Position numbers and translations under genes: made by a program
The notes under the pieces: generated by a model
Told to the model about the DNA's origin: nothing
Databases searched by the model: none
The model's input: only the letters and a program-made list of their open reading frames with translations
From: Candidatus Kapaibacterium sp.
Lineage (GTDB): Bacteria; Bacteroidota; Ignavibacteria; Kapaibacteriales; UBA2268
Assembly (NCBI GenBank): GCA_041675005.1
Contig: JBAYUQ010000006.1
Location: 9,574 to 73,573, forward strand
Length of the DNA stretch: 64,000 nucleotides
Reading direction: 5' to 3'
In this document: piece by piece, positions 1 to 64,000 of the stretch
Layout: the number at the start of each line of letters is the position of its first letter
How positions within the stretch are numbered: position 1 is the stretch's first letter

Positions 1-10
1 CCCACAACCA

Positions 11-667
11 GTGAAAATGAAATGGGAATTGGAAAACGGTATTGACGAATCAATCATTGCTTCTAGAAGAATAGAAATTCAAAAAGGTAATGGAGATTGG
101 AAAACTTTGAAAGAAATAGGAAGAACAGAATCACTATACGAGTGGGATTGGAAATCTGCTGATGGCAAATATCCTAAAAACGAAGAATCTTTCACAGCTA
201 GATTAGTAGTAATATCAAAAGCAGGTAAAGAGTGTATCTCTGATCCAGTGACTGTACCAGTTATGCAAGTAACTTCTGAAATAAAACTTGTTACTCAAGG
301 TGCTGATACTATGTACGAAAACTATAGCTTAATCCTATTCAAATTCAATAGCTATGACGCTGGACCACTTAACGATAAAATTATGAAAGATTATGTTTAC
401 AATCGTGTAAGACCAGAATCAGTAGTAGAAGTTATTGGACATACTGACGTAGTTGGACTTTACGAAACTAATGCTAAACTTTCTGTAAACAGAGCTAAGA
501 CAGTACATACAGGTATCAACAAAGAGTCTAAAGGCAAATATGCTGACTTGGAAATGCGTGGAGTTGGTGAAGATGAGCCGCTTTACGATAACGAGACACC
601 TGAAGGTCGATTCTACAATAGAACAGTACAAGTACTAATCAAAACTCCAGTTACTGGTAAAGAGTAA
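11..667 (+). CDS. OmpA-family protein, C-terminal peptidoglycan-binding domain; the ORF is open to the window edge, so it is probably truncated at its 5' end
   Basis: Frame stays open back to position 2 and the first codon is GTG. An OmpA_C-like motif is present (VIGHTDVVGLYETNAKLSVNRAKTV ... NRTVQVLI). Confidence 0.55.
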   Translation: MKMKWELENGIDESIIASRRIEIQKGNGDWKTLKEIGRTESLYEWDWKSADGKYPKNEESFTARLVVISKAGKECISDPVTVPVMQVTSEIKLVTQGADTMYENYSLILFKFNSYDAGPLNDKIMKDYVYNRVRPESVVEVIGHTDVVGLYETNAKLSVNRAKTVHTGINKESKGKYADLEMRGVGEDEPLYDNETPEGRFYNRTVQVLIKTPVTGKE

Positions 668-698
668 TAAAAAGTTAAATATCAGTAAATTATTTTCA

Positions 699-727
699 AG
701 CCCCGTATTTTATACGGGGCTTTTTTA
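699..727 (+). terminator. rho-independent terminator
   Basis: Hairpin aagCCCCGTAttttaTACGGGGcTTTTTT lies immediately after the stop of the OmpA-like ORF. Confidence 0.7.
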
Positions 728-744
728 TTATAAATTGCATTTAT

Positions 745-1377
745 ATGAAAAACGAATTGAATATTTATACAGACGGATCATGTCTGAAAAACCCAGGGCC
801 AGGTGGTTGGGGTATAGTAGTTATACTGCCCGACGGCAAGATAGAGGAATACTCCAAGGGGTTCACGCTGACTACAAACTCCCGAATGGAAATGAAGGCG
901 ATGTATATGGCGCTAAAATATGCTGAGAAACACGGAAAAGGAAAAGTGAATATACACTCCGATTCCAATTTTATAATCCAAGCTTTTACCCAACATTGGT
1001 TGGATGGATGGGTGAAAAAGGGATGGAAAAAGCAGAAGAACGAACCAGTAGCCAACGCGGATATTTGGAAGAAAATATATCCGCTCTTCAAAAAGTTAGA
1101 TGTGAATTTCCTCAAAGTGAAAGCACATAGTGGCATAGAGCACAACGAACAAGTTGATGAGCTGGCTAGAGCAGCAGCGATGGGTAGTGATTTGCTAGTC
1201 GATGAGGGGTATATCCCTAATGGAGACAACCCACAAACTTCTATTCTAGATACGAAACAAGAGAACAAAATAGCATTAGAAAACGTTTTATCGAATGGAG
1301 TTCCATCAATAAAGATAAAAAGTGGGACGAAATCCATAACTATAACTAAACAACAATTGGAAGATTTTTTAAAATGA
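745..1377 (+). CDS. rnhA: ribonuclease HI, with a roughly 60-aa C-terminal extension
   Basis: RNase H motifs YTDGSC..GPGGWG, SRMEMKA, IHSDS, KAHSGIEHNEQVDELA. Confidence 0.85.
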   Translation: MKNELNIYTDGSCLKNPGPGGWGIVVILPDGKIEEYSKGFTLTTNSRMEMKAMYMALKYAEKHGKGKVNIHSDSNFIIQAFTQHWLDGWVKKGWKKQKNEPVANADIWKKIYPLFKKLDVNFLKVKAHSGIEHNEQVDELARAAAMGSDLLVDEGYIPNGDNPQTSILDTKQENKIALENVLSNGVPSIKIKSGTKSITITKQQLEDFLK

Positions 1378-2228
1378 GCTTCAATAATATACTTTACGTT
1401 GCATTATTCCTATTATTCGGATTTGGAGTTACTCGAGCATCTGAAACAGAGGAAAAGAGATTCGCAAAAATAGTAAAGAAAGCAACTAGTGAGGATTGGG
1501 CTTCTCTACCTTATGGAGAGCTAATAGTAAAAGTTGGTAAGGAGTTTTTAGGAGTGCCGTATGTAGGTGGCACATTAGATAAAGATGCAGCTGAAAGTTG
1601 TACGATAGAGTTAGACAAACTAGATTGTGTCACATACTTTGAGCTAACACTAGCTGTCGCAGATGCGCTAATAACGGAAGACGATCCGACATTCAGTAGT
1701 TTATATGACAGAGTACAATACACCAGATACCGCGAAGGACTAATAGACGGATACGAGAGTAGATTGCACTATACTGCAGATTGGATTTTCGATAATATCG
1801 AGAAAGGTGTAGTCGAAGATATTACCGAGGAATTGGGTGGAGTACCACTAGAACTGAATGTGTACTTTATGTCAAAAAATGCAAGTAAGTACCCTATGCT
1901 AAAAGGAAACAAAGCTCTAATAGCCAAGATTAAGAAAACAGAAGAAGATATAAACTCCAACCCTGCTTTTTATATTCCGAAAGAGAATGTAACTGATATC
2001 ATGGAAGATTTACAAGATGGTGACATAGTTGCATTCGTTACGAGTATAGATGGGCTAGATTACGGACATATAGGCCTAGTAAACAAAGAAGACGGTACGG
2101 CACGGCTTATGCACGCTTCTACTACTGCCAAGAAAGTAGTACTAGACACAACAATAGACGAATACATAGACGGTGTGAGCAAGTTTACTGGTATCACGGT
2201 ACTTCGTCCAATAGCACCCTTGAAGTAA
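1374..2228 (+). CDS. secreted hypothetical protein, possibly DUF1460-like (amidase-like)
   Basis: N-terminal signal peptide. Start overlaps the rnhA stop (ATGA). Family assignment is from memory only. Confidence 0.35.
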   Translation: MSFNNILYVALFLLFGFGVTRASETEEKRFAKIVKKATSEDWASLPYGELIVKVGKEFLGVPYVGGTLDKDAAESCTIELDKLDCVTYFELTLAVADALITEDDPTFSSLYDRVQYTRYREGLIDGYESRLHYTADWIFDNIEKGVVEDITEELGGVPLELNVYFMSKNASKYPMLKGNKALIAKIKKTEEDINSNPAFYIPKENVTDIMEDLQDGDIVAFVTSIDGLDYGHIGLVNKEDGTARLMHASTTAKKVVLDTTIDEYIDGVSKFTGITVLRPIAPLK

Positions 2229-3647
2229 ATGTCAGTATTGAGCAGATTCAATTTCCCACGAGAATATTACTTACTGAATTTGATATTCATGTTGGAACGT
2301 ACTGCTTGGTTTATTTTGATAATCCAAATCCCGATTTTCATTGCCCAAAAAGGTGAAGGTGGACTTGGCTTTTCACAAGCAGATAAAGGTATCATATACC
2401 TTTATTGGGTTATTTTACAGAATAGTCTCCCCCTTTTAACGGGAAGGATAATAGACAATAGCAATAAGAAGAAATCACTTTTATTACTCTCCTGTGCTAT
2501 TTTTTTTATAGCGTTCCTATCCATAGGTCTTTACCATAATCTAATTGGATTGTTAGTAGGTATTACTCTAGTCTCTATCGGAGTGAGTATATTCAACCCA
2601 CTGATGAAAGGTCAGATCGGAAATTTAATTGATAAAAATAATGGTTCTTTCGGTTGGGGTTTGCACTTTTGGTTATACAATCTTGCTATATTCGCTTTCG
2701 GAGTACCTTATTCCAAATACCTAAGAGAGCAAGGTTGGGACTATGTCTTCGTTGGTGCTGGGTTGCTCTATGTATTAGCACTCGTTTTTTCGCTACTATT
2801 CAAATCTGAGACAATAGTAGAAAAACCAAAATCAAGTGTTAAGATCAATCTACAAGAAACAATAACTGTATTCAAAAGGAATTACAATTTCGTTTTGCTT
2901 ATCTCTATGTCGGGATTCGCTGTACTATTCATGCAATTCTACGAGACTTTGCCAAATTTCATATATGATTGGTCTGACACAAGTAATATAGTCGGCTCTC
3001 TCAAATTAAACCAAGTATTCACAATGGATACTTGGGCTGGTAAAGGCATCTCATTCGAATGGTTATATAATATAAATACCGGTTTGACTTTACTGCTATT
3101 ACTACCATTTTCTATTTACCTAAAAAAGTATAGTATAGTCAATACTCTATTCGTGGGGGTGGCATTAGTTGTCATTGGCTTTGGGCTTAGTATAATCTAT
3201 CAGAATGGAGCTTTCCTTATACTAGGGTTCGTAGTATATACTATAGGCGAACTAATAACTAATCCAAAGTACACCGAATACTTCGATGGTATTTCACTAA
3301 AAAATGAACAATCTACCCACATGGGTTTACTCTTTATATCCAATCTGATTGGTTACCCAATAGGAGCGGTACTGGGTGGTTATATGTACGGCAACTACGG
3401 AGAGAAGGCGGCGTTAGCACAGCAGTATTTGTCAACCAAATTTGGACAGAATATAGAGATAGAAAATGCTATTTCTGTACTAAAGGTTAATCTAGGTTTT
3501 AGTGATATACAGGTAACAAATATGCTTTGGTCATATTACAATCCTATGATTGCTTTTCTGCCATTTTTACTAATTGGAATTTTGTCTTTGGGGGGAATAC
3601 TAATTTATAAGAATCTAATTATTCGAAATAAGTATATTCATAAATAA
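2229..3647 (+). CDS. MFS-type transporter, possibly POT/peptide family
   Basis: Multiple predicted TM helices. MFS motif-A-like LTGRIIDNSNKKK after TM2. ATG immediately follows the upstream TAA. Confidence 0.45.
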   Translation: MSVLSRFNFPREYYLLNLIFMLERTAWFILIIQIPIFIAQKGEGGLGFSQADKGIIYLYWVILQNSLPLLTGRIIDNSNKKKSLLLLSCAIFFIAFLSIGLYHNLIGLLVGITLVSIGVSIFNPLMKGQIGNLIDKNNGSFGWGLHFWLYNLAIFAFGVPYSKYLREQGWDYVFVGAGLLYVLALVFSLLFKSETIVEKPKSSVKINLQETITVFKRNYNFVLLISMSGFAVLFMQFYETLPNFIYDWSDTSNIVGSLKLNQVFTMDTWAGKGISFEWLYNINTGLTLLLLLPFSIYLKKYSIVNTLFVGVALVVIGFGLSIIYQNGAFLILGFVVYTIGELITNPKYTEYFDGISLKNEQSTHMGLLFISNLIGYPIGAVLGGYMYGNYGEKAALAQQYLSTKFGQNIEIENAISVLKVNLGFSDIQVTNMLWSYYNPMIAFLPFLLIGILSLGGILIYKNLIIRNKYIHK

Positions 3648-4353
3648 ATTTCTCAACTATCGAACCACTACTATTCTTAATTATTTCCGATTTTATTCTG
3701 CCATCTTTATCTATAGCATAACCAGTAATAAAGAATACATTACCCTTATTGTCTGAAGTTATCTTCTCGAAATAATTATCGTTAGTTATATACACTATAC
3801 TGTCTTTCTGAGCAACAGACCCATCACTTTCAAAAGTATAACGAACAGTTAGATTACCATCAACATACTGATTATCGTACTTGGTTCTATCGTCACAACC
3901 ATCAACACCTTCGCACCTAACAATCTCAGTAATATTACCGTTTATATCATATTTTAGTTGTTCGTTGTCTAGTACTTCACCGGATTTATTAGTAGTTTTT
4001 TTGCTAACTATTTTACCATTTTCCAACACATATTGATGTAGAAGAATACCAATAGTATCGCCATTAGAAAATTTAATTTCCTGTTCCGAGCTATTACCAT
4101 CCTTATAACTATATTCAGATGTAGATTGCAACTTACCATTCTGGTTATATTCTACCTTTGAGATTATATCTCCTCTAGAATTGAATACCTTATATGATAC
4201 TTTACTTATTTTATGATCATCTATAGTCGAAACACGCCATTTCGTTTCTGATCTAACTTGTAATGTCTCATCATATTGGGGACCCAAAGCATTCTCACAC
4301 CCTACGAATGGGAGTATAGCAGCTAAAAGTAATATGTATGAAAGTTTTCTCAA
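3619..4353 (-). CDS. lipoprotein, hypothetical
   Basis: Signal peptide with lipobox LPFVGC; rest is low-complexity repeats. Confidence 0.45.
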   Translation of the reverse strand: MRKLSYILLLAAILPFVGCENALGPQYDETLQVRSETKWRVSTIDDHKISKVSYKVFNSRGDIISKVEYNQNGKLQSTSEYSYKDGNSSEQEIKFSNGDTIGILLHQYVLENGKIVSKKTTNKSGEVLDNEQLKYDINGNITEIVRCEGVDGCDDRTKYDNQYVDGNLTVRYTFESDGSVAQKDSIVYITNDNYFEKITSDNKGNVFFITGYAIDKDGRIKSEIIKNSSGSIVEKFIYEYTYFE

Positions 4354-4452
4354 AAAAATACTGTTTTAAATGTTGTTTAAACTACAAAAAATAATTGTAA
4401 AAAAAAAGCTCTATATTACTATAGAGCTTTAAATTTGATAAATATTTTATAT

Positions 4453-7400
4453 TTATTTTATTTTATTGAGGTTAAACATATATCTACTTCCCTTTCCTTC
4501 GAGTATCAGATAATAAGTCCCACTAGTCAAATTAGCTAAACTTAGCTGCTGTATAGAGGTAATTATACCTACAGTTCTTAACTCTTGGCCAGTTTGGCTG
4601 ATTAGAGTAGCACTATCTATATTCTGAGCTAACTCAACTGGTATATTGATAGTTACTTCTTCGCCAGCCGGATTCGGATAAATAGATATACCCGATTCAG
4701 ATGCTGATAGAACAGAGCCGATAACAGCGTCTTCTGTAGTGAATGACCATTCTTCCGACCAATCATTTCCAGTCTCACCTTCGAATGCCATAACTCTCCA
4801 ATAGTAAGTCTGTTCCTCTTCAAAATCATATACATCCTTAGAGTTAGTGGTTATGTTCGAATCATTATAGAATAAGTTAGTGAAACTTTCATTTTTAGAT
4901 ATTTGTAAATTGTAAGTTTCGGCACCTGGAGTAGTTTCCCATTTGAACAAGACTGATTTCTTTTCAATATCTATAGACCCATTTGCTGGGGCTAGTAGTG
5001 CAGTTCTAGCAAGACCAGTAGAGAAGTTCCATGGTACAGTCCAAGGGCTTACTGTATCGTTCAGAACAGCTCTTACTCTCCAATAATATGTTTTGTTAGT
5101 TTCGACAGAAGTAAGTTCGAAATTATGATCAGGTAAAGCCGATTGTTCAACAACAAATGGACCTGAGAACTCTGGTTTCAGAGATACTTGTAAATCATAC
5201 TTATACCCTTTTATTTCTGACCAATCTAATAGCACTGGAGCTTGGTGTCCACCACTATTATTAGCTGGGCTAATATGCATAGGTCTTTCTTGACCAGTTT
5301 TAAATGACCAGATTTCTGACCACGGACCTTTTACGTGGTTAGTATCCGTTGCTCTAACTCTCCAATAGTAATTGGCATTTGCCTCTAATTCAGAAAGTGG
5401 TTGTTGTACTGCACCCAGTGTTTGGTTATCTTGAGCTGGAATTGAGAAATCAGCAAAACGTGAAATCTGGATTTGATAATCAACTGCTTCATCTACTTTT
5501 TTCCACGTAAAGAGAACTGCGTCTGGTTGATTAGCAGCATTATTCAAAGGTAAAGTAAGTACAGGTGCAGCAAGTACGGTTCTAAACTTCCATATTTCTG
5601 AAAGTTGTCCTTGGCTACCATCCTCTCCTTCTACCACAGCGGCCCAATAGTAGTGTGTAAGAGGTGTTAATTTCTCATTAACTGCTAGTGTATAAGTAGT
5701 GTCTGTTAAACCAGTTTTAGTTAGCACCACATTAGTCATAGCAGCATCAGTAGCTACTATTAACTTATACTTATCTGCATCTTTTACTGACGACCATAAG
5801 AAAGTTGGAGTATGTGAAACTGAAATAGTATCTTTCACTGGTTCTATAAGTGTAGGCGGACCTATTAATGTAGTAAATTCATTAACTGACGACCAGTTAC
5901 TATATACACCACCTGTTTTGCCTCTAACTCTAAAAAAGTACTTAGTGTTTGGATTCAATTTATAGAATATATCATAGTAAGTGTTCGCTGTGATTATATC
6001 TTCGTAAGAGAAAGTGAAACTCTTGTTAGCAGAGATTTGGAAATTATACAAATCAGCTTTACCCGAAGTACTCCAATCAAACGATAAATCTAATGGTTGA
6101 TTCAAAGATTCATTTATTGGGCTTGCTAACTGAGGCACACCCATCTTGTTTCTGTTATTATACTTATAGAGAAGTGAACCAGAAAACATCAAATCTGCAT
6201 CTGAGTTTACAGCCATTTCGTAAATTCTACCAGTGTGGTAACCAGATTGCAATGAATCCCATTCTACTCCGCCATTTGTAGAGTGGTAAACTCCCCAATG
6301 TTGACTCAAACCAACATATAGTTCATTAGCTGAAGCGACCACAAAAGATGCTACTGATTGGTCAGGTTGTGATTGACCAAAATCACGAGCAGCTATTGGG
6401 ATATCCAATTTACTAAAGCTAGTAGCATTATTCTTAGATACATATAGTCCTTCATAAGTAGCAGCATATAAATTACCATAAGCAAAACTTAATTTACTTA
6501 TTGTTTTATTTAAGCTATATCCAGTGTTACTGAAAGTAGCACCACCATCAGTAGATTTGAATAATTTATTTACCATTTGTGCATCAGGTCTGAATAAATA
6601 GATGTTATTATTAGCATCCGCCTCTAATAGACAACCACTCGATGCGTCATCTGGATAATTTTGTATTCTAGTCCAAGCGGCTCCACCATCAGTTGATTTG
6701 TATAGCTCTTGTCTCACAGTTGGCGGCATTCCTTCGATGAAGAACATAATGATCGAATATACATCGCCATTTGGAGCCACAACCAAATCCATCATTGAGT
6801 CATCATTGTCACCAGGAGTGACTTTAGTCCAAGTATTACCTTTATCTGTAGAGATTACGGCATCATTATTATTTATACCTATCAAATTCCCATTTACGTA
6901 TTTTAATCTATTGACCATACCACCTGGATAGTTTGTAAGCTCAGTCCAATCTGTACCCAAATTTGAGGATTTGTACATTTTATCATTTACATTCAATACA
7001 AAATCAGATCCAGTGTTAACAATAAAACTAGTAACACCATAAGGGTCTAAAGAAACTTTGTCCCAATTTTTCCCTTTATTAGTACTCTTTACTAAACCCC
7101 TATCAAAATCATAGGCAAGTAAAGTACCATTTGAAAGTTGAGTCATATCAACTACACCAAAATTTCTTAGTATAGAAGGTAGCCACTCTGTATATGGTTG
7201 TGCGTTATAGAACCAAATACCATTTTCTCTAGTACCGACTACGGCACCTTCACTAGTATATTCGAAACAAGTGATTCCATTATCTTTTAGAGAGTCTGCT
7301 TCTGGTTGGTATTTGACCCACTGCAAAGCATCATTATTCGACTCCATCAGTCCCTTGTCATTCGTAGCCATTAGTATTATATCACTACTGATAACTGAAA

Positions 7401-8058
7401 TCTGATTTATGAATTTTGTATTATTTGTACCAGAGTTTGCTCTCCTCCAATTATCTCCCTTATCAGTAGAGCGATATACACCGTCTCCATAAGAGCCAGC
7501 TAATAGAGTAGAGTCCATAGTAAGTGCTATAGCAGTTATGTGCATAGACTCTAATACAACATTTTGTCCATTATTATCTTTCGATCTATTCAAAGAAGCC
7601 CAAGTAGTACCAGCATCTTTAGATACGAATAACCCTGAACCATAAGTACCTACGTAGATAGTATTGTCATCGAATCTACTTACATAAATAGACGTAACAT
7701 TCATACTCGAATCAAAAGATAATTTAGTCCATAAATTCCCATCGTTTTTCGAAACATATATACCGTCACCTTGTGTCCCAACATAGACAACACCCTTACT
7801 GTCGAAAACAATATCATTTATATATAGATTATTCAATCCATTGTTCTTAGTTTGGAATGCTTGACCACCGTTCGTGGAAGTGTATATACCATCTCCCCAT
7901 GTCCCGACAAATACCATATCTGACTTATTTGCTTTCAATACATTCAGCCCTTTATAGCCAGGTGCCTTTACTTTTACCACTGTCTCATTCGAATACGAAG
8001 TATAAGTAATTAAACAAACAATCATTAGTAGTAGTAATTTTTTCATGTTTCGTACCAA
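4453..8058 (-). CDS. 1201-aa secreted BNR/Asp-box repeat protein with fibronectin-III-like modules and a T9SS C-terminal sorting domain
   Basis: Repeated S-x-D-x-G-x-T-W/F boxes (STNGGQAF, SKDAGTTW, STDKGDNW, STDGGAAW, STDGGATF, STNGGVEW). Tandem ~90-aa FN3-like units. C-terminal ...ISIYPNPAGEEVTINI...GTYYLILEG... Confidence 0.7.
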   Translation of the reverse strand: MVRNMKKLLLLMIVCLITYTSYSNETVVKVKAPGYKGLNVLKANKSDMVFVGTWGDGIYTSTNGGQAFQTKNNGLNNLYINDIVFDSKGVVYVGTQGDGIYVSKNDGNLWTKLSFDSSMNVTSIYVSRFDDNTIYVGTYGSGLFVSKDAGTTWASLNRSKDNNGQNVVLESMHITAIALTMDSTLLAGSYGDGVYRSTDKGDNWRRANSGTNNTKFINQISVISSDIILMATNDKGLMESNNDALQWVKYQPEADSLKDNGITCFEYTSEGAVVGTRENGIWFYNAQPYTEWLPSILRNFGVVDMTQLSNGTLLAYDFDRGLVKSTNKGKNWDKVSLDPYGVTSFIVNTGSDFVLNVNDKMYKSSNLGTDWTELTNYPGGMVNRLKYVNGNLIGINNNDAVISTDKGNTWTKVTPGDNDDSMMDLVVAPNGDVYSIIMFFIEGMPPTVRQELYKSTDGGAAWTRIQNYPDDASSGCLLEADANNNIYLFRPDAQMVNKLFKSTDGGATFSNTGYSLNKTISKLSFAYGNLYAATYEGLYVSKNNATSFSKLDIPIAARDFGQSQPDQSVASFVVASANELYVGLSQHWGVYHSTNGGVEWDSLQSGYHTGRIYEMAVNSDADLMFSGSLLYKYNNRNKMGVPQLASPINESLNQPLDLSFDWSTSGKADLYNFQISANKSFTFSYEDIITANTYYDIFYKLNPNTKYFFRVRGKTGGVYSNWSSVNEFTTLIGPPTLIEPVKDTISVSHTPTFLWSSVKDADKYKLIVATDAAMTNVVLTKTGLTDTTYTLAVNEKLTPLTHYYWAAVVEGEDGSQGQLSEIWKFRTVLAAPVLTLPLNNAANQPDAVLFTWKKVDEAVDYQIQISRFADFSIPAQDNQTLGAVQQPLSELEANANYYWRVRATDTNHVKGPWSEIWSFKTGQERPMHISPANNSGGHQAPVLLDWSEIKGYKYDLQVSLKPEFSGPFVVEQSALPDHNFELTSVETNKTYYWRVRAVLNDTVSPWTVPWNFSTGLARTALLAPANGSIDIEKKSVLFKWETTPGAETYNLQISKNESFTNLFYNDSNITTNSKDVYDFEEEQTYYWRVMAFEGETGNDWSEEWSFTTEDAVIGSVLSASESGISIYPNPAGEEVTINIPVELAQNIDSATLISQTGQELRTVGIITSIQQLSLANLTSGTYYLILEGKGSRYMFNLNKIK

Positions 8059-8250
8059 TTTTAATTTTAAATAATTTTCAATTTAGTCAATTTTGCAATT
8101 CTATTCTAATACAATTTTAAAATTTGTTGCAGTATTACTAATTTAACAACTAAGTCGAAGATAAGTTACATTACTTACAAAATGATTAAAAAAATTTCTT
8201 TTATCATTTTATATATCATAAGTATTTAATTAACTTGAATCACAAAATTT

Positions 8251-10140
8251 ATGAATCCTTGGATATTTCACTTGAGAAAAGTTTTATTATTTATATTTGT
8301 CATCTACCTAATACCAACTATTACGGTTAGTAGTGAGAAGGATAGTCTGATGAAAATATATAATAGTAACTCACCGAATGAAGATAAAGTTAAGGCCTTG
8401 CTTAGGTTATCAACTATTGAAAGAGAGACTGATTCTTATTCAAGCATCAAGAATGCAAAAAAGGCAATTAGAATTTCTAGAAAAATACCTGATAAATCTT
8501 TCCTAATCCGCTCATACACCAAACTTGGTATCACCTATAGAGGTCTTGATAGTTTGGATAAGGCATTAGATAACTTCCTTAAAGGTTTAGAGGTTGCTAA
8601 CGAGACAGATGATAAAAAATGGCAATCAAACTGCCTTAATCATTTGGGTTCTTCTTATCTTCAATATGGACAGAATAAAATAGCACTTAAATACTATCAA
8701 GAATCGTATCAAATAGCAACTGAACAAAATGACTCAATAGCATTATGTAATGCCCTCAATAATATAGGTATCGTGCATTGGAGAGCTAATACATTAGATA
8801 GCTCATTCAACTATATACATAAATCTATGATTATCAGTAGAGATTTGAAAGATAGTGCAGGACTAGTTAGCTCTTTTAACAATTTGGGGATGTTGCAATC
8901 CGAGTTAGGCGATTTGAAAAGAGCACTTGGTTACTATAATCAAGCATTTATGTTAGCCACTAAACTTAATGATAAATGGGAAATTGCGAATGTAATCAAC
9001 AATCTATCCGTAATGAAAATAAAACTTGGGTTATTAGATGATGTAGAAAGTGAGTTAAAAAAAGCGTTAGTCATTTCTTCTGAGATTAAAAGCTCTCTAT
9101 TAGAATCTGATACTTACTTTAATCTTTCAGAATATTATCTAGAAATAAAAGATTACGAAAAATCTTTAGTAGCTTTTAAAAAACACCATTCTATCAAAAC
9201 TAAGCTAATTAATGAAGAGACATCAGATAAAATAGCCAGTTTAGAAAAGGATTTTGAGATTAGAAGTAAAGACCGTAATTTGGAGAAACTAAGTGAAGCC
9301 AATAATATACAGTACTATCTCATCATACTATTAGCTGCATTATTAGTTCTAGTAGGGACACTTATATTTATTTATTTCAGAAAATTCTCTGAAAACAAGT
9401 CCCTCTCGGTAGAATTGAAAAAGAATAATACTGACTTGGAGCGGTTATCTGACGAGAGAAATAAATTTTTCACTCTAATATCACATGACTTAAAAGCACC
9501 GATATATAACATAAGTAACCTGAGTAATCTGATGAAAATGTATGCTTATGATATGGATGAAGCTGAACGTAACACAACACTAGACCAACTAAATGTATCA
9601 TCTAAACACTTACTATCTTTGGTTGACAATATATTATTGTGGGCTAGGACTCAAGTGGGTAATATGGAAAATAATCCAGAGCCATTGGATCTGAATGGTG
9701 TAATCACCGAAAGTATAGATATACTTAGTTCATTTGCCTCGGAGAAGGATATAGAGCTGGTTATGGATACAAGTGACACAGATGGTATAGGCGTAAGAGC
9801 TGATTACAACCTGCTAAGTACTGCTATTAGGAATCTAATCTCTAATGCAATTAAGTTTAGCTACAGAGGGCATAAAGTAGAGATAAGAACTACTTCTATA
9901 AATGGTGATATCAAAATAGATGTCATAGATACTGGTATTGGTATAGCCAACGATATACAAGATGATATACTAAAAGGTAACGCTAGTACAACTCTCGGTA
10001 CCAATAACGAAAAAGGATCTGGATTGGGGCTCAAGATAACTAAAGAATTCATAGAAATGACCGATGGACAAATCACACTAGAAAGTCAAGAAGGCAAAGG
10101 AGCAACATTCTCTATTATATTGCCAAAAGATAAAAATTAA
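8251..10140 (+). CDS. sensor histidine kinase with N-terminal TPR repeats
   Basis: Signal/TM segment, tetratricopeptide-like repeats, a TM segment (YYLIILLAALLVLVGTLIFIYF), HisKA H-box ISHDLKAPI, HATPase_c N/G boxes (NLISNAIKFS ... GSGLGL). Confidence 0.75.
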   Translation: MNPWIFHLRKVLLFIFVIYLIPTITVSSEKDSLMKIYNSNSPNEDKVKALLRLSTIERETDSYSSIKNAKKAIRISRKIPDKSFLIRSYTKLGITYRGLDSLDKALDNFLKGLEVANETDDKKWQSNCLNHLGSSYLQYGQNKIALKYYQESYQIATEQNDSIALCNALNNIGIVHWRANTLDSSFNYIHKSMIISRDLKDSAGLVSSFNNLGMLQSELGDLKRALGYYNQAFMLATKLNDKWEIANVINNLSVMKIKLGLLDDVESELKKALVISSEIKSSLLESDTYFNLSEYYLEIKDYEKSLVAFKKHHSIKTKLINEETSDKIASLEKDFEIRSKDRNLEKLSEANNIQYYLIILLAALLVLVGTLIFIYFRKFSENKSLSVELKKNNTDLERLSDERNKFFTLISHDLKAPIYNISNLSNLMKMYAYDMDEAERNTTLDQLNVSSKHLLSLVDNILLWARTQVGNMENNPEPLDLNGVITESIDILSSFASEKDIELVMDTSDTDGIGVRADYNLLSTAIRNLISNAIKFSYRGHKVEIRTTSINGDIKIDVIDTGIGIANDIQDDILKGNASTTLGTNNEKGSGLGLKITKEFIEMTDGQITLESQEGKGATFSIILPKDKN

Positions 10141-10152
10141 GGAAACGAGATT

Positions 10153-10314
10153 TTATTTCTTTTTGTTTCTTCTTTTATTTCTATATTTTCTAGTTAAAGC
10201 TATTTCTTTTTTATGCTCTTTTTCCTGAGCTTCTTTCGCCTTCTTACTTAAGTAAATAGCTGGTATTATTAAAACTACTAATATTCCAAGAACTAATGCT
10301 GTAACATCTGTCAT
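10153..10314 (-). CDS. possible small membrane protein with a Lys/Arg-rich tail
   Basis: Trimmed from ORF 10153..10398 to the internal ATG (MTDVTAL...) because the upstream part overlaps a terminator hairpin. One TM helix followed by KKAKEAQEKEHKK...RNKRRNKKK. Confidence 0.25.
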   Translation of the reverse strand: MTDVTALVLGILVVLIIPAIYLSKKAKEAQEKEHKKEIALTRKYRNKRRNKKK

Positions 10315-10365
10315 ATTTACCTCAATTGTTTTTGTTAAAATGCAACTAATTTTCGGATTATGCAA

Positions 10366-10394
10366 ATAAAAAAAGCCAAGAAAGTATCTTGGCT
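10366..10394 (-). terminator. rho-independent terminator, minus strand
   Basis: Minus-strand hairpin GCCAAGAtactttCTTGGC followed by TTTTTTT, downstream of the OMP gene ending at 10428. Confidence 0.6.
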
Positions 10395-10427
10395 TCATAA
10401 AAACATCTATTTTAGTATGAAATTAGA

Positions 10428-10934
10428 CTACAACCACCAATCGATGCCCATGAAAGATTGGTTAATACCAAAACCAATCTGACTGTTATCTATATTAAAA
10501 TTAATTACATTCACCCCACCTCTGATAGAAACAGAAGGGAACGGGAACCATAAACCACCCAACTCTATATTTGCTGAACTTGAAGATGGAGTATATACAG
10601 TCTCTGTAAATGCAAAATTGAATTCAGCATAAGGAAACAAATTAGCTTCATTACTGAATATATATCTGAAAAATGGATTTACTAATAAAATAGTTCCACC
10701 ATCATCACCCGGAGTATCTGTACCACTGACATACCCTAGAGCTAAACCAGATCCAATATGGAAATTCTCTTGAAGTGCATAACCGAAGCTTATACCAAGA
10801 TTAATATCATTAACCTTTACCCCTAGTGCAATTTTATCTTTTGGTAAAGGCGATTTTTTATCTGTTTGTGCCGACGCACCAATCGTTGCTGCTAAGAAAA
10901 TGGCAACTACAAAACTAATTATTACTTTTTTCAT
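10428..10934 (-). CDS. small outer-membrane beta-barrel protein (OmpW/porin-like)
   Basis: Start moved to MKKVIISFVVAIFLAATIGASAQ, a signal peptide. Alternating amphipathic beta-strand pattern. Confidence 0.45.
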   Translation of the reverse strand: MKKVIISFVVAIFLAATIGASAQTDKKSPLPKDKIALGVKVNDINLGISFGYALQENFHIGSGLALGYVSGTDTPGDDGGTILLVNPFFRYIFSNEANLFPYAEFNFAFTETVYTPSSSSANIELGGLWFPFPSVSIRGGVNVINFNIDNSQIGFGINQSFMGIDWWL

Positions 10935-11150
10935 ATTAAAACTCCTAAAAATGTTAAAAAACAATCTTATAAATATAGTTGATTTGTTGGTATATTTAAA
11001 ATAAATTTATTCCACATTATAAGAAATCGAACAAAATAAATGTTTATCACGTAAAGCCATTTTAAAAAGTAGCTTTATTTAAACACAGGGTTTTGTTAAA
11101 TTTGAAGTTTTATTTCACCGATGAATATAATATTAATTAAGGTTTAGAGT

Positions 11151-14100
11151 ATGGATAACAAAAATTTACACCGTTTATTTGCATTATTATCATTTGCTAC
11201 GGCTATGATAGTATTTGGGATGACAGTCCAAGACAGCGTTCCCTTCTGGGATTGCGGTGAATTCTCTGCGGCTGCAATATGGCAGCAAGTACCCCACCCT
11301 CCGGGGGCACCACTTTTCCTAATGATAGGTAAAATGTTCGATATTCTTATCCCATTTGGCGATCCGGGATGGAAAATCAATATGGCTTCTGCTACAAGTA
11401 GTGCATTTGCTGTGTTATTTCTTTATCTAATTACCGTAATGGCGATAAAGAATTTCAGAAAAGAAGCAATTTCTTCTTTTGGTGATGCTTTAGCCGTATA
11501 TGGATCTGCATTCGTTGGAGCAGCAGCATTCACATTCAGTGATACTTTCTGGTTCAACGCTGTGGAATCTGAGGTTTACGCTATGGCCACCCTATTCGTA
11601 TCTATTATCATCTATCTGATGATGAGATGGAACGAAGAGGCAGATAATCCGGGACATGAGCGATTTTTATTGCTTATAGCTTATCTGATAGGGCTTTCTA
11701 CTGGGGTGCATCTACTACCGATATTAGCTATATTCTCTATTGTTTTCTTAGTTTACTTAAGAAAATATAAAACAACGTTTGGTGGTCTGATGATCACTGG
11801 AATATTATCATTAGTAATATTCTTCATCATTTACCCATTCATAGTAAAATGGATACCAGCACTATTAGCAGGTCACTCTCCAGGTAGAAACGAAGTTCAC
11901 CAATATAATATAAACGATAGTAAAGCTTTGTTTATAGTAGCTATACTATTTGTATTTGGTGCGATTGGGCTATTTGTCTGGGCTATGAAAAACAAAAAAG
12001 AAATGATTATGTTGGCTTCTGGTGTAGTTGTACTAGTCCTTTTAGGATACACTACTTACACTCAGATATTACTTAGATCGAATGCTAACCCTCCGATGAA
12101 CGAAAACTCACCAAAAGAATTTGGTGATTTGGCTTCTTACTTGGGGCGTGAACAATACGGCGATGATGCTAGTTGGCCACGTAGAATAAAAACAGAAGAA
12201 CGATTCACAAGAGTTTATTTATCTAAAGATGAAAAAGGTGAATATATATATGGAGATTGGACTCCTCCCTCTAGAGAGAGAGTAGAAACTAGCGATGGTC
12301 AGGCCGTAACTAAACCAGTTTGGAATAATATTAACTTCGGTGGTGAGATGGCTTACCTCTGGAAATACCAAATGGGTCACATGTACTGGCGATATTTCGG
12401 ATGGAACTTTATAGGAAAGTATTCTGATGAACAAGACGCAGGCGTCTCGTTTACAGATAAAACAAACCCTAGAATAGAAGAGTTAAATGACCTGAACGGT
12501 TATGCAAATGAATTCCCAATCCGATTCTTTGCTCTGCCGCTGATATTTGGGCTAATTGGATTCTTCTTCCATTTCAGAGTAGATAGAAAAATGGCAATAT
12601 TACACCTAGTTATATTCCTAATGATGGGACTATTAGCCGCGGTTGCTCAGCAGCAACAAGACCCACAACCAAGAGAAAGAGACTATTTCTATACGGGTTC
12701 ATTTATGATGTGGTGTATGTGGATAGGTATTGGAGTTTACTCACTAATTATAAATTTGAGCAAAAAGAGAGTACAAGCTGGAATAGCAGGTGCAATTGTT
12801 GCAGCTTCTACTATATTGGTGCCAGTTAATATGGCAATCGGTGGTTGGAATACTCACGATAGAACAGGCAATTTCCTTCCTTTCGATTATTCTTATAACC
12901 TCTTGCAATCGGCCGATGAGGGAGCTATTATCTTCACCAATGGTGACAATGATACTTTCCCAGTTTGGTACATTCAAGATGTAATGGGAGTGAGAAGAGA
13001 CGTAAGAATAGTGAATTTATCACTAGGTAATACTCTTTGGTATGTATATCAATTGAAAAATATGCAGCCGTGGGGAGCTGATAAGATTCCACTTACTTTC
13101 CCTGATGAGAAATTATTAATAGATGAGATAGACCCTAATGCTTTAAGCTACGATTTTGGTGAAGCTTTCAATTTAGAAATACCTGTTAAGCGTGAAATAT
13201 TGGCAAAATACACTGATGATGCTGATATCCTTGCTAGAGGAACTTTCAAAGCAATGTTCAAAGGACAAGATTATGGGGAGCAAGGCGGCAAACAGATGTA
13301 CTTATTCAGAGTACAAGACAAGTTGATAAGAGATATACTTGAGCAAATAAAATTCGAAAAGCCAATATATTTCTCGACTACTGTCGGCCCCGATGCTTAT
13401 GCTGGATTGGAAGAGTTCTTCCGTTACGAAGGTATGCTAATGAGAATATGCCCAGTACCTCAGAAAACTGCGGTAGGCGATAAATTGGATATAGACGTGA
13501 TGGCTGAGATATTACTCAACGTAAATAATACTGACGAATATAGTAAAACTCCTAAGAGAGAATTCAAGATGAGAAATCTGAATGACCCTGGAGTTTACTT
13601 TGACCCAGTACATAGACGATTGATGAATAGCTATAGACAACTATACACTATGTTGGCTACATCTTATATATCTATGAGAAACGACAATGAGAAAGCTATA
13701 TCAACTCTTGATTTGATGAATAAAAATATATCTCCGACAGTATTCCCCATGGAATATGATATGCTTTACAGAATGTCTCAGCTATATAGTGATGCTGGAG
13801 CTAAAGATCAAGCCAAGATATACGCCAAATTAGGTGTAGATAGAGCAAACAAGATAATAACAAACGATAATTTAAAATCAGATTTAGTGCAGTACGAGAT
13901 AGGGAACCGCTACTTGGGTCCACATAGATATTCGGCTGAATTATACAAAGTTATGGACGATTATCAAGGTGCTATAGACGTAACTAAAAAGCTGAAAAGC
14001 AAAATCGAAGTGCTCGAAGAGCAGATGCGAGGTCGCCAAGGCTACGAATCTCAATATGAGAGAGTTCGTTCTAACCTGATAGACGCTTTAGTAACAATCG

Positions 14101-14306
14101 ATGAGCTCGAGATAGCTAAACTTGAGCACGAAGGTAAAAAAGCTGAAGCTATGAAGCTATTACAAACGAAAATGGCTAAGTACAATGCTGATAATACTCA
14201 AGTAAGCAATACTTTAGGAGCTTTGTTGAACCGAAGATTAATGGAAATGCAGCAAAAATCGAGTGGTGACACCATAGCAGCACAAAATGCCCCAACTAGC
14301 AATTAA
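11151..14306 (+). CDS. DUF2723-family large membrane protein, putative GT-C/PMT-like glycosyltransferase, with a TPR-like C-terminus
   Basis: N-terminal motif VPFWDCGEFSAAA...HPPGAPLF. At least 10 TM helices followed by a long soluble helical C-terminal region. Confidence 0.6.
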   Translation: MDNKNLHRLFALLSFATAMIVFGMTVQDSVPFWDCGEFSAAAIWQQVPHPPGAPLFLMIGKMFDILIPFGDPGWKINMASATSSAFAVLFLYLITVMAIKNFRKEAISSFGDALAVYGSAFVGAAAFTFSDTFWFNAVESEVYAMATLFVSIIIYLMMRWNEEADNPGHERFLLLIAYLIGLSTGVHLLPILAIFSIVFLVYLRKYKTTFGGLMITGILSLVIFFIIYPFIVKWIPALLAGHSPGRNEVHQYNINDSKALFIVAILFVFGAIGLFVWAMKNKKEMIMLASGVVVLVLLGYTTYTQILLRSNANPPMNENSPKEFGDLASYLGREQYGDDASWPRRIKTEERFTRVYLSKDEKGEYIYGDWTPPSRERVETSDGQAVTKPVWNNINFGGEMAYLWKYQMGHMYWRYFGWNFIGKYSDEQDAGVSFTDKTNPRIEELNDLNGYANEFPIRFFALPLIFGLIGFFFHFRVDRKMAILHLVIFLMMGLLAAVAQQQQDPQPRERDYFYTGSFMMWCMWIGIGVYSLIINLSKKRVQAGIAGAIVAASTILVPVNMAIGGWNTHDRTGNFLPFDYSYNLLQSADEGAIIFTNGDNDTFPVWYIQDVMGVRRDVRIVNLSLGNTLWYVYQLKNMQPWGADKIPLTFPDEKLLIDEIDPNALSYDFGEAFNLEIPVKREILAKYTDDADILARGTFKAMFKGQDYGEQGGKQMYLFRVQDKLIRDILEQIKFEKPIYFSTTVGPDAYAGLEEFFRYEGMLMRICPVPQKTAVGDKLDIDVMAEILLNVNNTDEYSKTPKREFKMRNLNDPGVYFDPVHRRLMNSYRQLYTMLATSYISMRNDNEKAISTLDLMNKNISPTVFPMEYDMLYRMSQLYSDAGAKDQAKIYAKLGVDRANKIITNDNLKSDLVQYEIGNRYLGPHRYSAELYKVMDDYQGAIDVTKKLKSKIEVLEEQMRGRQGYESQYERVRSNLIDALVTIDELEIAKLEHEGKKAEAMKLLQTKMAKYNADNTQVSNTLGALLNRRLMEMQQKSSGDTIAAQNAPTSN

Positions 14307-14332
14307 TAAAGCATTTCAAAGGTTCTAATTAC

Positions 14333-14365
14333 AAGGCGTTTACTTCGGTAAACGCCTTTTTTTAT
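14333..14365 (+). terminator. rho-independent terminator
   Basis: AAGGCGTTTACttcgGTAAACGCCTT followed by TTTTTTT. Confidence 0.7.
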
Positions 14366-14491
14366 TTTTTGGCACTAATAATGTAATATTTTTCTTGTTA
14401 TTAAGTCAATTTTTAAGATATTGCGAAAAATTGGATTACGCTTAACGTAATAGTATTAAATTAATTAAATCAAATTTAGGAGTGTCAGGTT

Positions 14492-14731
14492 ATGTTTTGG
14501 ACACCAGAACTAGCAAAAACATTAGAAGATGCACCATTTCCGGCTACCAAAGACGAGCTTTGGGATTACGCTAATAGATCAGGTTGCCCGCAACAAGTAT
14601 TGGACAACATTATCGAATTAGAAGATACCGATGAGTTAATCGAAGGCATGGAAGATTTGTGGTCTGAGTATGAGGATATGATTGAAGAAGATTACTTCTA
14701 TGATGACGACGAAGAAGAACAGTACAAATAG
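14492..14731 (+). CDS. DUF2795-family small protein with an acidic tail
   Basis: WTPELAKTLEDAPFPATKDELWDYA motif, then a poly-acidic C-terminus. Confidence 0.5.
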   Translation: MFWTPELAKTLEDAPFPATKDELWDYANRSGCPQQVLDNIIELEDTDELIEGMEDLWSEYEDMIEEDYFYDDDEEEQYK

Positions 14732-14792
14732 AAAATGACTAAGAAGAGAAACGAGATAAACATCATATTATAAAAAAAGATGTCAAATCATA

Positions 14793-17018
14793 ATGCACTT
14801 TATTCCCAATAGACTAATATTATTTGCGATTATAATAATATGCTCATTGACTAATATCAAAGCAGACGAACTAGAGAATAAAGGACTTTATACTAGTAAG
14901 TTTGTTCCTTATGGCTATGAGATAAATCGGCTAGAGTTTATTGGGAATAAAGAATTCACTGATGCCGAGTTGGTAAGTAAAGTAAAAAGCCGCCCTACTA
15001 ATATCGGGATACTCCACTCGCTTATGCTGATGTATTACAGCGAGGGGCAAAAAAATCGTCATACTCCCAAATTGGCTATGGAAACGATAGAAAAGAATAT
15101 TCGTTGGTTCGAAAATGAAAGGCGTGTATTCGACGAGAAAGTAGTATTAGAGGATTTGAAATCATTAGAATCATACTATAAAAACAACGGATACCACCTA
15201 TCACAGATAAGCTACGAAATATTCCCAGACAGCACTACCGAAGAAAATGTATTAGCTTTCTATATAAAAGAAGATGAAAGATATAGAATATCCACAGTTA
15301 CCTATATTGGTCTAGATAGCATAGACCTAGAAGTAAAAAGTAAAATCAAAAATGTACTGACAGATCACACTGGTGACTACTATTCCGAACAAAAAATAGA
15401 GCAAGAATACAACGAGGTAACCGCTACTCTAGAGAATAATGGATTTCTATATATAAAGAGTAGCCGACCGATAATTTACATAAACGACGAAACCAAAACA
15501 GATAGTGTAGTAATAGAATTCATACTAGGTGAAAGAAAGAAGATTGGCAAAATAGAAATAGTAGATGTTCGCAACGATCAACCAGCTGTATCGGAGAATA
15601 TGCGTAGAATGCAGATTGCTTTCAAACCGGGTGATTACTATAGCAAACGAGATGAACTACAATCTCGTATTAACTTCCTCTCGTTGGGAGTATTCGAGAA
15701 TGTCTCAATTAGCTATATCTCCGACTCAACTACAAGCGATTCGATAGTCAACGTAAAGGTTAGTCTTGTTTATAATAACCAACAAGATTGGGAAGTCAGC
15801 CCTTTTGTGAATAGGACTGTTTTCAATGAGACTACGAATGCGGGTATAGAAGCAGGTTACGGGCATAAGAACATATTCGGTGCTGCACAGAAGTTCAGAT
15901 TATATGGCAAAATCTTCGCTCGTGATATAAGTCGATTCATTGGCTCAGGGAGCAGTACAAATGAGTACCAAAACCTGTTGGAATATGAATACCAAGCTGG
16001 TATTCGGTTCGATCAGCCATATATATTCTCACTTTTTAATTGGAGCGTTGGCACGAGTACTAACCCACAATATGCCGTTCGTAATATCCTAAATAACTTC
16101 ACTCTCAACACTTTTTCTTGGCCATTCACATTCCAACTCCGATTACCTTACTATACGATTATCAATAGTGTCTATATAGATTTAAGCTTTGAAAGTGAGA
16201 AACCGTCGGGATTAGAGAATATATTGAACCAAGATACTCTGACTAGTGATATAGCACAAGCATTGATTATTTACTCTAGTTTGCAAGAATATGATAAATT
16301 TATCACTCTTGCCACTATGAGTTTTAGGGCAGTAGGGGACAAAAGAGACAACCCGATAAACCCAACCAAGGGTTATTATCTGAATACTTCAGTTGAGTTC
16401 CCAATAGCTAATGTACTATCAAATTATATAAGAACTCAGGTGAAAATCTATAATTACTTTAGTTTATCAAGCCAATTAACAACAGCATTCAAAATCAGTG
16501 CTGGCCACATATTCTTAGATTTCAATAGTAATTATTATGTACCATTTGATAGACAGTTTTTTGCAGGTGGAGCAAATTCAGTTCGGGGTTGGACATCAAG
16601 AAAACTTAGATACCACCCGAAGGGGGATTCTACTTTTAAACAAAATGATTTGTACGGCTTCCTAGAAAACTTTGTTGGCTCTACTAGTTTGATTGAATCT
16701 TCAATAGAGCTACGATACAAATTCAAACGTCCAGAGTACTTTAGCGAGTTTTTAGCAGACCAAATAGAAAGTCTAGGACTTGTTGCCTTTGCCGACGTAG
16801 GGAATTCGTATGATTGGCTAGTAAACGACGATAGATCTGATACTAAAACTAATAACTTTTTCAGTACGTTAGCCGTTTCTATAGGTGCTGGGATAAGATA
16901 TTTCACACCGGTTGGACCATTGAGATTAGATTTCGCAACACCTGTGTTTGATCCTAACGGAGATGACAAACCTTTTTCCAATATACTAATTCACATTGGT
17001 TTAGGTCATACATTCTAA
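14793..17018 (+). CDS. Omp85-family (BamA/TamA-like) outer-membrane protein
   Basis: Signal peptide. POTRA-like segment. VRGW loop-6 motif. C-terminal beta-signature ending ...IGLGHTF. Confidence 0.55.
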   Translation: MHFIPNRLILFAIIIICSLTNIKADELENKGLYTSKFVPYGYEINRLEFIGNKEFTDAELVSKVKSRPTNIGILHSLMLMYYSEGQKNRHTPKLAMETIEKNIRWFENERRVFDEKVVLEDLKSLESYYKNNGYHLSQISYEIFPDSTTEENVLAFYIKEDERYRISTVTYIGLDSIDLEVKSKIKNVLTDHTGDYYSEQKIEQEYNEVTATLENNGFLYIKSSRPIIYINDETKTDSVVIEFILGERKKIGKIEIVDVRNDQPAVSENMRRMQIAFKPGDYYSKRDELQSRINFLSLGVFENVSISYISDSTTSDSIVNVKVSLVYNNQQDWEVSPFVNRTVFNETTNAGIEAGYGHKNIFGAAQKFRLYGKIFARDISRFIGSGSSTNEYQNLLEYEYQAGIRFDQPYIFSLFNWSVGTSTNPQYAVRNILNNFTLNTFSWPFTFQLRLPYYTIINSVYIDLSFESEKPSGLENILNQDTLTSDIAQALIIYSSLQEYDKFITLATMSFRAVGDKRDNPINPTKGYYLNTSVEFPIANVLSNYIRTQVKIYNYFSLSSQLTTAFKISAGHIFLDFNSNYYVPFDRQFFAGGANSVRGWTSRKLRYHPKGDSTFKQNDLYGFLENFVGSTSLIESSIELRYKFKRPEYFSEFLADQIESLGLVAFADVGNSYDWLVNDDRSDTKTNNFFSTLAVSIGAGIRYFTPVGPLRLDFATPVFDPNGDDKPFSNILIHIGLGHTF

Positions 17019-17037
17019 TAAATTATAAGGAGTTAAT

Positions 17038-17940
17038 ATGTTCAAGTATATACTATTTCTATTAGTAGCAACGATATCAGTCAATGCTCAAGACACTATA
17101 GAAAAAGATAACTCAACTGCCAAAGATTCTTCAAAATACCAAGAATGGGATTTTAACTTTTGGAGTATGGATTCATACAGCGATCTGGATAGACCAACGA
17201 TTGAGCTTGAATACGGAATGAACGAAGCATTCTATAACAAGGATGCATTCGGCACTGAGTTCAATCCAAATAACAGGGTTATAGGTAAAGTTGGATTTGC
17301 AAACTATGGTGAGACAGTAGCTGGTAGTGGTCTATTAAAATACTCCTTCAACTCACTTTTTGCGGGGCAATCACTTGGGGATATAGATGCAATAGGTGAA
17401 AATCTGAGCTTGAACAGTAAAGTACTTTCATTTGGAATGATTTCTAGCAATGGCTATGGCTATACAATCAGTGATAATTTTCAGATAATACTAACTCACG
17501 GTACAGGATTAACTTGGAATTCGCTAGAGTTCACTAATTCGAGTGGAATAGTAGATACAAACCAAATAGATATGATCAAAGTAATGGAAGATGGTATCCG
17601 TTTCGGTGAGACCTTCGAGTCAGGAATAAAAATAAGATTAGTAGAGAACATAGGGATAACAGCTACTTATAGTGAGAATTTGATAATGCCTCGCTTCCTG
17701 TTTTGGCATTGGTCATTAGGAAAACTAATAGAGGGAACAACTCAAGGTATAGCTAGCTATTTCGTAGATAGAGTGAAAACTACTTCACCGACTCTAGTAC
17801 CTATACTCTATTTCGTTGTTAAAAATGGAATATCTTACGGATTTCATAGGATTCGCGAGAATAATATGAATTGGCCATCGAATACTGCCCCTCCCCTATT
17901 CCAAAGAAATTTCAACATAGGTGTTAGCTTTATTTTCTAA
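17038..17940 (+). CDS. secreted, probably outer-membrane, hypothetical protein; paralog A
   Basis: Signal peptide. C-terminal NFNIGVSFIF. Similar to the next gene in its C-terminal region (KNGISYGFHR...NWPS versus KTGISYLIYEGR...YWPF). Confidence 0.45.
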   Translation: MFKYILFLLVATISVNAQDTIEKDNSTAKDSSKYQEWDFNFWSMDSYSDLDRPTIELEYGMNEAFYNKDAFGTEFNPNNRVIGKVGFANYGETVAGSGLLKYSFNSLFAGQSLGDIDAIGENLSLNSKVLSFGMISSNGYGYTISDNFQIILTHGTGLTWNSLEFTNSSGIVDTNQIDMIKVMEDGIRFGETFESGIKIRLVENIGITATYSENLIMPRFLFWHWSLGKLIEGTTQGIASYFVDRVKTTSPTLVPILYFVVKNGISYGFHRIRENNMNWPSNTAPPLFQRNFNIGVSFIF

Positions 17941-18821
17941 TGAATATTAGCCCCATCAAATTAATTTTAACCCTTTCTTTCTTCTTTCTAGTGCAGACTA
18001 ATCTCTGGTCTCAGGAGCAAGAAAGCATTGGCGATATTATCTCTCGCTATTTCAACACTGAAGAAAATGTGAATATTCCTCTACTGGAGCTCAGCTACGG
18101 ACCAGAATGGATGACATTTTACTCGGATTTTGGTAGCTCATTTGAAGAAAATTATTCAACAGAAGTTCAATACGGATTCTTCAGATATGACAAAAGGTTA
18201 TCAAGAAATGGGCTATTGTACTTCAGTTCCGAACGAGCATTTTTCGGGAATTCATCATCTCGCTTTAAGCCCTCATCCGTCAGTGACCACACTATCAAAA
18301 CAGAGATGTATCGCTACGGTGGTACATATTACAATGGTTTCGGATTAGGTGAAGAAAAAGGGAACAAATTTCTATTTTCACATAGTAGCTCCATAATGCA
18401 GGTGCAATCAGATATAGAGAATTTCACTTATAGTGAAAACAACAATCGATTGCTCTACGAATTCGAGACGGAAACAAACTTCGGTATGGCATATACTTCA
18501 GGGCTAATGTATGTATTTGGCGAGGGAGTAACTAGCTTGGAAATTAAATACCACCACAATGTAATATGGTCAGATTTCCAATTCGTAGAGTGGAGTGGCT
18601 CTTGGGTAATAGAGAACCTATTGCAAAGGACACCCGATTTATTTCACGAGTATTTTATATCGAAGTTCGGTGCATACTACCCTATTATCTATCATATATA
18701 CAAGACAGGAATTTCATATCTAATCTATGAAGGACGTAGCCGAAACAGCTATTGGCCATTCAAAGGTAGCGAAGTGTTAACCCAAAGAGGAGTCAAACTA
18801 GGAGTCAAATTCGCCCTCTAA
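17940..18821 (+). CDS. secreted, probably outer-membrane, hypothetical protein; paralog B
   Basis: Signal peptide. TAATG stop/start overlap with the upstream paralog. C-terminal GVKLGVKFAL. Confidence 0.45.
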   Translation: MNISPIKLILTLSFFFLVQTNLWSQEQESIGDIISRYFNTEENVNIPLLELSYGPEWMTFYSDFGSSFEENYSTEVQYGFFRYDKRLSRNGLLYFSSERAFFGNSSSRFKPSSVSDHTIKTEMYRYGGTYYNGFGLGEEKGNKFLFSHSSSIMQVQSDIENFTYSENNNRLLYEFETETNFGMAYTSGLMYVFGEGVTSLEIKYHHNVIWSDFQFVEWSGSWVIENLLQRTPDLFHEYFISKFGAYYPIIYHIYKTGISYLIYEGRSRNSYWPFKGSEVLTQRGVKLGVKFAL

Positions 18822-19592
18822 TCGGAATCTATCTATAAACTCACTAACTACTTCATCTTTGGAATCTTTCAGCTGTTGAACATTCCCCTCGAATCTGACT
18901 TTTCCATCGTGAAGCATAGACACCTTATCAGCAACCCGAAATACGGAAAACATATCGTGTGTTATGACAATAGAAGTAACACCAGTTGATTTTCCGATTT
19001 CTTTAACTAACTCGTCTATCTGCTCCGATGTAACTGGATCAAGTCCAGTAGTTGGCTCATCGTAGAATATATACTTAGGGTCACCTACTAATGCACGAGC
19101 AACACCTACTCTTTTACGCATACCACCCGATAGATCAGATGGTTTTTTCGTTTTCAATATTTCCCACTCCTTAATGAAATTAGCCGTCTCTCGCTCATTT
19201 ATAGGAGGAAGTAATCCTACCGAAGATAGTACTTTTACTGCGGTCTCATCTAAAGTTTTTGCGTCCCTTTCGCCGTGTTCGTATAGACCTATTATTATAT
19301 TCTCATATACATTATAGGAATCGAAAAGAGCAGCCCCTTGGAAAACGAATCCCATACTTTTGCGAATCTCGAATAATTCTTTGTAGCTTAAAGTCTCTAT
19401 TTCTTTATCGTCTACGAATATTTCGCCTTTATCTGGCTTTAATAATCCCACAATATGCTTAAGAAGTACACTTTTTCCAGAGCCAGATTTACCTATAATA
19501 CAATGAGTTGAGCCAATCTCAACATCTATGTTTACACCCGTAAGTACGTGTTTATCACCAAAGCTTTTGTGTAGATTTTTAATAGAAATCAT
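18798..19592 (-). CDS. ABC transporter ATP-binding protein, MlaF-like
   Basis: Walker A GKSGSGKS, signature LSGGMRKRVGVARAL, Walker B IFYDEPTTGLD, H-loop ITHD. Confidence 0.75.
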   Translation of the reverse strand: MISIKNLHKSFGDKHVLTGVNIDVEIGSTHCIIGKSGSGKSVLLKHIVGLLKPDKGEIFVDDKEIETLSYKELFEIRKSMGFVFQGAALFDSYNVYENIIIGLYEHGERDAKTLDETAVKVLSSVGLLPPINERETANFIKEWEILKTKKPSDLSGGMRKRVGVARALVGDPKYIFYDEPTTGLDPVTSEQIDELVKEIGKSTGVTSIVITHDMFSVFRVADKVSMLHDGKVRFEGNVQQLKDSKDEVVSEFIDRFRLEGEFDS

Positions 19593-19716
19593 GAAGTCAT
19601 ATATTTTTTGTTTTTTAAAATTAACAATAGTTTGCCTTTTATATACAATAATTTGTATTTATTTTCTATTTTAGTATCAGTATGTGTTCCGACTTTTCAA
19701 TTAAATAATAGATAGT

Positions 19717-20151
19717 ATGAGTTTCAATTTTACAAATGAAGACATCGAAAGAATCTCTGAGACATTGGGGGTTAATCACAAAGGTACTTCAGATACTTGG
19801 ACATGGACACTGAAAAACAGTGAAACTAACCAGTCCGTTGTATTTACAATTTACAATAAAACTCAGATTTCTCCTCAGAAAGATGAGACAGGTGTATTAG
19901 TTTCTGTTCAAACTAAGCACGGCTATTTCGAGCTACATGGGCTAACAGGATTTTTGCTTTTTGAGCCAGACGAAGTTATATTCGTCCGTGCCGAAGGGGA
20001 AAGCGTCTCTTGCCTAGTAATAGGTAGCAATAGCAGTTGTTCGCTATTCTCAAATATTGATAAAGCAATATTGAAATCGAGCATAACTGAGCTAGATCCC
20101 GCGATCTTACTTGCGGCTATGCAGCTTTCCTTAGCAGAATCAATTCTATAA
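19717..20151 (+). CDS. hypothetical protein
   Basis: ORF only; no motif recognised. Confidence 0.35.
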   Translation: MSFNFTNEDIERISETLGVNHKGTSDTWTWTLKNSETNQSVVFTIYNKTQISPQKDETGVLVSVQTKHGYFELHGLTGFLLFEPDEVIFVRAEGESVSCLVIGSNSSCSLFSNIDKAILKSSITELDPAILLAAMQLSLAESIL

Positions 20152-20155
20152 TACA

Positions 20156-20575
20156 ATGGCAATAGAGATAAACATATTAGACGAAGGGGAATTCGGTATT
20201 ATCCCCGAAGTAAAAACAACTCAGCTAGTTAACAATATACTTACTGATTATAAGATAGATACTGCACTTATTAATCTTATATACGTCAATGACAAAGATA
20301 TACATGAGATAAATAAAGAATATCTTAATCACGATTATCCGACGGATGTAATTACATTCGTATTAGACGAAGACGAGAAGGAAGCAGAAATAATAATTGG
20401 CGTAGAAACGGCACTAGAGAACTCGAAAGAGTACAATGCAACCCATGAGTCCGAATTACTCAGATTAGCAGCTCACGGTGTGCTACATCTGTTAGGATAT
20501 GATGACCACGCGGACGAGGACAGAGCCGCTATGCACGAACTAGAGAACAAATACTTAGGTACGGTAAATGAATAA
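20156..20575 (+). CDS. ybeY: rRNA maturation endoribonuclease YbeY
   Basis: Metal-binding motif HGVLHLLGYDDHADED, with typical length. Confidence 0.85.
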   Translation: MAIEINILDEGEFGIIPEVKTTQLVNNILTDYKIDTALINLIYVNDKDIHEINKEYLNHDYPTDVITFVLDEDEKEAEIIIGVETALENSKEYNATHESELLRLAAHGVLHLLGYDDHADEDRAAMHELENKYLGTVNE

Positions 20576-20990
20576 TGATATAGTCAATGTATTAGAAGTT
20601 GTTCTAAATAGTATAAAAGAAGGCGGTGAGTTAAATACAGCCGAACTATCACGAATACTAAAGAAAAACAAACACGATAATTACTTAGATACATTAGAAA
20701 ACAACGCTGATGATTTAGAGAGAGTAAGGCCCGAAAGCAAAAACTCATTTAGATTTTTGCTCGAATCTGAGCAAATGTTCTTTACTAAAGAAGTGCAAGG
20801 TGAGCTAATACAGCTACAATCAATCGGTCTAATCACTGGCAAAGAAATAGAGCAACTAATAGAGACTGCTATATTTCGCGAGTTCAGATTGATAGACAAA
20901 GAGGCACTTCGCCACCTGTTACCAGGTATCATAGTACAAAATAACGTAAGTACAAATAATCTAATACTCGGCAACAACTCTATTAATTAA
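20568..20990 (+). CDS. hypothetical protein
   Basis: ORF overlapping the ybeY stop by 8 nt; no motif recognised. Confidence 0.35.
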   Translation: MNNDIVNVLEVVLNSIKEGGELNTAELSRILKKNKHDNYLDTLENNADDLERVRPESKNSFRFLLESEQMFFTKEVQGELIQLQSIGLITGKEIEQLIETAIFREFRLIDKEALRHLLPGIIVQNNVSTNNLILGNNSIN

Positions 20991-21017
20991 TAGAATAACA
21001 AAAATTGAAATAGAATG

Positions 21018-21051
21018 AGACTGTCTTGATTTTAAAGACAGTCTTTTTTTA
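21018..21051 (+). terminator. rho-independent terminator
   Basis: AGACTGTCTtgattttaaAGACAGTCT followed by TTTTTTT. Confidence 0.7.
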
Positions 21052-21290
21052 TTAGAGTAGTTTGACTTTTAAGTGAGTAGTGACATATTGCTAGTATTGT
21101 GCGAAGTGGAGGTGCATACGTATCCGTCATATTAGCACTCTACTTACCTGCTCAGCAAAGCTGAAAGCATGGACAAGCGGGTAGTTACTTTAACGGAAAT
21201 TTTATTTCTTCTTCCTAAATTTCTTATCTTTGTTGTTATGTTTATACATATATTCGAAAAAATAAAACAGAAATAAAACGGAAATTTCAA

Positions 21291-22745
21291 ATGTCAACTA
21301 GAGTTAGATTCGCACCCTCACCAACTGGATACCTACACGTAGGTGGACTAAGAACAGCACTATACAACTATCTATTCGCCAAAAGTACTGGTGGAACCAT
21401 GATACTTAGGATAGAAGATACTGATAGAACTAGATTCGTTGAGGATTCGCAAACGAACCTTATAGAGTCGCTAAAATGGTGTGGAATCGAGTTTGACGAA
21501 GGTCCTATGCAAGGTGGAGATTACGGACCGTACATCCAATCAGAAAGATTTGACCTATATACTAAACATGCCCAAATACTAATTGATAATGGCTCTGCTT
21601 ACTATGCTTTCGATACTTCCGAAGAGCTAGACACTATGCGTGAGAGACAAAAAGCAGCTGGAATTACTCCAAAATACGACCGCTCTACTATGCGTAGCCA
21701 ATATACTTTGGGTGAAGAAAAGACTAAAGAATTGCTTGCAGAGGGTGTTCCCCATGTAATTAGATTAAAAATTCCTCACGAGGAAATAAAGTACGAAGAT
21801 TTAATTCGTGGTAAAGTATCTGTGAATGGGAAAGATGTAGATGATCAGATTCTAATGAAATCTGACGGATTCCCAACTTACCATTTGGCGAATATTGTCG
21901 ATGACCATTTGATGGAAATCACACATGTTATCCGTGGTGAAGAGTGGTTGCCTTCTGTTCCTAAACATATATTGCTATACAAAGCATTTGGATGGGAAAT
22001 GCCGAAATTCGCTCACTTACCTCTACTTCTAAACCAAAACAAACAAAAGCTAAGTAAAAGACACGGTGACGTAGCGGTTGAAGATTTCAAACAGAAAGGA
22101 TATTTCGCTGAAGCATTCACTAATTTCATTGCATTACTCGGTTGGAACCCAAGTGGCGAGCGTGAGATATATACAATGGACGAGCTAATAGCTGGTTTCA
22201 ATATTGAAAAAGTGAACAAAGGTGGAGCTATATTCGACAGAAGAAAGCTACTTTGGATGAACTCTGAATATCTGAAAGCTAAACCAGTTAGTGAGTTAGC
22301 TGATAAATTAATTCCTAAGCTAGAAGCTGAGGGTGTTAACTATAAGAATAAAGAATACTTAGAGGCGATTATTAATTTGCTTCGTGAAAGAGTTGATTTC
22401 GTTGAAGAAATCCCTGCTTTCGGCGACTATATGTTCGGTGATATCAGTGGGTATGATGAAAAGTTCATGGAAAAACAATGGAAAGAGGATACTTATTCAT
22501 CTATAAAACCATTACTTGATGAGCTTGAAGGGCTTGAGAATTGGAAAGATGAGCCGATACACGATATAGTAAAGAATTTCGTTGAGACTACAGGTCTTGG
22601 CTTCGGTAAAGTAATGAATCCGATAAGATTGATGATAACTGGTAAGTCGGTAGGAGCGAGTCTTACTCTTACTATGGAATTGCTAGGTAAGGAAGAATCA
22701 TTCAAAAGAATCAATGATTTTGTAAAATTAAAAAATGAAAAATAG
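21291..22745 (+). CDS. gltX: glutamyl-tRNA synthetase
   Basis: HVGG variant of HIGH (PSPTGYLHVGGLRTAL) and the KLSKRHG (KMSKS) motif. Confidence 0.9.
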   Translation: MSTRVRFAPSPTGYLHVGGLRTALYNYLFAKSTGGTMILRIEDTDRTRFVEDSQTNLIESLKWCGIEFDEGPMQGGDYGPYIQSERFDLYTKHAQILIDNGSAYYAFDTSEELDTMRERQKAAGITPKYDRSTMRSQYTLGEEKTKELLAEGVPHVIRLKIPHEEIKYEDLIRGKVSVNGKDVDDQILMKSDGFPTYHLANIVDDHLMEITHVIRGEEWLPSVPKHILLYKAFGWEMPKFAHLPLLLNQNKQKLSKRHGDVAVEDFKQKGYFAEAFTNFIALLGWNPSGEREIYTMDELIAGFNIEKVNKGGAIFDRRKLLWMNSEYLKAKPVSELADKLIPKLEAEGVNYKNKEYLEAIINLLRERVDFVEEIPAFGDYMFGDISGYDEKFMEKQWKEDTYSSIKPLLDELEGLENWKDEPIHDIVKNFVETTGLGFGKVMNPIRLMITGKSVGASLTLTMELLGKEESFKRINDFVKLKNEK

Positions 22746-23196
22746 TTTTATTATCATAGTTTTAATTTTTTTGATTAGTTGCGGTTCTGCCAAGCAAGAA
22801 GCCGAGTGCGTCACTGAATCACGCATAAAAGTCCTAATTAGTTGGGGCGATTATGATATGAAAAACAACAAATTGATAAATGGTTATGCTGTAACTACAG
22901 GTAAGCAAGTCTATCAACTATTTAATCTTAGTGATAGTATAGGCACAGTCCCACTGTATAAAACAACAGATTCGGTATATTGCGAAATGAGCCAGAAACT
23001 GTGGGATACGATATTAGAAGTGCAGAAGCTCAATGTACCAGCAGACACGGTCAGATTCGTGCGATATGCTAATTTGGCTTCCGGATATAATCTAAATGGA
23101 TTTTGGAATAATCGACTGAAAGCAATAGGAAGTAAGGAATACAGAGAAGTTTTTAGTATATTGAATACTATTTCGCCAATCAAATTTGAAGAATAA
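22735..23196 (+). CDS. lipoprotein, hypothetical
   Basis: Lipobox LISCGS after a signal peptide. Confidence 0.4.
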   Translation: MKNSFIIIVLIFLISCGSAKQEAECVTESRIKVLISWGDYDMKNNKLINGYAVTTGKQVYQLFNLSDSIGTVPLYKTTDSVYCEMSQKLWDTILEVQKLNVPADTVRFVRYANLASGYNLNGFWNNRLKAIGSKEYREVFSILNTISPIKFEE

Positions 23197-23201
23197 TTTT
23201 A

Positions 23202-24602
23202 ATGAAAGTTTTAATAGCTGATGATAATGTAGATTTTTGCTCAACAATCTCAGAGATTGTGAGTAGTTTTGGATATGAAACAGTGATGTTCAATGATCCA
23301 GATTCTGCTATGAATTATCTGAGTGAGAACAACCGTGAAATCGGTTTAGCTCTATTAGATATAGAGTTTGGTCCTTCTGAAAAGAAAACTGGTCTAGATA
23401 TTCTTGAGCATTGCCGTAAGAAATATCCATCTATTCCAGTAGTTATGATTTCTGGTAAAGGATCAATCGAAACGGCTGTAAAGGCGACTAAACTCGGTGC
23501 GGTGAACTTCATCGAGAAGAGTATAGTTAGCAAAAAACGAATAAAAGAAGTTCTAGAAAGTGCTGTTAGCCGATTAGAATCGAAAGGCGAAGAAAAAGAA
23601 ATCCTTCACTTTTTACAAGTGCATGGCCTAATAGGTAATAGCAGACAAATGATAGAGCTTGGTGACCACGTTATAAGATTTGGACGTACTGACCTTAATA
23701 TATTGGTGACTGGTGAAACTGGTACCGGTAAGAAATTAGTAGCTAAGGCCATTCACGCTGTTTCCAGAAGAAGTAAAAACTCGATAGTAACAGTCGATAT
23801 ACCAAACATACCTAAGGAATTATTCCAAAGTGAGTTGTTTGGGCACATCAAGGGAGCTTTCTCAGGTGCAACTGATACTAAGCGTGGACTATTCCACAAA
23901 GCTCATCGTGGGACACTCTTTCTAGATGAGATTGGCGATATGCCGTTGGACCTGCAAAGCAATTTGCTAATACCAATTGAAGAAAGACAAGTAAGAAAAG
24001 TAGGCTCTGTAGAAAGCGAAGACGTAGATGTTCGTATAGTTTCTGCGACTGATAAAAACCTAATAAATGAAATGAAAGATGGTACTTTCAGAGAACCACT
24101 TTATCATAGATTACGTGAATGTGAAATCTATATTCCGCCACTTAGAGAAAGAAAAGAAGATATTCCATTAATCGTGGACTATTACTTAAGAATACACAAT
24201 GAGAACTTCGACGAGCAGAAAGTATTCTCTCCATCAGCAATTGAGTTTATGTCAGAGCAGATATGGAAAGGGAATGTACGTGAGCTTGCTAGTTTGGTCA
24301 GAGTGATATTACAAACAGTGAAGAACGAAGGGATAGAAGTAAGTGACGTTCACAAAATGCTTAAAACTAGCTCATCGTCTCCTATAGTTGAAGGCAAAGC
24401 AGATGCTTACCTTTCTGCGGATAGGACTCTAAAAGAAGATTTGCAACAAGTCGATAAAAAGAAAATAGATGCAACTCTGAAAAGGTGTAATGGAAACGTT
24501 AGTAAGTCGGCTGCTCAGCTTGGTATTAGCCGCGAGACTTTGCATAATAAAATAAGAAAGTACGACCTAGACGTTCAACAATACCGTAAGAATAGAAAAT
24601 AA
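23202..24602 (+). CDS. sigma-54-dependent response regulator (NtrC/Fis family)
   Basis: REC domain. AAA+ Walker A GETGTGKKL. GAFSGA variant of the GAFTGA sigma-54 contact motif. C-terminal Fis-type HTH. Confidence 0.85.
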   Translation: MKVLIADDNVDFCSTISEIVSSFGYETVMFNDPDSAMNYLSENNREIGLALLDIEFGPSEKKTGLDILEHCRKKYPSIPVVMISGKGSIETAVKATKLGAVNFIEKSIVSKKRIKEVLESAVSRLESKGEEKEILHFLQVHGLIGNSRQMIELGDHVIRFGRTDLNILVTGETGTGKKLVAKAIHAVSRRSKNSIVTVDIPNIPKELFQSELFGHIKGAFSGATDTKRGLFHKAHRGTLFLDEIGDMPLDLQSNLLIPIEERQVRKVGSVESEDVDVRIVSATDKNLINEMKDGTFREPLYHRLRECEIYIPPLRERKEDIPLIVDYYLRIHNENFDEQKVFSPSAIEFMSEQIWKGNVRELASLVRVILQTVKNEGIEVSDVHKMLKTSSSSPIVEGKADAYLSADRTLKEDLQQVDKKKIDATLKRCNGNVSKSAAQLGISRETLHNKIRKYDLDVQQYRKNRK

Positions 24603-24617
24603 ACGAAGCCTTACAAT

Positions 24618-25391
24618 TTGGAAAGTAGCAATTCGATAAAACTCTCTGCCGTTGTTATTACTTACAACGAAGAAGACAAAATCGGCAGATGTTTAGATTC
24701 GCTGAAAGATGTCGCCGATGAGATAATCGTTGTTGACTCCCAATCAACTGACCGAACTGTTGAGATATGCGAATCGAAAGGTGCTTCGGTAATCAGCCAA
24801 GAATTCCTCGGGTATATAGAGCAGAAGAATTTTGCTTTGGATAAATCAAATTTCGACATTGTTTTATCTATAGATGCCGATGAAGTGCTTTCCCCAGAAT
24901 TAATCAAATCAATACAAGAAATTAAATCAAATTTCAATTCTGGAGCTTATGAATTTAACAGACTGACGAACTACTGTGGTAAATGGATTAAGCATGGTGG
25001 GTGGTATCCTGATATAAAGACAAGGATATGGAACAAGAATGATGGCAGATGGGGAGGAACTAATCCACACGACGAAGTCATTTTGGAAGATGGTAAAACA
25101 GTCAAAAAACTACACGGCGATTTACTACATTACTCTATCGATAGTATTAGCCAACACATAGAACAAATACAAAAATTCACGACAATAGCCGCTGATGAGT
25201 TACATAGAAAAGGGAAGACTACAAGTGTCGTTACAATTCTCTTCAATTCATGGTTCAAATTTGTCAGAGATTATTTCCTCCGGCTTGGATTCCTAGACGG
25301 TTTCTATGGCTTTGTAGTTGCCTTCAATTCAGCTTATGCTACTTATCTAAAGTATTTGAAGCTGTATGATTTGAATAAGTCTAAAAAATAA
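24618..25391 (+). CDS. family-2 glycosyltransferase (LPS/core-type)
   Basis: LSAVVITYNEEDKIGRCLDSL and DxD (SIDADE) motifs. Confidence 0.65.
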   Translation: MESSNSIKLSAVVITYNEEDKIGRCLDSLKDVADEIIVVDSQSTDRTVEICESKGASVISQEFLGYIEQKNFALDKSNFDIVLSIDADEVLSPELIKSIQEIKSNFNSGAYEFNRLTNYCGKWIKHGGWYPDIKTRIWNKNDGRWGGTNPHDEVILEDGKTVKKLHGDLLHYSIDSISQHIEQIQKFTTIAADELHRKGKTTSVVTILFNSWFKFVRDYFLRLGFLDGFYGFVVAFNSAYATYLKYLKLYDLNKSKK

Positions 25392-25414
25392 GATTACGTA
25401 AGTAATTAGGATTA

Positions 25415-28078
25415 TTACTCAATAAATAATTTATTCACCTCCATCTTATTCCCTTCCATTATTTGTAGAAAATATATTCCACTTGCAATCCCAGTTAATT
25501 CCCAATTTCTTTCAATTGTCTCATCGTCTTTATTGATATTGTACTCAGCTACAGTATGACCTGTATAATTAGTAATTCTCAGATACAAGTTTCCTCTGTA
25601 TCCGCCGAGGCTGTTTAAATATATGGATTTGCCATTATTCGAGATATCAGTTTGATTGTTAAAGAATAAAACTTGCCTTATATCCTGAGCACAAATCTCT
25701 TCAGTTATTAGCGAACCATCTATTATATCGAACACATAATTAGAAACAGTATCTTGAATTAATATTTCAGTTGAATCAATATCGGTCAGCAATACTGTGC
25801 CGAATAAACTTCCAATTTGATTCCGTCCATTACTAATTGCAGTTCCTTCATAACTAATTTTGATTTTTTGATTATCATTTACCACAGATATATCTATTAG
25901 TTTGACTCCTTCTACTCTATCTACTAAGTACTTGCTATTTGAGAGGACAAATGATGCCTCAAATTTGAAATCATCTGTTGCTTCTATGCAAGTTGTTGTT
26001 AAAAATATCGGAATCTCAAAATTCCTTCTTCCAATTACTGTTCTCAAATGTGGTACTTCAAGAGTGAATATAATACTTTCTATAATTATTTTTAATGGGA
26101 TAGAGATTTTTCTCTTACATTCGGAATCTATGTATATATCTAGCGTGTCCATTAATATACCTACGTTCAATCGGTCGAAATCTATAAGTATATCCCTATA
26201 AAACTCTCCATTTGGGTATGAGTCAATTATAAATGGTTTATTCTTAATTGACATTTTATTCCCTAACCGCAGCGAAAGACTATCTATTCTCAATGACTTA
26301 TTAGACTTGATTGGGAAATCAATACTATATGACTGCTCTATTCCTCGGCATATTCTGATCTCATATTCTTCAATCTGTGGGTAATCGAAAATTGCTTGTT
26401 CTATTATATAGCTAGCTATTCCTTCGCAGCCACCTTCATCCAATGCTTCTAGTTCCAACAAACCCAAATCAGCTATGACAACGGTGTCTTGGCTACCAAT
26501 TAGAATTCTATTTGTAGTTCCAGATTTAGTAAAATACCACTTGTACTCTTTGTATTTTTCAGTGGAGGTGAAAGTCATATCTTCAAGTGGGGTAAGGCAT
26601 AAATCTAATTTATCAGGAAATACTTTTACTATTTCTGGTGTGATTTTCTCGATTATTCTAATTTCAAATGTATCATTGAATTGTTTGTAACAACTCTGGA
26701 AATGGTAGAAATAATATCCAGCATCTGCAGCGCTTATATTCTCGAACACTAGGTCATTACTATAATCTCGAGACCCATCTGCCTTCACCCAACTATGTAC
26801 GCCGCAAGGGTCTTCTGCACCTTTGATTGTAACACTTGAATTTATACAGTATTGCTGTATATCATCAGGTCGATTATAAACAGCAGGGGATTGTGGCGTT
26901 GCAAGAAAGTTCGATGGAATCTTAGGTATATAAAGAACGTTGATAATATTATTAGTTACACCTATTCCCAAATGTTGATATCCAACATTTGGACTTTCAG
27001 AATTAGGACAATTGATTACTCCGAGAAAGGTACTATCTTTTCTACCAGTATAACTATGCAAATAACTTATATAAATTCTATTGTTTGGGGCTAATTGAAA
27101 ATCTCTTAATAGACAATCGACACATGTTGCTTCCTGAATCCAAACGATTTTTCTTGAATTAAGTACACTATTTTTATTAGTATAATCTTTCAAATCAAAT
27201 TGATGTATAATGTAGTTGTCGTGTCCACTTTGTGCATAGAGTTTACTCCCGTTCTGTGAAAATTCAAACATAGTTCTTATATTATAATCTGATTCTTTAG
27301 TAAAATCAATCTTATAGTTTTGTATTATATTTCCGTTACTATTATCAAAAGAATAAAATACAAAATTGCTTCCGTAATAATTTAAGATTAATTTATCGCC
27401 TTGGGGAGAAAACTTAAACGCAATACCACTAAAAACTTTATTATTATAGTCCATATCTATATCTTGAAACCGAGTATTTACAAATGCTTCTGATGAGAAT
27501 AACTGAGTAATATGCAATTCTTCTGGATTTTTAGCCATTGAAGCTATAAAGTAACTATTACCATCGTTACTTAAAGTTGCAGCTAAAGGTAAACTTGATA
27601 TTGATGTTGCTATCGAGGTTTCTGGTATGATAGTATTAAAAGGTGAGTTATAGTCTATTTTGATATAGTTTAATGTTCCATAATTGTCGGTTTCTTTGGT
27701 TGAAATATAAACGAAATAACACAATCTTTTGGAATAGAAAGGTAAGACTATTGACTCTATATTGGTATTTACTTCTTGATTATCAAATAAATGTTCGAAT
27801 ATTATTAGACCTGTGCTTTCACGAATCACAATTTTGTTACTATATATATCAAAACTTAATTGTATTTCGCCTTTATCATCTGTAAAAATATCTGAGTGCC
27901 TATAATTTCTATCTTTTTTATAATTATCGATATCTATTGTATATTGGCATTCCTCTTCACCGAATTTTATTTGCTCACGGCTGTCAAGCTGCCATGTTGA
28001 AAATGGTTTATTAGAATACGAAAATGATTGAGCAAGTATGAAAATAAGAATAAATATAAATTTCATAAATAACCTCAA
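25415..28078 (-). CDS. large secreted hypothetical protein with a T9SS C-terminal sorting domain
   Basis: Signal peptide. C-terminal ...GIYFLQIMEGNKMEVNKLFIE. Confidence 0.5.
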   Translation of the reverse strand: MRLFMKFIFILIFILAQSFSYSNKPFSTWQLDSREQIKFGEEECQYTIDIDNYKKDRNYRHSDIFTDDKGEIQLSFDIYSNKIVIRESTGLIIFEHLFDNQEVNTNIESIVLPFYSKRLCYFVYISTKETDNYGTLNYIKIDYNSPFNTIIPETSIATSISSLPLAATLSNDGNSYFIASMAKNPEELHITQLFSSEAFVNTRFQDIDMDYNNKVFSGIAFKFSPQGDKLILNYYGSNFVFYSFDNSNGNIIQNYKIDFTKESDYNIRTMFEFSQNGSKLYAQSGHDNYIIHQFDLKDYTNKNSVLNSRKIVWIQEATCVDCLLRDFQLAPNNRIYISYLHSYTGRKDSTFLGVINCPNSESPNVGYQHLGIGVTNNIINVLYIPKIPSNFLATPQSPAVYNRPDDIQQYCINSSVTIKGAEDPCGVHSWVKADGSRDYSNDLVFENISAADAGYYFYHFQSCYKQFNDTFEIRIIEKITPEIVKVFPDKLDLCLTPLEDMTFTSTEKYKEYKWYFTKSGTTNRILIGSQDTVVIADLGLLELEALDEGGCEGIASYIIEQAIFDYPQIEEYEIRICRGIEQSYSIDFPIKSNKSLRIDSLSLRLGNKMSIKNKPFIIDSYPNGEFYRDILIDFDRLNVGILMDTLDIYIDSECKRKISIPLKIIIESIIFTLEVPHLRTVIGRRNFEIPIFLTTTCIEATDDFKFEASFVLSNSKYLVDRVEGVKLIDISVVNDNQKIKISYEGTAISNGRNQIGSLFGTVLLTDIDSTEILIQDTVSNYVFDIIDGSLITEEICAQDIRQVLFFNNQTDISNNGKSIYLNSLGGYRGNLYLRITNYTGHTVAEYNINKDDETIERNWELTGIASGIYFLQIMEGNKMEVNKLFIE

Positions 28079-28164
28079 ATTGTTTTACTATTCAAATTGA
28101 AAAATAAAAGAACAGATTAACAACAAAAATGTTACAAAATGAAATCATTTTCTCTTTACGTTGC

Positions 28165-28590
28165 TCAATCCATATCAAAATTAATCATCCAGTTAACACC
28201 GAACTTATCTTCGCACATACCGAAATACGCATTCCAAAATGTTTCTTCTATCGGCATAGTTATAATACCATCTTCTGATAATCCTGTAAAGAAAGCATCT
28301 GCCTCTTCTTTCGATTCAGCAGTTATCGCAAGAGAGATATTCTGTCCGAAAGGAATTTCATCGAACGATGGATGTCCATCACTAACCATTATCGTAATAT
28401 ATTCGTTGATTACATAAGCCGCATTCATAACCAGATTCAACGACTCTTCTGTCATCTCGACGCCTTCCATAGGAGGTGCATCTTTGAACCTGCTGATAGA
28501 TACTATCTCTCCACCGAGTACTGATTTATAGTGATTTAACGCTTCTTCTGCGTTCCCGTTAAAAGTCAGGTATGGTATTATATTTTTCAT
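28165..28590 (-). CDS. VOC-family protein, PhnB-like
   Basis: N-terminal MKNIIPYLTFNGNAEEALNHYKSVLGG, characteristic of the PhnB/3-demethylubiquinone-like VOC fold. Confidence 0.55.
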   Translation of the reverse strand: MKNIIPYLTFNGNAEEALNHYKSVLGGEIVSISRFKDAPPMEGVEMTEESLNLVMNAAYVINEYITIMVSDGHPSFDEIPFGQNISLAITAESKEEADAFFTGLSEDGIITMPIEETFWNAYFGMCEDKFGVNWMINFDMD

Positions 28591-28714
28591 GATTAAGTCT
28601 TATTTTTATTATTCAAATTCTGAATGCCAATTTAAACTAAATGAATTAGATTTGCAAAGTAAAATATATTGTACTATATTACGTACATAATATAGTAACA
28701 AACAAGATTAAATT

Positions 28715-28981
28715 ATGAAAGCTATAACCATATCCACACTTAGAAAATCGATGAAAAAGTACTTCGACGCAGTGGGTAACTCATCGGAGATAATCGTGAT
28801 ACCAAGAAATAAAGATGACGATGGAGTTGTAATTATGTCCATTAAGGAATATAATTCTCTAAAGGAAACAGAACACCTACTCTCCTCAAAAGCTAACAGA
28901 AAGCGGCTTTCAGAGTCATTGGAGCAAGTAGAAAAAGGTGAATTAATAGCCTTTAATATTGAAGAAGAAATAGTTCATTAA
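28715..28981 (+). CDS. yefM: YefM/Phd-family antitoxin
   Basis: About 88 aa with typical YefM layout. Its stop is 1 nt before the YoeB start. Confidence 0.7.
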
Positions 28982-28982
28982 T

Positions 28983-29252
28983 ATGAATTTCGAATTCACG
29001 AAAAATGCTTTAGACGACTACAACTATTGGCTGACGAATGATGCAGCCACAGCACAAAGAATAAAGGATTTGCTCAAAGCAATTAAACAAGACCCATTCA
29101 AAGGAATAGGTAAGCCAGAGCCACTAAAATATGATTTGAAAGGCTATTGGTCGAGGCGAATAACAAGGGAACATCGTTTAGTCTATACTATAACTGGTAC
29201 AAAGGGAGAAGACCAGAAGTGCATTATCATTCAGTGTCGGTTTCACTATTGA
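28983..29252 (+). CDS. yoeB: YoeB/Txe-family toxin (ribosome-dependent mRNA interferase)
   Basis: LKGYWSRRITREHRLVY motif; 89 aa. Confidence 0.8.
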   Translation: MNFEFTKNALDDYNYWLTNDAATAQRIKDLLKAIKQDPFKGIGKPEPLKYDLKGYWSRRITREHRLVYTITGTKGEDQKCIIIQCRFHY

Positions 29253-29883
29253 TATCATCGAATAATTCCTCGAACGAATTACAAACCTCAACGAATGGAC
29301 TATTATCTTTGTGGTTGGGACACCATCGGTTTATATAGTGATATTTACCATCCTTGTAACCCTCCAATATCCACTCCGTACCATCCATACCTAAATATTT
29401 GATGTGTGTCGGCTGAGTCCAAAATTCGAATCTCTCAATCCTTTGAATTAGGTTATCCCACTCTTCTCTTGGAAGTTTTTTTGTTTGATTTATTATTAAC
29501 TTTCCAGCGTGATATCCACCATAGCCGTCAGTTAGCTTTTTGGTAATAGTAACTATTGAATCAGTTTTTACGATTCTATATGTGAATGGATTACCCCAAG
29601 TTCCTATGTTAGTATATCTATATACTTCGATACTCTTCTTTTGGTTGAATAATACTGGCTCTTTTAGGGAGTATAGGTGTTTAGAATACCACTCATTGGA
29701 AAATGTATCTAGCTTGTGTTCGACTTTTTTAAAATTCGAGCCCATGGATAGTGGGAAATAGAAATCACCAGAATCGGGCAATGCAAATGGATAATCCAAC
29801 TCCAATCCCGAGAAGTCGTTGATTGATGAGCAACCAATAAATATAAATAGGAGGGTTAATAGCGTTCTAGTTATAACATTCAT
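29227..29883 (-). CDS. lipoprotein, hypothetical
   Basis: Lipobox FIGCSS. Overlaps the yoeB 3' end convergently by 26 nt. Confidence 0.4.
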   Translation of the reverse strand: MNVITRTLLTLLFIFIGCSSINDFSGLELDYPFALPDSGDFYFPLSMGSNFKKVEHKLDTFSNEWYSKHLYSLKEPVLFNQKKSIEVYRYTNIGTWGNPFTYRIVKTDSIVTITKKLTDGYGGYHAGKLIINQTKKLPREEWDNLIQRIERFEFWTQPTHIKYLGMDGTEWILEGYKDGKYHYINRWCPNHKDNSPFVEVCNSFEELFDDINSETDTE

Positions 29884-29925
29884 TTACTAATCCAATATTA
29901 AAGAAGTTGAAGTACTCTATGTTTT

Positions 29926-30879
29926 TTAGTCTATCAGAAGTTCTTTAAACTCTAATCTTCTATTTTCAATAATTTTATTTTTACTATGTGAGAATTGTGA
30001 TACTATTTCGTAATTAGTTTCTATCAATAGTGGGATACCAGATGATTCTGAATAAATGATTCTAATTTCTTTGTTTACAGTTAACTCTATACTTTCCAAA
30101 AGTTCCTCAAGTTCCTCCTCGTCATTTACAAAGAGACTAAACACTTGAGACATCCATTTTTTCAATTCATTATTATCTATTTTCGTGGTTTTGATTAGTT
30201 CAATTTTTCCTTTTTCCGCATCTTCAGCTTTTTCAATTATTGAAACGGCAGGTATTACAAGTCCAAACTGAAAGACAAACAAATCTTCTGTAAATTCTTT
30301 CCCTATGTCACTGTCAATTAGTCCCATTCCTAAATGTAGATTTTTAGCATCAGTTAAATAATAATCTACAAAGCCACTAGACGAGGTCACAAAATCCAAT
30401 ATTTTCTTTGACATAACTCTTAACATTGTATTTTTCAATGTTTTTTCATCTAATGTCTTCGAATCAATTAAATCACTTGCCTTTTTTCGGATTATCACAG
30501 AGAGTGTGTCCCAACCTAAAACTCCGATAATACTACCGTTAATATCAGTTTCATAACATATATCTTCTAAGTCCAAATCTGATGCTAAATCTATTGCATC
30601 ATCACTTTTAGAATTAGTATTTGACATTTCAGCTTTCTTAAACATCATTTTGTATTTATCATCATATTTGCCGTCAACAATAAAATAGCTATAGTTGGTG
30701 TTAGAGTCTATACTTTGAATATCATCGTCTTCAATATCCTTTCTATTATTTTTAAGATAATATACATAAGTATGACCAAGCTTTATAGTTGGTTTTATAA
30801 CTAAATCTTCATTACTCATACTTTTGTAAGTAGTAAATGAATTGAATACTAAAACTGTTATTAATGTAAATAAATATCT
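29926..30879 (-). CDS. secreted hypothetical protein
   Basis: ORF extends to 30945, but a probable GTG start at about 30879 yields a signal peptide (V/MRYLFTLITVLVFNSFT). Confidence 0.35.
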   Translation of the reverse strand, partial: RYLFTLITVLVFNSFTTYKSMSNEDLVIKPTIKLGHTYVYYLKNNRKDIEDDDIQSIDSNTNYSYFIVDGKYDDKYKMMFKKAEMSNTNSKSDDAIDLASDLDLEDICYETDINGSIIGVLGWDTLSVIIRKKASDLIDSKTLDEKTLKNTMLRVMSKKILDFVTSSSGFVDYYLTDAKNLHLGMGLIDSDIGKEFTEDLFVFQFGLVIPAVSIIEKAEDAEKGKIELIKTTKIDNNELKKWMSQVFSLFVNDEEELEELLESIELTVNKEIRIIYSESSGIPLLIETNYEIVSQFSHSKNKIIENRRLEFKELLID

Positions 30880-30992
30880 CACATAAATATCCGTATAGAT
30901 TGAACCTGTTAAATTCCTCTGGACTCTCGCCGAGTACTGCGCCACCTAATAATCTAAAATATTAAAAACGGAGTATATTTGCAAATTTTCTC

Positions 30993-31814
30993 CTACACCC
31001 TCTCTATTTTGAAATGATGTACCTTGTGCTTCTGGTCTTTTAGGCGGATACCAGCTGTGCCGTCTGGCAATATCACTATGTTAGCACCTACTGTCATAGT
31101 AATCGTCTCGAATTTGGGATGCTCGTAAACCTTTGCTTCGAACTCCTCTGCGCTCTCTCCGAATACAGCCCCTTCCTTATCTATACCCAGTTTTCCTCTC
31201 AGATTATAACCGAAGTATTTCATTTCTTCTACTGGCTGTAAAGCTGAAGGGTAAAGTGTCTCACCCTCTTTTGGTTCATTTGGGAATACTATCTCTAACA
31301 TAGGTGGTAATTCCAGCGTGTTACCGTTCACATCTACTGTCAGTGGCTCTACGTTGATGAAGTTGGTCAAGATACCGGCTACTGCATTGAAAGAGTACAT
31401 AAGCGAGCTAAAAACTGTGCCGTTATATTCCAAATTCACACCTGATTTGATGCGAGGCAAAAAATCAGCGAACGAGTTATTCCACTCATCGAAATGATTT
31501 CCATGCCATATACCAGTATCCAGCATGTCTATCTCGTCCATCTCTTGTGGGCAATCACTCACCTTACCAAGTGTTTTTATCAAGCTATTTTTTGGTTCTA
31601 ATATTTTGTCCAGTATTACTGGTACATTACTATCTTGTAGTATCCCGAAATAGATCATATTCACATCTATCTTGCCTTCACCATCATATAACACTAGCGA
31701 GTCTTTGAGTATAGGTAATCCCTTGTAAGAAAAATTTTCCTCTGCTATGAATAGCTGTGGTTTGCCTTCTTCTATTCCACTTGCTTTGCGAATTGCTTTT
31801 CTTATTTCTATCAT
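30993..31814 (-). CDS. hypothetical protein (cytoplasmic?)
   Basis: ORF only. It is the first gene of an apparent three-gene minus-strand operon. Confidence 0.35.
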   Translation of the reverse strand: MIEIRKAIRKASGIEEGKPQLFIAEENFSYKGLPILKDSLVLYDGEGKIDVNMIYFGILQDSNVPVILDKILEPKNSLIKTLGKVSDCPQEMDEIDMLDTGIWHGNHFDEWNNSFADFLPRIKSGVNLEYNGTVFSSLMYSFNAVAGILTNFINVEPLTVDVNGNTLELPPMLEIVFPNEPKEGETLYPSALQPVEEMKYFGYNLRGKLGIDKEGAVFGESAEEFEAKVYEHPKFETITMTVGANIVILPDGTAGIRLKDQKHKVHHFKIERV

Positions 31815-32054
31815 AGTATTTCGACTTTGTATTTAATGTTCGAGTGCAAATATAATGATTATGTCGTGAGGATAGAGTCTTATTCCTCCGGTTTATATAA
31901 AATATAAAATGACTTATTCAATATTATTTATGAAATAGACTTAGTCAATTAGCTGATTACAATAAAGTAAATTGGATATATCAAAAATAAATTGTAATTT
32001 TTCTTAAAGGAATTGATTTAATCTTAGAAGTAATATTAATTTAGTGGGCATATT

Positions 32055-34661
32055 ATGAAAACTATACTTACACTTTTACTAATTGCACAAATTAGTTTAT
32101 TCGCACAGACAGAATTCAACATAGATAACTATAGGGAATACCTTAATTCACATCAGGATATGTCATACCCTGACTTATTAGATGAATACCCTGCTAGTAA
32201 GTTCAATGCTTACGCTAAAACTAATTTTTACGATGCTAAGTATTCTGATTCGATAAACCAATTCTTTGGTTTGACACCTGATGAGATTTCACTTTTGAAC
32301 TCGCATTCGTTCATGGTCTCAGAAAGATATAGCTATCCAAGCTTTATAGAAGGACTTTACGAACTTTTCAAAAAAGATATACCAATATACTTATCTGCTG
32401 ATATGATGCTGCATTCGGTACATAAGTCAGTTGACAATATGTTAATTAATATAGAAAAGCAAATATTATATTTAGAACTTAATACTGTATTATTTACAAT
32501 GCTAACGGAACTTAAGAATTACGATAGAAATAAATATTCTTCAGACCCAGTAAAACATAAGAAATATAGTGAACTAATAGATGATGCAAACTTATACCTC
32601 TTAATTGCTTACAATACTCTAACTGAATATAAAACTTTCACAGCTTCTGAAAGTATAAGCGAAAAATATAATGAGATTACCACGAATATAAAATCTGCTA
32701 ATGGAATGGATAAAGTACAACTATTTGGCGATGTATCTTTTCGAAGATATGATTGGAGCCAATTCAAACCAAGAGGACATTATTCAGAAGGATCTAAATT
32801 AAAGCAATATTTCAAAACATTAATATGGCTTGGAAGAACAGAGATATATATAACTGCCCCGAATGATAATGAAACCGACTCAACATACATAGTTCGAAAA
32901 TCAGAGATAATGAGACAAAACCGATTGGCATATTTCTTAACTTATTTGGCAAAGAAAACGGATGTAACTAATACACTTCAATACATAGATGAGACAATAG
33001 CAGTCTTTATCGGCAGACAAGATAATATAACAAACTTCGAGCTAGAAGAAGTAATAGAAGGAAAAGTAAATAGCGCTGATGACTTGCTTGATAACGGGCT
33101 TATAAAAGAACTACAAGCCAAAGCACTTGAATTAAACTCTGCTCAACAGACCTATTTGTCACAGATATTAACATCTGACCCAATGATAAAAGAAGAAATA
33201 GAACCAGCCGCTGCATTTATGCTAATGGGGCAAAGGCCAATACTAGATGGGTTTATTACTTCTAAAGTTACTTTTGATAGAGTCATATATAATAATGATA
33301 AGATTATGAGAATGCTACCAAATAGTTTAGATGTATTATTTGGTCTTGGAAATAACGCCTCTATTCAAGCACTTGAAAAAGAACTAATACACTATCCTTA
33401 TTCTTCAAACTTAGCTGCTTTAAGATATTTGATTAATTCTTATGACGATGATTTTTGGTCAAAAAATGTTTATACCTCTTGGTTAAGTTCCATAAGAGGA
33501 CTAAATCCTAAAAACACAAGAGAAGAAAGAGAACAACTACCAGAATTTATGAGAACTGCCGCTTGGTGGCAAAAATCGATGAATACACAGCTTGCTTCTT
33601 GGGCTGAGTTGAGACATGATTTTTTACTATATGCCAAGCAACCCTATACTGCATCAGCTCCAGGATGTAGTACACCTGATGCATTTATAGAACCAGTTCC
33701 TGAGATGTACTCAAGCATCAAAAATATATTTATTAACTTAAAGAAAATTAAAGATGATGAAAAACGAATTCGAGGTATTACTTATTTCTTAGACGAAGCT
33801 ATTAGTATTTTTGAGAGATTAGAAACTATATCAAGAAATTGTTTGAATAATTCTTTGACAAATGAAGATCAAGAATATTTGAATGAATACTTCTGTACAA
33901 AGGGATTCGATACTGGATGTGTAGAGATGACTCTTTTAGATGGTTGGTATCCCAAATTATTCTATGATATAAAAATTGATATTTCAGATTTGGAAAGAAA
34001 AGATCGTCAGTCAGAATTTATGGATTTCCTAGTCGCTGATATACATACTTCTCCTACTGATGAAGATGGTAATCCAGTTGGTTGGGTGAAGCACATAGCT
34101 ACAGGGCCAATTAATATGGCTGTTATAGTAACAGACAATAAAGATGGAGAAAAGACTGCTTATGCAGGGCCAGTGTCTAGTTTTTATGAATTCACTACTA
34201 GAGATTTCGAAAGATATACTGATTCGCAGTGGCAAGACGAATTTTTCGGAGTAGAACCGCAGATTGATATGGGAAATTTGAAATTCGGACAGAATAGTTT
34301 CACTAAGCATTATCTAGCTGATTTGGATGGGAAAGCATTCAACGGAGCACCCGAACTAGTAGTAACAAGCGTAAATCCTGATGATTATAGCTATGAGAAT
34401 GATAAAATAAATATCTATCCTAATCCGGCATCGAATCATATTAACCTATCTTGCAGTGTGAACCCAGGTGAATTAACTGGTAATTTCAAGCTGATTAATA
34501 TGGATGGAGTTGTAGTCCAAAGTGAGGTAATCCAATTCGTAGCAACTGGAAATAACATAAAGAAAATATTAATTGATGAGTCAATCAAATCTGGTGCTTA
34601 TATATATAGCTTAGATTTTGATAAATCAAAGTACAGCGGGAAAGTCAACGTAGTTAAGTAG
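32055..34661 (+). CDS. large secreted hypothetical protein with a T9SS C-terminal sorting domain
   Basis: Signal peptide. C-terminal INIYPNPASNHINLSCSV...GAYIYSLDF... Confidence 0.5.
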   Translation: MKTILTLLLIAQISLFAQTEFNIDNYREYLNSHQDMSYPDLLDEYPASKFNAYAKTNFYDAKYSDSINQFFGLTPDEISLLNSHSFMVSERYSYPSFIEGLYELFKKDIPIYLSADMMLHSVHKSVDNMLINIEKQILYLELNTVLFTMLTELKNYDRNKYSSDPVKHKKYSELIDDANLYLLIAYNTLTEYKTFTASESISEKYNEITTNIKSANGMDKVQLFGDVSFRRYDWSQFKPRGHYSEGSKLKQYFKTLIWLGRTEIYITAPNDNETDSTYIVRKSEIMRQNRLAYFLTYLAKKTDVTNTLQYIDETIAVFIGRQDNITNFELEEVIEGKVNSADDLLDNGLIKELQAKALELNSAQQTYLSQILTSDPMIKEEIEPAAAFMLMGQRPILDGFITSKVTFDRVIYNNDKIMRMLPNSLDVLFGLGNNASIQALEKELIHYPYSSNLAALRYLINSYDDDFWSKNVYTSWLSSIRGLNPKNTREEREQLPEFMRTAAWWQKSMNTQLASWAELRHDFLLYAKQPYTASAPGCSTPDAFIEPVPEMYSSIKNIFINLKKIKDDEKRIRGITYFLDEAISIFERLETISRNCLNNSLTNEDQEYLNEYFCTKGFDTGCVEMTLLDGWYPKLFYDIKIDISDLERKDRQSEFMDFLVADIHTSPTDEDGNPVGWVKHIATGPINMAVIVTDNKDGEKTAYAGPVSSFYEFTTRDFERYTDSQWQDEFFGVEPQIDMGNLKFGQNSFTKHYLADLDGKAFNGAPELVVTSVNPDDYSYENDKINIYPNPASNHINLSCSVNPGELTGNFKLINMDGVVVQSEVIQFVATGNNIKKILIDESIKSGAYIYSLDFDKSKYSGKVNVVK

Positions 34662-34688
34662 AAAGAAATTACTTATAATATTAATATC

Positions 34689-34721
34689 AAACCTCTTTGC
34701 TAATAGTGAAGAGGTTTTTTT
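34689..34721 (+). terminator. rho-independent terminator
   Basis: AACCTCTTtgctaatagtgAAGAGGTT followed by TTTTTTT. Confidence 0.7.
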
Positions 34722-34812
34722 CTACAATTCTATTGATATCTTGACTTTACCACCCAGCCCTTTCTCAACTATGTCATAAAGAGTTTTAAGAGTTAAGTTT
34801 GTCTCTTCGCTT

Positions 34813-35727
34813 TCAACTCTTTGCCATTTCTATTATTTTATCGCCAATATAGTTCAATGCCTTTTCGAATGTTTCTATACCGTGTCCTACATTCTCAAAT
34901 ACCTCCACAGCTTTCAAATTCTTTAAATGCAATTTTGCATTATCTATAGATTTCTGGTATGGAAATAGTAAGTCTTTGTCTCCTTCAAGAAGGTAAGTAT
35001 CAACCTTTACCTCTGCAAGTTGTTCGTTCATATAATATGGCTTTTGCGTTCTATCTTTATATCTACTAATTGCAAATACTTCATAATCTACTAACATTTT
35101 TTCGGAAAACTCTGACAAAGAATGATTAGGTTTAGAAAATACTGCTTTATCTAAGAATTTCGATACATTATTTTCAGTAGGACTAATGATTGGCAATAAG
35201 TTGAAATATAGGTTACTAAGAGTCATGGAAAATGGCTGCAAACACCCTGGGTTTAACAAAAATGCGGACTTAATTTTTTCTGGATTCACTATACCAAATT
35301 TCATACATATTAGTCCTCCAAATGAGGCTCCAGCAATAAATGCTTTATCAATTTCCAATTTCTCAAAAACTTCATTTGCCCAATGTCCATAGTCTAATGA
35401 TGTTATATCAGGTGTTTCTCCATCACTTAAATTAGGAAGGCCATTAGTTTCAACCATAAATATTCGCATCTTATGATTGAAATTATCTAATCCTTTGTCA
35501 AAATCCCAAATGAGTGCTGTAGTGCGTGCACCAGGAAATATGACTAACGTTTCTAGGTTATCTTCTTTAGTATTTAGCCCCCAAACGTGAGTTTTACCAA
35601 GTGACGTTTGGATTTCGTAACGCTCATATTTCCTGCCGTTATTTTTCTCAAGTTTAGTAACCCAATCTTCAAAATAGTTAATATCGGCTGATAGGTCTTT
35701 GAAATAAGATTTGCTTTTGATTTGCAT
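34813..35727 (-). CDS. alpha/beta-fold hydrolase
   Basis: Nucleophile elbow GASFGG. Typical length, with His near the C-terminus. Confidence 0.6.
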   Translation of the reverse strand: MQIKSKSYFKDLSADINYFEDWVTKLEKNNGRKYERYEIQTSLGKTHVWGLNTKEDNLETLVIFPGARTTALIWDFDKGLDNFNHKMRIFMVETNGLPNLSDGETPDITSLDYGHWANEVFEKLEIDKAFIAGASFGGLICMKFGIVNPEKIKSAFLLNPGCLQPFSMTLSNLYFNLLPIISPTENNVSKFLDKAVFSKPNHSLSEFSEKMLVDYEVFAISRYKDRTQKPYYMNEQLAEVKVDTYLLEGDKDLLFPYQKSIDNAKLHLKNLKAVEVFENVGHGIETFEKALNYIGDKIIEMAKS

Positions 35728-35973
35728 AGGTAAGTCGGATTAAATTGATAATATTAATCAATCCCCACTATAATGAGAATTAATATGTTTTCTAATTTAT
35801 TTAGAATTATTAATACAAATTATGCGATATGAAATAAATCTGAAATGATTTATTTACGAATTTATCAACAATTAATATGAGCAAATGGAGGTAAAAAATT
35901 TATTAACTCAATAGTTGTTTCGTTGATTAATAGTAACTATTGTGCAAATTATATTTTATGTGTTGATGAATCC

Positions 35974-36612
35974 CTAAAACTCATATCTAATTCCCATGCC
36001 TGCATAATAAGGAGAAACCAAAGGGGTAATAGATAAATCTTTCTTTTCGCTCTTTCTATGAAGATAAGGGATCGCATAACCTATTAAGCTACCTAATGCT
36101 GCACCTGCAATAACATCAGTGGTAAAGTGATAACCAGATTGCTGACGGAACAAACCAACGGCACTAGCGGCTACTAATGTACCACCCCAAATATAGGGTG
36201 TCCAATCTGAATCAGGGTAATAGTCAGAATAAACGGTCGAGAAAAAGACCGCACTCGAGAATGCCAATGCGGTATGTCCCGAAGGAAAAGATCCTCTCAA
36301 ATCTTGCTTTAGAGCTAATTTGTCTTCCAATGGAGTGTCGGGATTGTAAGCAAGTGGTCTAACCCTAGATACCGATTTAATAGAACTTGTCAGGAATGTT
36401 GTTGTAAGGATTGTCTGCAAATACATAACTGTCATAGTTCCAAAATCATCTCTTACATCCTCCGAGAGTAGGAGCGAAATAGGACTAATAATAGTAGTAA
36501 CGACAAGAATATCGCTTGCACTGCTGATATCAGGTGACCAATTGGATGCTGTACTTCGGTCAAATGAATTGATATCAGAGGTATTAAGAGCATTAATCTC
36601 ATCTACAGTCAT
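35974..36612 (-). CDS. PAP2-superfamily phosphatase
   Basis: PSGH and SGYHFTTDV (motif 2/3) signatures. Confidence 0.55.
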   Translation of the reverse strand: MTVDEINALNTSDINSFDRSTASNWSPDISSASDILVVTTIISPISLLLSEDVRDDFGTMTVMYLQTILTTTFLTSSIKSVSRVRPLAYNPDTPLEDKLALKQDLRGSFPSGHTALAFSSAVFFSTVYSDYYPDSDWTPYIWGGTLVAASAVGLFRQQSGYHFTTDVIAGAALGSLIGYAIPYLHRKSEKKDLSITPLVSPYYAGMGIRYEF

Positions 36613-36910
36613 GACCTCAGCACCTTCGGAAAGTACTTCACTAAGGACAATTAGCCCTATATTACCGCCAAATATAATCGACTCTTTTGTCCAAGTGGAA
36701 TTATACGGTGATTCAGAAAATGAATCAATTGGATTTGAAAAGAAAATAATTGGGACTAATAGTATAAGTAACTATCTGCTTTTGAAGGTATTCATTATGT
36801 TCATCGGAGGTTATTAATAACATTAAATATAATGAATGTTCATGATATTTCATAAAAAAAGCACTATTCTCATAGTGCTTTTCGATTAAAAATTTTATCG
36901 TTTTTATGAT

Positions 36911-37780
36911 CTAGTAACGCCAACATAGCTGATTACCGTCTGAAGCGTATCCTTTAGAAAGTTCTGTAAGCTTTTGCCCTTCGAGATCTATAATATACAA
37001 TCGTCCATAACTGGTAGCTACAACGTATTTACTATCAGGTGACCAAGTAGGCTTGTGGAAATTAGAAATTTCTGAATTAAAAAGTGTAGGGTTAGAGCCA
37101 TCTAAGCCCATGGTCCAAATCTTCCCATCTCGAATAAAAGCAATTCTCTTACCATCTGGACTGACGCTCGGTTCAGAAACATTTGACAAGTTTGGGTCAA
37201 TTCGTTCTAAAGAAGTGAAATCAACTGAGACCTTGTAAATACCATTGTTCATAGATGTCCAACCTTGTACATATAATGAACCGTCAGGTGCCCAGCTTGG
37301 TGATATCATCGGTTGTCTTTGGTCATAATCTCCAATTATTGCTACTAACTCACCATCATTCGCATCTATAACATAAGTAATGGGATTACTAATTGCGTCA
37401 CCTTCATATGCGACATAAGACTGATTGTAAGATATTCTCGGGCAATCAAAAACATATTTATATTTTGGCCCAGTATAGCTCTCGCTCTCAATCAGTGATT
37501 GTCTATTTCCACCGCTTAGGTCTGAATAGATTATCCTTTCAAGTGGGTATGCCTCTACTGCAAGTATGAACCCATCGCTTGTTACGTCCGGATTTACTGC
37601 ATTTGTAAATAGTTTTTGATCGGTCATATTAGTTAAGCTAAGACGGAAAATCTCGCCTCCATTTGAATAATAAATATAACCTTTGTAACCAGCAGGACTA
37701 ACGGGGTTACTATCTTTATTACATCCAATCCCTATTACTAATAAAAACGAGAAAATTAAAATCCGTATGAAATACTTCAT
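36911..37780 (-). CDS. PD40/TolB-like beta-propeller lipoprotein
   Basis: Lipobox GIGCN. Repeated SPDG/SPDS WD40-like PD40 motifs (VSPDGKRIAF, TWSPDSKYVV). Confidence 0.55.
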   Translation of the reverse strand: MKYFIRILIFSFLLVIGIGCNKDSNPVSPAGYKGYIYYSNGGEIFRLSLTNMTDQKLFTNAVNPDVTSDGFILAVEAYPLERIIYSDLSGGNRQSLIESESYTGPKYKYVFDCPRISYNQSYVAYEGDAISNPITYVIDANDGELVAIIGDYDQRQPMISPSWAPDGSLYVQGWTSMNNGIYKVSVDFTSLERIDPNLSNVSEPSVSPDGKRIAFIRDGKIWTMGLDGSNPTLFNSEISNFHKPTWSPDSKYVVATSYGRLYIIDLEGQKLTELSKGYASDGNQLCWRY

Positions 37781-38129
37781 AAAAAAACCTTTAGTTAAAA
37801 ATTTAATAAAAAACTCTTTTCGGACTATTATTCTAATTTTCTCCTTTCATTATGAATTAAGTTTAATTATTACAAAAATAAATATAATTTAGATATAAAT
37901 AATATTATTTTTTCATTTATAATCGTATGTATTCTATGGGGGTTAGGAAAGTGCAAACATAAGAGGAGTCAAGAAAACCCGAAAGCCATACTACTACGGT
38001 TATTAGTGTAATAAAATCTTTTTAGTGAGGGCATGTGGTTGATGGGATAAAAAAATATTACAAGTGAGTAATCTCGATTTTTGTTAATTTGATGGATTAT
38101 AAAGAAACAAAAATATTTAAGGAATTGTA

Positions 38130-39062
38130 ATGCTAGGTGAAATCAAAATAGTTAACTTACGGAAGATATGGAAAAATGAATATTCAAACTTTACACCTTG
38201 GTTATCTGAAAACCTTCATTTATTAGGTAAAGCAATTGGTATTGAACTAGAATTCGAAGCTAAAGAAGTTTCAGTCGGTCCATTCTCAGCAGATATTTTG
38301 GCAAAAGACACCGGGACTGATAAATTTGTAGTAATAGAGAACCAATTAGAAAAAACTGATCATGACCATTTAGGTAAATGTATTACTTACGCTTCTGTAC
38401 TCGACGCTTCAGCGGTTATTTGGATAGCATCTAAGTTTACAGATGAACATAAGAAAGCATTGGATTGGCTAAATGATCACACCTCAGAGGAGATTGGATT
38501 TTATGGTATTAAAGTAGAATTATGGCAAATTGAAAATTCTTTACCAGCTGTAAGATTTAATGTAGTTAGTCAACCAAATTTGGCTGTTAGACAAGCATCT
38601 AAAAGCAAAGAACAAACTGAATTGACAGAGAATAGAAGAACCCAGCTAAAATTTTGGGAGGAGTTTAGTACTAAACTTATCGAAACTCGGAAAATCGGTT
38701 CTGTTCAATCGCCCAGACCTCAATATTGGTTCGATGTTGCTTTAGGTAAATCAGGGATTCATCTTTCAAATACTTTTAATACTGAAACGAATGAAATAGG
38801 TGTACGGGTATATATCAATAATAAGAAAGTAGAAGATTGGTGGCCATATTTTGAATCGAGAAAAGTAGAAATTGAACAAAAAATGGGTATCAAACTAAAT
38901 TGGAATCCAAATCCTGACAACAAAGATAAAGTAATCATGCTAGTTAAGGCATTTAATTTAGAACAGAAAGAAGAGTGGGAAGCGGCATTAGATTGGTTAG
39001 TAGATTACACAGTGAGATTCAGAGAAGTATTTTCGAACGAAATCAAGAATAAAACCAAATAA
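38130..39062 (+). CDS. hypothetical protein with an N-terminal Hjc/YraN-like PD-(D/E)XK-fold segment (DUF4268-like?)
   Basis: GPFSADILAKD...KFVVIENQ resembles the D...(E)xK core of Hjc-type nucleases, with Q in the K position. Family assignment is uncertain. Confidence 0.35.
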   Translation: MLGEIKIVNLRKIWKNEYSNFTPWLSENLHLLGKAIGIELEFEAKEVSVGPFSADILAKDTGTDKFVVIENQLEKTDHDHLGKCITYASVLDASAVIWIASKFTDEHKKALDWLNDHTSEEIGFYGIKVELWQIENSLPAVRFNVVSQPNLAVRQASKSKEQTELTENRRTQLKFWEEFSTKLIETRKIGSVQSPRPQYWFDVALGKSGIHLSNTFNTETNEIGVRVYINNKKVEDWWPYFESRKVEIEQKMGIKLNWNPNPDNKDKVIMLVKAFNLEQKEEWEAALDWLVDYTVRFREVFSNEIKNKTK

Positions 39063-39088
39063 TAAATCCAGATTTAAACCTTTATTTC

Positions 39089-39400
39089 ATGAATGAAAAA
39101 CAAGTCATATTCACAAAGATAATCCTCTCCATAATATTGCTATTATGCTTATTGGATATGCCTTATGGATACTACCAGTTCGTCAGATTTGCGAGTATGA
39201 TTACTTTCGGATATCTTGCTTATAAAGAATACGAAGCCAAAGAGAGAAGTAATTTCTTTTTTATCTGGATAATTTCGGCTATTGCCTTTAACCCAATAAT
39301 AAAGTTTAGCTTTGGTAGAACGATATGGAATATAATAGATGTTGTATTAGCTTTACTTCTAGTTGTTTCAATTTGGAATGATAGGAAATCACAACAATAA
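39089..39400 (+). CDS. small 3-TM membrane protein
   Basis: Three hydrophobic helices; 103 aa. Confidence 0.4.
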   Translation: MNEKQVIFTKIILSIILLLCLLDMPYGYYQFVRFASMITFGYLAYKEYEAKERSNFFFIWIISAIAFNPIIKFSFGRTIWNIIDVVLALLLVVSIWNDRKSQQ

Positions 39401-39474
39401 CATTCGGATTAAGAGTACTCAAACAAGTTCACTAGATACAAAGTGCTATTAATCATTTAAATCCAAATACATTT

Positions 39475-39732
39475 TTAATTTATCATTGATTTCAAGAAGT
39501 TTATAATTATCAACTTCTCTTTCAAATCAGCAACTCCATACTCCACTTCCTCTTCCCTCAAAAATGAGAAACTTCCGGATTCAGAGACAAGTTTTTCTAT
39601 GCCTTTGGTGAGGATTCGGTCTTCGTATTTGGATAGGAGGAACTCAGCAAAATCAGCAACTTCCGAGATGTTATCTTCTGGAAGTTTCGAAATTGTGTTT
39701 ATAGTCTTTTCTATAAGTGCTTCTTTTGTCAT
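39475..39732 (-). CDS. small protein, DUF2281-like (antitoxin-like fold?)
   Basis: KLPEDNISEVADFAEFLLSKYED resembles the DUF2281 signature. No partner toxin is adjacent. Confidence 0.3.
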   Translation of the reverse strand: MTKEALIEKTINTISKLPEDNISEVADFAEFLLSKYEDRILTKGIEKLVSESGSFSFLREEEVEYGVADLKEKLIIINFLKSMIN

Positions 39733-39778
39733 TGATATAAACCTTCTTTTTATTAGAAACGCTCATTCAAACTATTTA

Positions 39779-41320
39779 TTACTCCCACTCAATAGTTCCG
39801 GGGGGTTTGCTAGTTATGTCATATACCACTCGGTTGATGCCTTTTATCTCGTTGATTATTCTGCTCGAGATTTTTTCCAATACATCATACGGCATAGGGT
39901 ACCACTCAGCAGTCATACCGTCGGTGCTTGTTACAGCACGGATAGCACAAGTGAACTCGTAAGTACGCTCGTCGCCCATTACTCCTACGCTTTTCACTGG
40001 TAGTAGTACGGCGAAGGCCTGCCATATCTCGTCGTATAGACCAGCTTCTGTGATTACATCTAAGTAGATAGCGTCTGCTTTTTGTAGGATTTCTATTTTC
40101 TCTGGTGAGATTTCTCCGAGTATTCTGATGCCTAGTCCAGGTCCAGGGAATGGATGTCTTTTGACGAACCACTCTGGTATTCCGAGCATACGCCCCACTT
40201 CGCGTACTTCATCTTTGAATAGCTCGCGGAATGGCTCTAATAATTTTAGGTTCATTTTCTCTGGCAAACCACCAACGTTGTGGTGACTCTTGATAGTAGC
40301 CGACGGCCCTTTGACAGAGACTGACTCTATAACGTCTGGGTACAAGGTTCCTTGGGCTAACCACTTAGCTGAGTCAACTCCTTGCGTTGCTCCATCGAAT
40401 AGGTCTATGAACGCCTTGCCGATTGCTTTTCTTTTTAGCTCGGGGTCGGAAACTCCTGCCAAACCACTGTAGAATGTATCGTGTCCGTTTATCACTTCTA
40501 TAGACATATCGAAATGCTTTTGGAATAGGTCATATATCTCACTGCTTTCGTTCATTCGCATTAGGCCAGAGTCTATGTGAATACAGTGTAGCTGATTGCC
40601 TATTGCTTTGTGGATTAACACAGCAGCTACAGTCGAGTCAACTCCTCCACTTAGTCCACAGATTACTTTTTCCGTGCCCACTTTGTCGCGAATTTCTTGT
40701 ATAGCGATTTCGATGAATGATTCTGCATTCCACGTATCTACGCAACCGCAGATATTACGGACGAAGTTCTCAAGTACTTTTTTACCTTCTAAAGAGTGGT
40801 GCACTTCCGGGTGGAATTGCACACCGTATATTTTCTTTTCGATATTAGCAATTGCACATATAGGAGCGTTCTCCGTATTGGCAATAGTTTGGAAGCCATC
40901 GGGCATTTTGCTTAGCGAATCGCCGTGGCTCATCCACATCTGTGCTTTGTCGGATATGCCTTCTAAAAGTGGGTTATCTTGAGTCACGTGCACTATCGCC
41001 TTGCCGTATTCTCGTTTTGCGGCTGCATCTACTTGCCCGTTTTGGGTGAAAGCGATGAGTTGCAATCCGTAGCAGATACCGAGAACTGGAATACCAAGCT
41101 CGAATACGTTGAAACTTGGGTGAGGCGCCTCTGGGGAGTACACGCTTGATGGTCCTCCCGAAAGGATAATACCTTTGGGATTCATTTCTTTTAATTTTTC
41201 TAATTCTATATTGAAGGGGTGTATTTCGGCGAAAACTCCAACTTCACGCACTTTTCGTGCTATTAGTTGAGTGTATTGCGAGCCGAAATCGAGTATTAAT
41301 ATTTTTTCTACATTTTCCAT
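39779..41320 (-). CDS. guaA: GMP synthase (glutamine-hydrolysing)
   Basis: GATase1 GICYGLQ with catalytic Cys, PP-loop SGGVDSTVAA, typical C-terminus. Confidence 0.9.
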   Translation of the reverse strand: MENVEKILILDFGSQYTQLIARKVREVGVFAEIHPFNIELEKLKEMNPKGIILSGGPSSVYSPEAPHPSFNVFELGIPVLGICYGLQLIAFTQNGQVDAAAKREYGKAIVHVTQDNPLLEGISDKAQMWMSHGDSLSKMPDGFQTIANTENAPICAIANIEKKIYGVQFHPEVHHSLEGKKVLENFVRNICGCVDTWNAESFIEIAIQEIRDKVGTEKVICGLSGGVDSTVAAVLIHKAIGNQLHCIHIDSGLMRMNESSEIYDLFQKHFDMSIEVINGHDTFYSGLAGVSDPELKRKAIGKAFIDLFDGATQGVDSAKWLAQGTLYPDVIESVSVKGPSATIKSHHNVGGLPEKMNLKLLEPFRELFKDEVREVGRMLGIPEWFVKRHPFPGPGLGIRILGEISPEKIEILQKADAIYLDVITEAGLYDEIWQAFAVLLPVKSVGVMGDERTYEFTCAIRAVTSTDGMTAEWYPMPYDVLEKISSRIINEIKGINRVVYDITSKPPGTIEWE

Positions 41321-41369
41321 AGTACAAAAATAGGAATAATTTGTGAAATTATAGAGCTGAAAGTTTTGA

Positions 41370-42341
41370 ATGATTTTAGTATATTTGGGATATGGAGAAA
41401 AAGCTAAGAGATATATATTAATGGGGTGGTTGTATTTAATTGTCGGTTTTATAATTTGGTCCCTTCTTGTTTGGACTCTTAGTCATTTTGAAATAGGTCC
41501 TTTTAAAACCGAACGGTTACCTATTAAGAGGATACAACCAACAGTTGTTGGTTATATAAATGATAAATTTGAAAACAAGATTATAATCATTCATAATGAG
41601 AAGATGCAATTCTCATATTTTGTAAGTAAAAATGATGATGAAAATGACGTACTCAAATTAAAATTAGAACTACCTTGGTCAAATCTAGATGAATTCGCTG
41701 CGATAATCTCAGAAATAGAAGTTGTAGAAGAGGAATTGTTAAGGAGGAAAGAAATCATAAAGGGTGCACCATTCAATAACTTATATCATATTACTCATAT
41801 AAATAATATTTCCAGTATTCTTGAAAATGGATTGTTATCAGATAATCATTTACAAAGAGACAATATTAATTTCGAAAACATTGCAGACCTTGAGGTTAAA
41901 GGTCATCGAGAAAAAACTGAAAGTATATACAATAAGTCGATTTTAGAATATGTACCACTTTATTTCACTCCTAAAACACCAATGTTGTACAAAAAACAAG
42001 ATATAAGTAATAATCTAGTTGTAATAGTAATTCATCCCTTTGTATTATTCGAAAAAGATTTAATATTCACTGATGGTAATGCTTCTTCGAAAAAGACAAA
42101 GTTCTATAGTGATTTAAATGATCTAAAATGTTTAGATTGGGAATGTATCAGGTCACAATTCTGGACAAAATTTGAAGATGGTAAAAGAAAACGATGTTCA
42201 GAAGTTTTAGTTCATGATAGGATTGATGTAAATTACTTCAACAAAATAGTATGCAATAATAAAAAATTATATGATGAGTTATCTATTAATTATTCGGAAT
42301 CTAATATTAAAATTGAATTAGATAATAAATATTTCTTTTAG
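41370..42341 (+). CDS. darT: DarT-family ssDNA thymidine ADP-ribosyltransferase (toxin); the true start is probably downstream, at 41421 or 41604
   Basis: Compared with Thermus DarT: LYHITHINNISSILENGLLS vs IYHITHVDNLPSILREGGLW; YVPLYFTPKTPMLY vs YVPFYFAPRSPMLY; LIFTDGNA; LDWECI; catalytic-Glu region SEVLVHD. Confidence 0.8.
   Translation: MILVYLGYGEKAKRYILMGWLYLIVGFIIWSLLVWTLSHFEIGPFKTERLPIKRIQPTVVGYINDKFENKIIIIHNEKMQFSYFVSKNDDENDVLKLKLELPWSNLDEFAAIISEIEVVEEELLRRKEIIKGAPFNNLYHITHINNISSILENGLLSDNHLQRDNINFENIADLEVKGHREKTESIYNKSILEYVPLYFTPKTPMLYKKQDISNNLVVIVIHPFVLFEKDLIFTDGNASSKKTKFYSDLNDLKCLDWECIRSQFWTKFEDGKRKRCSEVLVHDRIDVNYFNKIVCNNKKLYDELSINYSESNIKIELDNKYFF
41380..41387 (+). promoter_or_regulatory. 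candidate Bacteroidota-type -7 promoter element TATATTTG
   Basis: Matches TAnnTTTG. It lies inside the 5' end of the longest darT ORF, arguing for a downstream start. Confidence 0.3.
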
Positions 42342-42351
42342 CGGGATATAA

Positions 42352-43032
42352 ATGATTAAACATATAGTAGGAAATATCTTCACAACCAAAAAGCAAACTA
42401 TAGTAAATACTGTAAATTGTGTTGGAGTAATGGGTGCAGGGATTGCGCTAGAATTTAGACTTAGATACCCTGACATGTATCAAAAGTATGTTCAATTATG
42501 CAGCCAGAATTTGATAGATATAGGAAAACTATGGATATACAAAACTGAGAAAAAAAGAATATTAAATTTTCCAACTAAAAAGCATTGGAAAGCTCCTACA
42601 AAAGAGATTTATTTGCATAAAGGGTTAGAAAAGTTCTCAATGACATATAAAGAAAAAGGAATTACTTCAATAGCTTTTCCGCTTTTAGGAGCAAGTAATG
42701 GAGGGTTATCTAAAGAAAATTCTTTGTCAATTATGAAAGATTATCTATCTAAATGTGACATCGATATTGAAATATACGAGTATAGTCCTTTGGTTTATGA
42801 TGACCTTTTCTTGAACTTTAAAGATATATGGAATTCCAAATCACTTCATGAGCTATCTAATGAATCAGGTATATCTTTAAAGTATATTGAACGTATAAAT
42901 GCTGGCTTAGATTTAGAAAATATTAGAACATTAAGTCAATTAGCTAGTATTAAAGGAATTGGGTTTAAAACACTTGAGAAATCTTTTTATTACGTTAACA
43001 ATTCAAGTAAGCAAAACACACTCAATTTTTAA
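42352..43032 (+). CDS. darG: DarG-like macrodomain antitoxin; short form with a C-terminal HhH-like tail
   Basis: Macrodomain signature GNIFTT..QTIVNTVNCVGVMGAGIALEF. Immediately downstream of darT. C-terminal IKGIGFKTLEK. Confidence 0.75.
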   Translation: MIKHIVGNIFTTKKQTIVNTVNCVGVMGAGIALEFRLRYPDMYQKYVQLCSQNLIDIGKLWIYKTEKKRILNFPTKKHWKAPTKEIYLHKGLEKFSMTYKEKGITSIAFPLLGASNGGLSKENSLSIMKDYLSKCDIDIEIYEYSPLVYDDLFLNFKDIWNSKSLHELSNESGISLKYIERINAGLDLENIRTLSQLASIKGIGFKTLEKSFYYVNNSSKQNTLNF

Positions 43033-43068
43033 TCTAAATAACCTCTTTAAATGAATTTTCGAGAGAAA

Positions 43069-43092
43069 AAGGTGGTATTAAAGGTGGTATTA
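43069..43092 (+). repeat. perfect 12-bp tandem duplication (AAGGTGGTATTA x2)
   Basis: Read directly from the sequence. It encodes a KGGI-KGGI duplication in the frame of the HTH remnant. Confidence 0.6.
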
Positions 43093-43121
43093 AGTTAACA
43101 AAAAGACAAAAAGAAGTATTA

Positions 43122-43292
43122 ATGTTAATAGTAGAAAATCCTTCAATCGACCATGACACACTTGCTATCTCGTTAAGTATAAATAAGTCCGCTATTCAAA
43201 AACACATTAAGATGCTGAAAGAAAAAGGTGTTATTGAAAGAATTGGGGGTAAAAAACTTGGCTATTGGGAAATCATAGGTGAAGCAGATTGA
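43122..43292 (+). pseudogene. 3' remnant of a gene encoding a winged-helix HTH (the C-terminal DNA-binding domain of RecG-like / AlbA_2-type putative regulators)
   Basis: The frame is open from 43048 with no start codon until the ATG at 43122. It encodes ...LTKRQKEVLMLIVENPSIDHDTLAISLSINKSAIQKHIKMLKEKGVIERIGGKKLGYWEI. Upstream catalytic domains are missing. Confidence 0.35.
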
Positions 43293-44239
43293 AAACCATC
43301 CTCCAAACACCGAGATTAATACTCAGAGAATTTGAACTCTCGGATGCTGAGGATATGTATGAACTGAACTCAGATGACGAAGTTCTAAGATATACTGGAA
43401 ACTCAGCTTTTGGGTCAGTGGAAGATGCTCGTGGGTTTCTTTCTAATTACAATAACTATAAGAAAAATGGATATGGCCGTTGGGTAGTGATAAATAAGGA
43501 AAGTAAAGAATTTCTTGGCTGGTGTGGGCTTAAATATCACAGTGAAGGGTTTACAGATATTGGTTTTCGGTTTCACAGGAAGTATTGGGGAACAGGATAT
43601 GCAACTGAGTCAGCTAACTCTGTATTAGAATATGCTTTCAACACACTCGGTTTGACCGAGATTATAGGACGAGCTTCACAAGATAATATCGCTTCGATAA
43701 AAGTATTAGAGAAAATAGGCATGAAATTTTGGAAAATTGACTCTTGTGATGGTATTCCAAATTCAGTATATTACAAAATAGAAAATCTAAATACGAGAAA
43801 TACAAAAATGAACAAAAACCTTAGCGTAACGCATAGCATAGAAATAGATGGCTCGCCTGCAGATGTATGGGATGCAATGACTAATCCTAATAAGATAAAA
43901 GTATATCTGTACGGTACTGAAACTATAACAGATTGGAAAGTTGGCAGTCCTATTATTTTCCAAGGGGAATACGAAGGACACCAGTACAAAGACAAGGGCA
44001 ATGTATTAGAAAACGAGCCAAATAAATTACTCAAATACAACTATTGGAGTGGTTTTTCGGGTGCGGAAGATATACCAGAGAACTATCAGATTATAACATA
44101 CAAAATTGATGATATTGGGGATGGCAAAACAGTCTTCACATGGTACCAAGAAGGCTTCCAAAGCGAAGAAAATATGAAGCACTCACAAGATGGAATGCCT
44201 GCTATGTTAGAGCAAATAAAATATGTGGTTGAGGGTTAA
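43289..44239 (+). CDS. GNAT N-acetyltransferase (RimJ/RimL-like) fused to a C-terminal SRPBCC/AHSA1-like domain
   Basis: TTG start overlapping the TGA of the HTH remnant. N-terminal LILREFELSDAEDMYEL...RYTG and GNAT motif A. C-terminal Bet v1-like SVTHSIEIDGSPADVWDAMTNPNKI... Confidence 0.6.
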   Translation: MKTILQTPRLILREFELSDAEDMYELNSDDEVLRYTGNSAFGSVEDARGFLSNYNNYKKNGYGRWVVINKESKEFLGWCGLKYHSEGFTDIGFRFHRKYWGTGYATESANSVLEYAFNTLGLTEIIGRASQDNIASIKVLEKIGMKFWKIDSCDGIPNSVYYKIENLNTRNTKMNKNLSVTHSIEIDGSPADVWDAMTNPNKIKVYLYGTETITDWKVGSPIIFQGEYEGHQYKDKGNVLENEPNKLLKYNYWSGFSGAEDIPENYQIITYKIDDIGDGKTVFTWYQEGFQSEENMKHSQDGMPAMLEQIKYVVEG

Positions 44240-44913
44240 TCTTCAACTTTCATAAGATTATGTCCTTCGGTACTGAATATAGACTCAGGTACTTCATCAC
44301 GAATATTAACTATTCTAATATTAACATCCGCTTTACCAGTCTTGCTTTTCAAATCCAAGATAAGTGGTAGTGAGTTTATTCCAAATTTCTTGAACATCTC
44401 TAGCTCTCTCTTCGATTTACCTTTGCCTACGCTTTGGTAACTGAGGACTTGGAGCATAGAGAGTTCTATACTCTCGCATAGCCAAAGAGTCACCTCATAG
44501 TTCTCATCTTCAACTTTTGCTTCTTTGCAAACGTACCCATCTACATCTTTTGTTTCGCCAGTATAGAGCGATTCTTGATTAGTTAAAGTGCTCGTATTGG
44601 AATGAGATTCTGGCAAACCGGGCCAATGTTTCTCATCCATTGGTAGTATAAACCCACTCTTCTTTCCTTTTATCTCGAACAAGCTAGTAATAGTAGAATC
44701 GACGAAATCAAAGACTATCTTCATATCTGGTTGATTGCTCGGAGTATGTATGTAGATAGCAGACTTCGACTCTGTGAAATAGTAGTTGATAGTATCGTGG
44801 CTTGTGTTACCGTTATTAAAACTAAGTGTAGCATGTAAATCAAAACTCCCAGCGAATGGCTCGACTGCATTCAATGGTAACGCTAATAGTAACAGGAATA
44901 GTAATCGTAGCAT
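44236..44913 (-). CDS. secreted hypothetical protein
   Basis: Signal peptide MLRLLFLLLLALPLNA. Confidence 0.4.
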   Translation of the reverse strand: MLRLLFLLLLALPLNAVEPFAGSFDLHATLSFNNGNTSHDTINYYFTESKSAIYIHTPSNQPDMKIVFDFVDSTITSLFEIKGKKSGFILPMDEKHWPGLPESHSNTSTLTNQESLYTGETKDVDGYVCKEAKVEDENYEVTLWLCESIELSMLQVLSYQSVGKGKSKRELEMFKKFGINSLPLILDLKSKTGKADVNIRIVNIRDEVPESIFSTEGHNLMKVED

Positions 44914-44928
44914 AATTTTATCTCCAGT

Positions 44929-44957
44929 ATAAAAAAAGCCGACAAAAAGCCGGCTTA
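44929..44957 (-). terminator. rho-independent terminator, minus strand
   Basis: Minus-strand hairpin AAGCCGGCtttttgtCGGCTT followed by TTTTTTT, downstream of the gene ending at 44985. Confidence 0.6.
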
Positions 44958-44984
44958 AAAAATCGTAATAGTGTTATCGGCTAA

Positions 44985-45968
44985 CTATTTTTTGATAAAT
45001 TTCGTTGTAGTCAATTCACCATTTGATGATGTTACAACATTGTAAACACCAGTATTCAGACCTGATACATTCATCTGATGTCTAGTAACTCCATTCAAAT
45101 TAATAGAAGCCACCATTTTACCCATAACATCGAATAGCTGAATAGTTTCAACACTATTTACTGAGTTGATAGTAATCATGTCATCAGTTGGGTTGGGGAA
45201 TACTTGAAGCGTTTTCATTTCAGTATCTATCGAAACAGATGCTTGAGATATTTTCAAAGGGTTAACGGCATACCACTTCTGAATATTGATATCGCCCAAT
45301 GCAGACACCTCTTCGTGTAGTGCCAACCAGAATTTATAATCTTCAGAAACATAGAGATATTTATCAACTTGTTGAGCTGCAAGACCCGTTTCAGCTATCT
45401 TTACATGTATTCTAAGCACATTGTCAAAAGTACCAGCACCTGTTATTAGAGTACCCTTACCGTCTACTTCAGTTGTTACAGTCCCAGTTAAGGGAAATTC
45501 ATTTCCTCCGAATACATATTTTCCCTTATAGGTGCTGCTTTGTTTTGTTCCAAAACTCAAGGGTAAATTAAATTGGTTAATTGGTGGGTCAAAGAATGCT
45601 AAAATATTACTATTTGGATCTAGACTACTTCCAAAACCACTTATTTCCATTTTATCCATAATTGAGCTGTAATATTGGTAAGACTCACCGCTTGAAACAC
45701 CACACATTACTGCATCTGAGAATTCATCACCGAAAGGGGTACTAGCAGGACTAACGAAGTTGAAGTAATCTTCTCCACCATATTTGATAGTTGTGAAATC
45801 CCAAGTGACGTTCTCGCCACCTTCACCGGGTTCGAAGACTGTCAAATCATTATTAGTTCTAATAGCAACAGAATCGCCAAGAACTGGCATATTACTATTT
45901 GTATATTGCTGAGAAAATAGCTGTGTAGATAAGATTAACACACATACTAAAAGAGTAACTAGTTTCAT
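44985..45968 (-). CDS. secreted hypothetical protein with a T9SS C-terminal sorting domain
   Basis: Signal peptide. C-terminal LQVFPNPTDDMITINS...GVYNVVTSS... Confidence 0.5.
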   Translation of the reverse strand: MKLVTLLVCVLILSTQLFSQQYTNSNMPVLGDSVAIRTNNDLTVFEPGEGGENVTWDFTTIKYGGEDYFNFVSPASTPFGDEFSDAVMCGVSSGESYQYYSSIMDKMEISGFGSSLDPNSNILAFFDPPINQFNLPLSFGTKQSSTYKGKYVFGGNEFPLTGTVTTEVDGKGTLITGAGTFDNVLRIHVKIAETGLAAQQVDKYLYVSEDYKFWLALHEEVSALGDINIQKWYAVNPLKISQASVSIDTEMKTLQVFPNPTDDMITINSVNSVETIQLFDVMGKMVASINLNGVTRHQMNVSGLNTGVYNVVTSSNGELTTTKFIKK

Positions 45969-46046
45969 CTCTAACCTCTTTTGGAAGAATTTTAAAAATT
46001 GATAATTCCAATATATAAAATAAAGTAGGAAAATAAAATTAGTTAT

Positions 46047-46610
46047 TTAATAAAAATCACAACCTATAAAGTGATCATTCACCATTCCAGTTGCTTGCAT
46101 AAAAGCATAGCTAGTAGTAGGCCCTATGAACTTAAATCCTCGCTTCTTTAGTGTTTTGCTCATTAGTGTTGCTTCGGGAGTAATGGCCGGAATATCCGAC
46201 ATACTTTTTCTATTATTTAATATAGGTTTGTGATTTACAAACTGCCAGATATACTTATCGAACGAACCATACTCTTTCTGAATTTCAAGAAAGATATTGG
46301 CGTTGTTAATTGCCGCCTCAATTTTCAATCGGTTTCTTATTATTCCACTATCAGCCAGTAATCTTATTATTTCCTTATCACCATATTTCGCTACCTTCTT
46401 TGCATCGAAATTATCGAAAGCTTTTCGGAAATTCTTTCTCTTTCTTAGTATCGTTATCCAGCTCAGTCCAGCTTGGAAAGACTCTAATATCAAAAATTCA
46501 AATAACTGCTGATCATCATGAAGTGGTTTCCCCCATTCCTTATCATGGTAATCCATATATAGTGTGTCATCTCCACACCAAGGACATCTTACTATTATCT
46601 TTTCTTCCAT
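46047..46610 (-). CDS. tag: DNA-3-methyladenine glycosylase I
   Basis: RCPWCG...YHDKEWGKP...FEFLILESFQAGLSWITILRKRKNFRKAF match the Tag signature. Confidence 0.85.
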   Translation of the reverse strand: MEEKIIVRCPWCGDDTLYMDYHDKEWGKPLHDDQQLFEFLILESFQAGLSWITILRKRKNFRKAFDNFDAKKVAKYGDKEIIRLLADSGIIRNRLKIEAAINNANIFLEIQKEYGSFDKYIWQFVNHKPILNNRKSMSDIPAITPEATLMSKTLKKRGFKFIGPTTSYAFMQATGMVNDHFIGCDFY

Positions 46611-46700
46611 ACGTACTCTCTTTTTACTGAATTTATAAAATAATTGTGACTAAAAAAGTCATTATATTAGACAAAGTTATTAATCAAAATACAAAACCTA

Positions 46701-47729
46701 ATGCGAAACTTAGTAATAACGACAATTACATTTATAATCCTATCTTTCAGCGCCCAATCACAAGATGTATTAATTTACTCTGATGATGGGACTTGGGAAG
46801 ATGGGATTATTGCTTTGGAGCACTTTTTCGATTACCAAAATGTAACTCATATTCGGTTATACGCTGCTGATTTGAATGCTGACACTTGGAACAAGGAAGC
46901 TCTGTCTATTGTCTTCCCAGGTGGGTATGCATATAATTATCAGTTAGCTATTAGTTTAGATGCAGTAGATGAAATCCGTAGTTATGTCGCAAATGGTGGT
47001 GGGTTTATTGGTATTTGCGCTGGTGCCTATTTCGCTTCAAAAGCTGTGGCTTGGGAAAATGAAATTTATCCCTACGAATTGGCATTATTTGATGGAATGA
47101 CATTCGGCTCATTGAAATACATTGCCCCTTGGCCTAATTACTCAATGACTGGGATTACAATTAATAAAAACAATCCTATCGGTAAAGACGAACCAGTTAA
47201 AAATTCAGTTCTATATTACGGTGGTCCTATATTCAAACCGAATGTGGGAGTTGAGGTAGATACAATCGCTACTTGGGATACTGCAGAAAACACTCTTGCT
47301 ATTATCAATTTTGAGTATGAAAAAGGGAAGGTCTTACTCATCGGGCCACACCTTGAAATAGAAGAAAGTGATGATAGAGACGGAACTGAGTTTGCAGCTG
47401 AGTTAGATGATGTAGAGAGCGATTGGGGACTTTTGGAAAATGGTTTCAAATGGTTGACTAATAAAACTCAAACATCAGTTGAAGTTAATTACTATAATAG
47501 AGAAATATATATTTATCCTAACCCTCTGAATGATTATATATACTTAGAAGTAAGCTCTAGCGTAGGCTATAATGGCTATAACATTTACAATATACATGGG
47601 GAAAATGTAGAAACAAGTAATAATGCTTCTTTGAAAATTGACATTACAGGTTTAATTTCGGGGAGCTATATACTAGAAATTACGACAGAATCGGGGAAAG
47701 TAAATAGACAAAAATTCATCAAGGAATAG
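46701..47729 (+). CDS. secreted protein with a class-I glutamine-amidotransferase-like (BPL_N/ThuA-like) domain and a T9SS C-terminal sorting domain
   Basis: Signal peptide. GGGFIGICAGAYFAS elbow. C-terminal IYIYPNPLNDYIYLEV...GSYILEI... Confidence 0.4.
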   Translation: MRNLVITTITFIILSFSAQSQDVLIYSDDGTWEDGIIALEHFFDYQNVTHIRLYAADLNADTWNKEALSIVFPGGYAYNYQLAISLDAVDEIRSYVANGGGFIGICAGAYFASKAVAWENEIYPYELALFDGMTFGSLKYIAPWPNYSMTGITINKNNPIGKDEPVKNSVLYYGGPIFKPNVGVEVDTIATWDTAENTLAIINFEYEKGKVLLIGPHLEIEESDDRDGTEFAAELDDVESDWGLLENGFKWLTNKTQTSVEVNYYNREIYIYPNPLNDYIYLEVSSSVGYNGYNIYNIHGENVETSNNASLKIDITGLISGSYILEITTESGKVNRQKFIKE

Positions 47730-47733
47730 GTGA

Positions 47734-48078
47734 CTAAGCCTTCGGGCTTTCACCATATTTATTTGTACCCTCGTCGCCTTCCTGGATGGTGTAGTACATT
47801 ATCATAACAGCCCCTACGAATATCAGGAGATAAAGTAAAGCGTATTTACCCGATTTACCCAAATCATGAAATCTACGAACTGTGACACTGATAGTAGGTA
47901 TAAATATAAATGCTAGGTATGTTAGCGTCAGATAATAAGCTATGCCTAATTCTACTTCTATAACAGAAAGCACTAAGTAAGCAATGAAATTTGTAAGGAA
48001 AAAATGCCAGAATTCTCTTCTCCTAGCCCTTCCCTTGAAGCTCATATAATTACTTAATGCTTTGTTATAATATTTCAT
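47734..48078 (-). CDS. DUF805-family inner-membrane protein
   Basis: FKGRARRREFWHFFL signature plus TM helices. Confidence 0.7.
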   Translation of the reverse strand: MKYYNKALSNYMSFKGRARRREFWHFFLTNFIAYLVLSVIEVELGIAYYLTLTYLAFIFIPTISVTVRRFHDLGKSGKYALLYLLIFVGAVMIMYYTIQEGDEGTNKYGESPKA

Positions 48079-48101
48079 TTATTAGTCATCTAATATATAG
48101 A

Positions 48102-50006
48102 CTATTCTTTTATGAACTTATGCGTTTCTTTAGTATTACCAATTGTTTTAGTTATGAAGTAAACTCCACTATTAAGACTATTGACATTAATACTCTTCAG
48201 ACCTTCTATATTAAAACTGTCAATAACAGTGCCATTTAATGAAGTGAGAGTATATTTTGTCTCTGCGGTAGGTTTCGTATCGTTTATTGTTATTTCATTT
48301 CTTGCCGGATTAGGTGCAATAGAAACTGTTTTCTCTTTGACTGACTCAACTGATGAAGAAGCATCGCCGATTCTAATATTATCTAAGTATATAGTGCCAC
48401 CTTGACCTGAAACTAACGAGAATTTCAAAGTTGAATTTGATTGAAAACTATAATCTGATAAATCTATATTAATAGTTCCCCACTCATCATTATTTGGTAC
48501 AAATATAGCTGAAGTTATGTCCAAAGGGTTTACAATTGGTTCATCAGCAGTAGCTAATTCGGCACCAGATTTTTCGAATAATAAGTCATAAGTATCACCA
48601 CAATCATTAGAAATAAATACTCTTAAAGTATCAGTAAATATAACGTCTTGTGTGAAATATGGTGGCGTATATTTGTGATAATTAAATGCGTAATCGAAGA
48701 TAACTGATTTATTTTCTAATTGAGTTAAATCAAAATATGGAGAAAGTAAATCCTCTGAAAGACCTTGACTAGTAAAAAGCAAAACCGTATTGAATGTTGA
48801 CATGGAATTATTACCAGATTTAGAAACATCGCTATCGACAGACCAAGTAAGTAAATTACCTTCTGATTCATTGAACCAATCTTCATAATGTTTTTCATTA
48901 CCTTCAAAACCCATGATTAGTGATTCACTTATTGATTCATCATACATATAAATTTCACCAGAAATCGAATTGTTATTTACATTCAAATCTGTTCCAGTTG
49001 AAGGTTCGGCAATAACTTCAATATTATTTTTACCACTTAGAAGGGCTAAATCATCATCATTTAGTGAAATAGTTAGTGCTTTATATGGATCTAGAGTAAT
49101 ATCGGGAGTGAATTCCTTGACTTTGCCATTGATTATTACTTTCACATTTATTTTTCCCGAAGTTATACCCCCAAAATTTCTGATTAATAAGTTTGTTGTA
49201 AGAGTATTATCACAAGTCCTTTGAGGCATATCCAATTCAACCATTTGAATATCTACACCATCACGATATGGATTATTTATAAAGTTGAAGAAATTAACTT
49301 CAATTTGAGATGGTGGTATTGTATGTGGCATATTTGTAATTTGAACTCTATATACTATCCCATTTTCTTTAATTATTTTCTTTTCTAATTTTTGATTGAT
49401 TTCTAAATAAGCGAAATCATCTTCCCCGTGAACTATAGCAATTGGTATTTTACTTGAGTTCTTGTAATTAATTGAATAATCAAGACCCAGTTTATTTTCT
49501 AAATCATAAATACCTTGAATTGCTGGAGTATTCAGAACTAAACCTTTAAACGTATCTGGATTGTCTAATCCAAAAATCAAAGCACTACGTCCTCCGAGTG
49601 AAAAACCCTGTAAGATTATTTCGTTATTATCTATATTTGAATATAATGATTTAGCTTTACTTATAGCTTCATTTATAATTTGTTCATCGCCAGCGGGAGC
49701 ATAAAAATCTCTTGACTGATCACTTCCACCATCAGGATATACGAAAATAGTATTAGGTATTACTGTTTCCCATTTTAATGTACTATGAATGGCCGCTCTG
49801 TAATTACTCGAATTGTCACCAGCTCCATGAAGTCCAACCATTAGTTTATAAGTAGAATCCGGACTATAATTTAATGGGACATAGAAAGAAACAGTTCTTT
49901 GCTCTCCATTAAAAGTAATATTTTCATCGAAACTTCCTGTCTTTTGAGCATAAGTGTTTATTGATAGTGCTATGCTAGCACATATTAGAAGTAATAGTGT
50001 TTTCAT
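48102..50006 (-). CDS. secreted esterase (PHB-depolymerase-family alpha/beta hydrolase) with a T9SS C-terminal sorting domain
   Basis: Signal peptide. GLHGAGDN...VYPDG and nucleophile elbow GFSLGG. C-terminal VSIAPNPARNEITIND...GVYFITK... Confidence 0.6.
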   Translation of the reverse strand: MKTLLLLICASIALSINTYAQKTGSFDENITFNGEQRTVSFYVPLNYSPDSTYKLMVGLHGAGDNSSNYRAAIHSTLKWETVIPNTIFVYPDGGSDQSRDFYAPAGDEQIINEAISKAKSLYSNIDNNEIILQGFSLGGRSALIFGLDNPDTFKGLVLNTPAIQGIYDLENKLGLDYSINYKNSSKIPIAIVHGEDDFAYLEINQKLEKKIIKENGIVYRVQITNMPHTIPPSQIEVNFFNFINNPYRDGVDIQMVELDMPQRTCDNTLTTNLLIRNFGGITSGKINVKVIINGKVKEFTPDITLDPYKALTISLNDDDLALLSGKNNIEVIAEPSTGTDLNVNNNSISGEIYMYDESISESLIMGFEGNEKHYEDWFNESEGNLLTWSVDSDVSKSGNNSMSTFNTVLLFTSQGLSEDLLSPYFDLTQLENKSVIFDYAFNYHKYTPPYFTQDVIFTDTLRVFISNDCGDTYDLLFEKSGAELATADEPIVNPLDITSAIFVPNNDEWGTINIDLSDYSFQSNSTLKFSLVSGQGGTIYLDNIRIGDASSSVESVKEKTVSIAPNPARNEITINDTKPTAETKYTLTSLNGTVIDSFNIEGLKSINVNSLNSGVYFITKTIGNTKETHKFIKE

Positions 50007-50067
50007 ATCTCTAAAATTTTGATTTGTTAAAAAAAACTAATGGTTAAACAATAATTTCTTAAAATAG

Positions 50068-51597
50068 TTACTTATTTCTCTTCAAAGTGAATAAATCTTT
50101 TCTTCTATCACGTAAGTTCTTTACACTACCGAATTGATTTAGCTCTCGTAGTAAATCTATATCAACATCAGCAATTAGTATCATCTCAGTATTAGTAGTT
50201 GCCTCTGCTTTTATTCCACTAGCTGGGAAAGCAAAATCGCAAGGAGTAAATACCATTGATTGAGCGAACTGAATATCCATATTATGTACTTTTGGCAAAT
50301 TACCAACACTACCAGCTATTGCTACATAGCACTCATTTTCAATTGCTCTTGCTTGGGCACAATTACGGACACGAGAGTAACCATTTTGTGTATCTGTTAG
50401 GAAGGGAATGAAAAGTATATCCATACCCTCATCAGCCAATAGGCGACTAAGTTCTGGGAACTCTACGTCATAGCATATCAGAATTCCAATTTTTCCGCAA
50501 TCTGTGTCGTATGCCTTTAGCTCATACCCACCTTGCATACCCCATATACGTGCTTCATCTGGAGTGACGTGTAGCTTCTCGTATCTCTCAGTAGTACCAT
50601 CACGGCGACATAGATACCCGACATTGAACAAGAGATTGTCCTTTATCTCAGGCATACTTCCTGTTATTACATTTATATTGTAAGATATAGCTAGTTCTGA
50701 TATTTTCTGAACTATAATCTCAGTATGTTTTGCTAGCTCACGAATTGCTTCTGATTCGGAAAGATGATTATTTTCTGCCATTAGCGGCGCATTGAAAAAC
50801 TCTGGGAATAGTGCAAAGTCTGACCTGTAACCTGAAACAGTATCTATAAAATACTCTACTTGTTGCATCAATTCTTCAAGGTCATTATATGGTCTCATCT
50901 GCCATTGTATAAGTCCCAATCGTACTATCTTTTTCTGAGAAACAGCTTCTTTCGATTTCTTCTCGTAATATATATTATCCCATTTCAGCAGTACAGCATA
51001 TTCACTTGATTGCTTGTCACCTTCCAAATATCCTTTAAGTATTCTAGATGGATGGAAATCATTTGAAATCTGAAAGTTCAAAACAGGATCATCTATCTCT
51101 TTTCTACGTACTTTTTCTATGTATTCTTTTGGAGATATTTCGTCTTCGTATCTGTGGTAATTAGGTATCCTCCCACCGAAGGCAATTCCTTTTAGGTTTA
51201 ATTTCTCGCAGAGCTCTTTTCTATAATCATAAAGCCGTCTAGCTAATCTAAGTCCACGGAACTCAGGCTTGATGAATACATCTACACCGTAGAGCACTTC
51301 ACCGTTTGGCTTGTGGGTGCTGAATGTACAGTTGCCAGTTATTTCGTTGTATGTGTGATTGCTTTCTACTTTAGCCGAGTTAACTAGTATAGATAAGGCA
51401 CAACCTGCTAGTTGGTTATTCACTCTTATAACTACTTGACCGTCAGGGAATTTATCTATTAGAGTTTTTATCTGGAATTCTTCCCAATAGTCGTGCGGCA
51501 TATTTGCGTACGATTCTATCATTGCATTTTTTAGTTCTTCGTAATCGTCAGAGGTAAGATAGCCGAGTTCTATATTTTCTATTTCTTGTTTTATCAT
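50068..51597 (-). CDS. bifunctional GNAT acetyltransferase / carbon-nitrogen hydrolase (nitrilase superfamily) protein
   Basis: N-terminal GNAT motif (QLAGCAL...RGLRLARRL). C-terminal CN-hydrolase with catalytic Cys in GILICYD and the E/K partners. Confidence 0.65.
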   Translation of the reverse strand: MIKQEIENIELGYLTSDDYEELKNAMIESYANMPHDYWEEFQIKTLIDKFPDGQVVIRVNNQLAGCALSILVNSAKVESNHTYNEITGNCTFSTHKPNGEVLYGVDVFIKPEFRGLRLARRLYDYRKELCEKLNLKGIAFGGRIPNYHRYEDEISPKEYIEKVRRKEIDDPVLNFQISNDFHPSRILKGYLEGDKQSSEYAVLLKWDNIYYEKKSKEAVSQKKIVRLGLIQWQMRPYNDLEELMQQVEYFIDTVSGYRSDFALFPEFFNAPLMAENNHLSESEAIRELAKHTEIIVQKISELAISYNINVITGSMPEIKDNLLFNVGYLCRRDGTTERYEKLHVTPDEARIWGMQGGYELKAYDTDCGKIGILICYDVEFPELSRLLADEGMDILFIPFLTDTQNGYSRVRNCAQARAIENECYVAIAGSVGNLPKVHNMDIQFAQSMVFTPCDFAFPASGIKAEATTNTEMILIADVDIDLLRELNQFGSVKNLRDRRKDLFTLKRNK

Positions 51598-51736
51598 ACT
51601 TTTTTGTATTTTGTTTTTGGTTAGTTCCTAATATAAAGATAAATAAATCATCGTTTATATTATTTCTTTACTACAATTAAGCAATATTATTGTTTAGTTT
51701 TAGTTATAGAAAATACAACAATTCTGAGAAACAATT

Positions 51737-52531
51737 ATGAAACCAAGAACTTTAGTTATACTGAATACACTTACTTTTCTTCTTGTGATATATGTTAATA
51801 TACTATCAAGTACTGATGTTATAAGTGGTGATACAGTAAGTGATATTAGTTCTAGATACACAACACTCGTTACTCCTTCTGGATACGCCTTTGCAATATG
51901 GGGATTTATCTATACTATGTTAATTGGGTTTATCGGATTTCAGTGGTATTCAGTTTTTAAACTGAAAGACAATACTAATGTTAAAGAAACAGGTTTGTGG
52001 TTCGCTGTTTCTAATCTAGCTAATACTATGTGGATTATTGCTTGGGTGAATGAATGGTTACTAATGTCCGTGTTCTTTATGGTCTTGCTCCTAATTTCAC
52101 TTTCCAAACTAGTTATTAGACATAGATTAGAGATTTGGGATGCACCATTGCGGATTATGCTTTTCGTTTGGTGGCCTATTACTTTCTACTTCGGTTGGGT
52201 TATATTGGCTTCTGTAGTTAATTTTTCCGCATTTCTTACTAGTTTAAATTTGGGATTAGCAGCAGGAGTAGTTGAATTATTGGCTATTATTGAGCTTATG
52301 ATAGCGATGATTATCTACCTTGTTTTATTATCAAAAAGAAATTTAAGAGAAGCCGCATTAGTTGGTGTTTGGGGATTTATCGCTATTTCAGTCAAGCAAT
52401 TTGAAGTAAATGAGAGTATAGGTTACATAGCAATTATTTTGGCATTCATATTGATTTCAGTTATAGGAAGACATGCTTGGCGGAATAGAGAAACTACTCC
52501 CATAAAAAAGATAGGACGAAAAGAATTTTGA
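51737..52531 (+). CDS. polytopic membrane protein, possibly TspO/MBR-like
   Basis: Trp-rich TM helices; VTPSGYAFAIWGFIYTML resembles the TspO N-terminus. Confidence 0.35.
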   Translation: MKPRTLVILNTLTFLLVIYVNILSSTDVISGDTVSDISSRYTTLVTPSGYAFAIWGFIYTMLIGFIGFQWYSVFKLKDNTNVKETGLWFAVSNLANTMWIIAWVNEWLLMSVFFMVLLLISLSKLVIRHRLEIWDAPLRIMLFVWWPITFYFGWVILASVVNFSAFLTSLNLGLAAGVVELLAIIELMIAMIIYLVLLSKRNLREAALVGVWGFIAISVKQFEVNESIGYIAIILAFILISVIGRHAWRNRETTPIKKIGRKEF

Positions 52532-52581
52532 TATTTTAATTTTTAATTCTTATATTGCCTTTATAAAGAATAGGATAGCTT

Positions 52582-53262
52582 ATGGAATTATCTATACTCG
52601 AGAAAATTACACTAATAGCACTTGACGATGACACTGGTAAATGGGTGACTGACTCTATGCGGCTTAATTACGCCTTGGCTGGTGGAGTTTTATTACAACT
52701 TACCCAGAAAAAGAAAATCGAATTAGTTGATAATAAAGTAAATATACTTGACAATAGTCCGACCGACAATTTCCTGATGAATGATGCTTTAACGTTAATA
52801 GAGGAAATAACTAATAAAAAAGCTGTTAATGTAGTTTATAAATTAGCTAGGTTAACTAGAAAGCTGAAAGATGGAATCGTAATTGATTTAATGTCCAAAG
52901 GAATATTAAAAGAGCAAGAAGGTAAGGTTATGTGGCTATTTCCGACTACTCACTACCCGATGGTAGATAGTACTTTGGAGAATAGAGTAAAAGCCGAACT
53001 AATCGATATAGTTGACAATAACCACTCTGCCCAAAATGAAGATAATCTATTTTTATTGAGCGTATTGCTGAATTGTAATTTGGAAAAAGAAGTATTTGGC
53101 AATAAAGCAAATAAGAAGAAAATTACGAAAAGAATAGAAGAACTAACAGCAGAGAATTCTGTTGGTGGTGCTACTAATCAAGCACTGATTCAGATGCAAG
53201 CAGCTATGACTATGTTGATGATTTCTACAGCGACCATCTCTGCGACAAGTAGCAGCCGATAA
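52582..53262 (+). CDS. GPP34/GOLPH3-like family protein
   Basis: N-terminal LSILEKITLIALDDDTGKW resembles the bacterial GPP34 signature. Confidence 0.4.
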   Translation: MELSILEKITLIALDDDTGKWVTDSMRLNYALAGGVLLQLTQKKKIELVDNKVNILDNSPTDNFLMNDALTLIEEITNKKAVNVVYKLARLTRKLKDGIVIDLMSKGILKEQEGKVMWLFPTTHYPMVDSTLENRVKAELIDIVDNNHSAQNEDNLFLLSVLLNCNLEKEVFGNKANKKKITKRIEELTAENSVGGATNQALIQMQAAMTMLMISTATISATSSSR

Positions 53263-53279
53263 TAGGTCTTCTTGTTTTT

Positions 53280-54392
53280 CTAATCTAACAGCTTCTTGTA
53301 GAGGTCGTGTCCGTACAATCCAAAATTCTTAAAGTAACCAGTGTACCACTGATTTAGTTGTATGCCATTCTGAATAGATTGCTCTATATCACTGATGGAA
53401 CTTATACCACCTGTCCGAATTACATGAAATTCATTAGGAGGGTTAATCTTTGCAATCGACTTTATTGCTTTGCTAGCTAGTTCGAGCGAGGTTAATCGGA
53501 GAGGTTCACCTGACAATCCACCACCAAAAGTATTATAGAAATAATAGTAGTGATGGAGCTCTTTTCGTCTGATACTAGTTTCTAATTCCTTGTATCGAGT
53601 AGAAGTATTACCAAAATTCACTCCTGAATATCTCAAATCTACAAGTATTCGTACCAAATCTTCAACTTGATTGATATTAGTATCATTTGACAACTTAACT
53701 AAAACAGGTAGATTGCGGTTTAGTTTTGATATAAAATTCTGAGAGATATACTCTAGTCTATCTATTAGCTCTGGCTCTAGATTGTTGCTAACAGACTTAC
53801 CTTCAACATTGGGGCAACTCTCATTTATTTCAATGAAATCTACTCCAGCTCGTTCGTACATTTCTAAGCCCAAAACCATATTTTTTAGAGCAACTTCTTT
53901 GTTATCGATAGGATCATAAGATAGGGAAATCCCAATTGGGCAGTTCTTAACTCTTTCTATTTTACTCAATCTATTAGCTACTACTTCGTGCCCAGGGTTA
54001 GGTAACCCCAACCAGTTTATAGCTGCTTGTGAACGAGGGAAAGGTAAAAAAGGATGAGTCGTCTTGTATTTAGTATTTCCTTCACGGCTAAGATAGGTTG
54101 TAGTACCAGCTAAGAATGCACCAGCCCCTTGTTTAGCCACTACATGGTAACCCTTGCCTAGTTTGAACATTCCTGCCGCATTGAATATTGGTGCATTGAA
54201 CCGAATATCCCATAATTTAACAGATTGATCTTTTCGAAATACTACTCTTTCGTCAGGAATATCATTTACATATTTCTTCATGAACTTGGTTTTGCCATAG
54301 GACGTGATTCTCGCAGCTGCATCAGCTGGTAAGTAAGCCAGAAGTGGCCTGAAATGATGTTCTATACTGGCGAATTTTTCTAATAAACTCAC
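53280..54392 (-). CDS. pyrD: dihydroorotate dehydrogenase family protein (class 2-like)
   Basis: NAAGMFKLGKG, NWLGLPNPG, INESCPN (cf. NISSPNT), GGLSGEPL, RTGGI motifs, collinear with E. coli PyrD. Confidence 0.6.
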   Translation of the reverse strand: MSLLEKFASIEHHFRPLLAYLPADAAARITSYGKTKFMKKYVNDIPDERVVFRKDQSVKLWDIRFNAPIFNAAGMFKLGKGYHVVAKQGAGAFLAGTTTYLSREGNTKYKTTHPFLPFPRSQAAINWLGLPNPGHEVVANRLSKIERVKNCPIGISLSYDPIDNKEVALKNMVLGLEMYERAGVDFIEINESCPNVEGKSVSNNLEPELIDRLEYISQNFISKLNRNLPVLVKLSNDTNINQVEDLVRILVDLRYSGVNFGNTSTRYKELETSIRRKELHHYYYFYNTFGGGLSGEPLRLTSLELASKAIKSIAKINPPNEFHVIRTGGISSISDIEQSIQNGIQLNQWYTGYFKNFGLYGHDLYKKLLD

Positions 54393-56128
54393 ACAAGTTC
54401 CTTTCTTAATCGTGCAACTGGTATTTTTAGTTGCTCACGGTATTTTGCAATCGTTCTACGAGCTACATTGAAACCGTAGTCTTTCATCAACTTACTTAGT
54501 TTCTGATCACTATGTGGTTTACGTTTATCTTCAGCTTCTATTACGTCTTTTAATTTTTGTTTGATTATACGAGTTGATACTTCTTCTCCTTCATCGTTTG
54601 GTAGTGACTCACTGAAAAAATACTTAAGCTCATAAGTTCCAAAATCCGTTCTCACATATTTGCCATTAACTATACGACAAACAGTAGAAATATCTAAACC
54701 TGTTTCCTCAGCTACGGCTTTGTAAATAAGTGGTTTAATACCTAATTCACCAACCTCAAAAAAATCCTTTTGCAAGTGTGCAATTGCAGTCATCACCATT
54801 AGCATAGTGTGCTTACGTTGCTTTATTGCTTGGATTAAGAATTTAGCATCATCATATTTCTTACGAATCCAATCTCGCGTTTCTTGATTAAACTTTCGGT
54901 ATTTCACCTCTTTACGCATTTTCTCATAAGCTTTGTTTAATCTAAGCTCTGGAATTGTATTATCATTAAGTGAGATAAGTAACTCACCTGTCTCTTCTTC
55001 TTTCAATACTATGTAATCAGGAGTAACGGTATTTATTTCGTTCTGATAGTCGTGTCCACCTGGTTTCGGATTCAATCCACGTATTACATCTAATACTTTT
55101 TTCAAAATATCTTCAGTTATCGCCAATTCTTTAATTATAGCAGCATAGTGCTTTTTCATAAATTGGTCGTAATAATTCTCTATTATCTCATAAGATAAAT
55201 CTTCATACTCATTTGGCTCCATTATGGCATCTAACTGCGAGAGTAAGCATTCCTGTATTGAACGAGAACCAATCCCTGGAGGGTCTAAGTGCTGTACAGA
55301 ATAGAGAACTTTCTCAGCATGTTTCATTGTCACTTCTTCGAATGGCTCGAAATCAAGAATGGAATTAATTTCGGATTCATCTAAAGATCCATTTTCTTCT
55401 AAAACACCTTGTATTTGCTCTGTACTAACTCCATTACTATGTATTGGAAGTATATTCTTAATCTTATTCATATACTCCCTTTCTTCATCCTCTAGTGCAA
55501 ATTGCTTAGCTGGATTACTGTAGTCAATGGGGGTTTCTTCTTTTATTTCATTGAAGCTATTTTCTAGCTGATAGTTTAGTTCAGCTAATAGTTGATTAGT
55601 TTCGAATACGATTTCTTTCAAATCACGGCGGAGGTAACCGTCATTATCTATATTTCCAATTATCTGTTCACCGAGTACATATTCTTCTTTAGACAATTTT
55701 AATAATCTAAGTTGAGATACTAGACTCTCAGATTCTGTAGTTGATGATTTGTAGGGCATTTCATTGTCTTCATCATCATCATTCCCAGAATAGTTGGAGT
55801 TTCTGTCTGCGTCAGTTGTGCCGTCCCAAAGCAATTTCTGGAATTCGAAGGGGTCATTAGATTCATCGAATTGCTTAGCTTCTTCGGGTCTATCTAGCAT
55901 TTCTTCACGAACAGAGCTGTTCTCTTCTTCCCTAGTAATTGGAACATGATCAATATCAAATTCATCATCATCAAAAGAAGCATCATCCAACATTGGATTG
56001 GCTTCTATTTGTTGCTGTACGTGCTGCTCTAACTGTATCAGAGGCAACTGTAACAGTTTAAGATATTGTATTTGCTGCGGTGTGAGAGTCTGCGAGAGAC
56101 TCGTCTTCATGTTTAATCCAAGTTTCAA
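54389..56128 (-). CDS. rpoN: RNA polymerase sigma-54 factor
   Basis: N-terminal LTPQQIQYLKLLQLPLIQLEQ (region I). C-terminal RpoN box ARRTIAKYRE. Confidence 0.9.
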   Translation of the reverse strand: MKLGLNMKTSLSQTLTPQQIQYLKLLQLPLIQLEQHVQQQIEANPMLDDASFDDDEFDIDHVPITREEENSSVREEMLDRPEEAKQFDESNDPFEFQKLLWDGTTDADRNSNYSGNDDDEDNEMPYKSSTTESESLVSQLRLLKLSKEEYVLGEQIIGNIDNDGYLRRDLKEIVFETNQLLAELNYQLENSFNEIKEETPIDYSNPAKQFALEDEEREYMNKIKNILPIHSNGVSTEQIQGVLEENGSLDESEINSILDFEPFEEVTMKHAEKVLYSVQHLDPPGIGSRSIQECLLSQLDAIMEPNEYEDLSYEIIENYYDQFMKKHYAAIIKELAITEDILKKVLDVIRGLNPKPGGHDYQNEINTVTPDYIVLKEEETGELLISLNDNTIPELRLNKAYEKMRKEVKYRKFNQETRDWIRKKYDDAKFLIQAIKQRKHTMLMVMTAIAHLQKDFFEVGELGIKPLIYKAVAEETGLDISTVCRIVNGKYVRTDFGTYELKYFFSESLPNDEGEEVSTRIIKQKLKDVIEAEDKRKPHSDQKLSKLMKDYGFNVARRTIAKYREQLKIPVARLRKELV

Positions 56129-56144
56129 TATGTTCCCCCATATA

Positions 56145-56696
56145 TTACTTGACTTGATTTATAAATTTTTCTGTCCATTTCTTTCCGAATCGTCTAACTA
56201 GTGCATCTTTTACTGAATCCACTAGGTGTATTTCCTTTTCTCGGCCGTTTATTCTGCCGGGTTTGCATTCCTTTATTTTGTCATAATAGATATAATCACC
56301 ACCAAAATCACCCACTCGGAGAGGATATAAATGACATGATACTGGTTTTCTGAAATCCGACTCGCCATTGTGATATGCTTTTTCTATCGCACATTTGGCT
56401 ACATCGCCATCATAAAAAACAAAAACACAATCTTTGTCATCTATACATCTTGTGTATAGTCCATCTGGCTTTTCGTCTATATATCCATCTTCTTCTATAA
56501 TTCTTAATGAACGTTCATCAAGATATTTTTTAGCTGCTTCTAGATTTTTCTCTATTTCTGCTACTTCTTCTTTTAATACTGGTGCACCATGATCACCTTC
56601 GAACGTACAGCACGCTCCTTTGCATTTAGCTATGTCGCAAGCAAAATGGGCGTTTAAAACCTCATGATCAATTAGTACATTATCAATTTTTATCAT
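56145..56696 (-). CDS. Cys-rich DUF3109-like protein
   Basis: Conserved Cys cluster (CDIAKCKGACC...CAIEK...SCHLYP). Immediately upstream of rpoN on the same strand. Confidence 0.4.
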   Translation of the reverse strand: MIKIDNVLIDHEVLNAHFACDIAKCKGACCTFEGDHGAPVLKEEVAEIEKNLEAAKKYLDERSLRIIEEDGYIDEKPDGLYTRCIDDKDCVFVFYDGDVAKCAIEKAYHNGESDFRKPVSCHLYPLRVGDFGGDYIYYDKIKECKPGRINGREKEIHLVDSVKDALVRRFGKKWTEKFINQVK

Positions 56697-56924
56697 AAAT
56701 TCGGAGACCCTTAGAAATTATTGTGCCAAAAACTATCACAAGATAAATATATTTTTTATAAATAAAAACGAATTTGTAATTTTTTTACATTATTTTCTGG
56801 TAATTAACTTTTTATTCATAATCCAAGATTACTAATTTCCTTTGTAAGTCTCAATTAAAGCGTATTTTTGTAGAGACGGGAAACGCAGAATTACTAATAA
56901 TTAACTGAGAAATTTAAATACTAA

Positions 56925-58529
56925 TTGGGCAATAATTTTCAAATAAAATGGAAGTCATCTTCGAAACTATGGTTGATTCTTTCAGTTGTTTTCTCGATTG
57001 TGCTTCTTATTCCATTAGGTAGTATATTCCTCTCCATATTCGAAACGGTCGGTGACGGTTGGAATGAAATATTTGATGGCTTGATACAGACTTATTTGCT
57101 TAATACTGTTATATTAGCAGCCGGTGTGTCTCTTTGTACTTTACTGTTTGCAGTACTCCCAGCATGGCTTATAGCAAATTACCGGTTTCCATTCTCCAAG
57201 AGTTTGAAATGGATGATGGTACTTCCATTATCTATTCCTACATATATTATTGCGTTTCTATATGGTGATATTTTTAGTTTCGGGGGGGAGTTTTACTTAC
57301 TTACAGAACATCTATTCGGCATTGGGATAAAGGAAATATACTTCGATATATTCAAAATCTACTATCTAATTCCCATATTGTCCTCTGTACTTTACCCATA
57401 TATCTATCTTACTTGCTTAGATTCATTCGAGAATAACAATCGATCATTCATCGAATCTGCTGAGATAATGGGCAAATCACGCTCTACTATTTTTAGAAAA
57501 ATAGCAATTCCATTATCAAGGCCAGCTATCGTATCGGGACTTTTCCTTGTGAATATGGAACTCCTGAATGATTATGGGGCAATGGATTTTTTCGGTATTC
57601 AAACCTTCACGACAGGTATTTTCAGAACTTGGTTTGGACTAAATGACTTGGGAACAGCACTTCGTTTAGCACTTATTTTATTCTCAATTTCATTCATATT
57701 TATTTATGTTGAACGTGTTTTCAGAAGGCAAGCAAAATACTACGAAGAAGGAAATCATGCTAATCTCACTAAAAAGAGAAAGGGATTCTTCGGTTCTATA
57801 TTAGCGATGGTAGTTTGTTTTATACCAGTTCTAATAGGGTTTATATTCCCAATTGCAAAGTTAGTATATAATGCGATAACTACATATCATTCAGTCGATT
57901 TCTTCGCTTATATTGTGGCAATGATGAATACCGTATTTTTAGCAGTTGCGGCTGGGTCAGTGATTGTAATCGTTTCTCTATCATTAATCTATGGTGAACG
58001 AACTGGTAAATTCGGATGGGTGAGTAAACTAATATCACTTTCCACGATTGGATATGCAATACCCGGTGCTATCATCGCTGTATCTATGCTATTCTTTTTA
58101 TCTGGATTAAAAGCCTCATTCGGTATATTCGGATTTGGGACTTTGATTGTATTGATATATGCCTATAATATCAGATTTATGGCTACTGCTTACTCACCAA
58201 TCAAATCAACTACGGATAAGCTAGGCATGAATTCCTACGATACTTCTAGGTTGCTTGGGAATGGTAATTTTAAAACATTCTGGAAAGTGGAATTACCAAT
58301 TATTCAACCAGCTATACTAACAGCAATGTTAGTAGCAGTTGTAGAGATATTAAAAGAGCTACCTCTGACTCTTATACTCAGACCCTTCAATTATGAGACG
58401 CTTTCGACTATTGCGTACCAATATGCTAAAAACGAGATGGTAAAAGATGCTTCGATTTATTCGCTTTCTATCGTAGCTATTTCTATATTGCCTATTATAT
58501 TTTTTGTGAAATCAAAGAAAGAACAATGA
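56925..58529 (+). CDS. ABC transporter permease with two fused permease domains (FbpB/ThiP-type)
   Basis: About 12 TM helices in two halves. EAA-like loop (ESAEIMGKSRSTIFRKIAIPL) in the first half and a second one near the C-terminus. Confidence 0.65.
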   Translation: MGNNFQIKWKSSSKLWLILSVVFSIVLLIPLGSIFLSIFETVGDGWNEIFDGLIQTYLLNTVILAAGVSLCTLLFAVLPAWLIANYRFPFSKSLKWMMVLPLSIPTYIIAFLYGDIFSFGGEFYLLTEHLFGIGIKEIYFDIFKIYYLIPILSSVLYPYIYLTCLDSFENNNRSFIESAEIMGKSRSTIFRKIAIPLSRPAIVSGLFLVNMELLNDYGAMDFFGIQTFTTGIFRTWFGLNDLGTALRLALILFSISFIFIYVERVFRRQAKYYEEGNHANLTKKRKGFFGSILAMVVCFIPVLIGFIFPIAKLVYNAITTYHSVDFFAYIVAMMNTVFLAVAAGSVIVIVSLSLIYGERTGKFGWVSKLISLSTIGYAIPGAIIAVSMLFFLSGLKASFGIFGFGTLIVLIYAYNIRFMATAYSPIKSTTDKLGMNSYDTSRLLGNGNFKTFWKVELPIIQPAILTAMLVAVVEILKELPLTLILRPFNYETLSTIAYQYAKNEMVKDASIYSLSIVAISILPIIFFVKSKKEQ

Positions 58530-59500
58530 GCTTTTTGCAAGTAAAAAACATAGTAAAATCATTTGGAAAAACTGAAGTATTGCGAGGTATTTCGTTTGAA
58601 ATGGAAGCTCATTCACGGTTAGCTTTAATTGGCAAATCAGGTAGTGGGAAAACAACTATGCTCCGATTGATAGCTGGATTAGAAATACCAAATAGTGGTA
58701 GTATATCTATTAATGGAGAAGTGCTAACCTCGGATAATAGCTACATTAAACCAGAAAAGCGGAATCTGGGCTATGTATTTCAGAACCATTCGCTATTTCC
58801 ACACCTTGATGTTTATCATAATATTGTATTCGGAATGGATAAGCTACCTAAGAAAGAGAGAATGGAAGTTGTAATGTCATATCTGGCAATGCTAGGTTTA
58901 GAAGATAAACTAAAAAGCTATCCACATCAACTATCAGGCGGCGAAAAACAAAGAATCTCTATTATCAGAACATTAGCTTCAAAACCGAGATTACTTTTGT
59001 TAGATGAGCCATTCAGTAATCTAGATAAGCACACCAAAGAAAGATTAAAAGTTGATTTGAAAAATATTCTAGATAAGGAAAAGCTCCCTACTATTATGAT
59101 AACCCACGATGCAGATGATTCTTTTGATTTAGCAGATGAGGTGATATTACTAGACGAAGGTAAAATAGGAGCTAGAGGAAATCCGGAAGAACTCTACAAA
59201 AGACCGATCAATGATCACTCTGCTCGTTTTTTTAGTGAAACAGAGATAATAGAAAAAGGTGAATTGAACAAAACCTTCTTTGATCATTTTGAATTGAGTG
59301 CAAATAAGGTTTGCATTTCCCCGCAAGCAATTTCATTAGCTTCGACTGGTACAGAAGCTAAAGTAATTGGACATAAGTTCGTAGGGAATGGATATATGGT
59401 AATACTCGATTGTAAGGGAGCTAAGTTAAAGATGTTTTCTATACAGCGAATACCAGATTCATCTATTACAGTAGAGATTAGCAAAATTATAGAACTTTGA
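58526..59500 (+). CDS. ABC transporter ATP-binding protein (FbpC/ThiQ-like) with a C-terminal TOBE-like domain
   Basis: Walker A GKSGSGKTT, signature LSGGEKQRISI, Walker B LLLDEPFSNLD. ATGA overlap with the permease gene. Confidence 0.8.
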   Translation: MSFLQVKNIVKSFGKTEVLRGISFEMEAHSRLALIGKSGSGKTTMLRLIAGLEIPNSGSISINGEVLTSDNSYIKPEKRNLGYVFQNHSLFPHLDVYHNIVFGMDKLPKKERMEVVMSYLAMLGLEDKLKSYPHQLSGGEKQRISIIRTLASKPRLLLLDEPFSNLDKHTKERLKVDLKNILDKEKLPTIMITHDADDSFDLADEVILLDEGKIGARGNPEELYKRPINDHSARFFSETEIIEKGELNKTFFDHFELSANKVCISPQAISLASTGTEAKVIGHKFVGNGYMVILDCKGAKLKMFSIQRIPDSSITVEISKIIEL

Positions 59501-59714
59501 TTGGGGGATTAATTACTAACTTTTCAAATCAATTTGTAATTATTAATTAAATTTTGTAAATTTTCGTTAATATTGTGACTTATATATATTTATTTTGGCA
59601 AAACAATAGATTTATATAGACTGATTTGCACACTGGCACGTTATTATATTATGATATAGTCTTTATACTTACAGACTTAGTATTAGAATTGAGAATTAAT
59701 TAAAGTAAAATTTT

Positions 59715-61625
59715 ATGGCAAAACCACATTCATTTCATATACCCGTTATGGGAATTGGATTCACTATCGATACACCTCTCAAAGTAGCACATCTTGGGAT
59801 TGACTCTGTCATATCACTAGTTGATGATATGTTGCTCGAAAGATTGCGGAAGATGTATAGTGAAAAATTCGGTGTACCTTACGTAGAAATAACAAAAAAA
59901 GCCGAAGATCTGAGAGCTCGCCGTATTACGGCATATCTGAATTTGATAAATGAATTCGCTGAAAAGAAATTCGAAAAATTAAAAGACGTAACAGTAAATC
60001 AAGGCAAAGAACTAAAAGAGTATTTCAAACTATTGCCTGATACATCGAAAATAAAGCAAGAGTTCAACGAATTAGTAGCTAAAGTATCAGATCTAACTGA
60101 ACTGAAATCTTGGATTGAAGAAAACGTAAAGATGGGTAGTATAGACGTCAATATTATGACTAAAGTTGACAAAGAGAACTACGTCAAGAAACAACAACTA
60201 CCAATTGAATACAACGATGCTCACGCAGCTTTGCGTGGCTATGCACTAAGTAATCTGAAATCTGGGATAGTACTCTCGGCTGGTATGAATCCACGACTTT
60301 TCTCTTACATGGAGAATTTCGATGATTTCTATGCAAATGAGAACGGTGAGATTACTAAAAAGATAATCTTAAAGGTCAGTGATTACCGCTCTGCTCTTAT
60401 CCAAGGTAAATATCTTGCAAAGAAAGGAATATGGGTGTCTGAGTACAGAATAGAATCTGGTCTAAACTGTGGAGGTCACGCTTTTGCAACTGATGGTTTC
60501 CTTTTAGGTCCTGCATTGGAAGAGTTCAAAGAAAGAAGAGAAGAGCTATATGATGATGTATATAGCGTCTTACAACCTGCTTTGGAAAGAAAATTACGAC
60601 CAGTTCCCAAAGTCAAACTAGAAATGAGAATAACGGCACAAGGTGGCGTAGGTACTGCAGAAGAACATAACTTCCTACTTGATTACTACGGTATGGATTC
60701 GATAGGATGGGGAACACCATTCTTACTAGTACCATCTGTGACTACAGTAGATAATGAAACTAGAGCTCAGTTGGTAAAAGCTACTGAAAAAGACTTGTAT
60801 TTGAGTGGTATTTCGCCACTTGGTGTACCTTTCAATAGTATGAGAGGCAATACTAAAGACAAAGAAAGAGATGAAAATCTAAACAAAGGTCGCCCTGGTA
60901 GTTCTTGTCCTAAGGGCTATGTGCAGCTCAACAAAGAATTTGGTGAGAAAGCAATTTGTACTGCTTCTAGACAATACCAAAGATTGAAAATTGAATCTTT
61001 GAAAGAACAACAACTTCCTGAAAACGAGTATCAATTCGAGTACAACAAAGTAGTAGATAGGTCTTGTACTTGTGTGGGATTAGGGACTACTGCTCTTATA
61101 GCTCATGGTTTAGAAACAAGAGTAGAGGGTGCTGGTGTATCAATATGTCCTGGCCCAAATATGGCATATTACGATAAACTAATAAGCATGCACGACATGG
61201 TAGGTCATATATATGGTAGAAAAAATATAATATCTCGCTCAGATAGACCACACATGTTTGTCAAAGAGTTAAACTTATATATAGACTTTCTGAAAACTAA
61301 GGTGGGTGAAGCTACAAGAGCTCCTACTGAAAAAGAGCAAAAGTATTTGAGAACCTTCGCAGAGAATCTAGAAAGTGGAGTTGGGTATTACTTTAATCTG
61401 CTCGAAAATGCTGGCAAAGTTATAAAGAATGCTAATACCACAATCAGAGAACAAATGGAAGAGAGTTTAACATCTTTGAGACTACTCAAATTGAAAATAG
61501 ATAACCTTATGTTGTTCAATATCAAAAGAAGCGAAGAAGTAAAGGAAACTAGAGAAATCGCTTTCAAAGAATCCGCTTTGACTCATAGAAAAAGAAGTAT
61601 AGTTAGCTTTGGTCAATTCTTATAA
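59715..61625 (+). CDS. large hypothetical cytoplasmic protein with a TIM-barrel FMN-type (NPD/IDI-2-like) phosphate-binding motif and a Cys-rich C-terminal region
   Basis: RITAQGGVGTAEEHNFLLDYYGMDSIGWGTPFLL resembles the GG(I/V)xTG...LGA..V..GT.FL motif of the NPD/FabK/IDI-2 family. Extra domains are unassigned. Confidence 0.4.
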   Translation: MAKPHSFHIPVMGIGFTIDTPLKVAHLGIDSVISLVDDMLLERLRKMYSEKFGVPYVEITKKAEDLRARRITAYLNLINEFAEKKFEKLKDVTVNQGKELKEYFKLLPDTSKIKQEFNELVAKVSDLTELKSWIEENVKMGSIDVNIMTKVDKENYVKKQQLPIEYNDAHAALRGYALSNLKSGIVLSAGMNPRLFSYMENFDDFYANENGEITKKIILKVSDYRSALIQGKYLAKKGIWVSEYRIESGLNCGGHAFATDGFLLGPALEEFKERREELYDDVYSVLQPALERKLRPVPKVKLEMRITAQGGVGTAEEHNFLLDYYGMDSIGWGTPFLLVPSVTTVDNETRAQLVKATEKDLYLSGISPLGVPFNSMRGNTKDKERDENLNKGRPGSSCPKGYVQLNKEFGEKAICTASRQYQRLKIESLKEQQLPENEYQFEYNKVVDRSCTCVGLGTTALIAHGLETRVEGAGVSICPGPNMAYYDKLISMHDMVGHIYGRKNIISRSDRPHMFVKELNLYIDFLKTKVGEATRAPTEKEQKYLRTFAENLESGVGYYFNLLENAGKVIKNANTTIREQMEESLTSLRLLKLKIDNLMLFNIKRSEEVKETREIAFKESALTHRKRSIVSFGQFL

Positions 61626-61655
61626 TTGATAGCTAGATATTAATAATCGAATATA

Positions 61656-61691
61656 AGACTGTCTTAAAATATTAGACAGTCTTTTTTTTTA
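61656..61691 (+). terminator. rho-independent terminator
   Basis: AGACTGTCTtaaaatattAGACAGTCT followed by TTTTTTTTT. Confidence 0.7.
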
Positions 61692-61699
61692 TTAAAGTG

Positions 61700-61910
61700 A
61701 GAACTCTTAATGGACGTTACTATCCCCTCCTCCAGACCCACTTTGAAATGGGCTACACGTTATTCGTCACTCAGAGGACACGCAGTGTCCGTAGAGCCCA
61801 GGTTAAGAAGCATTCCATAATGCCCGAGCGTGTCGGCATAATTTGGGGTCTGAAGTCCAATGTAGGTATGTGTTACCAAAAGAACCCTTCAGTAAAAACT
61901 GGCGGCAAGT
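61700..61910. ncRNA. candidate structured RNA (unassigned); GC-enriched island between convergent terminators
   Basis: By eye about 50% GC against a mid-30s background. Several stable local stems (GGACACgcaGTGTCC; GGGCTAC...GTAGaGCCC; ATGCC-10nt-GGCAT; CAGACCC...GGGTCTG). The overlapping 85-codon ORF has no protein-like features. Confidence 0.3.
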
Positions 61911-61915
61911 ACTCT

Positions 61916-61952
61916 ATAAAAAAAAAGAGACTGCTTTTTTCAAACAGTCTCT
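61916..61952 (-). terminator. rho-independent terminator, minus strand
   Basis: Minus-strand hairpin AGAGACTGtttgaaaaaagCAGTCTCT followed by TTTTTTTTT, downstream of the lipoprotein gene ending at 61981. Confidence 0.65.
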
Positions 61953-61980
61953 AAAATATTATTTATCACTTATTGTTAAT

Positions 61981-62745
61981 CTAATTTAGAATTGCCCAAG
62001 GTAATACGTCAATTTTAACTTTTTTTCCATTTATAGTTTCTAGCTCTATACCCACTAATCCAAATTTGTGATTTGTGTAATATGATACAGTTTTAAGTAA
62101 AGGGTCATTCGGTTGAGTTTCATCTACTTTTGTGACTTTTATGTTCCAAAATACTAGTGGGTAATCATCTTCTGTAGATTTGGAAACTATTTTTCTAGTG
62201 TATGTTGTTCCATCATCTGAAGTGAAAGAGTAAGAATCGCCCACACCGTCATCATATTTTATCAGAGTAAATGGTTTATTCGTGTTTCCTTTGCTATAAA
62301 CAAAGTCTTGTATTCCTTTGTCTGTTGCTTTCACTTTGATTTCTGTAGTTATAGTGATATTTTCCATATCGGTCGTATCCAACTGTGCATCAAACCGCTT
62401 TAGGAAATGATTCACAATACCTCTTTTTGTTTCTTCTGGCAGTAACTCTATTCCTAGTAGTGTATCAACTTCAATCATTGTTGACTCACTGACTATGAAT
62501 TTAGCACTCAGTGTCGTAATACCATTCTCCCTTTTGGTAACTACTACGGTATCTTTAACCTTGCTTAGTACACCCTTATCGTCACCTTCCATTTTCAAAG
62601 TTATTCCAAACTCACTACCCACCTTTGTTGCCTCTAGGTTAGTATCACCGTCCAATTCGTTTGGATTTGTACTACTATCATCAGAACATGACGCAAAAGC
62701 CAAGATTCCGAACGCCAATGCTATTGCAAAAATATATTTCTTCAT
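61981..62745 (-). CDS. lipoprotein, hypothetical
   Basis: Lipobox LAFASCSDD. Confidence 0.45.
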   Translation of the reverse strand: MKKYIFAIALAFGILAFASCSDDSSTNPNELDGDTNLEATKVGSEFGITLKMEGDDKGVLSKVKDTVVVTKRENGITTLSAKFIVSESTMIEVDTLLGIELLPEETKRGIVNHFLKRFDAQLDTTDMENITITTEIKVKATDKGIQDFVYSKGNTNKPFTLIKYDDGVGDSYSFTSDDGTTYTRKIVSKSTEDDYPLVFWNIKVTKVDETQPNDPLLKTVSYYTNHKFGLVGIELETINGKKVKIDVLPWAILN

Positions 62746-62839
62746 TCTACACCCTTATATTGTTTTGAAAATAATCTCATTCCTATTCATACAATAATAC
62801 GTTTTTATTTTTTATTTAGTTCCGTTAGGTCGTAGAAAT

Positions 62840-62927
62840 ACTCAGAGCTAAAGATACTTAGTCCCGAAAGGGTATTTAAGAATTATTTTTTTTCCTTGAC
62901 TCTTCGCTAACTACGTTAGCTCTGAGT
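62840..62927. repeat. perfect 12-bp inverted repeat (ACTCAGAGCTAA / TTAGCTCTGAGT) spaced 64 nt apart, enclosing a CCC-GAAA-GGG tetraloop hairpin
   Basis: Read directly from the sequence, in the 5' region of the lipoprotein gene. Confidence 0.5.
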
Positions 62928-63044
62928 GACGAGAACTTTGTATCCACGGTGTAAAAAAATCAGAAAATCAAATCTTTGTAGCTTCGTGTTAAAATAATCA
63001 GTTTTGAGACAGTCACGTCCTTTCAGTCATCGCTGTGACAAATT

Positions 63045-63995
63045 CTAGAATTTCACGAAGGTTTTTGTGTATCGGTTATCAGCAGTATTTACTACTAATG
63101 TATAGATGCCAGTCGATAAATTACTTACGTCCACTTTAATGATGTTATCAGTAGGAGGTAATGATAGTAGCTCTCTACCAGTCATATTATAAATTGCAAT
63201 ATCAGTGATTTCTATATTGGTATTTTTCTTCAAATATATGATGTCAGTAGTAGGGTTTGGGTAAACATCAAAAGTAATATCAAATGAACTTTCCACCGAA
63301 GTTGGATTACTGAGTACAGCTAATTCTGACATAGTGCCAATCACTAGCTGACTAATCTGATGGTAATATTCTAATCTCATAAGCGATAATTTATCGTCTG
63401 AACTGTGATAAGCAGGGTTGAAATCATCATTAAAAAAACCTTCTGTGACCAAAATAGCAGGGAAGTTGTATGCCCAAAATGAAGCATGATCGCTTCTATT
63501 AGTACCGGGTATTTGAACTGATTGTTCCAATTTGAAATTACTCTTTTCTAATATTTCTGTCACTTTATTAGCCAGTCTATCATTCTTAGGAGTATTACCA
63601 ATATGAATTTCGAACAGGTAATCGCCATCTCCGTCAAAGCCAATCATATCCATATTCAATACACCTGCTATTTTATCACTATTCTGAGAGGCAGTTCTTG
63701 CATAATTAGAACTACCTATTAGTCCATCTTCTTCTTCATCCCACAGGGCATAGACTATTGTAAAGTCAAATTTGTATTTGGATAGTATTCTAGCCGCTTC
63801 CAATACAGCAGAAGTTCCGCTTGCATTGTCATCTGCACAAAAATCATCAACTGAATCGTAATGAGCACTAACAATGAATAATGAATCGGGATATTTAGTA
63901 CCAATTTGCGTTCCTATTACATTGTAGCCACCCGGTCTATAGTTGTCAATTTTTGTACCTATTCCATAATCTTTCAATCTTTGTTCTAGATACAT
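63045..63995 (-). CDS. M28-family zinc aminopeptidase with a T9SS C-terminal sorting domain; the N-terminus probably extends beyond the window
   Basis: DDNASGTSAVLEAARIL and EEDGLIGS zinc-ligand motifs, MDMIG. C-terminal FDVYPNPTTDIIYLKK...GIYTLVVNT...KTFVKF. Confidence 0.7.
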   Translation of the reverse strand: MYLEQRLKDYGIGTKIDNYRPGGYNVIGTQIGTKYPDSLFIVSAHYDSVDDFCADDNASGTSAVLEAARILSKYKFDFTIVYALWDEEEDGLIGSSNYARTASQNSDKIAGVLNMDMIGFDGDGDYLFEIHIGNTPKNDRLANKVTEILEKSNFKLEQSVQIPGTNRSDHASFWAYNFPAILVTEGFFNDDFNPAYHSSDDKLSLMRLEYYHQISQLVIGTMSELAVLSNPTSVESSFDITFDVYPNPTTDIIYLKKNTNIEITDIAIYNMTGRELLSLPPTDNIIKVDVSNLSTGIYTLVVNTADNRYTKTFVKF

Positions 63996-64000
63996 AAAAG

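What the first reader, a model, noticed from the sequence alone, without database searches (positions are those of the whole stretch)
38130..39732. Three small uncharacterised genes (Hjc-like nuclease-fold protein, 3-TM protein, DUF2281-like orphan) forming an islet just upstream of guaA and darTG
The 310-aa protein has an N-terminal segment resembling Hjc/YraN-type PD-(D/E)XK nucleases (GPFSADILAKD...VVIENQ), but with Gln where the catalytic Lys normally sits. Its C-terminal half has an internally repeated W/F-rich region. It is followed 27 nt later by a 103-aa three-helix membrane protein. On the opposite strand sits a DUF2281-like, antitoxin-like 85-aa ORF with no partner. Together with the DarTG module 1.6 kb away this looks like a compact defence/TA islet. 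A nuclease-like protein plus a small membrane protein is a recurring architecture among anti-phage systems.
Basis: inference. Interest (0 to 1): 0.55.

Follow-up and report, generated by a model that had tools for sequence, protein, structure and literature searches.

The report
Lone defence-candidate nuclease in a variable hotspot
The 310-aa gene belongs to a large family already listed as a candidate anti-phage nuclease (PADLOC PDC-S11). It sits in a variable slot next to guaA, the small membrane gene beside it is an unrelated resident gene, and the "orphan antitoxin" has simply lost its toxin by deletion, so the finding is real but largely ordinary.

Summary

The family is very large, spans many bacterial phyla and archaea, occurs on plasmids, and has no conserved partner gene. 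DUF6804 lies next to an A homologue in only 1 of 80 species-level loci.

A close relative (94-97% nt identity in the flanks) lacks A but keeps B. It also keeps an intact DUF2281-PemK pair, and has DUF1361 where the window has DarT-DarG. Another relative has a PDC-S31 candidate in A's slot. A's synonymous divergence among relatives is 0.18-0.25, against 0.75-1.1 for guaA.

So A is a mobile single-gene defence candidate, most likely a restriction-type and possibly modification-dependent nuclease. B is a resident flank gene, and C is an antitoxin that has lost its toxin. The "nuclease plus membrane protein cassette" reading is not supported. The "variable defence/TA locus" reading is.

The parts
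38130..39062 (+). Gene A: 310-aa PDC-S11 family protein (PD-(D/E)XK nuclease domain plus DUF4268)
   Evidence: ORF. PADLOC PDC-S11 E = 1.2e-114 over residues 2-307. 7639 homologues found and 5776 50%-identity clusters. AF2 model pLDDT 86.6.
38130..38609 (+). N-terminal domain of A (residues 1-160): PD-(D/E)XK / RecB-like nuclease fold
38292..38390 (+). Putative active-site segment: D55, E70-N71-Q72, H78, H80, G82, K83 (Q or K in the family), Y87
   Evidence: Translation. Conservation in 134 diverse family members: D55 99%, E70 100%, N71 99%, Q72 99%, H78 97%, H80 99%, G82 99%, Y87 99%; position 83 is Q (72) or K (59).
38643..39038 (+). DUF4268 domain of A (residues 172-303), modelled with a type III secretion chaperone/YbjN-like fold
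38116..39052 (+). Presence/absence segment: 937 bp (essentially gene A) missing from the closest relative, L081
   Evidence: blastn of window against L081: 33183-38115 at 97.3%, resuming at 39053.
39089..39400 (+). Gene B: 103-aa DUF6804 membrane protein, a resident flank gene of the slot
   Evidence: Pfam PF20619 E = 4.5e-30. Three hydrophobic segments. Present without A in L081, and after a PDC-S31-like gene in L082/L083. No PADLOC hit.
39475..39732 (-). Gene C: DUF2281 (VapB-like) antitoxin that has lost its toxin. Its last ~12 codons are read from what remains after the pemK deletion.
   Evidence: Pfam DUF2281 1.4e-7. 89-91% identical to the 75-aa DUF2281 of L081 up to about residue 72-74, then divergent.
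39458..39517 (-). Remnant of the 3' end of a pemK/mazF-type toxin gene (last 20 codons), out of frame with C
   Evidence: tblastn of L081 PemK residues 86-105, 75% identity, E = 8.7e-5. The DNA alignment shows about 260 bp of pemK deleted. Intact PemK-DUF2281 pairs are present in L081 and L089.
39779..41320 (-). guaA (GMP synthase): conserved housekeeping anchor of the variable locus (context)
   Evidence: Pfam GATase and GMP_synt_C. Syntenic in L019, L081, L083 and L089.
41370..43292 (+). DarT - DarG(macro) - small wHTH block: a separate insertion on the other side of guaA, replacing DUF1361 of L081 (context)
   Evidence: Pfam, PADLOC and NCBIfam hits. The window-L081 homology breaks at 41348 and resumes at 43290. 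L081 has DUF1361 there.

Best explanation
Gene A is a stand-alone member of the very large PDC-S11 family: an N-terminal PD-(D/E)XK (RecB/NucS-like) nuclease domain joined to a C-terminal DUF4268 domain. It most likely acts alone as a restriction-type anti-phage or anti-plasmid DNA endonuclease. The nuclease domain would cut DNA using E17/D55/E70 with Q72 in the position of the usual Lys. The DUF4268 domain would supply target discrimination, most plausibly recognition of modified, non-self DNA (Type IV-like). That would explain why no methyltransferase partner is needed. Shown here: family membership, the fold, conservation of the motif, the absence of any conserved partner, presence/absence polymorphism, and recent exchange between lineages. 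Inferred: nuclease activity, the defence role, and modification dependence. Gene B (DUF6804) is a resident small membrane protein flanking the insertion slot. It is probably co-transcribed with A only because A landed about 26 nt upstream of it. Gene C is the antitoxin half of a DUF2281-PemK type II TA pair whose toxin gene was deleted in this genome. Together with the DarTG insertion on the other side, the guaA neighbourhood is a variable hotspot that collects defence and TA cargo. It is not a single multi-gene system.
For: Family and fold:
- PADLOC PDC-S11, full length, E = 1.2e-114.
- The domain-only model (pLDDT 89.7) hits almost exclusively PD-(D/E)XK nucleases. These include the modification-dependent enzymes AspBHI and MspJI and the defence nucleases Can2, SduA and HamA.
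- D55, E70, N71, Q72, H78, H80, G82 and Y87 are 97-100% conserved across 134 members that share only 35-50% identity.

Stand-alone, mobile gene:
- The ~310-aa two-domain architecture recurs among the top cluster representatives (1465 clusters at E < 1e-30).
- 80 species-level loci span many bacterial phyla and archaea.
- The family is also on plasmids (68 full-length hits) and on an archaeal provirus.
- Neighbours are heterogeneous. They often include MmeI-type IIG R-M, Mrr, HsdR, ResIII, methylases, GmrSD, AbiEii, YoeB and integrases. No family recurs in more than 4 of about 130 neighbour proteins in the Pfam tallies; the largest PADLOC tally was 7 of 132 (mad2).

Local history:
- A is a clean 937-bp presence/absence difference against L081, whose flanks are 94-97% identical.
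- A PDC-S31-like gene occupies the same slot in L082/L083.
- dS of A is 0.18-0.25, against 0.75-1.1 for the adjacent guaA.

Literature:
- DUF4268 is a recurrent C-terminal add-on of GmrSD Type IV enzymes and is predicted to bind DNA (PMC4619093; PMC5714182).
- The DUF4268-containing nucleases MdgA and MdgB protect E. coli against T4 but not unmodified T4-GT7. MdgA degrades T4 DNA in vitro, and E77A abolishes this (PMC12366544).

B and C:
Against: - No experiment addresses this protein or, as far as I could read, PDC-S11 itself. One preprint that mentions PDC-S11 six times could not be opened.
Its authors annotated with PADLOC v2 HMMs and still describe MdgA as lacking homology to known defences. 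MdgA may therefore not be a PDC-S11 member, and the link rests only on the shared DUF4268 domain.
- The canonical Lys is replaced by Gln in the whole family. Sequence alone cannot prove activity.
- The DUF4268 fold resembles protein-binding chaperones rather than known modified-base readers such as SRA.
- B shows reduced dS against L019 and L089 (0.29-0.38), and the A-B adjacency is kept in three lineages. The two genes have therefore moved together at least locally.
- Enrichment of defence genes among neighbours was not tested against a background set.
Confidence: 0.6

Rival explanations
1. A and B form a two-gene defence system. The nuclease-fold protein senses or cuts, and the DUF6804 membrane protein acts as effector or anchor.
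For: The genes share a strand with a 26-nt gap and no terminator between them. The A-B adjacency is kept in three distinct lineages (window, L019, L089) with different upstream flanks. B's dS against L019 and L089 (0.29-0.38) is lower than guaA's (0.75-0.80), so A and B moved together. DUF6804 also sits directly behind other variable genes: PDC-S31 in L082 and TerC in L085.
Against: Only 1 of 80 species-level A loci has DUF6804 within 10 kb. DUF6804 is not among the neighbour families seen two or more times. Only 5 of 70 loci have any ORF with two or more TM segments just downstream. B is present without A in the closest relative. B has no PADLOC hit. Co-transfer is expected anyway if B serves as the homologous flank for recombination.
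Confidence: 0.1
2. A is an infection-triggered (abortive-infection type) nuclease. The DUF4268 domain, with its chaperone/YbjN-like fold, binds a phage protein rather than modified DNA and releases or activates the nuclease.
For: The closest solved folds to the DUF4268 domain are protein-binding type III secretion chaperones and YbjN/AmyR. The N-terminal fold also resembles effector nucleases of sensor-coupled systems: Can2, Cap4, NucC, SduA and HamA. The gene stands alone with no methylase.
Confidence: 0.2
3. A is a housekeeping DNA-repair nuclease related to NucS/EndoMS or to Holliday-junction resolvases.
Against: - Presence/absence varies between genomes with 94-97% identical flanks.
- dS is far below that of the flanking guaA.
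- Distribution is patchy across phyla and includes plasmids and a provirus.
- Gene contexts are variable and rich in R-M and TA genes.
- No sequence-level match to any solved NucS or Hjc, even with a family profile.
- The N-terminal DNA-binding domain of NucS is absent; DUF4268 follows the nuclease domain instead.
Confidence: 0.04
4. A is a catalytically dead nuclease-fold protein (Lys replaced by Gln) that acts as a DNA-binding regulator or decoy.
For: Q72 replaces the canonical Lys throughout the family.
Against: The acidic residues E17, D55 and E70 and the downstream H-x-H-L-G-(Q/K)-x-x-x-Y helix are 97-100% conserved. That pattern is what a working active site looks like. From my own knowledge, the active restriction enzyme BglII also has Gln at this position, so the substitution does not imply loss of activity. 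dN/dS is 0.04.
Confidence: 0.06

Closest known systems
PADLOC phage-defence candidate PDC-S11 (DUF4268 domain-containing proteins of ~310 aa)
   Same: Full-length HMM match (E = 1.2e-114, profile positions 5-314 of 318). Same length and two-domain layout. Single gene, often next to R-M, Abi or TA genes.
   Different: Nothing distinguishes it from the family. It is an ordinary member, 62-98% identical to many metagenomic proteins. The family is only a candidate: I found no published test of its function that I could read.
MdgA / MdgB, DUF4268-containing modification-dependent anti-phage nucleases (Cell Host Microbe 2025, PMC12366544)
   Same: A nuclease domain plus DUF4268. Single-gene defence, widespread across phyla. 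The catalytic Glu of MdgA (E77) lies at a position compatible with E70 here, given the usual 3-8 residue N-terminal offsets in the family.
   Different: The authors say MdgA lacked homology to known defences even though they scanned with PADLOC v2.
NucS/EndoMS C-terminal RecB-like nuclease domain (PDB 2vld)
   Different: Lys is replaced by Gln. The NucS N-terminal DNA-binding domain is absent. DUF4268 is appended. No sequence-level similarity is detectable. The gene is accessory rather than a conserved repair gene.
GmrSD-type Type IV restriction enzymes carrying DUF4268
   Same: The same C-terminal accessory domain, no cognate methylase, and a defence-island context.
   Different: The catalytic modules are unrelated: ParB-like DUF262 plus HNH-like DUF1524, against PD-(D/E)XK here.
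Hjc / YraN (UPF0102) minimal PD-(D/E)XK proteins
   Different: They rank well below NucS, AF1548 and the restriction enzymes. They are single-domain proteins of ~120 aa with a canonical E-x-K. There is no sequence-level relationship.
DUF2281-PemK/MazF type II toxin-antitoxin pair
   Same: C is 89-91% identical to the DUF2281 antitoxin that precedes an intact PemK toxin at the same position in L081. L089 has the same pair.
   Different: In the window the toxin gene is deleted except for its last ~60 nt, and C's C-terminus is altered.

Membership tests
PADLOC PDC-S11 | Full-length match to the PDC-S11 HMMs | tested here: met
   E = 1.2e-114, 2.7e-103 and 1.8e-79 to three PDC-S11 models, covering residues 2-307.
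PADLOC PDC-S11 | Single-gene system, with no obligatory partner | tested here: met
   No Pfam neighbour family recurs in more than 4 of about 130 flanking proteins across 74 loci; the largest PADLOC tally was 7 of 132 (mad2).
PADLOC PDC-S11 | Demonstrated anti-phage activity | not testable with these tools
   I could read only a weak correlative mention in haloarchaea. One preprint with six mentions of PDC-S11 could not be opened.
PD-(D/E)XK nuclease superfamily | Alpha-beta-beta-beta-alpha-beta core fold | tested here: met
PD-(D/E)XK nuclease superfamily | Catalytic D ... (D/E)-x-K signature | tested here: inconclusive
   D55 and E70 are present and 99-100% conserved. The Lys position is Gln (Q72, 99% conserved). 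Gln at this site occurs in active enzymes (BglII, from my own knowledge), so this is a known variant of the signature and not the canonical one.
PD-(D/E)XK nuclease superfamily | Metal-dependent phosphodiester cleavage | not testable with these tools
   Needs biochemistry.
NucS/EndoMS | Two-domain NucS architecture (N-terminal DNA-binding domain plus C-terminal nuclease) and sequence-level homology | tested here: not met
   The nuclease domain is N-terminal and followed by DUF4268. There is no hit to NucS with a single sequence or a family profile against PDB sequences.
Hjc / YraN | Small single-domain protein with canonical E-x-K and sequence-level homology | tested here: not met
Type IV (modification-dependent) restriction / MdgA-like | Nuclease domain plus DUF4268 accessory domain | tested here: met
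   The DUF4268 association is described in PMC4619093, PMC5714182 and PMC12366544.
Type IV (modification-dependent) restriction / MdgA-like | No cognate methyltransferase | tested here: met
   No methylase was found among the 10 window ORFs scanned (A, B, C and seven neighbours between 35.9 and 44.2 kb). Methylases appear in only a few of the 74 related loci.
Type IV (modification-dependent) restriction / MdgA-like | Preferential cleavage of modified DNA; homology to MdgA itself | not testable with these tools
   The MdgA sequence (Table S7 of the paper) is not held. Whether MdgA is a PDC-S11 member is uncertain.
   DUF6804 is near A in 1 of 80 loci. Five of 70 loci have any multi-TM ORF directly downstream. 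B occurs without A in L081, L082 and L085-L088.
DUF6804 (PF20619) | Pfam match above the gathering score | tested here: met
   104 bits against a cut-off of 27.
Type II TA (DUF2281 antitoxin - PemK/MazF toxin) | Antitoxin with DUF2281 domain | tested here: met
   32.5 bits against a cut-off of 26.5. About 90% identical to the L081 antitoxin.
Type II TA (DUF2281 antitoxin - PemK/MazF toxin) | Adjacent intact toxin gene | tested here: not met
   Only the last 20 codons of pemK remain (39458-39517). About 260 bp are deleted relative to L081.

The most novel reading that the evidence does not exclude
DUF6804 may be more than a passive flank. It sits immediately downstream (from an 8-nt overlap to a 27-nt gap) of quite different upstream genes in different genomes: PDC-S11 here, PDC-S31 in a related contig, TerC in a Flavobacterium Ter/kinase/phosphatase cluster next to HsdM, and an unknown TM protein elsewhere. 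It also appears to have been co-transferred with A among Kapabacteria-like lineages. It could be a small, shared membrane adaptor or effector that different single-gene defence candidates plug into. Separately, DUF4268's chaperone-like fold could mean this huge family senses a phage protein rather than a DNA modification.
Probability: 0.1. Interest if true: 0.6.

Novelty: new member of a known kind. Interest (0 to 1): 0.3.

Why it matters
As an individual locus it matters little. It is one more copy of a very common, already catalogued candidate defence gene, plus a decayed TA module.

The family is worth attention. It holds thousands of clusters in bacteria, archaea, plasmids and a provirus. 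It is strongly conserved (dN/dS 0.04; 62-78% identity across phyla) and combines an invariant E-N-Q variant of the PD-(D/E)XK site with an accessory domain of unknown role. I could read no published mechanism for it.

The locus comparison gives a clean natural example of a small defence hotspot next to guaA. Close relatives carry PDC-S11, PDC-S31 or nothing in one slot, and DarTG or DUF1361 in another. Such comparisons can be used to mine further candidates in the poorly studied Kapabacteria/Ignavibacteria.

Tried and rejected
- **Sequence searches against PDB chains.** A single sequence and a 97-member family profile both gave only noise. The nuclease assignment therefore rests on predicted structure and motif.
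- **Internal repeat in the C-terminal half.** Not detectable. N-domain against C-domain similarity is marginal (6 of 300 shuffles), and I did not rely on it.
- **Obtaining the MdgA sequence.** No supplements are held, so I could not test A against it.
- **Reading the H-NS preprint that mentions PDC-S11 six times.** Two attempts failed.
- **Target-site duplication or mobile-element ends around A.** I found only an AT-rich, imperfect ~12-30 bp similarity at both junctions. This does not decide between insertion and deletion. There are no significant repeats and no tRNA within 25-50 kb.
- **Promoter/terminator scan.** No more sites than in shuffles, and no terminator between A and B.
- **NucS-like repair and dead-nuclease readings.** Considered and rejected; see the rival explanations.
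- **PADLOC tallies of neighbours.** These confirm R-M-type neighbours in a minority of loci, but no background set was available, so I make no enrichment claim.
Full report
**Observation**

The ORF list shows the three ORFs exactly as reported:
- A: 38130-39062 (+), 310 aa
- B: 39089-39400 (+), 103 aa, 26 nt after A's stop
- C: 39475-39732 (-), 85 aa

guaA follows at 39779-41320 (-), then DarT at 41370-42341 (+) and a macro-domain DarG at 42352-43032 (+).

Pfam gives DUF4268 for A residues 172-303 (3.8e-26), with nothing for the N-terminal half. It gives DUF6804 for B (4.5e-30) and DUF2281 for C residues 11-39 (1.4e-7). NCBIfam gives a sub-threshold VapB hit for C. The quoted motif is present, with D55 and E70-N71-Q72. 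B has three strongly hydrophobic segments and one weaker one.

The only detail that failed is the "internally repeated" C-terminal region. It is rich in aromatics, but self-alignment is no better than shuffles.

**What A is**

PADLOC-DB matches A over its whole length to the phage-defence candidate PDC-S11 (1.2e-114).

The family is very large:
- 7639 homologues among the scored candidates.
- 5776 clusters at 50% identity with E < 1e-3, of which 1465 have E < 1e-30. Most of the listed top representatives are about 300-340 aa and match over nearly the full query.
- Species-level genomes carrying it span Bacteroidota, Ignavibacteria, Balneolaceae, Cloacimonadota, cyanobacteria, Planctomycetes, Acidobacteria, Actinomycetes, Proteobacteria, Firmicutes, and the archaea ANME-1 and Methanosarcinales.
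- It is also on plasmids (68 full-length matches), on an archaeal pleolipovirus-like provirus, and in an unannotated PHROG.

In 134 members sharing only 35-50% identity, E17, D55, E70, N71, Q72, H78, H80, G82 and Y87 are 97-100% conserved. Position 83 is Q or K. The N-terminal domain is much better conserved than the C-terminal one.

**Fold**

- Type III secretion chaperone/YbjN-like proteins: SicP 8.1, YktB 8.2, ShcA, AmyR.

To assign these hits to domains I modelled residues 1-160 alone (pLDDT 89.7, pTM 0.86) and searched again. The nuclease hits stayed: NucS 10.7, AF1548 8.7, AspBHI 8.4, N.BspD6I 8.1, PaqCI and FokI 7.7, MspJI 7.5, Can2 7.4, SduA 6.7, YraN-like 3fov 6.5, HamA 6.4, Hjc 6.1. 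The chaperone-like hits disappeared. So the N-terminal domain is a PD-(D/E)XK nuclease fold, and DUF4268 carries the chaperone/YbjN-like fold.

The secondary-structure order places E17 in helix 1, D55 in strand 2, E70-N-Q72 at the end of strand 3, and the H-x-H-L-G-(Q/K)-x-x-x-Y segment in the following helix. This is the layout of RecB-like PD-(D/E)XK sites (established knowledge of the superfamily).

Gln replacing the Lys is therefore real and family-wide. It is a known variant in active enzymes (BglII, from my own knowledge), and everything else about the site is under strong constraint. I read it as a working nuclease, not a dead one. No sequence-level relationship to any solved protein exists, even with a family profile.

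**Is there a partner gene?**

I fetched 80 species-level loci with 10-kb flanks, called ORFs, and scanned the two nearest genes on each side against Pfam and PADLOC.
- No Pfam family recurs in more than 4 of about 130 proteins on either side; the largest PADLOC tally was 7 of 132 (mad2).
- What does recur is typical defence-island content: MmeI-type IIG R-M, Mrr, HsdR, ResIII, N6/N4 methylases, GmrSD, HEC-06, AbiEii, YoeB and integrases.
- tblastn with B finds DUF6804 in only one of the 80 loci, L019, a related Ignavibacteriae MAG.
- Only 5 of 70 loci have any same-strand downstream ORF with two or more TM-like segments.

PDC-S11 is thus a single-gene unit, as its PADLOC name implies.

**The local history**

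B is 100% identical to a protein from Candidatus Kapaibacterium sp., and L094 is the same locus in a public assembly.

*Closest relative, L081 (Kapabacteriales PGYR01).* It aligns at 97.3% over window 33183-38115 and 94% over guaA. It differs in four discrete ways:
1. The 937 bp at 38116-39052, essentially gene A, are absent.
2. It has DUF2807 and TonB_C genes after B that the window lacks.
3. It has an intact PemK toxin after the DUF2281 antitoxin.
4. It has a DUF1361 gene where the window has DarT-DarG-wHTH.

*Gene C.* It is about 90% identical to the L081 antitoxin up to about residue 72-74 and then diverges. About 260 bp of pemK are missing and only its last 20 codons remain (39458-39517, tblastn E = 8.7e-5). 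L089 keeps both A-B and an intact PemK-DUF2281 pair. C is therefore a bereft antitoxin left by a recent toxin deletion.

*Other relatives.* In L082/L083, the gene directly upstream of B (overlapping it by 8 nt) is a 244-aa protein matching PADLOC PDC-S31 (7.3e-18). The slot upstream of B thus holds PDC-S11, PDC-S31 or nothing in related genomes. That is the behaviour of a small defence hotspot with B and guaA as the fixed flank.

*Synonymous divergence.* The values support mobility:
- A: dS = 0.18-0.25 among the window, L019 and L089.
- guaA: dS = 0.75-1.1, and the upstream 294-aa gene is saturated.
- B: intermediate (0.29-0.43). Its window allele is only 85% identical in DNA to L081's, although the flanks are 94-97% identical. 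The exchanged tract therefore seems to include B.

I take this as recombination using B as a flank. It is also the one observation that keeps the two-gene idea alive.

**B elsewhere**

DUF6804 homologues are mostly from Flavobacteriia. In F. crassostreae the gene overlaps the end of terC, within a TerY/PP2C/kinase/TerC cluster next to hsdM and a KAP NTPase. In other contigs it follows an unknown 264-aa TM protein. It has no PADLOC, NCBIfam or PHROG hit.

**Mechanism**

Shown here:
- a conserved PD-(D/E)XK site
- a DUF4268 accessory domain
- no partner gene and no methylase
- accessory, recently exchanged status

From the literature:
- DUF4268 is a frequent C-terminal addition to GmrSD Type IV enzymes and is predicted to bind DNA.
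- Two DUF4268-bearing nucleases from metagenomic selections, MdgA and MdgB, protect E. coli against T4 but not T4-GT7.
- MdgA also protects against Mu. It degrades T4 DNA in vitro far better than unmodified DNA, and this activity is lost in E77A.

A nuclease that works alone and does not kill its host must recognise something foreign. Modified DNA is the simplest candidate, so I favour a Type IV-like mechanism.

Caveats:
- I could not obtain the MdgA sequence.
- Its authors, who scanned with PADLOC v2, call it unrelated to known defences. Homology beyond DUF4268 is unproven.
- The chaperone-like fold of DUF4268 would fit a protein-sensing, infection-triggered nuclease equally well (rival 2).

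**Comparison and verdict**

A is an ordinary member of PDC-S11, meaning a new member of a known but only candidate kind. It works like, and may be related to, Type IV restriction nucleases. It is not a NucS, Hjc or YraN family member: architecture and sequence tests were not met.

Interest is modest for the locus (0.3). The family itself, and the possible role of DUF6804 behind different candidates, are the only points that could repay experiments.

Noticed in passing
L082:1551-2285 and L083:1-402 (same slot as window 38116-39052): In a related contig, the gene directly upstream of DUF6804 (overlapping it by 8 nt) is a 244-aa protein matching PADLOC PDC-S31 (7.3e-18). It is preceded by two small unknown ORFs. 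So the slot next to B and guaA carries different defence candidates in different relatives.
   Followed up: partly
window 41370-43292: DarT has an N-terminal extension of about 135 aa with a strongly hydrophobic segment (residues ~7-37); a public gene call starts it later (306 aa). DarG is only 226 aa (macro domain, positions 1-146 of the 329-position DarG model). A 56-aa winged-HTH ORF follows, overlapping the start of the GNAT gene. The whole block replaces a DUF1361 gene present in the closest relative, L081.
   Followed up: partly
window 36854-36881; L081:5287-5314; L082:2604-2640; L083:721-757: A 28-37-nt bidirectional terminator-like hairpin (AAAAAAAGCACTATTCTCATAGTGCTTTT; fold z about -5.5) follows the stop of DUF6804 in relatives. 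It is missing after B in the window, where a 1.2-kb deletion (DUF2807 + TonB_C) ends. An identical copy lies between the PAP2 and PD40 genes of the window.
   Followed up: partly
window 38077-39354 vs L019:9948-11225; L089: The A(+B) block is 94.8% identical in DNA to L019, while flanking syntenic genes are 74-87% identical. dS is 0.18-0.25 for A against 0.75-1.1 for guaA. This indicates recent exchange of the block among Kapabacteria/Ignavibacteria lineages.
   Followed up: yes
window 31860-38076: Relative to L019, the window has a 6.2-kb insertion between the 294-aa gene homologue (30996-31859) and A. It carries a DUF3160/T9SS-tail protein, an alpha/beta hydrolase, a PAP2 phosphatase and a PD40 beta-propeller lipoprotein. 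L081 shares at least the part covered by the fetched locus (from 33183).
   Followed up: no
L085:4208-5303 (Flavobacterium crassostreae CP017688.1): DUF6804 overlaps the 3' end of a terC gene in a Macro - TerY/VWA - PP2C - Ser/Thr kinase - TerC cluster, followed by hsdM and a KAP NTPase. This is another stress/defence-like context for this small membrane protein.
   Followed up: no
L095 (BK065154.1, Archaeoglobus profundus pleomorphic provirus 1): A full-length PDC-S11 homologue (38% identity) is the first gene of an archaeal pleolipovirus-like provirus. It sits next to a 'PD-(D/E)XK superfamily' protein and an AAA ATPase. A haloarchaeal-virus preprint labels a viral DUF4268 protein as counter-defence, without evidence.
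   Followed up: no
window 59549-61619 vs L019:5768-7829: A 2-kb segment that lies just upstream of the locus in L019 is found about 20 kb away and inverted in the window. This indicates a rearrangement between the two genomes.
   Followed up: no

Follow-up and report, generated by a model that had tools for sequence, protein, structure and literature searches.

A two-gene DarT/DarG cassette with a predicted membrane-anchored DarT and an HhH-like tail on DarG in Candidatus Kapaibacterium

A low-GC, two-gene DarT/DarG cassette lies beside guaA in a Candidatus Kapaibacterium MAG, within the 64,000-nucleotide stretch of DNA analysed here (the window). By the standards of sequence comparison, the locus is a real DNA ADP-ribosylation toxin-antitoxin cassette. 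The explanation to which we incline, with moderate confidence, is that of an acquired DarTG2-class cassette, in which DarT would be tethered to the membrane by an N-terminus serving as localisation or trigger module, and DarG, with its helix-hairpin-helix (HhH) tail, would act by reversal only. No description of either a transmembrane (TM)-anchored DarT or an HhH-tailed DarG was found in the searchable literature. The first-pass annotation, made from the sequence letters, had called both forms unusual; this holds against the characterised systems of Thermus, Mycobacterium and E. coli, and not for sequence databases, in which macro+HhH DarG is a large family and 25 of 122 related DarT cluster representatives have the predicted TM helix. 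Judging by these homologues, both forms are widespread in metagenomes.

The cassette and its surroundings

The features of the locus are as follows; L002 is a relative with the same gene order at the same site.

39779..41320, minus strand: guaA (GMP synthase), Pfam GATase, NAD_synthase and GMP_synt_C
41322..41400, no strand assigned: conserved guaA-darT intergenic/leader block with the TAtaTTTG box (41380-41387) and the ATG at 41370; 85% identity to L002
41421..42341, plus strand: darT coding sequence from the supported start, 306 aa; matches the NCBI protein call exactly; open frame, codon usage
41424..41486, plus strand: predicted N-terminal TM helix, aa 2-22
41541..41765, plus strand: small domain of four strands and two helices, aa 41-115, between the TM helix and the DarT domain
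41784..42335, plus strand: DarT ADP-ribosyltransferase domain; catalytic Glu codon 42201-42203
42352..43032, plus strand: darG coding sequence, 226 aa; 100% identity to an NCBI 'macro domain-containing protein'
42352..42786, plus strand: DarG-type macrodomain, aa 1-145; catalytic Lys76 codon 42577-42579
42793..43029, plus strand: conserved C-terminal tandem HhH-like tail of DarG, aa 148-226; GIG motif 42955-42963

The longest darT ORF (41370..42341, plus strand, 323 aa) matches Pfam DarT PF14487 (DUF4433) with aa 139-322, at E=1.7e-45 and 155.7 bits (cutoff 22.5), and covers profile positions 1-200 of 201. It also matches PADLOC DarT (E=5e-47), and scores 141.5 bits with NCBIfam NF048013 (toxin_DarT), just under the 150-bit equivalog cutoff. 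The Glu of the SEVLV motif (E261 in the 306-aa protein) falls, in the alignment, at the catalytic position of Thermus DarT (E160; 7omv), which is Ala in the crystallised mutant, and is invariant in the alignment of DarT relatives; all family-invariant and catalytic residues are present in both cassette proteins. In sequence and structure the window protein is nearer to the thymidine-specific DarT2 than to DarT1, and its partner is a macrodomain, not NADAR. DarT is predicted to be a DNA ADP-ribosyltransferase.

The partner, encoded by an ORF at 42352..43032 on the plus strand, is recognised by Pfam Macro (E=9.4e-16), by PADLOC DarG at model positions 1-146 of 329 only (E=2.1e-51), and by NCBIfam NF048014 at positions 1-149 of 338 only (166 bits vs. 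a cutoff of 250). This N-terminal macrodomain is TARG1-like, and in the alignment the Lys of its FPTKKHW (K76) is the counterpart of the TK lysine in the macrodomain of Thermus DarG, the catalytic K80 of that enzyme (PMC5179494). The first-pass annotation had read the locus as a module of DarT and macrodomain DarG beside guaA, aligned the DarT domain with characterised DarT, taken the macrodomain for the DarG fold, and named the DUF4433 and Macro profiles as the check; all of this is borne out.

The two genes are on the same strand, separated by 10 bp, with darT upstream, as in DarTG operons. L002 shows this gene order too, as do 43 further loci in which the gaps are short. The GC content is 27-29% in the cassette and 36-47% in the flanks (44-47% in guaA), and the flanking genes are housekeeping. 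Because the GC content falls below that of the flanks and the neighbours are housekeeping genes, the cassette was probably acquired horizontally, as a stand-alone two-gene DarTG of the macrodomain (DarTG2) class. The divergently oriented guaA is a housekeeping neighbour and provides context only. An apparent 5'-truncated wHTH gene fragment adjoins the cassette at 43038-43289.

The N-terminal extension of DarT

The region ahead of the DarT domain is translated, to judge by its open frame, its codon usage, which is like that of the rest of the gene, and the extension found in the same-site relative L002. No stop codon interrupts the 134 codons that precede the DarT domain; of 20000 shuffled versions, 0 keep the frame open. 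The codon-usage score is 0.194 bits per codon for the extension (best of six frames), 0.191 for the DarT domain and 0.200 for DarG; the TM-coding stretch alone scores -0.11 bits per codon, yet this is still the best of six frames. L002, whose DarT is 57% identical to that of the window and which keeps the same arrangement, has a single continuous darT frame with a hydrophobic segment at its beginning. Nucleotide identity between the two loci is 85% over 41322-41400 and about 37-38% from 41401 on, including the TM-coding stretch. The sole in-frame start in L002 that takes in the full hydrophobic segment is a TTG right after a stop codon, and the gene caller chose a later TTG.

The most likely start of darT is the ATG at 41421, which immediately precedes the predicted helix, because conservation breaks after 41400 and the homologue of the ATG at 41370 is out of frame in L002; the NCBI call agrees. 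Of the two alternatives to the longest ORF offered earlier, 41421 and 41604, it is thus the former that finds support. The start at 41370 was rejected, as the homologous ATG, out of frame with darT in L002, lies within a conserved non-coding block. The start at 41604 is disfavoured: open frame, codon usage and weak similarity to L002 reach further upstream, and L002 has no Met there. The extension of about 135 aa that had been proposed is real, and its length from 41421 is 120 aa. The TAnnTTTG box (41380-41387), used earlier as evidence for the start, does sit in the stretch that is 85% identical to L002; the motif occurs 40 times on the plus strand of the window, so that the box alone is weak evidence. 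A scan for sigma-70 promoters and terminators returned 15 sites vs. 13 expected, and 0 terminators, sigma-70 being the wrong promoter model for this lineage.

Three parts make up the extension: a predicted TM helix, a linker and a small beta/alpha domain. For the hydrophobic segment GWLYLIVGFIIWSLLVWTL, the Kyte-Doolittle (KD) 19-mer mean is 1.97, and the AF2 model of DarT places a helix at aa 2-22; the TM helix suggested in the first-pass annotation is upheld as a prediction, and it recurs in relatives. Comparison of the N-terminal 120 aa with 1.84 billion representative proteins revealed no conserved domain; the sole match, in a 2534-aa protein, is marginal (E=8e-6) and probably compositional. 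A hydrophobic helix of ~20 residues and a positive-inside bias, both present here, are the marks by which a single-pass N-out/C-in anchor is predicted. This single N-terminal helix would tether DarT to the inner membrane, N-out/C-in, and a disordered linker and the small, lineage-specific beta/alpha domain would join it to the catalytic domain. The latter is expected to be cytoplasmic, because the basic residues (K+R) on the N- and C-flanks of the helix total 4 vs. 77 in 25 homologues. We rejected a lipoprotein or a cleavable signal peptide because a protein starting at 41421 has no basic n-region, a lipobox Cys is absent, and the hydrophobic run extends over ~20 residues.

A census of related DarT proteins found an N-terminal TM helix in 25 of 122 cluster representatives, about 20%. 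These 25 have an N-terminal 19-mer KD value of at least 1.96, and the 31 other extensions peak at no more than 1.36. The TM forms occur in at least five places on the neighbour-joining tree of the DarT domain. Hydrophobic N-terminal segments recur in L002 and in Bacteroides loci, which encode a TM-DarT of 305 aa and, after it, a DarG with 65% identity to that of the window. The recurrence in 25 of 122 representatives, the charge bias, the scatter over the tree and the Bacteroides loci suggest that the TM helix is a selected feature. Other relatives of DarT have N-terminal TPR, Sel1, LRR or pentapeptide modules, or are giant proteins; the divergent DarT domains of the latter were missed by our local DarT HMM and detected by Pfam. 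Bare DarTs, ~200 aa long, are paired with the same type of DarG, which indicates that the anchor is not required for pairing; when genome contigs were scanned with the window DarG, one locus was found, in a Campylobacteraceae MAG, and its DarT is bare. The variable N-terminus (TM helix in the window; TPR, Sel1, LRR, pentapeptide or giant region in relatives) is most likely a localisation or trigger-sensing module, which would determine the time and place at which DarT gets ahead of DarG, phage infection being one example.

Two other accounts of the N-terminus have to be weighed. The TM segment may be untranslated, with a soluble DarT whose internal start is ATG 41604 or a non-ATG codon, and the apparent helix being a T-rich 5' leader. 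The weak codon score of the TM-coding stretch, the fall of nucleotide identity with L002 to about 38% across it, the TTG start that the full hydrophobic segment needs in L002, and the prevalence of bare DarTs, the commonest form, all agree with this. We nevertheless consider it improbable, since a leader would not explain the 134 open codons or the ATG directly before the helix, which is the NCBI start too; in several other loci, too, the TM segment is immediately preceded by an ATG, and this is the only ATG ahead of the DarT domain. Moreover, the hydrophobicity of the extensions is bimodal, and the charge imbalance around the helix is not expected from untranslated DNA. Alternatively, the N-terminus may be an export signal, DarT being a secreted or surface interbacterial toxin and DarG a cytoplasmic immunity protein, in the style of polymorphic toxins. 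Precedents are ScARP and Scabin, secreted nucleotide-modifying ARTs with N-terminal TM or signal sequences (PMC12945103), and in some relatives the DarT domain forms the C-terminal part of a giant protein, with an immunity-like macro gene coming next; translation from 41370 would place K, K and R before the helix. That start, however, is disfavoured, and from 41421 the ~20-residue hydrophobic run, which lacks a basic n-region, is not followed by an AxA or lipobox site. By the charge bias in the 25 homologues, what follows the helix should lie in the cytoplasm, and no secretion-associated domain (T9SS tail, Rhs or PAAR) was found, all of which makes export very improbable.

The DarG tail and the mode of neutralisation

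DarG ends at aa 226 and lacks the canonical C-terminal DarT-binding domain of about 180 aa. The first-pass annotation had described it as short, with an HhH-like GIG motif in a tail of about 55 aa; the overall length, the HhH-type GIG tail and the missing DarT-binding domain stand, and the tail is corrected to ~80 aa (aa 148-226). It is strongly conserved among relatives, and looks like a tandem HhH fold, taking as the motif h-x-x-h-x-G-h-G in a helical pair. The family has an HhH-like fold and Pfam signal, the window tail itself scoring 15.6 bits, below the Pfam HHH threshold of 27. Counted from the sequence, the tail has no net positive charge. The alignment reaches into the tail for all of the 120 best database matches of DarG; among the 80 best metagenome loci, it does so for 78. 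Tailed homologues are also found on viral contigs with no adjacent DarT, and tailed DarGs co-occur with DarTs of very different N-termini and one conserved catalytic domain.

HhH motifs are typically non-specific binders of the DNA backbone, and the tandem tail probably holds DarG on DNA. The protein is predicted to be a soluble macrodomain glycohydrolase that removes ADP-ribose from DNA. Because the canonical DarT-binding domain is missing, enzymatic reversal is most likely the only means by which DarG counters DarT, as with type IV antitoxins. For Thermus DarG, the macrodomain is a sufficient antitoxin by itself (PMC5179494).

The tail could instead be a substitute DarT-binding module, so that direct, type II-like binding is kept alongside hydrolysis. 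It occupies the position of the canonical binding domain and is strongly conserved, it has no net positive charge, and it accompanies DarTs that share one conserved catalytic domain and differ greatly in their N-termini. This is unlikely, given that the fold and the Pfam signal are those of HhH motifs and that the viral homologues have no neighbouring DarT. It is very improbable that the whole cassette is a remnant, in decay or already without function, that plays no part today, despite the truncated wHTH fragment next to it, the scores of both proteins below NCBIfam equivalog cutoffs, and the frameshifted or truncated DarT partners seen elsewhere (loci L038, L056 and L087): both ORFs are intact and keep all family-invariant and catalytic residues, L002 has the same arrangement at the same locus with 57% DarT identity, and a DarG representative exists at 86% identity.

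Meaning and comparison with known systems

For the acquired cassette with a tethered DarT and a reversal-only DarG, a broader interpretation may be put forward as a tentative and rather doubtful proposal. Macro+HhH DarG and N-terminally decorated DarTs may form a distinct, widespread and undescribed type of DarTG, in which the antitoxin never binds the toxin and control is spatial and kinetic. DarG would sit on the chromosome via its HhH tail and erase modifications there, while DarT would wait at the membrane, or attached to a sensor module (TPR, Sel1, LRR, pentapeptide or giant region) and would modify DNA appearing at that place, such as an entering or a membrane-associated replicating phage genome. 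If so, the membrane-anchored DarT of the window would be a defence enzyme aimed at the DNA entry point.

DarTG systems described so far have single-domain DarT toxins and two or three types of antitoxin, and macrodomain DarG is believed to neutralise the toxin both by hydrolysis and by binding it directly. In the large family discussed here, the toxin-binding domain is missing, with a DNA-binding-type tail in its stead, and the DarT N-terminus is a hot spot for accessory modules, the membrane anchor being present in about 20% of the sampled representatives. The current equivalog models of DarG (NCBIfam, PADLOC) under-call the macro+HhH family. If confirmed, these observations raise the question of how a DNA-damaging toxin stays harmless without a binding inhibitor, and subcellular placement would join the regulatory modes of toxin-antitoxin defence systems.

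The closest characterised systems are DarTG2 of Thermus aquaticus and Mycobacterium tuberculosis (PDB structures: 7omv, 5m31, 5m3i and 7yk3), which likewise pair DarT2 with a macrodomain DarG. Their DarT is a single domain of about 210-240 aa, whereas that of the window has an extra 120 aa (TM helix, linker and beta/alpha domain); their DarG, of about 330-350 aa, has a C-terminal DarT-binding domain (PMC11543638), in place of which the window DarG has the ~80-aa HhH-like tail. In Thermosipho africanus, DarT and the macrodomain are fused in one 406-aa polypeptide with neither TM helix nor HhH tail (PDB structure: 7omu), in contrast to the two genes of the window. DarTG1 (E. coli C7 DarT1, PDB structure: 8baq) has a NADAR antitoxin and a guanosine target, and the window has a macrodomain antitoxin and a DarT2-like toxin. 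DarHTG/DarG3 (Liu-DS3, NAR 2026) illustrates diversification of DarTG by antitoxin swap and accessory modules (PMC13069673); its additions are a gene for a UvrD-like helicase and an ARH-type antitoxin, while the window retains a DarG-type macrodomain as antitoxin and has its accessory module as an N-terminal fusion to DarT. Finally, ScARP and Scabin are pierisin-family nucleic-acid ADP-ribosyltransferases with an N-terminal hydrophobic segment (PMC12945103, PMC8120803), and share both the nucleic-acid ART type and the hydrophobic segment with the window DarT. They are, however, secreted members of the CTX family whose catalytic domain is extracellular, whereas the window protein is of the DTX/DarT family and its catalytic domain is predicted to be cytoplasmic.

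The darT-darG cassette beside guaA

The cassette consists of two genes read in the same direction, with darG beginning 10 bp past the darT stop:

39779-41320, minus strand: guaA, flanking the cassette on one side
41370-42341, plus strand: longest darT ORF, 323 aa
42352-43032, plus strand: darG ORF, 226 aa
43289-44239: GNAT/AHSA1 gene, flanking the cassette on the other side

Residues 139-322 of the 323-aa ORF match the whole Pfam DarT profile (PF14487; E=1.7e-45, 155.7 bits), and this ORF also matches PADLOC DarT. The 226-aa ORF matches Pfam Macro, and the PADLOC DarG model aligns to it at positions 1-146 of 329 only. Both proteins thus match the families, DUF4433 and Macro, against which the first-pass annotation had proposed to check them. 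They are identical to database entries of a Candidatus Kapaibacterium MAG, which NCBI names 'DUF4433 domain-containing protein' (306 aa, i.e., starting at 41421) and 'macro domain-containing protein'.

The top PDB sequence match of DarT is the Thermosipho africanus DarT-macro fusion (7omu, E=7.3e-24), followed by Thermus DarT (7omv, E=7e-13) and, more weakly, E. coli DarT1 (E=5.8e-9). The Glu of the SEVLV motif, correctly singled out at first pass, aligns to the catalytic position of Thermus DarT and is invariant in a 13-member alignment. Likewise, the counterparts of Thermus DarG N22, K80 and G119, whose importance for hydrolysis has been shown by experiment (PMC5179494), are invariant among 36 homologues. 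Judged by sequence, both proteins look catalytically competent, the identification of DarTG is solid, the cassette belongs to the macrodomain (DarTG2) class as in PMC11543638, and the pattern extends well beyond the window.

The GC content of the cassette is 27-29%, against 44-47% in guaA and about 36% in the downstream genes, and the genes nearby are housekeeping only, with no defence island or mobile-element gene. The low GC relative to the flanks, together with these neighbours, suggests that the cassette was acquired horizontally, as a module of two genes that stands alone.

Directly past the darG stop, an open frame of 84 codons (43038-43289, plus strand; first ATG at 43122) encodes GGIKGGIKLTKRQKEVL, followed by a winged HTH (Pfam HTH_24, HTH_11; weak NCBIfam MarR, LexA, Csa3-like matches). 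It resembles the C-terminal end of a larger regulator that has lost its 5' part, and the boundary of the low-GC insertion may lie here. On the far side of guaA there is a second low-GC stretch (38130-39732, 30-34% GC), which holds three small genes:

within 38130-39732: DUF4268 gene, 310 aa
within 38130-39732: DUF6804 gene, 103 aa, hydrophobic
within 38130-39732, minus strand: DUF2281 gene, 85 aa

The N-terminal extension of DarT

That DarT carries an extension at its N-terminus is confirmed. No stop interrupts the darT frame in the 134 codons before the catalytic domain (analytic probability about 5e-5; 0 of 20000 shuffles kept those codons open), and codon-usage log-odds are 0.194 bits/codon in the extension (41421-41771), 0.191 in the DarT domain and 0.200 in DarG, with the darT frame scoring best of six in each sub-segment of the extension.

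An independent 1172-bp contig of a related organism (L002) has the same guaA-darT-darG order; the two DarT proteins share 57% identity and align over a span that takes in about 70 residues of the extension. Nucleotide identity is 85% over the intergenic 41322-41400 and about 37% from 41401 on, and the L002 counterpart of ATG 41370 does not share the darT frame. On these two grounds, the best reading takes 41370-41400 to be a conserved leader or regulatory sequence and places the start codon at 41421, one of the two starts suggested from the sequence alone and the one that agrees with the 306-aa NCBI call; a start at 41370, inside the conserved block, was rejected. In L002, the full hydrophobic segment needs a TTG start immediately past a stop codon, a caveat on this choice. 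The TAtaTTTG box at 41380-41387, earlier taken as a sign that the start lies further downstream, does sit within the conserved block, but TAnnTTTG as such is found 40 times in the window.

From 41421, DarT begins MGWLYLIVGFIIWSLLVWTL, with a mean KD of 1.97 over 19 residues, and residues 2-22 are helical in the AF2 model, in line with the predicted TM helix. A disordered linker (23-40) leads to a confidently predicted four-strand, two-helix domain (41-115; pLDDT about 85-89 except a 10-residue block at 58). The 120-aa extension had no credible match among 1.84 billion representative proteins, so what is conserved is its architecture, not its sequence.

The predicted membrane anchor recurs in human-gut Bacteroides contigs, in which a DarG 65% identical to ours directly follows a 305-aa DarT that begins MEIILFFILVVVAIPIISVVFITTL and has no Met from the end of that helix up to the DarT domain. 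Upstream of the Bacteroides pair lies an Xre-type HTH gene (96-97 aa; L003:2787-3080, and equivalent positions in L004, L005, L007 and L010), its stop overlapping the darT start, and several loci adjoin resolvase genes. The window lacks this mobile version with its three genes.

We scored 122 DarT proteins (117 cluster representatives from a profile search plus the matches of the first search). The distribution of N-terminal hydrophobicity is cleanly bimodal: 66 are bare, with <45 aa preceding the DarT domain; in 25, KD reaches 1.96 or more over an N-terminal 19-mer; and in the other 31, which have extensions, it peaks at 1.36 or less. The TM forms fall in at least five separate places on a neighbor-joining tree of DarT domains, which lacks support values and is indicative only. 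In these 25 proteins, there are 4 Lys and Arg in the 15 residues before the helix versus 77 in the 15 after it, the positive-inside signature of a predicted N-out/C-in anchor that would keep the DarT domain cytoplasmic. Untranslated leader DNA would not give rise to this bias, which, with the coding evidence, disfavours both an untranslated TM segment and the reading that DarT is an exported toxin to which DarG confers immunity.

The DarG tail and its DarT partners

The NCBIfam DarG equivalog (338 positions, cutoff 250 bits) matches DarG over 1-149 only, at 166 bits, and the canonical C-terminal DarT-binding domain (as in PMC11543638) is missing. Residues 148-226 are predicted to form five helices (pLDDT about 90), with D150, L197, G202, G204, E209 and K210 invariant across 36 homologues. 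Of 10 tails scanned, 8 are matched by Pfam models of the HHH family (HHH_3, HHH_5, HHH_8, HHH), which rank first in 7; one tail exceeds the gathering score, and that of the window is sub-threshold at 15.6 bits. The first-pass description of a short DarG was right about the absent domain, but its estimate of about 55 aa for the tail was too low. Nor is a macrodomain with a helix-hairpin-helix-like (HhH) tail rare, though a minimal DarG had been called unusual at first pass: the 120 best database matches are almost all 218-249 aa and cover at least 93% of the query, more than 571 metagenome stretches encode relatives, and 78 of the best 80 metagenome matches run beyond residue 211, into the tail.

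Four IMG/VR viral contigs (L095-L098, DarG match 4001-4669) encode full-length homologues of this form; no DarT domain was detected in these loci, only a 61-130-aa ORF immediately upstream, and the proteins could be phage-encoded counter-defence against DarT. The 479-aa P0011, from a 4.26-Mb genome, is an in-frame fusion of a long-extension DarT with the final third of a macrodomain and the HhH tail; a deletion appears to have joined darT to darG, with loss of most of the antitoxin's catalytic domain.

A census of 89 loci (80 from the metagenome scan, L011-L090; 8 Bacteroides, L003-L010; 1 genome locus, L001) left about 17 unclassified for too little upstream sequence or a DarT cut by the contig end. 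The partner is a bare DarT of ~200 aa in 19 loci, a TM-anchored DarT of 272-402 aa in 12 (6 of them Bacteroides), a DarT with a soluble N-terminal extension in 13, and, by local HMM, a giant protein in 3. In a further set of loci (L034, L051, L059, L062-L064, L069, L072, L084, L085 and L090; DarG match at about 4001), the macro+HhH gene directly follows a giant ORF, 990 to >1330 aa long; all three tested (L034, L059, L064) have a C-terminal DarT domain (Pfam E=1e-13 to 1e-25) and nothing else recognisable by Pfam in the ~1000 N-terminal residues. The next ORF in L064 and L084 is ~1320-1330 aa, in L064 a DEAD/Helicase_C protein, and the three genes may form a DarT-based system.

Modules recognised at the N-terminus include TM plus TPR, pentapeptide repeats and Sel1, with LRR and HEAT in the wider DarT set. 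Given this diversity among partners of macro+HhH DarG, the DarT N-terminus is a variable accessory position, of which the TM and beta/alpha module of the window is one occupant. Module-bearing DarTs are found in L021, L032 and L081 and in database proteins P0141, P0147, P0162, P0177, P0191, P0212, P0215 and others; a 315-aa TM+TPR+DarT form is especially common, and Pedobacter agri P0168, which begins MFLFFRLRQRKPKEKLTFIDLNEHNGKL, seems to be a gene call of this form that lacks the N-terminus.

Proposed mechanism and known DarTG systems

DarT2 ADP-ribosylates thymidine in ssDNA and the DarG macrodomain reverses this; the Thermus macrodomain alone rescues toxicity, and inhibition of DarT through binding is seen with full-length DarG K80A only (PMC5179494). 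Phage defence by abortive infection is the documented role of DarTG systems, as cited in PMC13069673. For the cassette, we infer that DarG, since the DarT-binding domain is missing, most likely neutralises by hydrolysis alone, that the HhH tail would prolong its residence on DNA, that DarT would be anchored to the membrane on its cytoplasmic side, and that the N-terminal module may set where or when DarT acts. In a less likely alternative, the DarG tail may bind DarT; that the cassette is a decayed remnant was also considered, and is unlikely.

In the searchable full text on DarT, DarG or DarTG, no description of a membrane anchor or a helix-hairpin-helix was found; compared with the characterised systems the earlier view of both features as unusual stands, although neither is rare in sequence databases. 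A 2026 paper describes nucleotide-modifying ARTs other than PARPs as 'mostly single-domain proteins' (PMC12945103). The recognised DarG types are NADAR (DarG1), macrodomain plus binding domain (DarG2; PMC11543638) and ARH-like DarG3 (PMC13069673). Where the canonical macrodomain DarG has its C-terminal DarT-binding domain, the window DarG has an HhH-like tail; and whereas Thermosipho 7omu is a single DarT-macro fusion, the window encodes toxin and antitoxin, as predicted, in separate genes.
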